IMG/VR virus record: IMGVR_UViG_3300020045_003196
Span: 1-43,190 of that record
From: a virus
Lineage: Duplodnaviria > Caudoviricetes
Length of the DNA: 43,190 bases
Strand: one strand, 5' to 3'
Below, one piece after another: positions 1-43,190 of this stretch; the stretch's first letter is position 1, and every line of letters begins with the position of its first letter. The position numbers and the translations under genes are program-made. The notes beneath the pieces were generated by a model that was given only the letters and a program-made list of their open reading frames with translations, searched no databases and was not told the origin of the DNA.

Positions 1-121
1 ATAAACAAAAAAAAGATGAGCCTTACACATACCGTCGCTATATGTGCAGGGTTTGCGGTTGCCGATTCAGCACTGCTGAGACTTTGACATCGGTTTACAA
101 GGCGGCAAGAAAGCCGCGATG
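1..121. repeat. Terminal direct repeat, identical to 43070-43190 (circular assembly overlap)
   Basis: Exact 121-bp identity between the two window ends; an ORF reads through the junction. Confidence 0.95.
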
Positions 122-142
122 GCAGAATAAGGCATAATAATT

Positions 143-165
143 ACCCGCTTCGGCGGGTTTTCTTT
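143..165 (+). terminator. Intrinsic terminator ending the + strand accessory operon
   Basis: ACCCGC-TTCG-GCGGGT followed by TTTCTTT, just after the stop at 135-137 of the junction-spanning gene. Confidence 0.85.
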
Positions 166-183
166 CGCCGGCAATTTATCTAA

Positions 184-741
184 CTAAATCATCTTCTGAT
201 TTTCTTTTGCCCAAATATCCGGGTGTTTTGCGCCCTTTGACATGTTGCATGTAGGGCATAGACATTGAATGTTGTCAGGCCAGTTAGAACCGCCCAGCGC
301 AAGGGGCATAATGTGATCAACGTGATATTTTTCATGACCCTCAGTTGATAGTTTAGTTTTGCAATTTGCACAAAGTCCGCCCTGATACTGAAAAATTGAT
401 CTTACGTCATCAAACGTATGTCTCCCCTGTGCTTTCAGCTTTCTAGCTCTACGATTTCTTCTGTGCTGCGAAACCTTCTCAGGATTCCTGGCTTTATATT
501 TCTTGCGATGCTCTGCTATCTTTTCTGGATTTTTGGCTGCATATCGCATTTGCTGCTTGGAGCGCTCGCCAGGCCTTAAAACTCTATATGCGCGCTGGTA
601 TTCGGAAATATTCTCGGCATTTTTGGCTCTATGCTCTCTCCTGCATATTTTGCAATGAGGCTGCAGGCCATCACTCCTTGCAGAGTGCTTATCGAATTCA
701 TCTTTCTGTTTTTCAATTTTGCATTTTTTGCAAACTTTCAT
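184..741 (-). CDS. HNH endonuclease with N-terminal Cys-rich domain
   Basis: CxxC...HVDHIMPLALGGSNWPDNIQCLCPTCN motif; start ATG at 741 or GTG at 750; AT-rich relative to the genome. Confidence 0.9.
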   Translation of the reverse strand: MKVCKKCKIEKQKDEFDKHSARSDGLQPHCKICRREHRAKNAENISEYQRAYRVLRPGERSKQQMRYAAKNPEKIAEHRKKYKARNPEKVSQHRRNRRARKLKAQGRHTFDDVRSIFQYQGGLCANCKTKLSTEGHEKYHVDHIMPLALGGSNWPDNIQCLCPTCNMSKGAKHPDIWAKENQKMI

Positions 742-776
742 GGCGCTCACCCGTCTAAGTGGCCGTCGGCTGGGTT

Positions 777-822
777 GCAGAAGGCGATGACGAATCGCTT
801 TTCGGATGGCCGTCCTATCTGC
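777..822 (-). ncRNA. Candidate structured 5' leader (three-way junction) of the HNH gene
   Basis: GCAGA/UCUGC closing stem enclosing hairpins GGA-CGGCCA-UCC and GCGAU-UCGUC-AUCGC; begins right after a promoter. Confidence 0.55.
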
Positions 823-828
823 GCGTTA

Positions 829-857
829 ATTCTATCTCTGCGGCGAATCACAGACAA
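829..857 (-). promoter_or_regulatory. sigma70-type promoter for the HNH leader and gene
   Basis: TTGTCT (857-852)-N17-TAGAAT (834-829). Confidence 0.7.
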
Positions 858-884
858 TAAAAAGCCCCGTCCGAGGACGGGGCT
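857..884 (-). terminator. Intrinsic terminator after the primase and candidate sRNA
   Basis: AGCCCCGTCC-TC-GGACGGGGCT followed by TTTTATT on the - strand. Confidence 0.9.
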
Positions 885-916
885 AGCGGCTTTGCTTTGA
901 CAGGAGCTTGCCGGGG
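857..916 (-). ncRNA. Candidate trans-acting anti-RBS small RNA (~60 nt)
   Basis: Own promoter (923-951) and terminator (857-884); hairpin CGGC-AA-GCU-[CCUGUCAA]-AGC-AAA-GCCG exposes GCUCCUGUCA, complementary to the GACAGGAG RBS of six genes. Confidence 0.6.
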
Positions 917-922
917 AATTCC

Positions 923-951
923 AGATTATGCAGAAGGCATGCCAGTGTCAA
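923..951 (-). promoter_or_regulatory. sigma70-type promoter overlapping the primase 3' end, driving the candidate sRNA
   Basis: Perfect TTGACA (951-946)-N17-TAATCT (928-923). Confidence 0.7.
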
Positions 952-1798
952 GCTTGGCATATGGGTCGCGGCTTATCGGGTAGACGGCGTGACCGCGCTC
1001 AACCAGGTCATCAAGCTCTTCAGGGTATGCTGCGACCATGGTGAAAATGTGCTTTTGCTGGTACTGCATCCAAGTGAAATTGTCGGGATCTATCGCAGCT
1101 CTAACGATAGATCTGCCGCCACGTCGCCACCAGATACGCCAGGCGTCCGCATAACCCAAGCAAAGAATTATCTCGTTGTCGTGCACGAAATTATCAGGGT
1201 CTGCGAGATTGCAAGGCAGAATGTCATGGGTCGCGCCATAGGTCGGCCCACCCGCAACCCAGTCAACCCGATGGTCTCGGATGGCGGCCATGTTCAGTCG
1301 CTTACCTGATCGCTCAACAAGCACGATTAGCACGCCATTCAGATCTGTAACCCTTTCGTGAGGCGCAGTATTGCGAGCGACCAGATACGGGTGCTGCTCG
1401 GAGAAATGTAGGCGCTTGGCGATCTCGTCGCACTTACCCTCATCCTCGCAATTGCCGGACGGGTAATTCACCCGCTGCGATTCGGCCTTCTGCTTGATCA
1501 TTTCTGGCGTGACTGTGACAGGCATATTGCCGACGATGGCCGCCACCGCATCGCGGAATTTTAGCGACTCATACTCAGCTACGAAATTGACTGCATCGCC
1601 ACCCGCGCCACAGCCAAAGCAGTAATAAAAACCTTTCTGCTCATTGACGCTGAATGACGCTGATTTTTCCTTGTGAAATGGGCAGCAGGCCATCCAGTTT
1701 TTGCCGGCTTTCTTGAGGTCGATTCGCTTGCCGATCACTTCAACTATGTCGTAGTTGGCTTGGTCGATTACTGATTGCGGAATGCCTTGCTCGCTCAT
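926..1798 (-). CDS. Primase-like protein: DnaG-type CHC2 zinc finger plus degenerate TOPRIM-like domain
   Basis: CCPFHKEKSASFSV...YYCFGCGAGGD zinc finger; start MSEQ overlaps the upstream stop (ATGA-type coupling). Confidence 0.85.
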   Translation of the reverse strand: MSEQGIPQSVIDQANYDIVEVIGKRIDLKKAGKNWMACCPFHKEKSASFSVNEQKGFYYCFGCGAGGDAVNFVAEYESLKFRDAVAAIVGNMPVTVTPEMIKQKAESQRVNYPSGNCEDEGKCDEIAKRLHFSEQHPYLVARNTAPHERVTDLNGVLIVLVERSGKRLNMAAIRDHRVDWVAGGPTYGATHDILPCNLADPDNFVHDNEIILCLGYADAWRIWWRRGGRSIVRAAIDPDNFTWMQYQQKHIFTMVAAYPEELDDLVERGHAVYPISRDPYAKLDTGMPSA

Positions 1799-2253
1799 TT
1801 CTGAAGCGCCATCAACGTTGGCAGCTTGATCGCCGGAATGCGTCCGCGCGACTTCCAGGTATGGTAATTCGCCACGGTGATATAGGCGGCGGCGCAAAGA
1901 GCTTCGACGCTGCCGTATTGGGCGGCCAGCTTAACCAAGAGCTTGGCGTCGGCAGTTTTAGCTTCTGGCGGCGATCCTGGCACCGGGCCTGGCGGTTCGC
2001 GGCCCCATTCTTCATCGGAAAGATCTGGCCTGAATTCCCGCTTGTCGCGCTTGGTTAGTTCAGCCATAGCTTCAGCCCCGCGAATGGACATGCGACCAGA
2101 ATAGACCCACTGACGAACCGCCATCGGACTGACGTTTAAAAACGCCGCCAGCTTGGTCGGCCCCTTATGCAGCAGGATCGCTCCGAGCAGCATGTTGCCT
2201 TCAGGTGTTTTCGACAACCGCTCAATCGAGCGGCTTGATAGATTTTGCGGCAT
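1795..2253 (-). CDS. Transcriptional regulator with two tandem Cro/YdaS-like HTH domains
   Basis: GPTKLAAFLNVSPMAVRQW...RPD and GSVEALCAAAYITVANYHTWKSRGRIP separated by a Pro-rich linker. Confidence 0.7.
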   Translation of the reverse strand: MPQNLSSRSIERLSKTPEGNMLLGAILLHKGPTKLAAFLNVSPMAVRQWVYSGRMSIRGAEAMAELTKRDKREFRPDLSDEEWGREPPGPVPGSPPEAKTADAKLLVKLAAQYGSVEALCAAAYITVANYHTWKSRGRIPAIKLPTLMALQK

Positions 2254-2263
2254 CACGTCACCC

Positions 2264-2319
2264 GTTGACATAGTGATTATTTGGGCTGATATTACCACCT
2301 CCAAAGTTATTATGACAAC
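2264..2319. promoter_or_regulatory. Overlapping divergent promoters with operator motifs
   Basis: + strand TTGACA (2265)-TAGTGATTAT..-GATATT (2288), N17; - strand TTGTCA (2318-2313)-N18-TAATAT (2294-2289). Confidence 0.7.
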
Positions 2320-2336
2320 CGACAGGAGCGTCACGC

Positions 2337-2537
2337 ATGAGCGACAAAATCAACCTGGCTTATAGCGGGACAATCCCGTTTACCGATCTGCAAATGCGGC
2401 AGATGATCGCCAGCTATAAGACGGGCAAATCTGCTCGTCAACTGGCTGCCATCTACGGTATCAGTCAGAAATCCGTGCTGCGCCGCCTCCATACTCTCGG
2501 CGCCGATGTCCGCGCCAAGGGGCGCCAGCATGGCTAA
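2337..2537 (+). CDS. Small HTH DNA-binding protein
   Basis: SARQLAAIYGISQKSVLRRL HTH; GACAGGAG RBS at 2321. Confidence 0.75.
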   Translation: MSDKINLAYSGTIPFTDLQMRQMIASYKTGKSARQLAAIYGISQKSVLRRLHTLGADVRAKGRQHG

Positions 2538-2787
2538 GCATCACTGTCGCTGCCGATATTGCGGCAAGCGCAAGAAGCTGCGCCAGCATCCGCTTGAATA
2601 TCGAGTCCAGCCACGCTGCGCGAATTGCCGCGCTAGATCCTGGCGCCGCGACAACTATAGGCATGCCGTCGAGGTTCCTCAGATGCGCGCCAAGATCGGT
2701 CGCTACCGGGTTTGCAGCGCTGATTGTTTTCACTTCTCGCATCGGTTTGGTTGTGCGGGTTGTAAGTTCGCAAGCTGCTTGGCATAA
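2530..2787 (+). CDS. Cys/Arg-rich hypothetical protein, probably zinc-binding
   Basis: CRCRYC, CANC, CSADC..H..HR..C..C; overlaps the previous gene. Confidence 0.7.
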   Translation: MAKHHCRCRYCGKRKKLRQHPLEYRVQPRCANCRARSWRRDNYRHAVEVPQMRAKIGRYRVCSADCFHFSHRFGCAGCKFASCLA

Positions 2788-2794
2788 TGATTAT
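2779..2794 (+). promoter_or_regulatory. Operator-motif copy upstream of the ParB-like gene
   Basis: TTGGCATAATGATTAT, one mismatch to the repeated motif; no clear -10 at 17 bp. Confidence 0.55.
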
Positions 2795-2816
2795 TCACTC
2801 GACAGGAGCAACACCA

Positions 2817-3734
2817 ATGGCAGTCTACACCCTGAATAATATCGCCTCCGACAAGGCCAACGAAGCCGCCAAACGTGGCGATGCGATCCGCGTCAAGCTG
2901 GACAAAATCGTAATCGTCGAGGGCTTCAACGTCCGCGAAAATGACGACGACCTGCGCGAGCACATTGCAAGCATCGCGGGCGCCATCGCTGCCAATCTGC
3001 CGATCCCGCCGATTGAGGTCTGGACGAATCCTGAAACTGGCTCCATTGAGTTGGTCGACGGTCATTGCCGTGTTCAAGCCTATAAGCAGTTCGCCGAAAC
3101 CGGCGCTGAGTTTGATGGCTATATCTCGGCGGTGAAATTCGACGGCACGCCAGCACAGCGCAACCTGCGGATCGCAACCAGCAACCGACAGAAGTTGCTG
3201 AAGCCTGTTGAGCTGGGCCGTGTGTATCTGCGCGCTCGCGATGTCGACGGCATGAGTCGCCAGGAGATCGCGACGGAAGCAGGCGTCAGCGTTTCGCACG
3301 TTGACCAGATGCTTTTGTTTGCGACTGGCAGCGTGGCCGTACAGCAGGCTGTTGCGCGCAACGAGATCTCGACCACCGAAGCTGTCAAGCTGATGCGCGA
3401 TCACGGCGAGAAGGCGCCCGAAGAGTTGGAGCGCCGCAAGGAAGTTGCCAAGGCGAGCGGAAAGGAAAAGGTCACCGCCAAGGTTGCAGCGCCAAAGCCG
3501 CCGTCACGGCCGAAAGTTGATTTCGTTACGTCATGCGCCGTTGTTCTGGTTGGTTCTTTGAGTGAAGAAGAAATATCCGCGCTTGAGACTTCCTTGATTG
3601 ATCCTGTCACTCAAAAACCCGTTAACAAAATCGTTCGTGGCGATCTGCTTCTTGATCTGATCAGCGCAGTTCGCGAAATGAAGCAGGGCGCCAAACCGCT
3701 GGACGCCGATAAGCAGCAGGAGCTTTCGGTATGA
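2817..3734 (+). CDS. ParB/Spo0J-like protein (ParB N-terminal domain plus HTH)
   Basis: GFNVR...PPIEV...LVDGHCR motif and MSRQEIATEAGVSVSHVDQML HTH; RBS GACAGGAG at 2801. Confidence 0.85.
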   Translation: MAVYTLNNIASDKANEAAKRGDAIRVKLDKIVIVEGFNVRENDDDLREHIASIAGAIAANLPIPPIEVWTNPETGSIELVDGHCRVQAYKQFAETGAEFDGYISAVKFDGTPAQRNLRIATSNRQKLLKPVELGRVYLRARDVDGMSRQEIATEAGVSVSHVDQMLLFATGSVAVQQAVARNEISTTEAVKLMRDHGEKAPEELERRKEVAKASGKEKVTAKVAAPKPPSRPKVDFVTSCAVVLVGSLSEEEISALETSLIDPVTQKPVNKIVRGDLLLDLISAVREMKQGAKPLDADKQQELSV

Positions 3735-4360
3735 ATCGCTACTACATGAAGTCTACAGATAGCCGTTATGTCGAGGCCTTCAAGGAGCTGCGCGCAATGG
3801 CGGCGGCCCGCTTTCACTACCTGCACGCCAAGGCCAAAAGCCTAGGCTTTGATGAAATAGCCGTGCATGACTTCGGCGCCGACGTTTCTTTTTACAAGAA
3901 GCGTGAAGGCATTTCCCCAGCGCGAAAAGGCGAGCCTATCGAGGGCTTTAAGGGTGGCGAGCTGACCTACCAAAAACAAGGTTCGTTCTTCTGCTACCAG
4001 CTACGCCAGAACAACAAAACAGCTAACGCCATTCGCAAGGATATTGCCGCAGGAATGCCAGAGCGCCCCGCCGAATTAAACGGCGACCTGTATTGGCGCA
4101 GACCTACTATCAGCGCTGTTTTCTGCTTGCGGTACGCGCTTCCTGATGGCGTCTATGATGGCAGTCATTCCATTGGGTACGGTCAGGTCTACTTGCTTCA
4201 AGACAGCATTATTGCTTGCAGCCTTCCGTATCGCGACGACGACAGCAAAGATGCGGCGCCAGCGGTATTTCCAGAAGGCTTTGAAGAGATTACCGAGCGC
4301 GCACTGGTCGCCGAAATTGACGAGCACAATAAATCGCTAGGGGGCGCCGATGCTCCTTAG
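3731..4360 (+). CDS. Hypothetical protein
   Basis: 209-aa ORF with ATGA coupling to the ParB-like gene. Confidence 0.75.
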   Translation: MNRYYMKSTDSRYVEAFKELRAMAAARFHYLHAKAKSLGFDEIAVHDFGADVSFYKKREGISPARKGEPIEGFKGGELTYQKQGSFFCYQLRQNNKTANAIRKDIAAGMPERPAELNGDLYWRRPTISAVFCLRYALPDGVYDGSHSIGYGQVYLLQDSIIACSLPYRDDDSKDAAPAVFPEGFEEITERALVAEIDEHNKSLGGADAP

Positions 4361-6308
4361 CTTTCAAAAGCCAGCAGTGACGGCCTTGTGCCGTCACTTC
4401 CGAGCCCGAGAGACAGCCAAGTTCGGCGACCGCGACATTCACCCGCCCATCATCGTTTCCGCCTCGGTATCGTCCGGTAAGTCGGTGATGCTTGCCGAGT
4501 GCGCCAAGGCGCTGCTGGATGCTCAAATTGAGCGCGAAAGGGCTGCCGGTAAGGCTGGCGATCCAACCATGCGTATTATGGTCATTCAGCGCCAAGGCAT
4601 CCTTTGCCAGCAAAACAGCGAGGCGGCCTGGAGCATCAACCTCAGGAACTCCCTGTTTAGCGCTTCATGCGGAAACCTCAAGTCAACACGCTTTGAGGTT
4701 GTATATGCGACCGAAGGCACAATTGCGCGCGCCCTCGGCCAATACCGCTTTAGCCTCTGGACGCCTGAAGAGTTGGAGCGTGATGCTCAATGGCGAGGCC
4801 GCGCCGGTAAATTTCACCCCGACTTAATCCTTATCGATGAAGGCCACCAGGTTCCGTTTGAGCAGCCTGATTCGCAGTACATGAAGACGCTCCTGCACTT
4901 CTACGACTGCAAGCCGCACATGCGCTTAGCCTGCATGACGGGATCTCCTTTCCGGGGAATGGCATCCATCGTTGGCGATACGCCGCAACACCTCTGGAAG
5001 AAGGTCGCCAGCATTGAGCCTGGCGATCCTGACTATCCAGAGGGTGGCGTCGGCAACGGCATCATCAGCACCGAATTTATGATTGAGCAGGGCTGGGTTG
5101 TGGCTCCGACTTTTGGCTATCCAGAGGATGAAAACACCCACTACGATTTCAGCCATCTATCAACTGAAACCTGGGACTACCCCGAAGCCGAGCTTGACGC
5201 CGTAGTCAGCGACAAAGCGCTGTGCCTTGCGATCTGCGCGGACTTTATCAAGAAGAGCGCCGACAGGAAGGGTGTATTGGTTTTCGCCTCTACGCAGCGG
5301 CATACGCGGCAGATATCGGCAGCTATGAAACTGCTCGGCGTTGATCCTGAGCAGATCGGCGTGATCATCGACTCAACCACGCAGAAAGAGCAGACAAGGA
5401 TTTTGACGGCAGCCAAAGCCGGCAAGCTGAAATACGTCATCAACGTCTCAGTGCTGACCACTGGCGTCAACGTGCCTTGGTGGGATACCGAAGTCTTGAT
5501 GCGACCCATAGCCTCTATCGTTCTGCTCATCCAGGCTATTGGCCGAATCCTGCGCCTGCTTATCGCTGACAACGAAATGCCAATGGTTGAGCGTGATGCT
5601 TTGACTGCTGAGCTTCGCCGCCTGCTGATTGAGGCCAGTGGCAAACCTGACTCGCTGGTGCTGGATTACGCGGGCGTGATGGATACCTTGGGTCATTTGT
5701 ACTCCAATCCAGTGCTTGAAATGGCTGAGCTTGAGAAAGCCAAGAAGGAAGGAAAAGACCTGATCGAATGCCCCAAGTGCATGGCGATGAATAGTCCTAA
5801 CGCCAGACGCTGTATCGGCGGCACAATCCAGGAGCGCTGCGACTATTTCTGGCATTCCCGTATCTGCCCCGGGTGTGGAACTGAGAACGATCAGGTGGCG
5901 CGCGAATGCCGCTCATGCCGACGTATGCTCATCGACCCCAATGCCGCGCTTAACGGTAAGCATTATGTCGAGGGTGAGTCTATTCCGGTGCGCGCTGTTA
6001 AGGCTGGCGCTGGCGCTGGTGGCAAGTTCTTTATCCGCTACGAATTAGCCGACGGCGAAACGCCGATTGAGGTCTTTTGGCCGCACACGGGAAACAACAT
6101 CAAGGTCAACAATCAGATCTGGTACAAGTTCGTCGATCAGTTGCCGATTGATCTTCCGAGTAAGTTCCGGCTCAAGGCTATGAAAGCAAAAACCATAGAA
6201 GAAAACATCCACTTGATACCCTTTCCGGTCGAGGTTTCGGCGCGCAAGAAGGGCAGCAAATGGACTGTTGGGCAGCGGAAGTATGCAGCCGAGGAATTGG
6301 CCTTATGA
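4350..6308 (+). CDS. SF2 (DExH) helicase with C-terminal zinc ribbons, RadD/YejH-like
   Basis: ASVSSGKS Walker A, IDEGH, MTGSP, VLTTGVNVP, QAIGRILR; four CxxC-type pairs. Confidence 0.9.
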   Translation: MLLSFQKPAVTALCRHFRARETAKFGDRDIHPPIIVSASVSSGKSVMLAECAKALLDAQIERERAAGKAGDPTMRIMVIQRQGILCQQNSEAAWSINLRNSLFSASCGNLKSTRFEVVYATEGTIARALGQYRFSLWTPEELERDAQWRGRAGKFHPDLILIDEGHQVPFEQPDSQYMKTLLHFYDCKPHMRLACMTGSPFRGMASIVGDTPQHLWKKVASIEPGDPDYPEGGVGNGIISTEFMIEQGWVVAPTFGYPEDENTHYDFSHLSTETWDYPEAELDAVVSDKALCLAICADFIKKSADRKGVLVFASTQRHTRQISAAMKLLGVDPEQIGVIIDSTTQKEQTRILTAAKAGKLKYVINVSVLTTGVNVPWWDTEVLMRPIASIVLLIQAIGRILRLLIADNEMPMVERDALTAELRRLLIEASGKPDSLVLDYAGVMDTLGHLYSNPVLEMAELEKAKKEGKDLIECPKCMAMNSPNARRCIGGTIQERCDYFWHSRICPGCGTENDQVARECRSCRRMLIDPNAALNGKHYVEGESIPVRAVKAGAGAGGKFFIRYELADGETPIEVFWPHTGNNIKVNNQIWYKFVDQLPIDLPSKFRLKAMKAKTIEENIHLIPFPVEVSARKKGSKWTVGQRKYAAEELAL

Positions 6309-6658
6309 TCATGGTTAAGCAGCGATTTGAGTTTGACTGCGGCTGCGCGGCAGTCGCCTCTCTGTGTCAGGTTACATACGAGCAGGCGGCCGAAGCATGG
6401 GAAAGAGCGCTAAGCAGAAAGCCGCACGCATCCAATTACAAACACTTGCTAGCAGTGATAGCGCAACTAGGTATGCAGGGTTATCGCGTCTCTTCAGGGG
6501 ATCGCTGCATAAGATTTGTTCGTGAAAAACCGCGCCTAAGAACCGGGCATTGGGTGGTTGTTGTCGGAGAGTCTTTATGGTGCCCAACTGCTGGATGGTT
6601 TCAGCTAAAGGCTGACTACCCCTGGAAGTTTTTTGGCAGGGGGATAGCCATAAAATGA
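6305..6658 (+). CDS. Stand-alone peptidase C39-like protein
   Basis: QRFEFDCGCAA and GHWVVV motifs; ATGA overlaps on both sides. Confidence 0.65.
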   Translation: MIMVKQRFEFDCGCAAVASLCQVTYEQAAEAWERALSRKPHASNYKHLLAVIAQLGMQGYRVSSGDRCIRFVREKPRLRTGHWVVVVGESLWCPTAGWFQLKADYPWKFFGRGIAIK

Positions 6659-7071
6659 TCCGCATCTATGACAGCGGCTATCGGGGCGAATGTCGCCGCG
6701 AAGAGCTGGAGCAAATCGACTGTGCATCCTGGCTCCAGTTCAATCACCCGGACCGCTGGCCGCTGGTCTGGCATGTACCGAACGAGCTGACCGTAGACAA
6801 GAAAAAACCCGGCTGGGCTCAGCACCTCAAAAAGCGGCAAAAAATGGGGGTCAAAAATGGCGTCTCGGACATCATCGACTTCGGTATTCAGCGTGGCGCC
6901 TTTGAGCTGAAACGCCTGGACAGGCAGAAGTCGACCCCGGTAACTAAGGAGCAGCGTGACTTTCTAAAGTCGGTCGACGAGTCGGGCGGGTTCGCCGCGA
7001 TCTGTTACGGCTTCGAACAGTTCAAGCTGGCCTACGCCGACTATCTGGAACGGTGCGGAAATATCGGTTGA
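6655..7071 (+). CDS. VRR-NUC domain nuclease
   Basis: WHVPNE, GVKNGVSDII, FELKR, EQRDFL (PD-(D/E)xK pattern). Confidence 0.85.
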   Translation: MIRIYDSGYRGECRREELEQIDCASWLQFNHPDRWPLVWHVPNELTVDKKKPGWAQHLKKRQKMGVKNGVSDIIDFGIQRGAFELKRLDRQKSTPVTKEQRDFLKSVDESGGFAAICYGFEQFKLAYADYLERCGNIG

Positions 7072-7096
7072 CATAATGATTATGCGATACCAGAAT
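7067..7096 (+). promoter_or_regulatory. Early promoter with palindromic operator
   Basis: TTGACA (7068)-TAATGATTATGCGATAC-CAGAAT (7091). Confidence 0.8.
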
Positions 7097-7121
7097 CACC
7101 GCTGTAGACAGGAGATAACTG

Positions 7122-7346
7122 ATGGAAAGTTGGGTAAGAATCACAGAGGCGCCACCAATTGAGTTTACCGGGCAGACATTCGAAGCTCGCGAAGTGTGGG
7201 TGTCAGACGGCAAATATGTTTGCACCACCGAGTATCACGTGGGCGGCGGCCATATTGGCAAGCCATGGGGGTCTTTTCAGTCCTGCGACGGGCTGGCAGG
7301 ACCGATAACCCATTGGCACCCAAAGCCGCCGCCACCCACAATTTAA
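7122..7346 (+). CDS. DUF551-like small protein
   Basis: N-terminal W..I.E.PP and C-terminal ITHWHPKPPPP; RBS GACAGGAG at 7107. Confidence 0.7.
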   Translation: MESWVRITEAPPIEFTGQTFEAREVWVSDGKYVCTTEYHVGGGHIGKPWGSFQSCDGLAGPITHWHPKPPPPTI

Positions 7347-7367
7347 TTCCCTGACAGGAGCAAAAAG

Positions 7368-7658
7368 ATGATCAAGACAATCGAAATGCACATGTATCTA
7401 GTGGTTGGCGAGCATGGCACCTATAGCACGGTTGACAGCATGGACTGGCGCACGATGCCCTCCTGCATGAAGGGCCGCACCTGGCTTGGCAGCCAGACCG
7501 TCGACTTTAACTTTCCCGATATAGACGAGCATCAGGCCGCGATTGACGCACTGAATGCAACCATTCAACAGGAGCGGGTCGAGTCTCAAGCCAAAATTAA
7601 TCTGCTGCTTGAGCGTATCAGCAAGCTTCAGGCCATTGGTCATGAGGTGGCAAAATGA
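7368..7658 (+). CDS. Hypothetical protein with C-terminal coiled coil
   Basis: 96-aa ORF, RBS GACAGGAG at 7353. Confidence 0.75.
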   Translation: MIKTIEMHMYLVVGEHGTYSTVDSMDWRTMPSCMKGRTWLGSQTVDFNFPDIDEHQAAIDALNATIQQERVESQAKINLLLERISKLQAIGHEVAK

Positions 7659-8470
7659 GCATTATCGAAAACCTCCCAAGCGCCGACTATTTCAAAGCGG
7701 AAGCGGCCAGCAACTCAGCCAACAAGCTGATCTTGCGCAGCCCTGCGCACCTAAAATATAAGGAAGAAAAGGAGCCGACACCAGCAATGGCGATGGGTAC
7801 TCACCTGCATATGGCGCTGCTTGAGCCCGAGCGCTTCGAAAAGCATTACGTTGTCGCCACTGAGGCCGAAGATAAACGCAGCGCTTATTACAAAGGGCTG
7901 GTCAAGGATGTCAGCGCCGACCGCGTACTGACCATGAAAGACCATCGCAAGCTAATTGGCATGCAGCACTCCGCCTACCAAAACAAGCGTTTTGCCCGTT
8001 ACATGGACTCTCGCGGTCGAACCGAGCTGAGCGTATTCACGACGGACCCGGAAACCGGCGTCCCGATCAAGTGCCGCTTCGACTGGAAAGGTGACGGGTT
8101 TTCAGCCTTCGATATCAAGAAGTGCCAGGACGCACGCGGCTCTGAATTCGTGCGCGCAATCAGCAACTACGGCTATCACATGCAAGTTGCGTTTTACCAG
8201 CACGTCTGGAAGTGCGAAACCGGCGAAGACATCCCCGACTTTCCGCTGATCGCTATTGAGGAAGACTCGCCGCATGGTGTCATCTGTCACGACCTTGACG
8301 AAATCGCGCTGGAGATCGGCCGCCGCCAGTTCCGCGAGGCGCTTAATACTTATGCTCGCTGCCTGGATTCTGGCCTATGGCCTGGCTATGAAGAAGAATC
8401 GGAGCTGACCAGCGTGACAACCTGGATGCAGAACGATTTGCTTAATGATGAAAGTTTTGGAGGCATTTGA
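7655..8470 (+). CDS. RecE/exonuclease VIII-like PD-(D/E)xK exonuclease
   Basis: MGTHLHMALLEPERF, ELSVF, KCRFDW, DIKK, YGYHMQVAFY motifs. Confidence 0.9.
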   Translation: MSIIENLPSADYFKAEAASNSANKLILRSPAHLKYKEEKEPTPAMAMGTHLHMALLEPERFEKHYVVATEAEDKRSAYYKGLVKDVSADRVLTMKDHRKLIGMQHSAYQNKRFARYMDSRGRTELSVFTTDPETGVPIKCRFDWKGDGFSAFDIKKCQDARGSEFVRAISNYGYHMQVAFYQHVWKCETGEDIPDFPLIAIEEDSPHGVICHDLDEIALEIGRRQFREALNTYARCLDSGLWPGYEEESELTSVTTWMQNDLLNDESFGGI

Positions 8471-9120
8471 TGACACTCACAGCCGAAGACCTGCAACGAG
8501 CAACGCAGGCGAAGTCAGACCAGCTCAATAGCTGCGATCTGCTTGGCGGCCCGCTGGTGGCGCAAATCATCGACGTGAACGCCGGCAACAGCGAACAGCC
8601 GGTATCCATCAAGCTCGATTCGTGGAAGCAGCCGTGGAAGCCCAGCAAGACGTCATTGCGCGTGCTGGCTGCATGCTGGGGCGGCGACCCTTCCGTATGG
8701 GTTGGTCGCTGGGTAGTGCTCTATTGCGACGAATCTGTAACGTTTGGCAAGGAGGCTATCGGCGGCATTCGCACCAGTCACCTTAGCCATATCAACGGCA
8801 CCAAAAAGATCGCGGTTAACACCACTCGCGGTAAGAAAGGCATTCAGACTGTCGAGCCGTATTACCCTGATAACGCGCCACAGGCAGAGCCAGAGCAGGC
8901 TTGGTATCCACAGGATAGATTTGACGCCAACCTAGCGGCCTGGGTGGCGCTGATCGACGAAGGCAAGAAGACCGTCGCCCAGATCGTTGCCAACGTCGAG
9001 CGCGGCGGCAAGCTTACCGCTGGACAGAAGGCGCGCATCAAGGCAACTGAGGCTGTGCCATCGCATATCGAAGATGAGCCGCCAGCCTATCCCGATGGCG
9101 ACCCATTCGCTGAAGAGTAA
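8470..9120 (+). CDS. Hypothetical protein in the recombinase/SSB slot (candidate ssDNA annealing or binding protein)
   Basis: Follows the RecE-like gene; AKSDQLN..DL N-terminus; acidic DGDPFAEE tail. Confidence 0.6.
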   Translation: MTLTAEDLQRATQAKSDQLNSCDLLGGPLVAQIIDVNAGNSEQPVSIKLDSWKQPWKPSKTSLRVLAACWGGDPSVWVGRWVVLYCDESVTFGKEAIGGIRTSHLSHINGTKKIAVNTTRGKKGIQTVEPYYPDNAPQAEPEQAWYPQDRFDANLAAWVALIDEGKKTVAQIVANVERGGKLTAGQKARIKATEAVPSHIEDEPPAYPDGDPFAEE

Positions 9121-9125
9121 AAGCC

Positions 9126-9154
9126 GAGCCCGACTAACCCTCGGGCTTTCTTTT
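9126..9154 (+). terminator. Intrinsic terminator
   Basis: GAGCCCGA-CTAACCC-TCGGGCTT followed by TCTTTT. Confidence 0.8.
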
Positions 9155-9161
9155 CTCCGCT

Positions 9162-9191
9162 GTTGACATAATGATTATTCAGGGTCAAGAT
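9162..9191 (+). promoter_or_regulatory. Early promoter with palindromic operator
   Basis: TTGACA (9163)-TAATGATTATTCAGGGT-CAAGAT (9186). Confidence 0.75.
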
Positions 9192-9214
9192 TGCCAAAAG
9201 ACAGGAGTATTCAG

Positions 9215-9427
9215 ATGGTTCAAATAACACAAATCCTTCGCGAGCACGCCGACTCAAAAGGCTTCACGATGGAAAGCGTCCAGGCTCAACCAGCTTTCGA
9301 AATGGCGGCCAAAATGGCTGATGCCGGCTACAGCGTAAAGCTTGGTCGCGACCCTGGCACGCCCTGGATTGTCACTGTGCGCGAGGTGATCAAATGCAAT
9401 CCAATCGAATCAGTAACTATGCACTAA
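9215..9427 (+). CDS. Hypothetical protein
   Basis: ATG 9215 with GACAGGAG RBS at 9200. Confidence 0.7.
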   Translation: MVQITQILREHADSKGFTMESVQAQPAFEMAAKMADAGYSVKLGRDPGTPWIVTVREVIKCNPIESVTMH

Positions 9428-9564
9428 ACGCCTGGCGCTGGTCGCTGCATCCATCCGACCCCGACTATGAAGACGGGCCGACTGAAGAGGATCTGGCGCA
9501 AGGCGAACGGGAGCTTGATGATTATTTGATGCGGGAGAGTGATGATGAGCGAGATAGCGACTAG
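9394..9564 (+). CDS. Small highly acidic protein (56 aa, not in the ORF track)
   Basis: MQSNRISNYALNAWRWSLHPSDPDYEDGPTEEDLAQGERELDDYLMRESDDERDSD; GAGGTG RBS at 9383; fills the gap between neighbours. Confidence 0.7.
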   Translation: MQSNRISNYALNAWRWSLHPSDPDYEDGPTEEDLAQGERELDDYLMRESDDERDSD

Positions 9565-10039
9565 AACGCTCCTGCATCTAGAGGGTAGCAATATTTGTTA
9601 TTGTCCGGCCTCCGGGGCTTTTACTAGGTCTGACGGATCAAAGGCTGGATGCATTGGCTTGAACGGGTATCTATATATATCGGTAAAAGGCAAAAGGTTT
9701 CTAGGCCATCGCCTCGCATGGTTTTTGGTTACAGGCGCAATGCCTGAAGGGTGTCTCGACCATATAAACAATACGAAAACCGACAATAGGTTTGAAAACC
9801 TTAGACGGGCCAGCAAAAGCCAGAATGGATTTAACCGAGGCCCAAACAAAAACAACTCATCTGGCGCCAAGGGCGTTCACTGGTACGCACGCAAAAATAA
9901 ATGGAAAGCTGAGATATGGCATGAGGGCAGCAAGAGGCACCTCGGCTATTTCCATAGCTTGGATATGGCAGCCAAGGCATATTCTGATGCGGCTAAAATT
10001 CTTCATGGTGAATTTGCGAGGGTTGAAAATGAAAAATAG
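9545..10039 (+). CDS. HNH endonuclease with C-terminal AP2-like domain
   Basis: HRLAW...DHINNTKTDNRFENLR; SGAKGVHW..KWKAEI..HLGYF..AAKAY. Confidence 0.9.
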   Translation: MSEIATRTLLHLEGSNICYCPASGAFTRSDGSKAGCIGLNGYLYISVKGKRFLGHRLAWFLVTGAMPEGCLDHINNTKTDNRFENLRRASKSQNGFNRGPNKNNSSGAKGVHWYARKNKWKAEIWHEGSKRHLGYFHSLDMAAKAYSDAAKILHGEFARVENEK

Positions 10040-10220
10040 AGACGAGCTAAGAATTGCTTTTGAGGCTGGAATGCCGCCCCCGCCAGGGGTAGCCTGGAAC
10101 CAGGATCATTACACCGGGTCTACCAAGGCTGCTGGATCGTTCCGCAACGCTACAACCTGGCAGGACATGTATCGAGGCTTCTTGCTCGCCGCTGAAGTGC
10201 TCAATAAAAAAGCCCCGTGA
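10029..10220 (+). CDS. Hypothetical protein
   Basis: MKNRDELRIAFEA... 63 aa, ends in the terminator. Confidence 0.65.
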   Translation: MKNRDELRIAFEAGMPPPPGVAWNQDHYTGSTKAAGSFRNATTWQDMYRGFLLAAEVLNKKAP

Positions 10221-10232
10221 GGGGCTTTTCTT
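10206..10232. terminator. Bidirectional intrinsic terminator between converging modules
   Basis: AAAAAAGCCCC-GTGA-GGGGCTTTTCTT. Confidence 0.9.
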
Positions 10233-10245
10233 ATGCTGCCGACCT

Positions 10246-11613
10246 TTACAGCGGGTTAATCTCAAGGGCGCTGGCGTATGCGCCGGTTAAGTTGCCGGCC
10301 TTGCAGCGTATCCAGATTTTACCCTTGCCACTAGCGTCGGCCTGACCGCTACCGTTGAACACGCGCGGGATATTTCCCGGTACGCAGGCGCCATCAATCT
10401 CGCCGGCTACAGTCGTACCGTCATTGGAGAATTCCTGCATTCGAACCTGTCCGGCCGCCACACTGCGGCAGCACAACACCTTGTAGGTAAAGTTCTGGAA
10501 TGGCTCGAGATTGATGATTTCCTCAAGCACGACAAATATTTGCGACGTGGTATAGGCGAACGCATCGCGAAACAGGTCGTTCATAATCGTGTAACTAGTG
10601 TCGCCCGTGCCGAGACCTGTCTGACTGACATGAGTCAGGTCAGGGCGAGCGCCCAAGCCAAGTACCGGGTCGTATCCGTCCCATGGCATCAGGTACGGCT
10701 GCTGAGTTGATTTAGTGCCGCGCGCATTCGCCAGCAGGAAGTTCGAAGACCGAACCACGCCAGCAGTGTTGCGATAGGCCAGCATAGCCTTTGCGGATTT
10801 TGGCTTTTGATCGTTGATCGGGTCGACCTTCTTGGCTACAACCGGAGGCGCGGTGCCCTTGAGGATCGCAATCACAACATCCATCCAGTAACGGGCGTAG
10901 ATTTGGTATCCGATCCCGTCTGCGCCGAAGTGTGTCGAGTCGATCAGCAGCGTTCCATACCAGTTGTAGGCAATCGGGTATGGGTAGCCGTAAGAGTGGC
11001 CTGCTGTGTTCCACTTGGTGAGCATCGCAAGCGGATCAACCCACTGCTCGTTGAACTTCTTCGATCCAAGGTCTTCGTTTGTGATGCAGTCAGTAGCTGG
11101 GTAACCATAGAGCCGGAAGGTGTGATCAAAGATAACCACATGATCTGCGCCGACCTGAGCCTTCATTTCGCTATTCAGGAGCTCAAGCTTCGCCTTGCGC
11201 GCAGCTAGCGTTGCCGTGTTGGCAGTTGAGTAAGGCGCCAGCTCGGTGATGTCGTTACCAGCTGGCATAGATAGGATCAGAACGCCAGCTCCACCGTCAG
11301 CGCGGGCCGCCAATGCTGGCTTAATTGTGTTGGTCCAGTTGGTGTAGATCGTATCGACGCCCATGCCTGGGTATGCATAAGTTAGGATCGACGTTACGCC
11401 GGTCAATCCGTTCTGTTTCAACCAACTGAGCATTGGTGCGTGATAGGCTCCAGCGTTACCGGCAATACCCGCTTCAATCGAGGCGCCCACAAAGCATACG
11501 GTGTCGATTCCGGTAAGCGGCGCAGGCAGTGGCACCCCGCCAGGCACGACAAATGGCCAAATCTGCTGGATTCCGCCAGGCGCCGAAACTCCATATTTTA
11601 TCCGCTCAATCAT
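10246..11613 (-). CDS. SGNH/GDSL hydrolase-domain protein with beta-rich C-terminus
   Basis: FVGASI (block I), YPGMG, AGND (block III), DSTH (block V). Confidence 0.6.
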   Translation of the reverse strand: MIERIKYGVSAPGGIQQIWPFVVPGGVPLPAPLTGIDTVCFVGASIEAGIAGNAGAYHAPMLSWLKQNGLTGVTSILTYAYPGMGVDTIYTNWTNTIKPALAARADGGAGVLILSMPAGNDITELAPYSTANTATLAARKAKLELLNSEMKAQVGADHVVIFDHTFRLYGYPATDCITNEDLGSKKFNEQWVDPLAMLTKWNTAGHSYGYPYPIAYNWYGTLLIDSTHFGADGIGYQIYARYWMDVVIAILKGTAPPVVAKKVDPINDQKPKSAKAMLAYRNTAGVVRSSNFLLANARGTKSTQQPYLMPWDGYDPVLGLGARPDLTHVSQTGLGTGDTSYTIMNDLFRDAFAYTTSQIFVVLEEIINLEPFQNFTYKVLCCRSVAAGQVRMQEFSNDGTTVAGEIDGACVPGNIPRVFNGSGQADASGKGKIWIRCKAGNLTGAYASALEINPL

Positions 11614-11615
11614 GG

Positions 11616-11906
11616 CTAAGGCGCCTGGACGTTAACGAAAATCCCCATTTCGCCAGGAGTACCGCCAGTACGGCCGAGAATCCAGCAGCCGACAGTGTTT
11701 AACGGAACGTCAAATTGAACCCCGTATGGCAGAGCCGTGCCTTCGGTATCGCCTACCGCTGGAGCCGCCGACTGCCTGCGAATCACTGGATCAAATCCCT
11801 TGTCCTTATTCTGGATAATCAGCCTAGCGCCAACGTTATTGCCTGACGCCGTATAAGCGTTAGTCCAGCCAACTGGCTGCAAAATGCGGATATCTTTATC
11901 GGCCAT
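11616..11906 (-). CDS. Hypothetical beta-rich protein
   Basis: MADKDIRIL... with GGGGAG RBS; overlaps the Rz end. Confidence 0.7.
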   Translation of the reverse strand: MADKDIRILQPVGWTNAYTASGNNVGARLIIQNKDKGFDPVIRRQSAAPAVGDTEGTALPYGVQFDVPLNTVGCWILGRTGGTPGEMGIFVNVQAP

Positions 11907-12393
11907 GGTTATCTCCCCGAATTGCGTTATATGCAGCATTGCACGCTGTAAGCGCTATTTTGAGTTGGTCAGCATAGTCCGCCAGTTGTCCCGCTCTTTT
12001 GTCAGCGCGCTCAAACAGGTCGGAGAGCACCATTGCGGCACGATTGGGGCCAGGGCCTCCGACGGTAGCAGGGGAACCGCAGGCGGCTTTGCTGGCGTAC
12101 TCGGCGGCTGACTTGTGCAGGCTGACAGCAGAAATATCAGCAGCATCGCGGTCAGGCTTTGCATTGTCGATTTGTGCTTGGGCATTGCGAGCGACTCCAT
12201 TGACGGTTTCTTGCCAGAGTGATTCCTGCGTGCGCGCATCGCGCTCGGCTTTAGCTGACGCCTCAGCATGCTCTTTACTTAGCTTCTGCACCTCAGCCGC
12301 GCCTATTGCGTGCCCCATCCAGAACCCTGCGCCACCGATAATGATTATAAGGACTGCGCCAGCAGCAACTGGCGTCCAGCTTGGCCAGATCAT
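11896..12393 (-). CDS. Rz-like inner-membrane spanin (DUF2514-like)
   Basis: N-terminal TM, Ala-rich coiled coil, LADYADQ..IALTAC..AY end; follows the endolysin. Confidence 0.85.
   Translation of the reverse strand: MIWPSWTPVAAGAVLIIIIGGAGFWMGHAIGAAEVQKLSKEHAEASAKAERDARTQESLWQETVNGVARNAQAQIDNAKPDRDAADISAVSLHKSAAEYASKAACGSPATVGGPGPNRAAMVLSDLFERADKRAGQLADYADQLKIALTACNAAYNAIRGDNHGR
11955..12185 (-). CDS. Rz1-like outer-membrane lipoprotein spanin, embedded in Rz
   Basis: Hydrophobic signal with LSAC lipobox and Pro-rich mature part; alternate frame inside Rz; GGAG RBS. Confidence 0.8.
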   Translation of the reverse strand: MPKHKSTMQSLTAMLLIFLLSACTSQPPSTPAKPPAVPLLPSEALAPIVPQWCSPTCLSALTKERDNWRTMLTNSK

Positions 12394-12872
12394 GCGGCAG
12401 CCATCCCGGCAGCGATAGCGGATGCTCCGTTCATGCCTCGGAATAAAGCTGCTTCGGCGGCACGACGACGAGTAAGCCCGCGCATTACCTTGCCATCGTT
12501 CTTATTCCATCGGGCGAACTGGTTTGCGGCTCCAGCGTAATCGCCGTCATTGAGCAGTTTTAAGAGGGTTGAGCTATTTAGTCTGCCTGCACCAAGGTTG
12601 TACGTGAAATCGACCAAGGCGTCGAATTGGCCTTGGCTAAGCGGCACTTTGACTGCGCCATTTACCGCCATTTCGGAGGATCTAACGTCGACCAGGAATG
12701 CAGCGTCAGCTTGATCCTGCGTCCATACCAGGCCCTTAGCTACTTCCGGGCCCGTATGGCCCCAGCCAATCGTCCAGGGGTTGCCATCTTTACTTCCTGG
12801 GTCAGGGTAAGCCTCAAGCTTACACGACTCGAAATTATGAGCGACTAAAACTCCTTCGCGGCTGAACTTCAT
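12390..12872 (-). CDS. Endolysin (GH24 phage lysozyme)
   Basis: FESCKLEAYPD...WTIGWGHT; QFDALVDFTYNLG; GLTRRRAAE. Confidence 0.95.
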   Translation of the reverse strand: MKFSREGVLVAHNFESCKLEAYPDPGSKDGNPWTIGWGHTGPEVAKGLVWTQDQADAAFLVDVRSSEMAVNGAVKVPLSQGQFDALVDFTYNLGAGRLNSSTLLKLLNDGDYAGAANQFARWNKNDGKVMRGLTRRRAAEAALFRGMNGASAIAAGMAAA

Positions 12873-13141
12873 ACGGTCACCCTAGGGTTTTTCAGCAAGT
12901 AGATAGCCGCAAGGATTATCGCAGCGATATGAGCCAGGCTTTCCTTGGTCGGCGGCCATCCGCCGTCGAAGGTGCGCAGCAGGCCCCATACGGCTAACAC
13001 TCCGATAGCTACGACCAGCCAGCGGCGATACGCGTGGGTTTTCTTGGTCATTCGATTAGCTATACAAACGGCCGCTACAAGATTGTAGAGAGCCACAAGA
13101 TCTAAAAGAATAAACATTGCTGTCGCGTAAAAGGCATTCAT
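12869..13141 (-). CDS. Holin-like membrane protein (about 3 TM)
   Basis: Three hydrophobic segments; directly upstream of the lysozyme. Confidence 0.65.
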   Translation of the reverse strand: MNAFYATAMFILLDLVALYNLVAAVCIANRMTKKTHAYRRWLVVAIGVLAVWGLLRTFDGGWPPTKESLAHIAAIILAAIYLLKNPRVTV

Positions 13142-13482
13142 TCGGAAGAGCCCCCGAACCGGATTGATTTAAGCAGCTTAATTGCCGCCAGCACGATTGG
13201 GACAAGTTTAAGCCCCAATAGTCCAATCCAGAAATAGGCCGCGCCATGAATAGCCTCGGCGGGAATAGGAACTAAGGGGCCGAGCCAGGCGGTCATGATT
13301 GGAGCCACTACGGGTGCAGTTACAACGGATATAGCTGTGCCGGCAAACAGACCGGCAAACGCAGCTCCGCGAGTTGTAGGCGCCCATACCGCCAATGAGG
13401 ACAGCGCGCCACCAAAAGCCAGCGCACAGAAGAATGCAAATTTTGCAGGCCAGCCAACGTCAACAGGGTCAAACATCGGCAC
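13138..13482 (-). CDS. Holin/antiholin-like membrane protein
   Basis: Three hydrophobic segments with a basic C-terminus; first gene of the lysis cassette. Confidence 0.65.
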   Translation of the reverse strand: MPMFDPVDVGWPAKFAFFCALAFGGALSSLAVWAPTTRGAAFAGLFAGTAISVVTAPVVAPIMTAWLGPLVPIPAEAIHGAAYFWIGLLGLKLVPIVLAAIKLLKSIRFGGSSE

Positions 13483-13514
13483 ACGTCCTATTTTATGAGT
13501 CGTTAATGCCGTGA

Positions 13515-13543
13515 ATTTTATCCCACGCGGCCATGCATGTCAC
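13515..13543 (-). promoter_or_regulatory. Putative lysis-cassette promoter
   Basis: GTGACA (13543-13538)-N17-TAAAAT (13520-13515). Confidence 0.55.
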
Positions 13544-13566
13544 TTTGCCATGGCCGCCTATCTGCA

Positions 13567-14469
13567 TTATGGGCAGCAGAGATTGTTTACTATTGAGTGC
13601 CCCGCGTTGTTGAAGTGCAACTGATCGGCCAGATGCACAGCGGGATCAATAGCCTCATGAATGTCGATTAGCTCTACGCCCAGCTCCGAAGCCACGTCGG
13701 CAATGATCGCGTTATACGCATCGGTACTGGCTTCGGTAACACCATAGGTAGTGTATCCGGCCGCCGTCATCCGGTGAATGTTTCCTACGCGCACCGGGCG
13801 AACAGGCTGATCGTTGCCGGCCACGAAGTTGACGTAGAGCTGCTTGCCGGACGTGGTGCAAACCACTTTCACCTCATGCGTACCGGGGGCAACCTCAAAC
13901 ACCTTGCAGGCGTTGGCGTAAAAGGCAAAGGTTGATGCGCCGTTCTGCGTGTTGATTGGCACCGTCATACCGTCGGAGCTGATCGAACCGACAAGCACAT
14001 CGTCGATGTAAACGTCGCCAGATGCCAGAGCATTGGAATGGTTCTGCATCAGGTAGCCTACAAACACCTTGTCGCCCGACACGGTGGCTTTAATGGTGGC
14101 GCCTTGTTGGGTGGTATTGCGCCCAAAAGAGGCGGTTGACGCCTGGGTCGCTACCCATGTGCCGGTTGTCGTCATGGCGTTGCCAAGAACCCGCGAAGGC
14201 AGAGCCAGCCACGCTACGCAGTGTCTCAAGAAGTCTTCGAAAAAACCTTTTTTGGTGGCGTTGTCCTTGTAAACGCAAAGGTCATTGAGGCCGATGTTTA
14301 AACAGAAGCGCTCGCCAGCCAGGTTGGTGGTCACCAGGTTAGACACATCGGCCGCCTGAGCGCCGCCGACGCCGCTATTAATTGGTGCGGCCTTACCCAT
14401 CCAGGAATTAGTCGCCGGACTGGCACCGGTGCCAGCCATATTCGAATCGCCGTAGCCTTGCATTTTCAT
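13567..14469 (-). CDS. SGNH/GDSL esterase with inserted beta-sandwich
   Basis: YGDSN, GAQAAD, IGLND, DQLHFN catalytic blocks; follows the tail-fibre genes. Confidence 0.8.
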   Translation of the reverse strand: MKMQGYGDSNMAGTGASPATNSWMGKAAPINSGVGGAQAADVSNLVTTNLAGERFCLNIGLNDLCVYKDNATKKGFFEDFLRHCVAWLALPSRVLGNAMTTTGTWVATQASTASFGRNTTQQGATIKATVSGDKVFVGYLMQNHSNALASGDVYIDDVLVGSISSDGMTVPINTQNGASTFAFYANACKVFEVAPGTHEVKVVCTTSGKQLYVNFVAGNDQPVRPVRVGNIHRMTAAGYTTYGVTEASTDAYNAIIADVASELGVELIDIHEAIDPAVHLADQLHFNNAGHSIVNNLCCP

Positions 14470-14475
14470 TTTGGT

Positions 14476-14799
14476 TTACTCGGTTGGCCACGGATACGCG
14501 GCTTGGATTTCAGCAAAGCGGGAAACTGCAGCAGCCTTGGCCACCTCCTGTTCGCTGGCTGGCGCCCCAATTAGAGCTAGCCGGTTAGCTTCGGACACAT
14601 ACCGATCAGAACCGGTAAACGGGTCAGCGTAAGCAGCAAGGCGCAGTTCTTCGACTTGCTGACGGGTTAGCCTTGGCGCCATATGCGCTTTTGTTTGAGC
14701 CGCCGTCAGGGCGGTCATACCCTCGGCTAACCCAGCTGCGACTTGCTCTTTGTCATACGCATAAATTTGACCATCTTCGGCGCGGAATAGCTTTTCCAT
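14476..14799 (-). CDS. Tail fibre assembly protein
   Basis: RLAAYADP..GSD...EIQAAYPWP; directly after the fibre gene. Confidence 0.7.
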   Translation of the reverse strand: MEKLFRAEDGQIYAYDKEQVAAGLAEGMTALTAAQTKAHMAPRLTRQQVEELRLAAYADPFTGSDRYVSEANRLALIGAPASEQEVAKAAAVSRFAEIQAAYPWPTE

Positions 14800-14809
14800 T
14801 ACTTGCCCC

Positions 14810-15856
14810 TTATCTCAATTCGTACCAGCTTACTAGCGTGCCGGTGGTCAGGTTGTAAACTGAGCCGCTAGGAACTACTACGGTGTGTAGTGTTCCGCTG
14901 CCGGCATCCATCGCCACGCCATCCACGGTAATTGCTGGCGCTGCCGTACCTGAACGAACAGCAACTTGGATGGGCTTGCCGGTACTATTGGTGTAGTTCG
15001 TAGCGGCGGCACGGCTGGCGGTTAGGTTTTGCCAAGTCTGATACGACCCCACTGCCTGGCTTTTAAATGGGGTGTAACACAGCACCTCTACGGTGTTCGC
15101 TGCCGTGGCCCGCAATATGCAGGTGTCCCCCGCTGCGGTTATGAGGTTAGCCCCTGATTGAGTAACTATATTTGCGTTGTTCGTGAGGATGAGCGAACCG
15201 GCGAATCGAACAAAATAGCGGCGCCCAGCCACAAGCGTAAAGGCAGTTATAGTTGTTGTGCCCGTGATATTTATGTCGCGGGTGTTTGGGGCTGCCGTCG
15301 TCAGGTTGACTGTCGATGCGGACGCTACGTCTACGCGCGCAGTCTCTGGGCTAGTGAGAGCCATAATAGCCTGCTTAACCTTTAGCGGTGTCATCAGGTC
15401 GGTATCACTCGACCCAGCCTCCGCCTCGGCTTGCGTGGCAACTGTGCCAGTGCCGCGAACTGTCTCGGTAGCCTGACCGTAAAGCTCTTTCCATTGGGTC
15501 GGGCTAGATACAGGAGTATTGCCAATGTTTGAGTTGATCAGCGAAACGTAAAGAATGCCGCCTGAATTGACAAAACTGTTTGCGTGGTATTCCTGCGCTG
15601 AGTTGTACTCGGCCACGCCAACCTGATGCAGGTACGCGATAAACTGGCCGAGCGCGAACCCCATGGCGTTAAAGTCTTGCAGGCTCGGCTCGTCGGCTGG
15701 CCCGACGATACCCCAACCGCGCAGATAATCGGCATTGATTTGGCTGGTCAGGTCATTGGCCTGCGTCACTTCGCCAAATATCGTCCGCTCAGAACCTACC
15801 GCGTCAACAGCAAAAGCTTTGACATCGCCGTTATACCGAACAATTTTCGCAGACAT
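14810..15856 (-). CDS. Tail fibre protein
   Basis: Baseplate-attachment N-terminus (RGWGIVG..PSLQDFN), ATQAEAEAG..MTPLKV repeat, YTNSTGKPIQV C-terminus. Confidence 0.85.
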   Translation of the reverse strand: MSAKIVRYNGDVKAFAVDAVGSERTIFGEVTQANDLTSQINADYLRGWGIVGPADEPSLQDFNAMGFALGQFIAYLHQVGVAEYNSAQEYHANSFVNSGGILYVSLINSNIGNTPVSSPTQWKELYGQATETVRGTGTVATQAEAEAGSSDTDLMTPLKVKQAIMALTSPETARVDVASASTVNLTTAAPNTRDINITGTTTITAFTLVAGRRYFVRFAGSLILTNNANIVTQSGANLITAAGDTCILRATAANTVEVLCYTPFKSQAVGSYQTWQNLTASRAAATNYTNSTGKPIQVAVRSGTAAPAITVDGVAMDAGSGTLHTVVVPSGSVYNLTTGTLVSWYELR

Positions 15857-16572
15857 CAGAGTACCTTCCTTGCCAGGTATCCGCCCTGGCGCGACGTGTC
15901 GAATTTGTCGGCAAAGCCGCGCGACGACGGGTTGTTTGAGAAGCCGAATGTTTCCCCAGGCTCCGCCTGGACTACCACTTTGTAGCGTACACCCTGAGGT
16001 TTTGGCAGAAGCCCGAGCTTTTCAATCAGATTGAGCCTATCCAGGCTAACGATGGGAGAAACATAAAGGGTTAGCGTCATGTCGAGGTTATCGACTACAT
16101 AAGCGCGGCCAGCGAACGCAGCAAGGATAACATCCTGGATGCCAATATAGGTGTCGCTAGACAGATAGGCAGAAGCCCTGTTTGCTGCGGCCTTAACCCT
16201 GATAAAAAACCGATAATCACTATCGCCAAGTTGCAGGTCAGTAAACTGCGACGAAAACTTATCGAAGAATGGGCCGCCTATTCGCGAAGAGTTGAACTTG
16301 TCCGAAAACCCCTGGCTAGTCGGATTAATGCTGAATCCAAAGTAAATTTTTGGCACAACGCTAGGCACATTGCGGCTTATGCCAACGATTCGACCGAGCA
16401 CGTCAAGCTGCGCGCCCACCGCATTATCGAGATCAAAGGCCGGATCTAGCGCAGCAAGAAACGCGCGCGTCTTGTCCCATGAGCTTGCCTTTAGCTCAAT
16501 CTCGGCTTTGGCTTTTGGCTTCTCCCAATACTGCTTAATCAGCAGGTTGGTGACCTCTTCGACCATTGCCAC
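15856..16572 (-). CDS. Baseplate wedge protein (DUF2612-like)
   Basis: FDLDNAVGAQLDVLGRIVG; LPKPQGV. Confidence 0.85.
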   Translation of the reverse strand: MAMVEEVTNLLIKQYWEKPKAKAEIELKASSWDKTRAFLAALDPAFDLDNAVGAQLDVLGRIVGISRNVPSVVPKIYFGFSINPTSQGFSDKFNSSRIGGPFFDKFSSQFTDLQLGDSDYRFFIRVKAAANRASAYLSSDTYIGIQDVILAAFAGRAYVVDNLDMTLTLYVSPIVSLDRLNLIEKLGLLPKPQGVRYKVVVQAEPGETFGFSNNPSSRGFADKFDTSRQGGYLARKVL

Positions 16573-17750
16573 TAGATCACCTCGGTAACGTCGATGTCAT
16601 CGGGGTCGATGGTGAACTTGTGGCCTGGGTCTGGGGTTAGCCAGCCGTCAGTGAAAGTTGTGTCGTCGTCGCTGATTTCGATATCGGTCAGAATGAAGCT
16701 GTCGCCAGCGGTGTAGACGTAGCAATAAAGCTGACCAGCCTGAAGGGCCGATCCGATATAGAACTTGTACGCGGCGATCTTCTGCTTGATCAGCGCAATG
16801 TCAACCGGTATCAGCGGGTCTTTCCGGGTTGCGGTCATTTTGATGTATAGCGGCGTGTAAACCGGCCGATCAAAGCGGCGAACCTGGTTTACCACAAAAG
16901 TGCTGCCGTCCGGCCTTGTCAGCGTCTCAGGAATCATGGCCATGATCGCCCCCTTGATGCCTGTGCCGCCTGTCTTTTGGTAAAGCAGCGCAGTCATAAT
17001 GTCATCAATGGTTCCGCCCTCGACTACCGGCCATATGCTGTGCGCGGCTAGCGCATTGATCGGATCGTAAACGTCAGAATCATTGTCGTAGACATAGGCG
17101 TCGGTCACACCAGCAGTGCTGAGCAAGCGAGCGGTTAGGCTGTTAGTCGTAGAGAAGGCCGGGTTTTCAAGGCTGCGGTTGCGGCGCTGGACAAACTCTT
17201 CGTCTGTCTCTTCATTGACGCCGACAACGGCATTGCCTGCTGCACTAAAACCGGTGATGCCAAGGACAATGGTCACAGGGGTGAATACGGCTCCAGCAAT
17301 CCCGGTGACGGCGCCGAAGTCGGTAGCATTGAAGGTGATTGCACTCGATCCAATAGGCACGCTTACCGGGCCTGGAAGCTCCCAAAGTTGGCCAAGGTCA
17401 TCGGAGATCTGGTATCCGGTTGGCAGGTTTACCGCGCGAGTGCTGACAACGATCAAATCCCATACGGATCGAGTGGCTGGGCGCGGGAAGATACCAGCAA
17501 GTTTGGCGATCTTGGCTTGGAATATGCCTCGCGCAAAATCAGGATCGAAGCCGTTAGCGATCATCAGGCCGAATGCCTGCATATCTGCGCGCGCTTTTGC
17601 CTCAATCGCTACTCGCTGGCCGTCCGGCGTGTTCTGCGAAAGGTCGACATCGACGCCGTAAATGGCCTGATAGCCTGCGACCAACTCAGCAAAGATCTCG
17701 TCGAAGGTCTGAATCGTAATCCCGCTGGCGTCAATCGTTGGGCCTGGCAT
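16572..17750 (-). CDS. Baseplate J-like protein
   Basis: TPDGQ, GVNEETDEEF..RR, V.DAYVYDN motifs; gene order. Confidence 0.9.
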   Translation of the reverse strand: MPGPTIDASGITIQTFDEIFAELVAGYQAIYGVDVDLSQNTPDGQRVAIEAKARADMQAFGLMIANGFDPDFARGIFQAKIAKLAGIFPRPATRSVWDLIVVSTRAVNLPTGYQISDDLGQLWELPGPVSVPIGSSAITFNATDFGAVTGIAGAVFTPVTIVLGITGFSAAGNAVVGVNEETDEEFVQRRNRSLENPAFSTTNSLTARLLSTAGVTDAYVYDNDSDVYDPINALAAHSIWPVVEGGTIDDIMTALLYQKTGGTGIKGAIMAMIPETLTRPDGSTFVVNQVRRFDRPVYTPLYIKMTATRKDPLIPVDIALIKQKIAAYKFYIGSALQAGQLYCYVYTAGDSFILTDIEISDDDTTFTDGWLTPDPGHKFTIDPDDIDVTEVI

Positions 17751-18103
17751 CAGATAGTGATCTCTTCGGTGAATTCTTCGTCAAAAATTGTGCCAAACGA
17801 AAGCAGTATAGTGGCCGCGCGCGTGCTTGTCTTGGCCTCGATGGAGAGTTGCGTAATCGTGGTGACGCCATCAGTAGAAAGCGTTGTTGCTTCGACCGCC
17901 CTAAGGATCTCGTCGCGAGTCTCGCGCCGACCTAACAGGTCAATCCAGTCGATATTTGCATCGACATCAAGAAAGAAGTCGGTCTTGAAGGATTTTAGCC
18001 GGGTGACGACGTTTTGCCGGACAGCTCCAGCCTTGGTGATGTAGGAGGCAAGACCCCTACCAAATCTCCAGTCGTTGTTGTCATCAAGGCCTGATACGCG
18101 CAT
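17750..18103 (-). CDS. Baseplate wedge/sheath initiator (gp25/W-like)
   Basis: LDDNNDWRFGRG...VRQNVVTRLKSF..DFFLD. Confidence 0.8.
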   Translation of the reverse strand: MRVSGLDDNNDWRFGRGLASYITKAGAVRQNVVTRLKSFKTDFFLDVDANIDWIDLLGRRETRDEILRAVEATTLSTDGVTTITQLSIEAKTSTRAATILLSFGTIFDEEFTEEITI

Positions 18104-18143
18104 GTCTGATGCCTGCAAAGGTTATGCCAGGCATTCTAACCCA

Positions 18144-18749
18144 TCATGCGACGTTTGTGATAATCCCAGAAACGACGGTTACTGTACGGCCATCGCCTGT
18201 GGCGAATGCGCCAGACCATCCTGGGGTTCCGCCTACCGAGTAAGTGGTTGATTCCGTGTTTCCGATCACGATTAGATTTCCTGTCAGCGTATAGCTACCC
18301 ACGTGCACCCAGGCACCAGTGACAGTGGAGTCACCATTGCGCTCAATGGTAGTCGGGATGGCCTTCGCAACTGCCGAGGGATTGACGCCGACCAGCGCGA
18401 AGCAGTCACTATAATCGTGCATGCGCAGCTCTAACGGCGGCATGAAATCCTCGCCGTTGTACCAGCGGTCAAAGCAACGCTCGCTTACCAGCAGCAGGCA
18501 GTAATCATTGACCGCTATAGGGTGCGCGTCATAGCTCTCGCCGCCCTGGAGGAACACGGGGGGAACCGAGGGGAATACCGGCAGCGTGACATTCTGCCCG
18601 TCGACTACACGCTGAATAACAGGTCGCACGTCAATAGTGGTGGCACCGACTGCGGTGATCTTGCCGACAACAATGGTATGCGTGTTCGCTAGCGCCGTCT
18701 TAGTGGCGGTGTCGAGCACGTCGGTCAACTCTTCTTTTTTGCTGGTCAC
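18144..18749 (-). CDS. Baseplate central spike (Gp138-like N-terminus)
   Basis: VPPVFLQGG, DYCLLLVSERCFDRW, RMHDYSD. Confidence 0.85.
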   Translation of the reverse strand: MTSKKEELTDVLDTATKTALANTHTIVVGKITAVGATTIDVRPVIQRVVDGQNVTLPVFPSVPPVFLQGGESYDAHPIAVNDYCLLLVSERCFDRWYNGEDFMPPLELRMHDYSDCFALVGVNPSAVAKAIPTTIERNGDSTVTGAWVHVGSYTLTGNLIVIGNTESTTYSVGGTPGWSGAFATGDGRTVTVVSGIITNVA

Positions 18750-19597
18750 TTTGGCACCACGTAGCTATCAGAAATAACGCCCGTAATTTTCTGGGTCCAA
18801 TCACTGCCATCGAAGTCGCCAGTGTAGGTGATGACGCTTGATTTATAGATACCGTTGAGGTGCGGCGCAGTGACGGAAATAAGCTGAAAGAGGCCGCCAA
18901 CCTTCACTGATGGGTTTAGCCAGGTGGTCAGCGTAACTTCCTTTTTGTCTGATTCTGGTGTGCCTGTTAGCCCCGTGTCGGCGCTGATCACGGGGATATA
19001 GCCGGAGACAACCTCATTGCCGCCGAGGATGTTCAGGCGTTCGTCGTCGATAAACCAGCGCTGATCGATATCAAGCATTTCCTGAATGACAGCGACAGAG
19101 TTGCCGACCAGCACCTTAGGCCTGATCAGCTCGCCCATTGCGCCGATCTTGCCCTTTGAAGTGTTAGGCATGGTCCCAAGCACGGCATCAACTACGGCAG
19201 CCTTACTGGTGACGGATTCGCTGATAAAGCCGCGCATGAAATCGTGGCCGCCATCCATTACTGATAGCGTGGTCTCCCATTCCGCGCCCGCCTTTACGCT
19301 GCCCGCCTCGTCTACTGAGCCCTTGAAAATTGTCTCAAGCCTGCCCTGATAGCCTATCTGCAATTGCAGCGGGAAATAGCTGTTATTGCCGGTGTCGGCG
19401 CCTTTTTCATCGCTGTCGCGGATCAGCACTTTGCGCTTGTCCGGGTTCAGGTTGTAGACCTTGATCGTGCCTTTGTTCAGTTCGGCCTTGTCAGATTTGT
19501 CGATGCTAAAAGCCACCCGAAAGGGTGGCAGGATGATGACGGATCGCGATCCCAGGCCAATGGTTAAGCGGTAGTCGCGGTTGAAACGGTCAGCCAC
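18746..19597 (-). CDS. Baseplate hub protein
   Basis: IKVYNLN, LQIGY..IFKG, DTGLTGTP, LNPSVKVG. Confidence 0.85.
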   Translation of the reverse strand: MADRFNRDYRLTIGLGSRSVIILPPFRVAFSIDKSDKAELNKGTIKVYNLNPDKRKVLIRDSDEKGADTGNNSYFPLQLQIGYQGRLETIFKGSVDEAGSVKAGAEWETTLSVMDGGHDFMRGFISESVTSKAAVVDAVLGTMPNTSKGKIGAMGELIRPKVLVGNSVAVIQEMLDIDQRWFIDDERLNILGGNEVVSGYIPVISADTGLTGTPESDKKEVTLTTWLNPSVKVGGLFQLISVTAPHLNGIYKSSVITYTGDFDGSDWTQKITGVISDSYVVPK

Positions 19598-19778
19598 TTG
19601 AAAGGCTCCATATTTGGATGATGCAGCCGACAGGGATCGCGGTCAGCGAGGCGAGACCAGCCAGGGCGACCCATGCCTTCAGCGTCTTGTTGTCTTCAGT
19701 CTTTCGCAGGCCGACGGTGACGATCATGCAGGCTACCAGCACGATCATCGCATATAGAGCTATCTTGGCGCCGATCAT
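19590..19778 (-). CDS. Small 2-TM membrane protein (moron cassette)
   Basis: Two hydrophobic helices; ATGA-coupled. Confidence 0.7.
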   Translation of the reverse strand: MIGAKIALYAMIVLVACMIVTVGLRKTEDNKTLKAWVALAGLASLTAIPVGCIIQIWSLSSG

Positions 19779-20326
19779 TTGGACGCCTTCCTGTAGCCGT
19801 TTCGGTAAAGGGTTTCACAAAAACTCTTTCGGCTTGTAAGCCCCATCGCTGAGCGCTCATCGGGAGGGTCTAGCGCCAGCATTTCTTCGACAGCGATTTG
19901 CTCGGCGGTTTTAGCTGGGAAAATCATTTCGGCGCGGAACACTTCGCAACCGAGCACTACGCCGCCATCGACAGCAACCATATTAATACCGTTTGTGGTG
20001 GTGAAAACTGCCATCACAACCAGCCAGCGATTCAGGAAGTCCAGCGACTCATTACGGATAGCGAAGCCCATTGGTTTTACCTGAACAACCGCTCCAACTG
20101 GCGGCAGGCCTTCGCCAGTCCAGGCACCCGGGCGCCCAGCAATCAGCGTCCAGCCATGATTAGGCTTTGTCATGTCTGCCATACCTTCGAAACCGATTAC
20201 CTTAGGAACGAACGCCTGTCTAAAGCTGTATGTGCCGAATTTCTGCGCCCAATACAGATTATTTTCATCGTCTGAAATCACAGTCTCCGCCCACTTTGGA
20301 GCCTTACTCCAGTCAACGCCGCTCAT
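19775..20326 (-). CDS. Hypothetical protein (moron cassette)
   Basis: DWSKAP.WA N-terminus, WTGEGLPPVG, LYRNGYRK; resembles phage early accessory proteins. Confidence 0.75.
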   Translation of the reverse strand: MSGVDWSKAPKWAETVISDDENNLYWAQKFGTYSFRQAFVPKVIGFEGMADMTKPNHGWTLIAGRPGAWTGEGLPPVGAVVQVKPMGFAIRNESLDFLNRWLVVMAVFTTTNGINMVAVDGGVVLGCEVFRAEMIFPAKTAEQIAVEEMLALDPPDERSAMGLTSRKSFCETLYRNGYRKASK

Positions 20327-20745
20327 TTCGCAACACTCGACGCAGCAGCATCAACCAGGGCGCGAAAGCCAAGCGGATTGCGCACGCCCTTCATGACCGC
20401 ACTGTTACCACCAGAGCCTGCAATAATAACGGTTCCATAGCCAAACATGCGGCCTAGCAGACCTTGTTGAACGCTGACCGACTCGACTTTTTCAAGCTTG
20501 ATCTCGGTCGTGTCGCGCATGATCAGGCCTGATTTGCGTACCACGCGCTTGCTGGTCACGCCCATTTCAGTAGTGGCAATCAGGATGAAGGCATAGAGGA
20601 GCAACATGGCAGTGAGCGGCAGCAGGATCAGCGTTACGCCAAACAGCAGGGCTGCGAAATACAGATGGAACATGCTCCATTTGGACAGGCTGCCGGTGCC
20701 AATAACCGTCTCGTCAGCGCCAAGGGTGTCGGTGATGTAGCTCAT
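20323..20745 (-). CDS. Membrane protein with bacterial PH-like domain (YdbS/bPH_2-like)
   Basis: Two TMs then VTSKRVVRKSGLI...EIKLEKVESV.V.QGLLGRMFGYGTVII. Confidence 0.8.
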   Translation of the reverse strand: MSYITDTLGADETVIGTGSLSKWSMFHLYFAALLFGVTLILLPLTAMLLLYAFILIATTEMGVTSKRVVRKSGLIMRDTTEIKLEKVESVSVQQGLLGRMFGYGTVIIAGSGGNSAVMKGVRNPLGFRALVDAAASSVAK

Positions 20746-20781
20746 GAGAATCTTCCTGTAAGCGCGTCATTGCGCAGACAT

Positions 20782-20811
20782 AGAATCGGCTGACATAATC
20801 ACTATGTCAAC
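20782..20811 (-). promoter_or_regulatory. Early-type promoter with extended palindromic operator inside the tail operon
   Basis: TTGACA (20810-20805)-TAGTGATTATGTCAGCC-GATTCT; TGACATA-N5-TATGTCA inverted repeat. Confidence 0.8.
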
Positions 20812-20818
20812 ATAATTA

Positions 20819-21160
20819 TTATACCGGCACTTCCAGTCCGCGCAGATCCTGCATCTCTGCCGCATCCACAAAATACATTTCGCAGCGACCTTCACTGAAG
20901 TCGCCCAGACGGAATGGCGCTAAACCGCTGCTATCGGTAGTCGATACGAAAAAATCAAAAGGCCAGTTCAGCGAGCGGATATGCAAGCACCCCAGGCTTA
21001 GCATGAAGCCGTTGAATTGCTCGCCGCGCCAGCTGATATCCATCGACCAGAATTCAGAGGTTTCCCAGAAATAAAGGTTGACCGTGATCTCTTCGTCACC
21101 CACCAGCAGAACATGCCGCTGCCTGGGCTCATCGGTGATATTCGTTACTTGGTAAGCCAT
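20819..21160 (-). CDS. Baseplate-associated protein
   Basis: 113-aa ORF in the conserved position between tube initiator and hub. Confidence 0.7.
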   Translation of the reverse strand: MAYQVTNITDEPRQRHVLLVGDEEITVNLYFWETSEFWSMDISWRGEQFNGFMLSLGCLHIRSLNWPFDFFVSTTDSSGLAPFRLGDFSEGRCEMYFVDAAEMQDLRGLEVPV

Positions 21161-21162
21161 GC

Positions 21163-21927
21163 CTATCTCCCCAGTACTGCCGACAGCAATGACTTCTCTT
21201 TCTTCTCGCCGGAGGTCGGCGACTGTACGCCCTTGTCAGCGGTGCCGCCGACCTGTGACTTAACCGATGGCGCCGGTTTCTTATAGAATTGCGACACGTT
21301 GGAGTAGATCGTTTTGTTGATCCTGAACTTCTGAGCGGTCAATGTGAAGCTCAGCGCCTTGCGCTGGTTGTCGCGCACGATGGTTAGGCTGTTTACGGCC
21401 ATGCTGTCGTGCTTGCGGAACGGCATAGAGATAGAAATCAACTGCTTCCCGTAGTGCACGGTTTCAATGAAGTCGATGAACTGTTCGCGAATCGACTTCC
21501 CCGCCGACTTGTTGCCAGCGAAGTCGCCTGAGTTCTGCCCAAGTAGGATTCGCTCATTGATTTCTCGACGCTTGTCGTCGGCATTGTCGATGATCTTGGC
21601 CACCTCCTGCGTCTGCGATGGCGTGCGCCCAGGCAAATAGCCGGTCATCTTGCCTACCGTCGGCAAACGACTCTCAGCCTGGCTCTTTGGCGCCTCAGCG
21701 ATGAATATGTCGGCCACATCGCCAGAAATATTGATGACGATTGGCGAGTTGATCAGCATGTCACCGGCATAATTGCCGTCTTCAACAACCGATGTCGGCG
21801 ATGCCGTGGTGTATGCAGTCGAATCGCTGACCCTGGCGAACAGGGTAAAGCCACCAATACCGACCTCCTCAAGCGAGGATGAGTCTAGCGCCTGAGACTC
21901 GCCGGCTTTGAGCGATTGGATTGTCAT
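21163..21927 (-). CDS. Tail tube initiator/Dit-like baseplate protein
   Basis: PTSVVEDG..D...P..I.ISG motif; follows the tape measure gene. Confidence 0.75.
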   Translation of the reverse strand: MTIQSLKAGESQALDSSSLEEVGIGGFTLFARVSDSTAYTTASPTSVVEDGNYAGDMLINSPIVINISGDVADIFIAEAPKSQAESRLPTVGKMTGYLPGRTPSQTQEVAKIIDNADDKRREINERILLGQNSGDFAGNKSAGKSIREQFIDFIETVHYGKQLISISMPFRKHDSMAVNSLTIVRDNQRKALSFTLTAQKFRINKTIYSNVSQFYKKPAPSVKSQVGGTADKGVQSPTSGEKKEKSLLSAVLGR

Positions 21928-23390
21928 AGGCCGCCTCGACTGGTCTGAGTCTTCGCAGTTTTCAGCTGATCTTGCAGCGCGTTATTAACGGCGGCGCCAG
22001 CCGCCTGCGGATCGTTGCTGTAGACGTTGATTTGGTTCTGCTGATCGACGCTGCTGTTGCTCACGTTGCTGTTGCTGCCGCCGCCAATGCTCATGGCTGC
22101 ATCTGGAGACATGCCGCCCACCTGCACATCAGGAACATCGCCGCTAAACATGTCACGAACCCAGTCAGGCACCAGGCTAATAAGCCCCTGCATCCATGAG
22201 CTGAAGGCCTGACCAATCGAGTCAAGCGCGCCAGTGAAATCGCCCTGGAAGATCTGGATAATCGCGTCAAACATATGCCCCCAGCTATCAAAGAACGGCT
22301 GAAGGATCGCCAATGCATCCGAAATCATCTGCTTAATAGCATCAACGATGTCGTGCATGATCGGCACAATGTCAATGCCGAGGAATTCTTTGAAGAAGTC
22401 GGCAATGACAGACTGTCCGCCGTTGAAGGCTGCGATCAGATCGTCAACCACAAGTAACACAGCGATGATCGCGGCAGTGATCAGGACGACTGGCGACATC
22501 GCGAAGGCAAGCACCTTGGCAAATCCTCCAGTGGCTAACTGGGCGATACCGAAGGCCACGCCTAAAGCGAGCACCAGCGGCGCCATACGCTCCACAAAAC
22601 CCATAGTCGAGATAAGCACCTCACCCAGGTAGGTCAGGCCGTTCTTGATCAGGTCGTGGTTTGCATCCAGGAAGCCAATAAAGCGCTCGGTCAGACCGGT
22701 CATAGATGGCGCCAGGCCGATTGCGATCTGCTGGCGCAGAGAGCTGATAGCGAACTTGGCCACGCCTAGCGAGTCCTGAAATTCTGCGGCCGCCTCGGCT
22801 TGCTCGGTCGTGACAATGCCTAAGCGTCTGGCTTTCTCGCGCAAGGCGTCAACCTCATCGCCAGTAGCGTTGAGCAACTGTAATGTCGAAGAGTCCAGGC
22901 CGAGCGAGGCTATGATTGATTTTTGGCGGGAGCGGTCGATGTTCAGGCGCTGGAAGGTGTCGCCAAGCTCGCCAAACAAAACATCCGCTGTCTTTACGTT
23001 ACCTTGCGAATCCTTGACGCTGATCCCCAATTCATCGAAAGCCTTTTTCCCGCGACCAAGACCGCGAGCAGCATCGCCAGATACCTTGGCCAGGCCGGCA
23101 AGACTCGCGGTCATTGCGTCGGCGCTGGAGCCGGAAAGCTCAGCCGCAAAGCCAAGCTCCTGGACAGCCTCTACCGATATTCCCGTCTCTGCGTTGAAGT
23201 CAACCAGCGCATCAGCAGCCTCGGTAGCGCTTGCCACAAAGGCATAAACGCCGCCAGCTGAAGCGATGATGCCGGTAGCCAAAGCGCCGAGCAGGGTGAT
23301 GGACTGAGCTAGCCCAACGTTGAAGTCTTTCTGCGGCGTTAGAGAACCAATGAAGCTGAACTTTGATACCAGCTCATTTACCACGGCCAT
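21924..23390 (-). CDS. Tape measure protein (short, 488 aa)
   Basis: Ala-rich helical protein with TM segments; downstream of the chaperones. Confidence 0.9.
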   Translation of the reverse strand: MAVVNELVSKFSFIGSLTPQKDFNVGLAQSITLLGALATGIIASAGGVYAFVASATEAADALVDFNAETGISVEAVQELGFAAELSGSSADAMTASLAGLAKVSGDAARGLGRGKKAFDELGISVKDSQGNVKTADVLFGELGDTFQRLNIDRSRQKSIIASLGLDSSTLQLLNATGDEVDALREKARRLGIVTTEQAEAAAEFQDSLGVAKFAISSLRQQIAIGLAPSMTGLTERFIGFLDANHDLIKNGLTYLGEVLISTMGFVERMAPLVLALGVAFGIAQLATGGFAKVLAFAMSPVVLITAAIIAVLLVVDDLIAAFNGGQSVIADFFKEFLGIDIVPIMHDIVDAIKQMISDALAILQPFFDSWGHMFDAIIQIFQGDFTGALDSIGQAFSSWMQGLISLVPDWVRDMFSGDVPDVQVGGMSPDAAMSIGGGSNSNVSNSSVDQQNQINVYSNDPQAAGAAVNNALQDQLKTAKTQTSRGGL

Positions 23391-23532
23391 TGCTCGCCTC
23401 CTTCATTTTGTGCGCCTGGATGTCGGCGGCGATCTCTTCGTATTCAATGGCGTCGAAAAACTGATCGGTGTCCCATTCCTCAATCTCTCTGACCGTGCCG
23501 TAGCCTGCCTTGCAGAGCGCCAGCACAGCCAT
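23374..23532 (-). CDS. Tail assembly chaperone C-terminal (gpT-like) frame
   Basis: MAVLALCKAGYGTVREIEEWDTDQFFDAIEYE...; frame is open upstream to the slippery site at 23616-23625. Confidence 0.75.
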   Translation of the reverse strand: MAVLALCKAGYGTVREIEEWDTDQFFDAIEYEEIAADIQAHKMKEASNGRGK

Positions 23533-23543
23533 ACGCTCGCCGC

Positions 23544-23960
23544 TTACATTGGTTTCGAGGATGAAGTTTGGCCCTGGGTCTCGCTGTCTGATGGAGAGGC
23601 GATATGGGCGGCGCGCAAAAAAGGGTAGGAGATCACCGATAGAGCAACGGTCGTCAACTGGATGTAATCCTCTGGCACTTCGTCCCAGTGATCGCGCAGC
23701 TTGGTCAGCAGGTGACCATCAAAAGTGATGGCTTTGTGCATGACCTCCTCAACGGCGGCGAATTGCGGAGTATCCAAGAAAGAAAAGTCTTCAACGCGGA
23801 GCTGCCGCTGGATCGACGTATAGAAGGCGAACACCTTACGGCGTTCGACGTGCTGCATCTTCTGGAAACGGTATTTTCGGCCGTTGATTTCTGCCTCGCT
23901 GTCTTCGTAAACAGCGCGGACCTGAGCCAACGCTGCTGCTGCTTTTTCTTTATCGTTCAT
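23544..23960 (-). CDS. Tail assembly chaperone (gpG-like)
   Basis: Lies between tube and tape measure; contains the CCCTTTTTTG slippery run. Confidence 0.8.
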   Translation of the reverse strand: MNDKEKAAAALAQVRAVYEDSEAEINGRKYRFQKMQHVERRKVFAFYTSIQRQLRVEDFSFLDTPQFAAVEEVMHKAITFDGHLLTKLRDHWDEVPEDYIQLTTVALSVISYPFLRAAHIASPSDSETQGQTSSSKPM

Positions 23961-23963
23961 GCG

Positions 23964-24395
23964 TTACAAGCTCCGGCGAGCAGTGCGGAAACGCAAAGTG
24001 TATTCCATCATCGCATTGCCGTCTTGGTTGTTCTTGGTCTGGGTCGGCTGAGTGGTGACACTGCCGCTGTCCAAGTTCCAGCTCTCAACGCCCGCTTGAC
24101 CGTCGGCGGTGTACGACTCTTTCAGAGAGCCGCCAACAACCTGCGGTGTTTCCGCGTTGATCAGGCCGAGCAGGAAAATGTCGTCGGCGCTGTATTTCTG
24201 AACACTGAAGGCCAGGTCGTAAACGTCTTTGTCTACGCGCTCAGAAATGGTCACGCCGCCGCCAGCCGAGTTGACTTGAGAGGTCGCGGCGTTAGCCGGA
24301 GTTAGCGTCAGATAGTCGCCCTCGGCAAAAGTGGTGATAGCCTGATCATTCAAAATCAGCGTGGCGCTATCGGCAGCAATAGTGATTACGCTCAT
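23964..24395 (-). CDS. Tail tube protein
   Basis: 143 aa, directly after the sheath gene. Confidence 0.85.
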   Translation of the reverse strand: MSVITIAADSATLILNDQAITTFAEGDYLTLTPANAATSQVNSAGGGVTISERVDKDVYDLAFSVQKYSADDIFLLGLINAETPQVVGGSLKESYTADGQAGVESWNLDSGSVTTQPTQTKNNQDGNAMMEYTLRFRTARRSL

Positions 24396-24407
24396 GTGTC
24401 GCGCCCC

Positions 24408-25910
24408 TTACAGATTGAAATTGATGATGATGTCGACGCTATGAATCGCGCCAGCATTCTTGACGGCGGCCTGCAAGACCGGCGACTTACGCTGCTGGCG
24501 GTCAACCTGCGGCTGATCTTTCAACAGGCCAGCCAGCCAGTAGAAGCCGAACTGCTCAATATTGCGGTTGAATGTGTTGATGTTGCCGAAGCTGTCCGGG
24601 CTCGACCAGGTTCCAGGCGCGAACACACCAGCACGAACGAAGCCGCGAGTGGTTTTCTCGCCCTGGGCGACCAGCTTGTTAACGCCTGGGGTGGTCTGCG
24701 CGATCTTGGTGCCGGTCGCCTTCAGGATATTGAACATGTCGGTCTGAACCGCATCAATGAACGCGATGATGTTGTAGACGTTATCGACAAAATCGTTTGC
24801 AGGGCTGGTCAGCACTACCGGGGTATCTTTGATGGTGGTGTAGATATCCAAGCCGACACGCTTGGCCGCATCGATTTCGGTTTGATCGTAGGACTCGGCC
24901 GGAACGCTCAAGGTTTTGAGGTTCATGGTGATAGCCGAGTTCTCGGCGTTGAAGTTCACCGTATGGGTTCGCGCCATGTAGGTCGCGGCCAGCAGGCGGT
25001 TACCCGACTTGCTGTACAGGCAGCGGAAGCTTGTCTGGCTTGCCAGCTTCACCGCCCATACTGGGTTGGCAACCGCTAAGGCCAGGTAGGCACTGCCGGT
25101 GAACACGTTGTAAATAATGGTTTGGTTCGCCTTCGACCAGGCGGCAATGGTAGGAACCTCGCCATCGGTTACCAGGTCGGTGAAGCAAGCGCCCTTGAAG
25201 TTGACGAGAGCCTTCAGGGCAGACAGCGAGGCAACCTTGGTTTCGATTGGCAGCACAACGGTAGCAGCGCCCTGCTTAAGCGTCGCGCCAGTGCCGGCAG
25301 ACATGGTGAGGATGTCACCGATAAAGGTTCCGGAAGCGCCAACGGTCATTGCTGTCAGCGTGCTTGTTGCGCCACTGGTTGAGCTGGTGACGGTCAGATA
25401 GCCGTTACTGTGGCTCACGACAGCGCCAGTGATTGCAGTGTCAAGCTTGGCCGCTACTTCATCCAGCGTGGTAACTGCGCTGAAATCCAGAGCAGTAGCT
25501 ACAACCGGGGTGCCATCAACGCTGATATTGAAGCTGCCAGCGGTGATGCTCTGCAATTGTTCGATTACGGTCGCCTCTACAAGCTGCGTGCTGCGCAGAG
25601 TGGCAGCTTGAGCGGGGACGGTTTCAGTAGTCGCGCGATGCAGGCCGACAATCAGCGAGCCGCCGAAGTTGATCGCGTTCGGCTGAGTGCCAAAGACAGC
25701 GTTGGCATACTGAGTGACGATAGAGGCAGTGCCCCAGTCCGCCTCAACAGATGCAGCATCACGATACGTGCGGAAGCGCTCAGCGCTGGTGATGACGCCC
25801 TTCTCGCTGGTCAATACCGCGATCAGATTCATGTTGTCGCGACCCGCCAACTGGCTTTCGGGAATCAGCGCGACGTTGATCACGTTGGTGATGCTTGCGT
25901 TATTGCTCAT
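24408..25910 (-). CDS. Tail sheath protein (DUF3383-like)
   Basis: 500 aa; ITMNLKTL, KIAQT..G, AGAIHSVDI C-terminus. Confidence 0.9.
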   Translation of the reverse strand: MSNNASITNVINVALIPESQLAGRDNMNLIAVLTSEKGVITSAERFRTYRDAASVEADWGTASIVTQYANAVFGTQPNAINFGGSLIVGLHRATTETVPAQAATLRSTQLVEATVIEQLQSITAGSFNISVDGTPVVATALDFSAVTTLDEVAAKLDTAITGAVVSHSNGYLTVTSSTSGATSTLTAMTVGASGTFIGDILTMSAGTGATLKQGAATVVLPIETKVASLSALKALVNFKGACFTDLVTDGEVPTIAAWSKANQTIIYNVFTGSAYLALAVANPVWAVKLASQTSFRCLYSKSGNRLLAATYMARTHTVNFNAENSAITMNLKTLSVPAESYDQTEIDAAKRVGLDIYTTIKDTPVVLTSPANDFVDNVYNIIAFIDAVQTDMFNILKATGTKIAQTTPGVNKLVAQGEKTTRGFVRAGVFAPGTWSSPDSFGNINTFNRNIEQFGFYWLAGLLKDQPQVDRQQRKSPVLQAAVKNAGAIHSVDIIINFNL

Positions 25911-26409
25911 AGATCAAACCTCTTTCGCCGATTATGCGGAGCTGGGCGGTGTCGATGCGCAGTATATCAACAACCACGGATGGGCAGTAGTGTACCTGGC
26001 ATTCCAGTTGCATGCGTTCGCCGTACTGCTGACCGGTCAAGGCCTTAACGTCAGTCATGGAGCTTGGATGCCAGAGTGTTATCGCAAGGCTCTGCTGAAG
26101 CTCAAGTGATGCTTCAGAGCGGCAAAGCAATCGGAAGCGCTGAGCGGTAACCGGCGCGTCAGGCCCGTAAAAATCGAAGGTGACAAAGCGCGAAACCCGC
26201 TCAGAATAAACCATCTGCTCGGTGTCGCCGTCGTACTGCTGATCGCTGGAAAATGGCCGGTCACCCGCCACGGAGTCGACCACAATAAACGGTTGCTCAA
26301 AGTGCTGGCGGTCGAAGTTCTGCCGCCCAGCTTTGATGAATTCTTCGGGGTGCGACAGGAGATCGCGAACGAAGCGCATCAGCGCGATGTACAGAGGGTC
26401 TCTGGTCAT
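25900..26409 (-). CDS. Tail completion/terminator protein
   Basis: Position before the sheath; FDFYGP motif. Confidence 0.7.
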   Translation of the reverse strand: MTRDPLYIALMRFVRDLLSHPEEFIKAGRQNFDRQHFEQPFIVVDSVAGDRPFSSDQQYDGDTEQMVYSERVSRFVTFDFYGPDAPVTAQRFRLLCRSEASLELQQSLAITLWHPSSMTDVKALTGQQYGERMQLECQVHYCPSVVVDILRIDTAQLRIIGERGLIYEQ

Positions 26410-26753
26410 GGCGTGGCAACCAGCAGTGGAAGCTTGGTTTCTTCGCCGACGGCTTCGACGTAGCCGTATTGGCCATAACCCTTACGGAACGGCACAAGCT
26501 TGAAGTCTCGCCCGAGCCATTCAACGTATTGGCCGATTGTCATTGGCGATACGCTATGGATCTGAATGTACTCAAGGGAGAAATCAATCTGCTCGACCTT
26601 GAGTTTTTCAGGGTCGGCGGGCTGCACTACCGCCATAATCGGAAGCGCGATAACCGTTTCAGTCTCGACGAAATCAACAGTCGTAGAGCTTACGGTTTTC
26701 AGGATGACAGGCTGCGACCACTCGGTCAGCACGTCGGACATATCAGGCAGCAT
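26406..26753 (-). CDS. Head closure/neck protein
   Basis: AVVQPA motif; neck-gene position. Confidence 0.7.
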   Translation of the reverse strand: MLPDMSDVLTEWSQPVILKTVSSTTVDFVETETVIALPIMAVVQPADPEKLKVEQIDFSLEYIQIHSVSPMTIGQYVEWLGRDFKLVPFRKGYGQYGYVEAVGEETKLPLLVATP

Positions 26754-27231
26754 CGGTCACCACAAACGTGATTGAGTTGCGTAGCAACCCGGTGTCAATG
26801 AGGATACCAGACGACCCCTTTGCCTGCTTTGTGGATTCTTGGATGTCAGGCCACTCGCCATAACCCTGGCTTTTGAAGGCGCCCTTACTGATGTTGACGG
26901 CGGTAAGACCCAGGCGGCCCAGGGCAATTTCCAGATCAAGGCCATGCTCCAGCACTAGGTTAAATTGTACCTCTGTCATGCGAGTCAGTTCGTCGCGCTT
27001 GATGTCAAACGGGCCGCGCAAGAATGAGCGCATAGGAATGGTAGGGGTGCTGTATTCATGCCAAATACCAACATCAAGGACAGTCGGCGCAGATTTGGCA
27101 TTGTCGGTTTTGTAGGCTTTGCTGGTGGCTGATTCGCCGGCTGGCAACCCAACCTTAACGACCGCCCGCTTGGCCCGCTCCATAGCCGCCAGCTGCTTTG
27201 TGACAAGCGCCAGCGTCTCTTTCGGAGTCAT
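26743..27231 (-). CDS. Neck/virion morphogenesis protein
   Basis: VKVGLP, HEY..IP.RSFLR, KGSSGILIDTGLLRNSIT. Confidence 0.8.
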   Translation of the reverse strand: MTPKETLALVTKQLAAMERAKRAVVKVGLPAGESATSKAYKTDNAKSAPTVLDVGIWHEYSTPTIPMRSFLRGPFDIKRDELTRMTEVQFNLVLEHGLDLEIALGRLGLTAVNISKGAFKSQGYGEWPDIQESTKQAKGSSGILIDTGLLRNSITFVVTDAA

Positions 27232-27563
27232 ACAAAGCGCGCTCCAGTACGACGGCCGCCGCTGAGAATCCAGTAAGTCTGGCCGTAGCGGTTGCTGTTG
27301 AACCATGACGCGAGGTTGCTACTCTGCGAGGCCGAGGCTTCATAGGAAACCGAAACGCTGCCGACAGACTTGCTGGCGACGTTGCGAGCAGATCCGGTGC
27401 CGGGCGCCGAGTCGTTGACAAGCAAGAAGGCGATCAAATTCAAGATCGCCTCCTTGTTTTTTTCGTTGTACTCAAGGCAGGTATACGACGGCCAAGTCGA
27501 CGCGACAGCCTCGACCCACGGGATCGTTGGGAATCGCGCTTCAAAGTCCGTCTGAATACTCAT
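27228..27563 (-). CDS. Head-tail adaptor (DUF4054-like)
   Basis: FEARFP, SKSVGSVSVSY, NRYGQTYW. Confidence 0.85.
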   Translation of the reverse strand: MSIQTDFEARFPTIPWVEAVASTWPSYTCLEYNEKNKEAILNLIAFLLVNDSAPGTGSARNVASKSVGSVSVSYEASASQSSNLASWFNSNRYGQTYWILSGGRRTGARFV

Positions 27564-27952
27564 TATTCCTCGACCCTCAACAGGCCCAGGTCAATGCCGC
27601 GTTGAATGCGTTTCTCTGTCATAGCATCAAGCCGATGAGCAGGAATGAACCCCACGCCGTAGCCCTCAAGGCCAAGGCTCAGCATTGGGTTGGCCTGAAG
27701 GTTGCGCAGGTGTACGCCGTCCACTTCAACTTCTGGCTCTATCTCTGGCTCTGGCTCGACAGGATCAGCCGCGACCTCGGCGACAGGCTCAACAGGCTCA
27801 GCCGATTCTGGCTCTACTACTTCTTCCGGCGCCTCTTCAGCTGCCGGCTGCTCAGCCAGTTTTTCGGCGATCTCTTCACGCAAACGATCCTCGCTCCAGC
27901 GACCGTCAACCTTGATACCCAGCGCCTCTGCTTGCTTTTTGAGTTCGTCCAA
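27563..27952 (-). CDS. Acidic Glu/Pro-rich hypothetical protein
   Basis: TTG start with GGAGG RBS; LKKQAEALGIKVDGRWS N-terminal domain; low-complexity EP linker. Confidence 0.75.
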   Translation of the reverse strand: MDELKKQAEALGIKVDGRWSEDRLREEIAEKLAEQPAAEEAPEEVVEPESAEPVEPVAEVAADPVEPEPEIEPEVEVDGVHLRNLQANPMLSLGLEGYGVGFIPAHRLDAMTEKRIQRGIDLGLLRVEE

Positions 27953-27996
27953 GACGAATCCTCCAAAATAGGTGGCGCATCCATGCGCCCAGGAAA

Positions 27997-28983
27997 TTAC
28001 AGGCCGGTCAGAGTGGCGGCGGCGCCAGTCTCGATCACGTCCAGGCCAGCGATGCTGAAGTACGACTCCATGTAGTACTTGAAGCCGCGCTGATCAATGC
28101 TGGAGATCTCCAGCGGCACTGGCAGACGGAACTGCATAGCGCGACGGTTATCGGAGAACGCAACCGAAACCGAGTTGACAGCAGCCTGGCCGGCTTCGGC
28201 GCGGTTGGTCATGCCGAAGGTGACGGTTGGGAAGTTCGCTTCCAGGGCGTTCATGACGCTAGCCGGACCGGCAGCAGTGTTCATGATCTTGGTGGTGGCG
28301 ATGTTGTAAACCGACCACGGCAAGACAACGCGGTTCGCCTTGTAGGCTGGCACGTTGTAGACGTTTTTCCATTGGCGAGTAATCAGGTCAGCGATTTCCT
28401 GATACAGCTCAAGGCCTGTAGCAGCCAGAGCGGTAACTGCCGAGGTGTCGGTATCCCAGCCGGTGTAGTTCAGCAGGCCGCGAGTCTTGTAGGTGCCGTT
28501 AGAGCGCACCTGGCCGACATAGCCGATGGAGTCGATTTCGCGGTTGTACAGCTCGTTGTGCGCTTCCATGAACCGGCTGGGCAGGTTGATGTTTTGCAGT
28601 TCGGCTTTCTTCAACTCGATTTCAGACCAGTCGGACTCGGCATCTTTGGTGAATACCGGGATGCTGTCGTCTTCACCTTCCAGCGTGATCTTGCCGGTGG
28701 TGTTGGTATTGGTGCCAGCTTCACGGAAGCCACCAGCGATGGCTAGCTTGATCTTTTTGATCGAGTCGGCATAGCCGCCTTCGTTGTTGATGGTGATGCC
28801 TTGCATCAAGAAAGTCAGCTCGGGGTATTCCTGAGTGAAAATCTCGGTGCTGAGGTGTTCCAGGTTGCGAGCCAGGATAATGCCGCCAGCATCCGTGAAG
28901 TTCTGTTTGGCGAAGGCCGCCTTGTCTTCGAACGACTTGATGTTGAACAGCTTGAATGGATCTTTGGTAATGACTTTGCTCAT
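27997..28983 (-). CDS. Major capsid protein (DUF2184-like)
   Basis: 328 aa, strong codon bias, GLLNY motif, after the protease and decoration genes. Confidence 0.9.
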   Translation of the reverse strand: MSKVITKDPFKLFNIKSFEDKAAFAKQNFTDAGGIILARNLEHLSTEIFTQEYPELTFLMQGITINNEGGYADSIKKIKLAIAGGFREAGTNTNTTGKITLEGEDDSIPVFTKDAESDWSEIELKKAELQNINLPSRFMEAHNELYNREIDSIGYVGQVRSNGTYKTRGLLNYTGWDTDTSAVTALAATGLELYQEIADLITRQWKNVYNVPAYKANRVVLPWSVYNIATTKIMNTAAGPASVMNALEANFPTVTFGMTNRAEAGQAAVNSVSVAFSDNRRAMQFRLPVPLEISSIDQRGFKYYMESYFSIAGLDVIETGAAATLTGL

Positions 28984-28986
28984 GGC

Positions 28987-29472
28987 TTAAACCCCGGTCA
29001 GGTATTTAGGAAGCAGGACCAGCCAGCAACCAGGGCGCTTAGGCTCCCAGAATACCGCGCCAGGCACGATTGCGTTGTTGGTCGATACGGTGGTTGCCTT
29101 GCCGATGTCGGCGCCAGCAACGTTGACCGCGTAAACCTGGCCGTACTTGGCAGGGGTCACGCCGGTCGGGATCTGCACAGTCACGAAACCGAAGTTGACG
29201 CATTCGGCAACTTGGTCAGGAGCGATCCCGAGCTTGGTGTAGTTGGCGTTTTCTAGGGCGCTGGCGATCTTGCGGCGAACTACACCGGCAATGATCGGGG
29301 TAGCCGATGCATCCAGCAGATCCAGGGAGCCGGTGTCGTACTTGGCGAAACGGCCAGGTACAAGGCCTTCTTCCCAGACGTCGAACGCAGAGCAGTTGTA
29401 GGGCGATGCGGCGATAAACTCGCCAGGCATCAGGTCTGGTGGGGTGACGACGACTGTGTTGTCAAAGGCCAT
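28987..29472 (-). CDS. Capsid decoration/cement protein
   Basis: 161 aa between protease and capsid genes. Confidence 0.75.
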   Translation of the reverse strand: MAFDNTVVVTPPDLMPGEFIAASPYNCSAFDVWEEGLVPGRFAKYDTGSLDLLDASATPIIAGVVRRKIASALENANYTKLGIAPDQVAECVNFGFVTVQIPTGVTPAKYGQVYAVNVAGADIGKATTVSTNNAIVPGAVFWEPKRPGCWLVLLPKYLTGV

Positions 29473-29474
29473 GA

Positions 29475-30614
29475 TTATTTACCTTCCTGTTCTTTTTTGA
29501 GGCGTGCCGAGAGGCTGGTTTCATCGGCCGAACGGTCGCCGAAGTTCTGGTATTCGCCGCTGGATTTCTTCAGCAGCTTGAAGGCTACCGAGAGTTCCGC
29601 GTCAGCGAACTTTTGCGAGCCGTGCTCAACGGCCAGGGCGTCACGCATTACCTGGGCAGTCGATTTGTCGGCGAAGGCGTAGGTTTCCGGCAGGATGCCG
29701 CGAGCCTTGTCAATGACGGTCGCGTGCACCTTCACGGCGCTGCCAATAGCCACAGCGAGCTTGTCTGCGAACTTTTTGCGCAGAAGCTTGCGAGCCGAGT
29801 CGGTCACCTTGACCGGATCACCGCCAGCAGCATCGGCGCTTTCATCCATCAGCTTATCAGCTTCTTCGTCGGTCATTTCCGGCATGTCTTCGACAACCGT
29901 TTCTTCGACAACTGGAGCAGCGCCAGCTTCCTTGGCTACCGCGACAATTTCCTGAAGAGCTGGCAACAGCTCTGTCAGCTTATCCGCTGGTACGTTTTTG
30001 ATCGCTTCCGGCAAACCTGCCGCAAGCTCAACAATCTGCGAAAGGCTCATCGAGCCATCGGCGTCACAAAACGCCTTGTGCAGTTTTTTCATGGGCTTGT
30101 CAGCCTCCGGGGTTGGTTTTCGATCAATGAAGCGGCAGCCAGGACCACAGCGGCCAGAGTCAACAATTGCAAGGTGGGTCGGCATCAGGTCGCGTTGCTC
30201 GAAGTCGTACTTCGAATGAGGGACAAGGCGCCCTTCGTAACCCATGGAAAGCTCGCGCTTGCCGCTTTCGATAGCTTCTGCAATCAGCGGATCAATCGAG
30301 AGCTTGTTCTGAATGGCAAGCGTTGAGCTGGTGGCGTCATCAAAGGCGTCAATCAGCTCGGACGATTCGACCTTGCTCGTGATGTCTTTCGACTCGCTGC
30401 CTGGCTCAACGTGCTCGTCGATAACCGGAATCCCAGCCATCAAATTTGCCGCGCTCGCGATGGTGGCTGGCGAGCGGTAAACGTAAAAGATCTTGTCGGC
30501 TGGCTCCATGCCGATTTCGCTACCGAGATACTCAAGCACGCCGTCGCGAACAGAAACAGCCGTCCGAAGACTGCCGTCGTATGTCGCCGCATCGCTGAAC
30601 TTGAGCTTATCCAT
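29475..30614 (-). CDS. Prohead protease/scaffold (DUF2213-like)
   Basis: GVLEYLGSEIG, GKRELSMGY, HLAIVDSGRCG; acidic scaffold C-terminus. Confidence 0.9.
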   Translation of the reverse strand: MDKLKFSDAATYDGSLRTAVSVRDGVLEYLGSEIGMEPADKIFYVYRSPATIASAANLMAGIPVIDEHVEPGSESKDITSKVESSELIDAFDDATSSTLAIQNKLSIDPLIAEAIESGKRELSMGYEGRLVPHSKYDFEQRDLMPTHLAIVDSGRCGPGCRFIDRKPTPEADKPMKKLHKAFCDADGSMSLSQIVELAAGLPEAIKNVPADKLTELLPALQEIVAVAKEAGAAPVVEETVVEDMPEMTDEEADKLMDESADAAGGDPVKVTDSARKLLRKKFADKLAVAIGSAVKVHATVIDKARGILPETYAFADKSTAQVMRDALAVEHGSQKFADAELSVAFKLLKKSSGEYQNFGDRSADETSLSARLKKEQEGK

Positions 30615-30642
30615 TATCTAGCCTTGGCATAATTCTTGCCGA

Positions 30643-30671
30643 ATTGTAAACCTGAGTTTTCGGGAAAGCAA
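30643..30671 (-). promoter_or_regulatory. Putative promoter for the protease-capsid genes
   Basis: TTGCTT (30671-30666)-N17-TACAAT (30648-30643). Confidence 0.6.
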
Positions 30672-30675
30672 ATCG

Positions 30676-31532
30676 CTATTGCTGGCGCTCTTCCCATGTC
30701 AGCGAATAGGTCATTTGCGCGGCATCGTTCACGGGCAGGCCGCCAGTCAGGGTCGTGAGGCGGCCGTGGTAAACACCAGCAGGCAATCCTCTCTCGCTGA
30801 AATCCGAGCCTACATTGCTGGCCGTGTTGTTCGCGGCCGACGCGCGCAGCTTCAGCAAGTCAACCTCGGTGCCGCCAGTGAAGTTACCGCCAGTGGCGAG
30901 CCGGCATTGCGCGGCGTAGTAAGGCTGCGGACGCTCGGACATTCGGTTTACGCCAATCGGGGTCTTATCGGTCCATGTGCCGCTTTCGGTTGCGCCGGTA
31001 TACACGCGCATTTCCAGGGCGCCCTGAGTTAGCTCTAGGGACTGCTGCCATAGGATGAAATCTACGGGCGAGGTAAATCGGAATTGAACAGCGGGTCCAG
31101 CAGTGGAATCAGCGCCTCTATGTAGTTCCTGAACATGCGACCAGCAAAGAATCCCGTCTGCCCAACATCAACGCGCAAGCGTGAGTTGGGGCCGGTGCCT
31201 TTGTCGGTCAGGATGTTCATCGGCGGGACTGCTGAAGGCTGGCCGGTCAGCCAGAGAATCGGGCTGCTTCCGCCAACCAGGCCGGTGAATGTGACGCGCA
31301 AAGCCCTTATGGCGCCGTCAAAGGACAGGTCAAGCCGACCTCCAGTAACAGACGCGGAAGGCGACAGCACTTCCCAGGCTGATGATCCGATTGACTGCTT
31401 TTCAATGATCACGGTCCCAGCCGAAGGAGTTACGCCAAACGCCAGCGATGCCCGGTAAACGCTGATGTTTCCGTCGGCCATATTGATTACTTGCGGACCA
31501 TTGACGGCCTGGAGCTGGTAGCTAGCGGTCAT
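30676..31532 (-). pseudogene. Virion-associated gene apparently split by a 1-nt frameshift near 31105
   Basis: ORF 31062-31532 and the frame of 30676-31011 overlap open; joining gives ...ALIP-TAGPAVQFRFTSPVDFILW... Confidence 0.55.
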
Positions 31533-32362
31533 TCTTGTTCATCCTCGGCAGTCTCTGGAATGATCATTGTGTAGGTGCAGCGGCAGTTGTAGTCGGTCCC
31601 TGGCAGAAGATATAGACCGTCAAGCGACGAATAAAGGCCCTCAGCAAGATCAAACTCTTTCCCTTCGCGATCATTGTGCGAAGGCCTTACCCGCTCATCA
31701 CCGGCAGTCTCCCAGATCGCCTTTGTGATGCCCAGGTTTTGCGCGCGGATTTTGGTCGTGATCGAGTTGTAGTTCTGAACCTGATTACGGGCCAGAAACT
31801 TGGCGTGGTTTTTCCGTTCGCTGACTATCCCGTCAAACTGGCCAACGATGGTGTCAAGCGACTCGCCCTGACTCATGGCAAACAGGGTGTTGTTCGTGAA
31901 CTTCTGAAAGGTGTCGTCGCGGAGGGTTTTTATCCATTGCGCTGTCTCAGCGACCAACGCATTGGTGGTCGCTTTCATGCCCTCTTTGGCGATCAGTTCG
32001 GTGATGTTGATCCCGGTAGACTTCGCCACGCGAGCATAGAATTCTTGCTTCGACTTCTTGTCCAGCTTGGCCAGCATTTCCTTGGTAGTGGTATCAATAC
32101 GCCCATTGCTGAATTGCTTCAGTAGCTTCTTCTGTGCGGCCTTGCTGAGCTTCAGCAAGACTGATGCGTAGTTGCCAGTCTGTGCGTCAGCGAACTTCTC
32201 AACCGTTCGCGCCTGGAGCTGGCCAAGCACTTGGTTTTTAAACCGCTGCGCCATCTGGCTGACCATGAATTCAATCATGTCGGCCAATTCGTTCTCAATG
32301 CCGCGCGGCGACTTAGGCGCCTTGATCGGGGTAGGCTTTGCGGCAGTGATTTGGCGCTTCAT
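31529..32362 (-). CDS. Head morphogenesis protein (SPP1 gp7/Mu gpF family)
   Basis: ARNQ, WETAGDERVRPSH, PGTDYNCRC. Confidence 0.9.
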   Translation of the reverse strand: MKRQITAAKPTPIKAPKSPRGIENELADMIEFMVSQMAQRFKNQVLGQLQARTVEKFADAQTGNYASVLLKLSKAAQKKLLKQFSNGRIDTTTKEMLAKLDKKSKQEFYARVAKSTGINITELIAKEGMKATTNALVAETAQWIKTLRDDTFQKFTNNTLFAMSQGESLDTIVGQFDGIVSERKNHAKFLARNQVQNYNSITTKIRAQNLGITKAIWETAGDERVRPSHNDREGKEFDLAEGLYSSLDGLYLLPGTDYNCRCTYTMIIPETAEDEQE

Positions 32363-33564
32363 ACGACTGGCTCTTCTTCTTGCTCATCCGGCTTAAACAG
32401 CTCTTTCCACGGATCATTTTTGATCACGTCATGCTGAACCAAGTAGCCGCGATAATCCTCGCCCAGCGCATCCAGTTTCACGGCATTGTCGATAACTTTG
32501 GTTTCAAACTCCAGGCGCTCCAGCGCGGTGCCGCCCTGGTTTTCCTTGAAGCAAACTTCTTCAATGCCGAAGTGCGCGCAGAGCTGACGAATTGGGTCTT
32601 CGAGGTAATCGAACTGCACGCCCTCAACCATGTCCTGAAAGGACTGGCGTTCCTGATTGCCGGTGCTGTTAAGACCCTGGACAGATTCGCCGACCATCAT
32701 CGGGACGGGGATCGACGTTACCATTGCCAGGCGGCGGATTGTGATGTTGTCTACAGAGTCAAGGTTCGTCAGTGTCTGTGCCACGGAGATTATGTCGTCG
32801 GAAGCGTCGATAACAGCATCGCCGTAGATACTGCGTAGATCGGCCACCTTCCCGTAGTAGTTGATCAGGTATTCATCATCGCCACAGCGGACCGCGTCAG
32901 CAAATCCGGCAACCTTGTGCACCAGCGTAGAGTTCTTTTCCAGAATGGTGCCGCTAGCCCGCTCGACAATTCCGTCGTTGATCAGTTGGGTATGGATCAT
33001 TTCGAATTCGCTGATACCGCCGTAACGGTAAGTGGGCAAATCCAACTCGGTGGGCATGTAGTAAGTGAAATCGACAACCCGCGTCCAGTGGAAAGCTTTA
33101 CCTCTAACCGAGTAAGTTTTTGGCTTCTGGTAGCGGTCGTCATTCAGGTCGATGCTGATGTCGGTGACGCTGACCATGTCGCCGCCGAACACCTCAAGCC
33201 TCACCTTGGCCATGTCCAACTCGCCTACTTGAGGTTTCGAAAGGTCGGCGCCTCGCTCATTCAGCAGGATGATTGCCCGACCAAAGCCCATCATCAGCTT
33301 GGATGCTTTCTTGACCGAGCGCTGCAACTTGGCCTTGTAAAGCAATTCATCCTTTGCATTTTTGAACTGAAGGGTTTCATTCAGCGCGTAGCCGGTCTTG
33401 ATCGTGATGATCTTGGCGCCCAGGCCAGTCTTGAAGATAGCTCGCAACTGACTGTCTTCGATACGGCTGGAAACAATGATATTGCTTGCGGCGGCACTGC
33501 GGCGGTTGGCCAGTTGGTTAACGATGTTGACAATGCCGTCTCTGAAGCTTCGAACGCGGCTCAT
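32359..33564 (-). CDS. Portal protein (DUF1073-like)
   Basis: Between TerL and gpF-like gene; HWTRV, IPVPMMVGES..GLNSTG. Confidence 0.85.
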   Translation of the reverse strand: MSRVRSFRDGIVNIVNQLANRRSAAASNIIVSSRIEDSQLRAIFKTGLGAKIITIKTGYALNETLQFKNAKDELLYKAKLQRSVKKASKLMMGFGRAIILLNERGADLSKPQVGELDMAKVRLEVFGGDMVSVTDISIDLNDDRYQKPKTYSVRGKAFHWTRVVDFTYYMPTELDLPTYRYGGISEFEMIHTQLINDGIVERASGTILEKNSTLVHKVAGFADAVRCGDDEYLINYYGKVADLRSIYGDAVIDASDDIISVAQTLTNLDSVDNITIRRLAMVTSIPVPMMVGESVQGLNSTGNQERQSFQDMVEGVQFDYLEDPIRQLCAHFGIEEVCFKENQGGTALERLEFETKVIDNAVKLDALGEDYRGYLVQHDVIKNDPWKELFKPDEQEEEPVV

Positions 33565-34997
33565 AGCATGTTTCTCCAGTCTCGCTTAACAGGGCTCAGA
33601 ATGGAGCCGATGGCGTCCATGGTTGGGTCGATCTGGTCATCGTGGGCGCCTTTGGGGAAGGCGGCGAATTCTGACAGGTAGTCGGATAGCCACGGCGCAT
33701 CCTCGGGCAACAGCACATTACCGGATTGTATCAGCGGTATCGCGTCCATGGCTCGCGTGATTTTGTCAACGGATCGAGGGATGCCGATCACGGGGATGCC
33801 GGTCATGGATTGAATCAGGCCGGTGCCGCTGGCCTTGTCTTCGACGTAGAAGGCCCGAAGCGTGCCATTGGCGTCCGCCTTGTGTTTTGCCCAGAACGCC
33901 TTGGCCTGGGTCAGCAGCTCTGGCGCTTCCCACTTGCCGCGCACTTGGTCGAGCAATACAGCCTGGCCTTCCCACGTCTCGCCCCAGCACTGGAAAACCG
34001 AATAGTCGTTATGCTCTTTGGTCTTCTGCGCGGTGTCGGCAAACACGGCCCGCCATTTGAGTTTTGGCGGAATGCCTTTCCAGTAGCGGAAGCCCTCAGT
34101 CTTGAACATGTTGCCGCCGAGGGCAATGGGCGACTGCTGATACATGGCCGACCAGAAGTAGTCGGACATGATTGCCTTCTGCTCCAGCAGCTTATCAAGC
34201 GGATGCAGGTCGGGCACAAGCGCCCCTTCGCGCCTGGATGGGTCGTAGCCTTTCTCGCCAGGCATGTTGACCGCGACAAACTTCAGGTGCTTGGCCTTTG
34301 AGTTGATCTTGAGGATGCGGCCGGAGAGGTCGTCCGTCGCCCAGCTGGTGGCCATGATAATTTGGCCGCTGTTCTTGCTCAGGCGCGTCAGGAACGTGGT
34401 GATGTACCAATTCCATATCCCATCCTTGACCGTCTCGCTGAGTGCTTCCTGTGCGTTTTTAATCGGGTCGTCAATCAGGCCGATGTCAAGGCGCTTACCA
34501 GTGAGCGGGCCGCCGACGCCTTGTCCAACGTACCGACCCTTGCGACCAACGATCTCAAACACGTCGCTGTTGCGTTTGGCTTCCACGTCAACAGTCACGG
34601 CACGTTTAGCGCTCAGTGACGCCTCAGGGAAAAGCCGGTGATACTCAGGGCTGAGCATGATCCGCTGCACATCGCGGTTCATGTCGGTGGCCAGATCCTT
34701 GGAGTAGGACAGGCCGCCAATCGAGAGATCCTGGTTTAGGCCAAACAGGAACGCTGGCGCATACCGGCTGACGATATCCGACTTGCCGTGCTGGGGTGGC
34801 GCCTGGACGACAAGCACGGGTCTCAATCCCGCTTGCTGATCCAGAAAGAACTGATCCAGGGCTGCGCACAGCTCGATAGCAAACTCGCTGACGATGTATT
34901 CAGGGTTTATGTACAGGATGAAGTCTAGAAGGCTACGGCGCGCCTTCCTGCGCTTCAGCAGCTCCTGCGCAGCAAGTTGTATTTGATTCAGCGACAC
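33561..34997 (-). CDS. terL: Terminase large subunit
   Basis: PPQHGKS Walker A, IDDPIKN Walker B, DTAQK, EDKASG, HDDQID nuclease motifs. Confidence 0.95.
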   Translation of the reverse strand: MSLNQIQLAAQELLKRRKARRSLLDFILYINPEYIVSEFAIELCAALDQFFLDQQAGLRPVLVVQAPPQHGKSDIVSRYAPAFLFGLNQDLSIGGLSYSKDLATDMNRDVQRIMLSPEYHRLFPEASLSAKRAVTVDVEAKRNSDVFEIVGRKGRYVGQGVGGPLTGKRLDIGLIDDPIKNAQEALSETVKDGIWNWYITTFLTRLSKNSGQIIMATSWATDDLSGRILKINSKAKHLKFVAVNMPGEKGYDPSRREGALVPDLHPLDKLLEQKAIMSDYFWSAMYQQSPIALGGNMFKTEGFRYWKGIPPKLKWRAVFADTAQKTKEHNDYSVFQCWGETWEGQAVLLDQVRGKWEAPELLTQAKAFWAKHKADANGTLRAFYVEDKASGTGLIQSMTGIPVIGIPRSVDKITRAMDAIPLIQSGNVLLPEDAPWLSDYLSEFAAFPKGAHDDQIDPTMDAIGSILSPVKRDWRNML

Positions 34998-35614
34998 TAT
35001 TCAGAAACCCCACCGGCAACAATTGCTGCAAGCTGATCATCGGTTAACTCTGTTACGTCTTTCGTAAGAATAGGGCCGCCATCTTTACCGGTGTGCTCAA
35101 ACTTCTGAGCAGCCTCCCAGCCTTCCATCTTAGCGAGCAATGCAATAGCCGCCGCTTTGCCGTGCTGTTTAATCTTCGGACCGAACTTGCCAACTTCCAA
35201 CTCAGAAATGATCTTCAGCTTTTCAGGGTCGGAGTTTTGAAGTTCCTCATCGATAGTCCAAACAGTTTGATGTACGTCTTCCCCTGTATCCATGTTCTTA
35301 CCGATATTGACGGTTTTAAACTTGACAATATCGGTTAAGTTTCCACGGCCAAGCTGGCTAAGTATTTGCCTGGCTTCCTCGCGGCTCATGATTGCGTTAT
35401 CTACCGCTTGCACTTTCATGGAATCCATGAACGCTTTTACCCTAGCATCGCTTAGCATTCGAGATGCAATTGCGTCGGCAGCATTGTCGTTTTCAGCAGT
35501 ACCGCCAGCAGCGTAATAGGCAGATCTCTGTGTCATTCCGGCAAGTACGCCAGTTGATGTCCGCTGCTGAAGCTGAGTCAGCAAGTCGAATAGGTCTTTC
35601 TGCTCCGGTGTCAT
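34997..35614 (-). CDS. terS: Terminase small subunit
   Basis: AYYAAGG..A..ASRML HTH, MSREEA, EHTGKDGGPI..LTDDQL; precedes TerL. Confidence 0.9.
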   Translation of the reverse strand: MTPEQKDLFDLLTQLQQRTSTGVLAGMTQRSAYYAAGGTAENDNAADAIASRMLSDARVKAFMDSMKVQAVDNAIMSREEARQILSQLGRGNLTDIVKFKTVNIGKNMDTGEDVHQTVWTIDEELQNSDPEKLKIISELEVGKFGPKIKQHGKAAAIALLAKMEGWEAAQKFEHTGKDGGPILTKDVTELTDDQLAAIVAGGVSE

Positions 35615-35764
35615 GGTTGGCCTGCCCTGTCATTTGATCGTTGATAGTGAATATATCACGCCGACCAGATACCCCAAAGCCGGCAGACGCTCATGGAATC
35701 CGAGAGAAATCCCGAGAGTGGTGAAATGTGCGACTTTTGAATAGTGTGGAAAAAGTGTGGAGTT

Positions 35765-36021
35765 TTTGCACACTGACGCAGCCTTAGTGGCACTAGGTGT
35801 TCAGGGTAAAAAAAGACCAAAAGCGTGGAATGTGGAGAGGGGGTGCCACGACCCCCCGACCATTCCCACCCACCCAAAGGACAAATCCAATGGGTATGCA
35901 CCAATATAGTGCAAAATAGAAATATAAATATAAATATGTAGGGGGGGGGTACACATTCTTCTCTTTATACTTATTTTTCTTCTAGAGCCCTAGTGCCACT
36001 AAGGATAGCTCAGTGTGCAAA
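35765..36021. repeat. 33-bp imperfect inverted repeats (35765-35797 and 35989-36021) around an AT-rich, G-run core; ori/pac candidate
   Basis: TTTGCACACTGA-N5-CCTTAGTGGCACTAGG present in both orientations. Confidence 0.85.
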
Positions 36022-36074
36022 TTTCTACGCTTTTGGCGGTTTTGGGCCACATCAGCACATTATTTATTTGAATA

Positions 36075-36188
36075 TACGTTTTAATTTACGGTTTCGTATA
36101 CGAATACGGATAGATTTACGGAAACCTTTATTTTTCCGTGTTGACTTTCGTACACGCTTACGAATAGGATTTCGCAAACCTTAACGGA
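36075..36188 (+). repeat. Degenerate 6-bp-periodic array (~19 units, TACGnn/TTCGnn) over a promoter
   Basis: TACG at 36075, 36087, 36099, 36105, 36117, 36159; TTCG at 36093, 36147, 36171; all in phase modulo 6. Confidence 0.75.
36141..36170 (+). promoter_or_regulatory. Promoter of the replication operon
   Basis: TTGACT (36141)-N18-TAGGAT (36165); TTCGTA-N6-TACGAA in the spacer. Confidence 0.6.
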
Positions 36189-36197
36189 GGAACCGCT

Positions 36198-36431
36198 ATG
36201 AGTAACGAGACATCCTTTCGCCATGCAGAGAGCGGCGAGAAATTTGCTAAAGCTGTGCGCCGTGGCCGGCCAAAGAAATGGGCGTTTGAAGAAATGGTGG
36301 TCGGCGGTATCGCGGTAGTCGAATCTCCAGACGATCATGCCTCGGCACGTAGCGCCGCCAATCGAGCTGAGGGCGAGTACGCGACTCGAAAGCTTGCTGA
36401 CGGAAGCCTGCTTATAAAGCGCGTTTCATGA
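36198..36431 (+). CDS. Small basic putative DNA-binding protein
   Basis: RRGRPKKWAFEEMVVG motif; GGAGG RBS. Confidence 0.7.
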   Translation: MSNETSFRHAESGEKFAKAVRRGRPKKWAFEEMVVGGIAVVESPDDHASARSAANRAEGEYATRKLADGSLLIKRVS

Positions 36432-36610
36432 TCCCTGATACGCTGCTGGCACCAAAAGAAGACCAGCCCAAAAAACAACGCATAGACCTAGCTTTTGAGC
36501 TGATGGTTTTGAGGTGCGGCATCGGCTGCCTTATTGCTGATCAGCCTATGTCTAATAACGATTACGTGCGCTTGCATTTGGCCATGTCTAGATTGGGTAA
36601 AACAAAATGA
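36428..36610 (+). CDS. Hypothetical protein
   Basis: 60 aa, ATGA-coupled on both sides. Confidence 0.65.
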   Translation: MIPDTLLAPKEDQPKKQRIDLAFELMVLRCGIGCLIADQPMSNNDYVRLHLAMSRLGKTK

Positions 36611-38310
36611 GCCATCCAGTTTACCGGGACGCAATTGAAGACCTAGAAAAAGAAACGGTTGATCTTGGCGCGATCAATGAGTATCTGGATTCACGGTTTA
36701 AAGAAGAGGTGGCTGTAAGCACCGAAGACGCTGCCGCTAATGAAATGATCGCCGAGATCATAGAACTTAGCATTGCCGAAGAAGTTGATCGTTTTCCTTG
36801 GCGCGAGCCAAATCTTCCAAGTAGCGGGCTAGAGAATCGTTACTCAATATCAAAGATACTTGATCTTGATTATTTGGATGGTAACCCATCGATAATGGCT
36901 AGGATGGCGCGGGAAGCATCAAGGGTTATCCAGTTCCCGGAGAACACTGCTTACCTGCATGGGCTTGGCTGCTTCTCATCAGGATCAGTTGTTAACTTTC
37001 AAGTTGAGTACAACCACAAGTTTATCCCTACTGGGCTTTATACTTTGTGCGCTCAACCATCGGGCTCCGGGAAATCTTCGGCTCACGGTTATTTCATTGA
37101 TCCCATTCATGAGGCGCTTGATCGTCGCAATCATCTGCTGTTTATGCTGCACAAGAACATAGATGGCGAAATTGATGCGCTGCACAAGCTGGCTGACAAA
37201 GCCAAAACTGATCAGCAGATGCTGAAGACGTATGCGCAGGCCATGCAGTCGCTAAACGATGAGAAAATGCGCAGCCCTATCGTTTATGCGGCCAAGAAGA
37301 ACGCCACGCCGCAGTCAGCCGAAGAGCAGGCGGTCAAGCAGGGTGGAGTGTTTAGCGTCTGCTCTGATGAGCAGGAGGCGATTGATACCTATCTGGGGTT
37401 GTCGTACACCGACGGCAAGACAAGCCCCGACAACGGCGTGTTTATTGCGGCCTTCGGTGGCGACCTGATGGGTACGGCGCGCATCAGCCGGGCGGGCATC
37501 ACCATTCCCGTGCGCGGCGCCTTTGCGGTGGTTGCGCAGAATTCCGGGGTTGACACGATTATTAGGGCTGGCGCTGCTGGTCGCGGGGTAAGCGAGCGAT
37601 GCTTGATCCTCAAAGAACCGAACATGATCGGTTATCGGACCTATACAAGAGAGGATGGTTTTTTTGATCGCGAGCTTTCCGCTGAATACGCGGCGCTGTG
37701 TGAAAACATGGTGCAAGGCGAGTGCAATCGCAGGCTGACATTCTCCGAGCAGTGCCGCGACATGATTGTTGATCTGAAGAATTTGGTCGAGCCACAGTGC
37801 AGGCCTGGAGCCAAATACGGTGACACGCAGATCAAAGGCTTCGCCTCAAAGATTCAGCAGCACGTCATAAAGATGGCGGCAAATTTCCATATCGCTGAGC
37901 AGTGGAATCCCAAGATCACAAAGTCGCCATCGTTCGAAATACAGGAGCCGCACCTACTGAAGGCCATGCGTATCTGTATGGATCTGCTGGACAGTTACAA
38001 GGTGCTGATCGAGTCGGAGTCCGACATGTCGGCATCAAAGCTGGTGGTGTTCATCATTGGCGTAATGAAGGGCTATGCGCTCAAGGGTACGAAGAATTTC
38101 AACCTGGACAAACTGCGTCTATCTGTCACAAAAGAATCATGGTACGGCGCTATTGAGGGCAAGAAAATCGACTTCCTGCTCAACCTGCTGACCCGCTGCG
38201 AGGAAATGAATTTTTGCCACATCAAGGAAACCGGAAAGGATAAAAAGCACTGGCAGGTTCTGATCAACCCGGCGCTGAAGACCTTCACCATTTCGCTTGG
38301 GGATAACTGA
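36607..38310 (+). CDS. DUF3987/YfjI-like P-loop ATPase, putative replication helicase or origin-binding protein
   Basis: QPSGSGKS Walker A, NATPQS, SDE Walker B, GVSERCL arginine-finger-like motif. Confidence 0.75.
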   Translation: MSHPVYRDAIEDLEKETVDLGAINEYLDSRFKEEVAVSTEDAAANEMIAEIIELSIAEEVDRFPWREPNLPSSGLENRYSISKILDLDYLDGNPSIMARMAREASRVIQFPENTAYLHGLGCFSSGSVVNFQVEYNHKFIPTGLYTLCAQPSGSGKSSAHGYFIDPIHEALDRRNHLLFMLHKNIDGEIDALHKLADKAKTDQQMLKTYAQAMQSLNDEKMRSPIVYAAKKNATPQSAEEQAVKQGGVFSVCSDEQEAIDTYLGLSYTDGKTSPDNGVFIAAFGGDLMGTARISRAGITIPVRGAFAVVAQNSGVDTIIRAGAAGRGVSERCLILKEPNMIGYRTYTREDGFFDRELSAEYAALCENMVQGECNRRLTFSEQCRDMIVDLKNLVEPQCRPGAKYGDTQIKGFASKIQQHVIKMAANFHIAEQWNPKITKSPSFEIQEPHLLKAMRICMDLLDSYKVLIESESDMSASKLVVFIIGVMKGYALKGTKNFNLDKLRLSVTKESWYGAIEGKKIDFLLNLLTRCEEMNFCHIKETGKDKKHWQVLINPALKTFTISLGDN

Positions 38311-38312
38311 TT

Positions 38313-38513
38313 ATGCGCGGCCAGAGTGTCGAGTCGCTAGTAGAGGATGCTTTGGCGCGCGTCTTGCGTCGGGCTTATTGGGGTGCTCATGACGAGGAAG
38401 ACGGCGACAGCAAGGTCGGGGCTGATGAGAAAATACTGCGCGAGGCATTGTTTCTTTATGGAATGCCTGGGCGTGATTACAAGCCAAGAGGTGTAAGCGA
38501 TGCAAAGCTATGA
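38313..38513 (+). CDS. Hypothetical protein
   Basis: 66-aa ORF in the operon. Confidence 0.6.
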   Translation: MRGQSVESLVEDALARVLRRAYWGAHDEEDGDSKVGADEKILREALFLYGMPGRDYKPRGVSDAKL

Positions 38514-38826
38514 CCTAACCCTGTCCGACGGCAAAACCTTCCGCTGCGTGTGCCTGGAGAGTGCTGGCGATCCCGCCGAAGACATCCGGCAGATCGCTTT
38601 GCCCTTCCAGACTGGCGCGCATCTGGTAACCATCTCCAGGGTAGTGCCGCCGATACCGGACAAGCTGCCTTGGAAGCGAACAGGGGAGCATGAATGGCGG
38701 CTTGCCAATTTCACTTTGACGCGAACGCCTGGAGGGTTCCAGGTTGATTGGCCTGGCGGATCGGCAAGCGGTGGGCGCGATGAGATAGCTTCGGCTGTCC
38801 GTAAGAATTGGGCTTTTGGGTGTTGA
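38500..38826 (+). CDS. Hypothetical protein
   Basis: 108 aa, GAGGT RBS. Confidence 0.7.
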   Translation: MQSYDLTLSDGKTFRCVCLESAGDPAEDIRQIALPFQTGAHLVTISRVVPPIPDKLPWKRTGEHEWRLANFTLTRTPGGFQVDWPGGSASGGRDEIASAVRKNWAFGC

Positions 38827-38851
38827 CATAATGATTATGCGAGCCTAAAGT
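38822..38851 (+). promoter_or_regulatory. Early promoter with palindromic operator
   Basis: TTGACA (38823)-TAATGATTATGCGAGCC-TAAAGT (38846). Confidence 0.8.
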
Positions 38852-38885
38852 TCACTCAACGAAACGAACAACAGGAAGCGCCGAG

Positions 38886-39029
38886 ATGAAAGTGTTTGAC
38901 GTTATGTGTGTGATGCACCGGATCGGCCGTTTTCTTTACAAGCCGAACGCGGAAAAGCTGCGCGCCAAGTTCATTTCCGATAACGAGCTTGACGCTTACG
39001 AAGTAGATATTTGCGAGCGCACGATCTAA
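38886..39029 (+). CDS. Small hypothetical protein (47 aa, not in the ORF track)
   Basis: MKVFDVMCVMHRIGRFLYKPNAEKLRAKFISDNELDAYEVDICERTI; ACAGGAAG RBS. Confidence 0.65.
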   Translation: MKVFDVMCVMHRIGRFLYKPNAEKLRAKFISDNELDAYEVDICERTI

Positions 39030-39073
39030 CCAACCCCGCCCGGTTCGCCGCGCAACCCCTGACAGGAGCCGCC

Positions 39074-39265
39074 ATGAACACCGAACCCAAAACAGTCGCC
39101 CAGCTCTGCCTTGATCAGCCCGACCCATATGCCGCCGCTCAACTGATCGCGATCTATCAGGGCAAACTCGGCTTCACCAAGACCATGCACTTCAACGATG
39201 GCAGTTGCCTGAAGTTCAAAATCACCTATACCGCCATGGAAGTTGGCAGGAGCGAAGACCAATGA
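39074..39265 (+). CDS. Hypothetical protein
   Basis: ATG 39074, GACAGGAG RBS at 39061. Confidence 0.7.
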   Translation: MNTEPKTVAQLCLDQPDPYAAAQLIAIYQGKLGFTKTMHFNDGSCLKFKITYTAMEVGRSEDQ

Positions 39266-39366
39266 AACCCGATCATTTCACCTGGCTGCAAAGTACAGCC
39301 GCAACCCTGGCGATTAGCGCGCTGCTGCTGGGAATTTTGGCTCTTACTGGATGGGTGCTGGCATGA
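39262..39366 (+). CDS. Small single-TM protein (34 aa, not in the ORF track)
   Basis: MKPDHFTWLQSTAATLAISALLLGILALTGWVLA; AGGAG RBS; ATGA-coupled on both sides. Confidence 0.65.
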   Translation: MKPDHFTWLQSTAATLAISALLLGILALTGWVLA

Positions 39367-40547
39367 CCAACAAAAACGATGCGCTGCCGGTTGCCGAGCG
39401 CGATCAGGTTGTAGGCCGCGTTTACGACGGTAAGGCGGAGCTAAACAGCGCTGGCCGCGCGCTGGCGGATCATTCGGAGCTTTATTCGGTAGAAGTGATC
39501 GCCAACCGCGACGCGGAACTGGCTGAGTTCAAACGCATTACCAGCGAGTTGGCAGGGATAATCGCCAAACTCCGCTACGACTACGAAAGCGCGTTTAACT
39601 CTGGTGAAATTGCGCGGCAATCGTGCGACCAGCTACAGGCCGAGCTTGCGGCGCTGCGTGGCCGTTCTGATCGCGCGTACAAGGCGCTGGAAAAGCTTTC
39701 CCGTGTGCCTGGTTGCGGTTGCAGTTTTCCCTGCACTTGCGGCGGTGATGAGTGGACGCGTGCAGAGCTGGAAGGCCGTATGGATTACGCGATGCAAGCC
39801 GTGGCTGAGTTTGGCGCGCCACTGGTAAGCGACAAGGCGGGGGCGGTTGATGAGCGCGAACTGTTCAACGCCGAATACGAGAAGGTGTGCAACCGGCCTA
39901 TCACGCACCGAGAAATTGCATGGCGGGTATGGCAAGCCCGCGCCGCCCTCAACCCGCTTGCCGCTGACGTTGCTCAATTCCGCGCACACGATTGCGGCGG
40001 CGTATGGCGGGAGTCTGAGTTCGTAAAGGCTGGCGGTTGCCCCAAGTGCGGGCCAGATGCCGCTGACGTTGCTCAAGGCGGTGAGGTGGGGCGGTTGCGG
40101 GCTGAGAATGCCAAACTAGACGAGCAGTTGGGCCACTGCGGCGATTTCGAACAACGCCAGATTGTTGTGATTCATGGCCTCTTAGACGACCTCGCCACCC
40201 AAACAGCGCGAGCCGATGCAGCCGAGCCAGTGTTGAGAGTTGCACAAGAACTATCTAGCTACCTCGACGGCAATAAAGCTAACTCGGTGCACACCGGGTC
40301 TATTTTGCATGGCCGCCTGAAAGAAGCGCTTCAACGGGCCGCCGTACCAGCCCCGACAGAGCAGAAGGCCCAACCCGTGGCCGCTGACGTTGTGCAGGTG
40401 CCGCGTGCTGTTCTTGAGAATTCCTGCGCTGATAGCGAACTTTGGTACGCAGAGTTTGGCGAGCCATCAAGCGGTAGCTATACGGCTAGCTTTGTTGATC
40501 TGCGCGCCCTGCTCGCCACCCGCCAGGCTGATGGGGGTTCCGTATGA
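39363..40547 (+). CDS. Mosaic accessory protein (Ead/Ea22-like architecture)
   Basis: Coiled coils, DERELF..AWRVWQARAAL module, Cys modules, three AADV(A/V)Q linkers. Confidence 0.75.
   Translation: MTNKNDALPVAERDQVVGRVYDGKAELNSAGRALADHSELYSVEVIANRDAELAEFKRITSELAGIIAKLRYDYESAFNSGEIARQSCDQLQAELAALRGRSDRAYKALEKLSRVPGCGCSFPCTCGGDEWTRAELEGRMDYAMQAVAEFGAPLVSDKAGAVDERELFNAEYEKVCNRPITHREIAWRVWQARAALNPLAADVAQFRAHDCGGVWRESEFVKAGGCPKCGPDAADVAQGGEVGRLRAENAKLDEQLGHCGDFEQRQIVVIHGLLDDLATQTARADAAEPVLRVAQELSSYLDGNKANSVHTGSILHGRLKEALQRAAVPAPTEQKAQPVAADVVQVPRAVLENSCADSELWYAEFGEPSSGSYTASFVDLRALLATRQADGGSV
39960..40392 (+). repeat. Three GCCGCTGACGTTG(CTCAA) direct repeats
   Basis: Copies at 39960-39977 and 40059-40076 (18-bp identical) and 40380-40392 (13 bp). 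Confidence 0.9.
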
Positions 40548-41269
40548 GCATGCAACTGATATTTGGCGACTGCCTGGAGCTGATGAAAGAAATCCCAGAT
40601 GCGTCGGTCGATATGGTTCTGTGCGATTTGCCGTATGGGACCACGCAGAACAAGTGGGACAGCGTTTTGGACCTGCATTCCCTTTGGGCGCAATACAAGC
40701 GCATTAGCCGTGGCGCTATCGTGCTGAGCGCTAGCCAGCCATTCACCAGCGCGCTGGTTATGAGCAACCTAGATTGGTTCAGGTACGACTGGACTTGGCG
40801 CAAGCCGAAGGGGACCGGGCACTTGAACGCAAAAAAGCAGCCCATGCGGGACAAGGAAGACATCCTCGTGTTCTACGCAAAGCAGCCGACCTACAACCCT
40901 CAGTTTTCGCAGGGGAAGCCTTACACCGCCGAGTCGCGAGGAACCCAGCGTGTCGGTACTAGCCGCACCCAAAACTATGGTGCTTTCGGTAACGCGCGTA
41001 ATGCGAGCGATGGACGTCGCTACCCAAAGCAGGTGGTGGAATTCGGCGTGGTGGAGCGCGGCACGCTGCACCCAACCCAAAAGCCAGTCGCTCTAATGGA
41101 ATACCTGATTCGCACCTACACCAACGAAGGTATGACCGTGCTTGATAACTGCATGGGTAGCGGAACCACTGGCGTCGCCTGCCAAAACCTTAGGCGCTCG
41201 TTTATCGGGATCGAAAAAGACCCGGCCTATTTCGCTATCGCCGAACAAAGAATTGGGGGTTCCCAATGA
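40544..41269 (+). CDS. DNA methyltransferase (N4-C/N6-A, beta class), orphan
   Basis: GDCLELM, DLPY (motif IV), HPTQKPVAL, VLDNCMGSGTTG (motif I). Confidence 0.95.
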   Translation: MSMQLIFGDCLELMKEIPDASVDMVLCDLPYGTTQNKWDSVLDLHSLWAQYKRISRGAIVLSASQPFTSALVMSNLDWFRYDWTWRKPKGTGHLNAKKQPMRDKEDILVFYAKQPTYNPQFSQGKPYTAESRGTQRVGTSRTQNYGAFGNARNASDGRRYPKQVVEFGVVERGTLHPTQKPVALMEYLIRTYTNEGMTVLDNCMGSGTTGVACQNLRRSFIGIEKDPAYFAIAEQRIGGSQ

Positions 41270-41538
41270 CCACAAACGACAATTTGCGCGGGCTGCTGAA
41301 AGATTGCCGCCGCTGGTACTTCGGCGATGACTTGCTATCTCGCATTGACGCCGCCCTTGCCGAGCGGGATAGCGGGGAGGTGGTGCCGAAGGTGCTGAGC
41401 GATGCAATCAAGTCGATAACGCTGTGTTCAGATTGTCGCCTCGACCATGTTTGCTGTCGCCCGTTACTGAGGGCGGCGCACGACTACATCAACACGAACA
41501 AGGCACCGGCCAAGGCTGAGCCTGAGGTGAAGCCATGA
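41266..41538 (+). CDS. Hypothetical protein
   Basis: 90 aa, ATGA-coupled. Confidence 0.7.
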   Translation: MTTNDNLRGLLKDCRRWYFGDDLLSRIDAALAERDSGEVVPKVLSDAIKSITLCSDCRLDHVCCRPLLRAAHDYINTNKAPAKAEPEVKP

Positions 41539-41678
41539 ATTGGAAAAAATGGAAGTGGGGAAGGTTGGCGTGGGGCGTAAGCGGCGGACGCGTAATCACA
41601 GACCTTCAAGGTGTCTGGGTTAGCCTTCTCGGAACGCGTATGTACTTCTTAACCAAAGAGGCCTCCACCGATGAATAA
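41535..41678 (+). CDS. Small Trp/Lys-rich hypothetical protein (47 aa, not in the ORF track)
   Basis: MNWKKWKWGRLAWGVSGG...; GAGGTG RBS; overlaps both neighbours. Confidence 0.6.
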   Translation: MNWKKWKWGRLAWGVSGGRVITDLQGVWVSLLGTRMYFLTKEASTDE

Positions 41679-42198
41679 CCAAGTGCTGATTGACCTGGAG
41701 TTGCTGGAGCGAGTGGTGCAATGGGCCGCTCTACCCGTAATGTCTTCGGCTGGCGTAATTGATGAGCTACGCGCCGCGCTCCAATCCCCTGCGCCCGAGG
41801 GTGGACAACTAACCACGGACAACCTATGGGCCGCCTCAAAGCTTTGCGGCGTAGCGCTGATGCCGGTTGCCCAGCATCAGGAAATCGTCGCAGGGTTGGG
41901 GCGGAAGTGGATTGCTTGCAGTGACCGTCTACCGGAAGTTAAAAAAGGTGGCGAGCAAGAATTCAACATTGCCGTGAAGCGCGCTAACGGGAAGACATAT
42001 GTGTTCTCGGCCTGCTACCTGAACGAAATGGAGCTTTACAGCGAGGAGCACGGTGACGACGAAGGGTTGTTATTGGTCACCGGGTGGCGCCATGAAATGG
42101 CAGACGACGAATACGACACGGCTTGGCATTCGGTAATCGGCGTGGGTGATGAAGTTACTCACTGGCAGCCCCTTCCACCCAGCCCGAAGGAGGGTTGA
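41671..42198 (+). CDS. DUF551-domain protein
   Basis: WIACSDRLPE...VTHWQPLPPSP. Confidence 0.8.
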   Translation: MNNQVLIDLELLERVVQWAALPVMSSAGVIDELRAALQSPAPEGGQLTTDNLWAASKLCGVALMPVAQHQEIVAGLGRKWIACSDRLPEVKKGGEQEFNIAVKRANGKTYVFSACYLNEMELYSEEHGDDEGLLLVTGWRHEMADDEYDTAWHSVIGVGDEVTHWQPLPPSPKEG

Positions 42199-42200
42199 TT

Positions 42201-42500
42201 GTGAGCAGACAATGGGATACGAAACGGGAGTTTAAGCCTGACTATCGGAAGGTGGCAGGCGGCGTTTTTCTCGGATGGTGGCGCGTCTTGACGGTTAAAG
42301 ACTGGGCTTACACGTTTAGATCTATGGGTGAGGATATTGTCACCCTGGCTAGATTGATTTGTTTGCTGATAGCGGCCCTGTTAATGCTAGTGCTGAGCCC
42401 GGTTGTCTTCCCGCTTTGGTGCTTTCTGGAGCGGAGATTACAGCGCCGCAACCGACTCTATTGGATCAAGCGCAACCGCGCAGCAGACGAGGATATTTAG
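42201..42500 (+). CDS. Hypothetical membrane protein
   Basis: Hydrophobic segment with basic tail; GAAGGAGG RBS. Confidence 0.65.
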   Translation: MSRQWDTKREFKPDYRKVAGGVFLGWWRVLTVKDWAYTFRSMGEDIVTLARLICLLIAALLMLVLSPVVFPLWCFLERRLQRRNRLYWIKRNRAADEDI

Positions 42501-42502
42501 CC

Positions 42503-43018
42503 ATGACGACTGATTTGCAGGATGGGGAAATGACCACGACACCAGCGCCGCGCGATGAGCAGGCAAAGCTTGAGCAATGGGCGAACGACAACCGAATCGA
42601 CCCTAACCTTTACGTCGTATTCACGACATGGCACGGACGCGCAGCCATCGCCGAATCCGAACTGGCAGAGGCGCGGGAGCAGAATGAAGTCTTTGAGGGC
42701 GGCTTGCGGGCCCTAGCCTGCTCCCTATCTGCTGGCGGATATAACGCCGAAAAGCTCAGCGCCGCTCAGCTGCTAGAAAAGGTGAGCTGGGGTGTCGACG
42801 AGTTCGCTAAATCAACCAGCAGGCTTCTTGACTCGGTAAGGGCCGAGCGCGACGAACTGCGCGCCGAGCTTGAGCGGGTGAAGGCTGATAATCGTGCAAA
42901 GAATGGCAGCATGAAGGCGTTTGGTGAGCAGATCGCCAAGCTTCAGCGCGCCGTCAAGAACCGGGACAAGATGCTAGCCAAAGCAGCAATCGGCGCGATC
43001 GAAGGAGAGGCGGGATGA
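42503..43018 (+). CDS. Coiled-coil hypothetical protein
   Basis: GAGG RBS; heptad-rich C-terminus. Confidence 0.7.
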   Translation: MTTDLQDGEMTTTPAPRDEQAKLEQWANDNRIDPNLYVVFTTWHGRAAIAESELAEAREQNEVFEGGLRALACSLSAGGYNAEKLSAAQLLEKVSWGVDEFAKSTSRLLDSVRAERDELRAELERVKADNRAKNGSMKAFGEQIAKLQRAVKNRDKMLAKAAIGAIEGEAG

Positions 43019-43190
43019 GTAGCCTATGCCCTGAATGCAACGGAAAAACTGACTGCCTGGAAAGCCGGCATAAACAAAAAAAAGATGAGCCTTACACATA
43101 CCGTCGCTATATGTGCAGGGTTTGCGGTTGCCGATTCAGCACTGCTGAGACTTTGACATCGGTTTACAAGGCGGCAAGAAAGCCGCGATG
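43015..43190 (+). CDS. NrdR-like zinc-ribbon protein (63 aa), continuing across the circular junction to the stop at 135-137
   Basis: CPEC..KT.CLESR...YRRYMCRVCGCRFSTAE resembles the NrdR N-terminal ribbon; no ATP-cone. Confidence 0.7.
   Translation, partial: MSSLCPECNGKTDCLESRHKQKKDEPYTYRRYMCRVCGCRFSTAETLTSVYKAARKPR
43070..43190. repeat. Terminal direct repeat, identical to 1-121
   Basis: Exact identity. Confidence 0.95.

What the first reader, a model, noticed from the sequence alone, without database searches (positions are those of the whole stretch)
857..951. Candidate phage sRNA presenting the complement of an RBS shared by six early genes
Seen: an unannotated - strand unit between primase and HNH has a perfect TTGACA(951-946)-N17-TAATCT(928-923) promoter and a strong intrinsic terminator (884-857), predicting an RNA of about 60 nt. 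Its 5' half folds as CGGC-AA-GCU-[CCUGUCAA]-AGC-AAA-GCCG, so GCUCCUGUCA (907-898) sits in and beside the loop. The complement GACAGGAG is the RBS of six + strand genes: 2321 and 2801 (9-bp match), 7107 and 9200 (8 bp), 7353 and 39061 (10 bp). Partial matches are ACAGGAAG at 38871, ACAGGAAG before the moron gene (~20752-20759, -) and TGACAGGG before terS (~35624-35631, -). Established: loop-initiated pairing to an RBS blocks translation, and phage P1 C4 and P4 CI RNAs act in trans. Inference: one trans-acting sRNA could switch off a dispersed set of early genes through a standardised RBS. I do not recognise this as a described system.
Basis: partly seen in the sequence, partly recalled or inferred. 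Interest (0 to 1): 0.92.

Follow-up and report, generated by a model that had tools for sequence, protein, structure and literature searches.

The report
Phage sRNA mirroring early-gene ribosome sites
A family of Pseudomonas-type phages keeps, right behind the primase gene, a conserved promoter-terminator unit predicted to make a 60-base RNA whose middle is the mirror image of a tag on the ribosome-binding sites of several of the phage's own genes, and tag and mirror change together between lineages, so one RNA likely switches that scattered gene set off.

Summary
GACAGGAG occurs 8 times (1.0 expected); six copies are ribosome-binding sites and one is the inverted copy in the unit. Correction: the promoter overlaps the primase's last codons and stop. 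The unit (TTGAC-N18-TAnnnT, seed, terminator) is present in 24 of 25 relatives found by protein alone, and in cultured Pseudomonas phage Amjad_SA, at about 45% primase identity. Seed and tag covary. U-seed genomes have 125 GGAG versus 11 GGGG tags; C-seed genomes 1 versus 7. A sister lineage has a different seed (CCCUCUCU) at the same place, with matching AGAGAGGG tags; one relative lacks both. Many tagged leaders also lie behind a palindromic operator-like site, suggesting a repressor plus sRNA double shut-off. Best reading: a trans-acting translational repressor of the phage's own, mostly early, genes. No RNA data exist, and the 5' hairpin is weak. No Rfam match. Closest known: SviR, c4, and the unexplained SAS/ESAS motifs of mycobacteriophages; Adephagia's inverted SAS folds into a hairpin loop. 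This scan noted the same layout before in other phages (55 unchecked notes).

The parts
946..951 (-). -35 hexamer TTGACA of the predicted sRNA promoter, inside the primase coding end (codons Leu-Asp-Thr)
   Evidence: TTGAC kept in 26 of 26 units across V/L/I/F-D-R/T/K/M/N/C codons
923..928 (-). -10 hexamer TAATCT; 928-926 is the primase stop codon
   Evidence: 17-nt spacer in 26 of 26 units; independent of the stop in G015 and wholly outside the gene in G024
857..917 (-). predicted small RNA, about 58-61 nt (start inferred from the -10 position)
   Evidence: 57-65 nt in 25 of 26 units, 72 nt in one; no Rfam match
898..907 (-). seed GCUCCUGUCA, complementary to the RBS tag; CUGUCA unpaired in the window's fold
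   Evidence: invariant columns of alignment A4; unpaired probabilities
859..884 (-). intrinsic terminator (9-bp stem, U-run); likely also ends the repressor-primase mRNA
   Evidence: 5 of 8 consensus pairs show two-sided changes
926..1798 (-). primase (CHC2 zinc-finger) gene, upstream host gene of the unit
   Evidence: PHROGs phrog_6444; PF01807
1795..2253 (-). Cro/YdaS-like helix-turn-helix gene, candidate repressor for the operator-like sites
   Evidence: phrog_35 E 2e-8; PF15943 and PF14549 below cut-off; binding is inferred
2265..2280 (+). promoter -35 with palindromic operator-like site TTGACATA(A/G)TGATTAT (also 2779-2794, 7068-7083, 9163-9178, 38823-38838 on +, 20795-20810 on -)
   Evidence: 6 matches, 0.04 expected; none near the sRNA promoter
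2321..2328 (+). tagged RBS of a 66-aa HTH gene (2337-2537); 9-nt match
2801..2808 (+). tagged RBS of the ParB-like gene (2817-3734), first gene of the helicase operon; 9-nt match
   Evidence: tag found on 17 ParB-like leaders among the genomes examined
7107..7114 (+). tagged RBS of a 74-aa gene (7122-7346); 8-nt match
7353..7360 (+). tagged RBS of a 96-aa gene (7368-7658) ahead of the exonuclease VIII gene; 10-nt match
9200..9207 (+). tagged RBS of a 70-aa gene (9215-9427); 8-nt match
39061..39068 (+). tagged RBS of a 63-aa gene (39074-39265); 10-nt match
6633..6654 (+). possible seventh target: leader of the VRR-NUC-like gene (6655-7071), pairing through G-U pairs
   Evidence: rank 6 of 68 by seed duplex; only 5 nt perfect; uncertain

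Best explanation
The unit is a conserved phage gene predicted to make an about 60-nt small RNA from its own sigma-70-type promoter in the primase 3' end, and this RNA likely pairs through an 8-10-nt seed with a private tag laid over the Shine-Dalgarno sequence of 3-9 of the phage's own genes, which would block their translation. Shown from sequence: promoter, seed and terminator are conserved as a unit; the tag is strongly enriched at start sites; seed and tag covary between lineages; many tagged genes sit behind promoters that carry a palindromic operator-like site which the sRNA promoter lacks. Inferred: transcription, pairing in the cell, repression, and timing. The likely logic is a two-layer shut-off: the HTH protein encoded upstream of the primase would close the early promoters, while the sRNA, not under the operator and amplified with DNA replication, would silence early mRNA that already exists.
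For: Conservation without sequence bias: 24 of 25 loci found by the primase C-terminal protein profile carry seed plus terminator; 26 of 28 genomes examined carry the full unit, one lacks it, one is cut inside the primase. Promoter selected as DNA: NTT-GAC-(A/T) codons across four and six amino acids in 25 of 25 in-gene cases, 17-nt spacer in 26 of 26, -10 uncoupled from the stop in G015 and the whole promoter outside the gene in G024. Tag is private: 6 per 43 kb against 50 per 16.2 Mb in three Pseudomonas genomes; GAC precedes 127 of 377 RBS-like AGGAG sites in U-seed genomes, 4 of 355 in unrelated viral loci, 1 of 28 in C-seed genomes. The six leaders rank 1-5 and 7 of 68 by seed duplex; 3 of 5000 shuffles, or 56 of 5000 with CUCCU fixed, reach six leaders. 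One-base covariation: U seed 125 GGAG / 11 GGGG (G-U allowed), C seed 1 / 7; one orthologue family splits 5 GGAG (U) against 2 GGGG (C). Whole-seed covariation: sister phages G032, G033 and L434 have CCCUCUCU at the same position and AGAGAGG(G) tags; G031 has ACCCUCACU with an AGUGAGGGU leader; G030 has the terminator straight after the stop and no tag. Cross-matching: window RNA 6 of 75 own leaders, 1 of 76 and 2 of 77 in G032/G033; G033 RNA 6 of 77 own, 8 of 76 in G032, 0 of 75 in the window. Operator-like core upstream of 68 of 144 tagged leaders against 32 of 1216 others. Seed duplex -15 to -19 kcal/mol against -7 to -8 for the anti-SD.
Against: No transcript or effect has been seen. The 5' hairpin is weak: 0 of 29 fold better than 95% of flank shuffles (median p 0.18), RNAalifold recovers only the terminator, and several MFE folds pair two seed bases. 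The C-seed change may be one event (AU test p 0.35), so the Fisher p of 1e-6 overstates it. Exceptions: G016 (C seed) keeps one GACAGGAG leader; in G024 the RNA has U where 6 of 8 tags keep C; G025 has one tagged RBS but no recognised unit; Persinger has one tag. The cross-matrix is noisy off the diagonal (Amjad RNA 6 of 84 in G016; G015 RNA 4 in Persinger and 4 in FoX3). Sister-lineage promoters (TTGATT-17-TAAGGT) are weaker consensus matches picked by eye. 24 of 144 tagged leaders lie on the late strand.
Confidence: 0.72

Rival explanations
1. Same RNA and same pairing, but its main job is exclusion: RNA from the first infecting phage silences the early genes of a later-arriving relative with the same tag, so seed types act as immunity groups, as with c4 in P1 and P7.
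For: Seed and tag diversify together into at least three types; c4 underlies P1/P7 heteroimmunity (PMC12197685, passage).
Against: No integrase or antirepressor hit in the window; no close prophage copy in 401 Pseudomonadaceae genomes, 3 weak hits only; Amjad_SA is reported lytic with a 20-min latent period; 23 of 26 units share one seed, little diversity for an immunity determinant.
Confidence: 0.1
2. The tag is the site of a sequence-specific protein (phage DNA- or RNA-binding protein, or host RsmA), and the inverted copy is one more DNA site inside a short transcript, not a pairing seed; all copies would covary with the protein's specificity.
For: Covariation alone cannot tell protein from RNA recognition; the tag contains GGA, the RsmA/CsrA core (recalled); SAS papers leave a protein partner open.
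Against: Tags always sit at SD spacing; only the copy between promoter and terminator is inverted; U seeds tolerate G while C seeds avoid A, as G-U pairing predicts; GGGG tags lose the GGA core; an RNA decoy would carry the tag, not its complement.
Confidence: 0.07
3. The seed works, but from the 3' end of the repressor-primase mRNA or a fragment cut from it, not from a separate promoter; or the RNA acts otherwise than by blocking ribosomes (directing cleavage, or guiding a phage protein).
For: The terminator also closes the upstream operon; the -10 is a modest consensus match and usually coincides with the stop codon (24 of 26); SviR changes cleavage of its own element's transcripts.
Against: The promoter is kept when uncoupled from the gene (G015, G024); the seed covers the whole AGGAG, which favours occlusion.
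Confidence: 0.09
4. An ordinary terminator with a chance anti-SD stretch upstream, and a favoured strong RBS.
For: CUCCU complements any SD; 56 of 5000 shuffles with CUCCU fixed reach six leaders.
Against: Seed columns are the invariant ones in a 26-sequence alignment; the tag's GAC is not anti-SD complementary and is rare elsewhere; whole-seed covariation.
Confidence: 0.02

Closest known systems
SviR of the PLE phage satellite (bioRxiv 10.1101/2022.04.08.487710; passages and Discussion read)
   Same: Own promoter and intrinsic terminator; one conserved seed predicted or shown to pair with 5' leaders of several of the element's own genes in different operons; RBS occlusion shown for one target.
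   Different: SviR is 210 nt, satellite-encoded, has a second seed against the helper phage. Here a 60-nt RNA of an autonomous tailed phage, one seed, and a tag that changes with the seed between lineages. Sequence likeness was not tested.
c4 antisense RNA of P1/P7 (PMC12197685, passage) and P4 CI RNA (recalled)
   Same: Short loop-presented sequence pairing at a ribosome-binding region of the phage's own mRNA; allele-specific pairs.
   Different: c4 controls one antirepressor transcript in a temperate phage and is cut from the target's own precursor (recalled). Here 3-9 scattered leaders, a separate promoter, no antirepressor or integrase hit, no Rfam match.
SAS/ESAS of cluster K mycobacteriophages and cluster EF Microbacterium phages (PMC3203893, PMC11373665, PMC7302621; passages)
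   Same: Over-conserved asymmetric motif at the RBS of non-structural genes, promoter with inverted repeat upstream of about half of them, a single opposite-orientation copy in four K1 genomes. In Adephagia that copy folds into the loop of a long hairpin in the gp92-93 gap.
   Different: Different sequence (13 nt against 8-10 nt) and hosts; role stated as unknown in 2011, 2020 and 2024; no RNA partner identified in the passages read. No opposite copy in the 36 kb of Pixie examined.
Hfq-type 3'UTR sRNAs and phage sRNAs VpdS and PreS (PMC12197685, passages)
   Same: 50-90 nt, seed plus intrinsic terminator, acting in trans.
   Different: Those act largely on host mRNAs or sRNAs; none described with a shared tag on the phage's own leaders. 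Hfq dependence not testable here.

Membership tests
c4 / CI antisense RNAs | match to a curated Rfam model | tested here: not met
   0 matches at gathering score in the window; none of 18 weak matches in 780-1000 is c4 or reaches its cut-off
c4 / CI antisense RNAs | controls an antirepressor/immunity transcript of a temperate phage | tested here: not met
   no antirepressor or integrase hit among 69 proteins; targets are HTH, ParB-like and small unknown genes
c4 / CI antisense RNAs | short unpaired sequence complementary to the target's ribosome-binding region | tested here: met
   computed only:
SviR (PLE) | one seed complementary to leaders of many own genes; conserved promoter and terminator | tested here: met
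SviR (PLE) | encoded by a satellite, with a second seed against the helper phage | tested here: not met
   window encodes terminase, capsid, tail; one conserved seed block only
SviR (PLE) | sequence homology to SviR | not tested
   SviR sequence was not fetched
SAS/ESAS motifs | conserved asymmetric motif at the RBS of non-structural genes, with one inverted copy not tied to a start | tested here: met
   120 of 144 on the early strand
SAS/ESAS motifs | promoter plus imperfect inverted repeat upstream of about half of the motifs | tested here: met
   68 of 144 tagged leaders
SAS/ESAS motifs | the 13-bp cluster K or EF consensus | tested here: not met
   tag is (T)GACAGG(A/G)G(C) against the consensus
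Hfq-dependent trans-acting sRNA | intrinsic terminator with U-tail and short seed | tested here: met
Hfq-dependent trans-acting sRNA | expression as a discrete RNA, Hfq binding, target repression | not testable with these tools
   no RNA run listed
cuckoo / alpha-r14 anti-SD RNAs | repeated CCUCCUCCC hairpin modules (recalled) and Rfam match | tested here: not met
   single module with CUCCUGUC; no Rfam match

The most novel reading that the evidence does not exclude
Virulent phages run an RNA-addressed regulon: genes join it by acquiring a short barcode over their Shine-Dalgarno sequence, a single 60-nt RNA reads the barcode, and whole lineages re-code barcode and seed together. Paired with an operator-bound repressor on the same genes, this is a general early-to-late switch, and it is the missing explanation for the SAS/ESAS motifs of mycobacteriophages.
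Probability: 0.5. Interest if true: 0.92.

Novelty: new variant of a known kind. Interest (0 to 1): 0.82.

Why it matters
How lytic phages without their own polymerase or sigma factor turn early genes off is mostly unknown. This gives a concrete, minimal mechanism with three natural seed/tag alleles and a cultured carrier (Amjad_SA), so allele-swap tests need no invented mutations. It also offers a testable answer to a question open since 2011, the role of start-associated sequences in cluster K mycobacteriophages, where the one inverted copy in Adephagia lies in a hairpin loop. The tag also marks which unknown small genes are co-regulated, and seed/tag pairs would be compact orthogonal translational switches.

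Tried and rejected
Rfam: nothing at gathering score. First DNA pattern scan built on the terminator: 26 viral loci, none with a primase match, judged chance. Dolphis and Jeremy blastn hits are in the primase zinc-finger region, not the unit. Sequencing runs: no RNA holder listed; one DNA run gave a 358-nt contig matching 897-964 with 2 differences and other flanks, a single contig, not used as support. The 13 new loci of the promoter-plus-seed pattern scan are biased by the pattern; counts rest on the protein-only set. A + strand reading of 897-902 as a -35, or of the TTG ORF at 908, was rejected: no -10 at 16-18 nt, 1-nt RBS spacing, not conserved. Complementarity between the -35 (TTGACAG) and the seed holds in 20 of 26 units but not in the window, Amjad_SA or the sister lineage, so it is treated as incidental. 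Covariance model R1 holds only the terminator pairs and mostly finds terminators; best non-self hit was the G032 unit. Partial matches 38871 and 20759 rejected as targets. The helicase tree did not finish. Four cultured phages with distant ParB-like genes served as controls: 1 GACAGGAG RBS-like site in 4 genomes. Look-ups of earlier scan notes by place and sequence were empty.

Full report
SETTING. The window is a complete circular 43-kb phage genome (terminal repeat) with a contractile-tail late module on the - strand and replication and small early genes on the + strand; 69 proteins were scanned and no integrase or antirepressor was hit. The closest cultured relative found is Pseudomonas phage Amjad_SA (primase 43-45%, ParB-like 61%, helicase 64% identity), reported as lytic (PMC12968170, passages). 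The window's own host is inferred, not shown. In 401 Pseudomonadaceae genomes the primase C-terminal profile gave 3 weak hits and no close copy.

OBSERVATION. GACAGGAG occurs 8 times against 1.0 expected. One correction matters: the primase ORF runs to 926, so the -35 lies in its last codons and its stop TAA is the first half of the -10. The RNA would occupy the primase 3' UTR, and a promoter match there could have been a by-product of the protein. That was tested.

THE UNIT IS CONSERVED. A profile of the primase C-terminal part alone found 25 viral loci; 24 carry seed and terminator right behind the stop. With the window and Amjad_SA, 26 of 28 whole contigs have TTGAC-N18-TA(A/G)N(C)T, a seed and a terminator; G025 has no such unit and G026 ends inside the primase. 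In the 25 cases where the -35 is coding, the codons are always NTT-GAC-(A/T)NN although the residues vary (V, L, I, F; R, T, K, M, N, C). In G015 the stop is a TGA one codon earlier while TAGCCT stays 17 nt from TTGACA; in G024 the whole promoter lies outside the gene. The promoter is therefore kept as DNA. In the alignment of 26 units the seed and the terminator are the invariant parts; terminator pairs show two-sided changes at 5 of 8 positions. The 5' half folds in every case into some hairpin with the seed largely unpaired, but weakly: 0 of 29 beat 95% of flank shuffles and RNAalifold finds no consensus stem on the MAFFT alignment.

THE TAG IS PRIVATE. Three Pseudomonas genomes hold 26, 9 and 15 copies of GACAGGAG-N5-10-ATG in 6.0, 3.7 and 6.5 Mb, about 0.13 per 43 kb against 6 here. 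GAC precedes 127 of 377 RBS-like AGGAG sites in the 23 U-seed genomes (uncleaned count), 4 of 355 in 1.09 Mb of unrelated viral loci, 0 of 52 in Pseudomonas dnaG loci, 1 of 6 in four control phages and 1 of 28 in C-seed genomes. All 17 records at least 90% complete have tagged starts. Among 68 window leaders the six rank 1-5 and 7 by seed duplex; the VRR-NUC-like gene at 6655 ranks 6 through G-U pairs, terS 8, and the two ACAGGAAG leaders are background. Shuffling the 33-nt 5' domain gives six leaders in 3 of 5000 trials, 56 of 5000 with CUCCU held. Tagged genes vary between genomes: ParB-like (17 leaders), several small-protein families, an AAA ATPase, an exonuclease, and many singletons, which suggests genes gain and lose the tag. 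120 of 144 are on the early strand, 24 on the late strand, among them inserted genes and a few late genes.

SEED AND TAG COVARY. (a) One base. Three genomes (G016, G006, G015) have C in place of U in the seed. After dropping three gene-internal hits, one terminal-repeat duplicate and G025's site, U-seed genomes have 125 GACAGGAG and 11 GACAGGGG starts, C-seed genomes 1 and 7, plus 2 GACAGGGA. The asymmetry fits RNA pairing: U pairs with A or G, C only with G. One orthologue family splits 5 against 2 exactly by seed, another 2 against 1. Primase and repressor trees place G015 apart from G016 and G006, but one origin is not rejected (p-AU 0.35): count one or two events. (b) Whole seed. A helicase profile found 40 loci; of 15 examined further, 4 cover a primase 3' end. 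Three of the 4 have a unit at the same place with another seed: CCCUCUCU in G032 and G033, with AGAGAGG(G) leaders, and ACCCUCACU in G031, with an AGUGAGGGU leader; the fourth, G030, has its terminator directly after the stop and no tag of either kind at starts. A further fragment, L434, has the CCCUCUCU unit and two such leaders. Counting leaders with 8 or more perfectly complementary bases, the window RNA hits 6 of 75 own leaders, 1 of 76 and 2 of 77 in G032 and G033, 1 of 74 in G030 and 0 in three control phages; the G033 RNA hits 6 of 77 own, 8 of 76 in G032, 0 of 75 in the window (gene starts from my own crude caller). Against: off-diagonal cells reach 4-6 for the GC-rich Amjad, G015 and G016 RNAs; G016 keeps one GACAGGAG leader; G024 changed the seed's 5' flank while 6 of its 8 tags did not; the sister promoters are weak consensus matches found by eye.

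A SECOND LAYER, NOT IN THE FINDING. TTG(A/G)CATA(A/G)TGATTAT occurs 6 times (0.04 expected). Its core is a palindrome that overlaps the -35 at five promoters and the -10 at the ParB-like promoter, as an operator would. Four of the six tagged window genes lie directly behind it; across genomes such a core precedes 68 of 144 tagged leaders and 32 of 1216 others. It is absent from the sRNA promoter. The gene upstream of the primase encodes a Cro/YdaS-like HTH protein, the obvious but untested binder.

HOW IT LIKELY WORKS. Shown: anatomy, conservation, enrichment, covariation. From established knowledge: seed pairing over a Shine-Dalgarno sequence blocks 30S loading; computed seed duplexes (-15 to -19 kcal/mol, before opening costs) exceed anti-SD duplexes (-7 to -8). 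Inferred: host polymerase makes the RNA from infection onward, free of the operator; as it accumulates it silences the first cistrons of early transcripts while the HTH protein closes their promoters. I put this at 0.72; exclusion of superinfecting kin as the main role 0.10; processing or another mode of action 0.09; a protein-binding site 0.07; chance 0.02. No RNA run is listed, which says nothing on expression.

COMPARISON WITH WHAT IS KNOWN. No Rfam family. It works like c4 (PMC12197685: part 2 of 6 and passages read) but is not a member. SviR of the PLE satellite (bioRxiv 10.1101/2022.04.08.487710: passages and Discussion) is the nearest tested case of one seed against many own leaders. 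The target side matches SAS/ESAS: Pope et al. 2011 (PMC3203893, passages) describe the motif, the upstream inverted repeats and a single opposite copy in four genomes; PMC11373665 (2024) and PMC7302621 (2020) (passages) still call the role unknown. I fetched 35 kb of Adephagia and 36 kb of Pixie: Adephagia has 16 forward copies and one inverted copy, which folds into the 10-nt loop of a long hairpin in the gp92-93 gap; Pixie has 18 forward and none inverted in the part examined. The Amjad_SA paper has no occurrence of sRNA, promoter or repressor. Nine searches (listings only unless named above) found no description of this RNA or of this layout in a lytic tailed phage; the library lacks most subscription papers, and no supplements were read (Pope et al. 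Fig. S3 and large phage RNA-motif catalogues may bear on novelty). PMC4615179 was named in a scan note and not read.

EARLIER SCAN NOTES. After I had recorded my reading, a word search returned 55 notes, 8 shown, with the same layout in other phages. They are unchecked and are not support; they supplied the SAS lead, and they suggest the layout recurs widely.

VERDICT. A real, conserved non-coding unit with strong comparative evidence for trans pairing to the phage's own ribosome-binding sites; function untested. New variant of a known kind. Interest 0.82.

Noticed in passing
window 2265-2280, 2779-2794, 7068-7083, 9163-9178, 38823-38838 (+), 20795-20822 (-): Palindromic operator-like site over early promoters, similar across relatives whose HTH proteins are only 34-56% identical; its ATAAT-N-ATTAT core resembles Fur-family boxes (recalled), so a host regulator is possible.
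   Followed up: partly
L443:33660-33720 (Adephagia JF704105, about 58,660-58,720): The single inverted SAS copy lies in the loop of a long near-perfect hairpin in the gp92-gp93 gap, on the early-gene strand.
   Followed up: partly
window 38871, 20759(-), 19794(-), 29490(-): A second shared leader 8-mer, ACAGGAAG, before four genes; pairs only 6 nt with the seed. The same leader as at 38871 is in relative G026.
   Followed up: partly
window 741-857 (-): The endonuclease VII/HNH gene behind the terminator has its own promoter-like site (857-829) and a structured leader with a weak int-alpA Rfam hit (22 bits, below cut-off); the same leader and gene start follow the unit in G010 only among those printed.
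   Followed up: no
window 2253-2337: Divergent promoter pair between the Cro/YdaS-like gene and a 66-aa HTH gene, with a second imperfect palindrome near 2305-2317: a switch-like layout in a phage without integrase.
   Followed up: no
window 20323-20810 (-): A bPH_2 membrane gene with its own operator-bearing promoter is inserted among tail genes; relatives have other tagged genes inserted on the late strand.
   Followed up: no
L420:2424-3320: G032's primase has a different N-terminal zinc-finger region on the same C-terminal domain, a domain swap; the closest database relatives of the window primase (P0002, P0003) end in a different tail, so their unit may differ.
   Followed up: no
L038:6476-6580: G025 has a longer gap before its terminator with a C-rich stretch complementary to one of its own leaders (8 nt with one G-U); possibly a fourth seed type.
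   Followed up: no
window 897-964: A 358-nt contig in DNA run X1 matches only promoter plus seed (2 differences) with a different 3' arm and terminator.
   Followed up: no
window 36607-38310: A second helicase-like gene (DUF3987) on the early strand, besides the superfamily-2-type helicase at 4350-6308.
   Followed up: no
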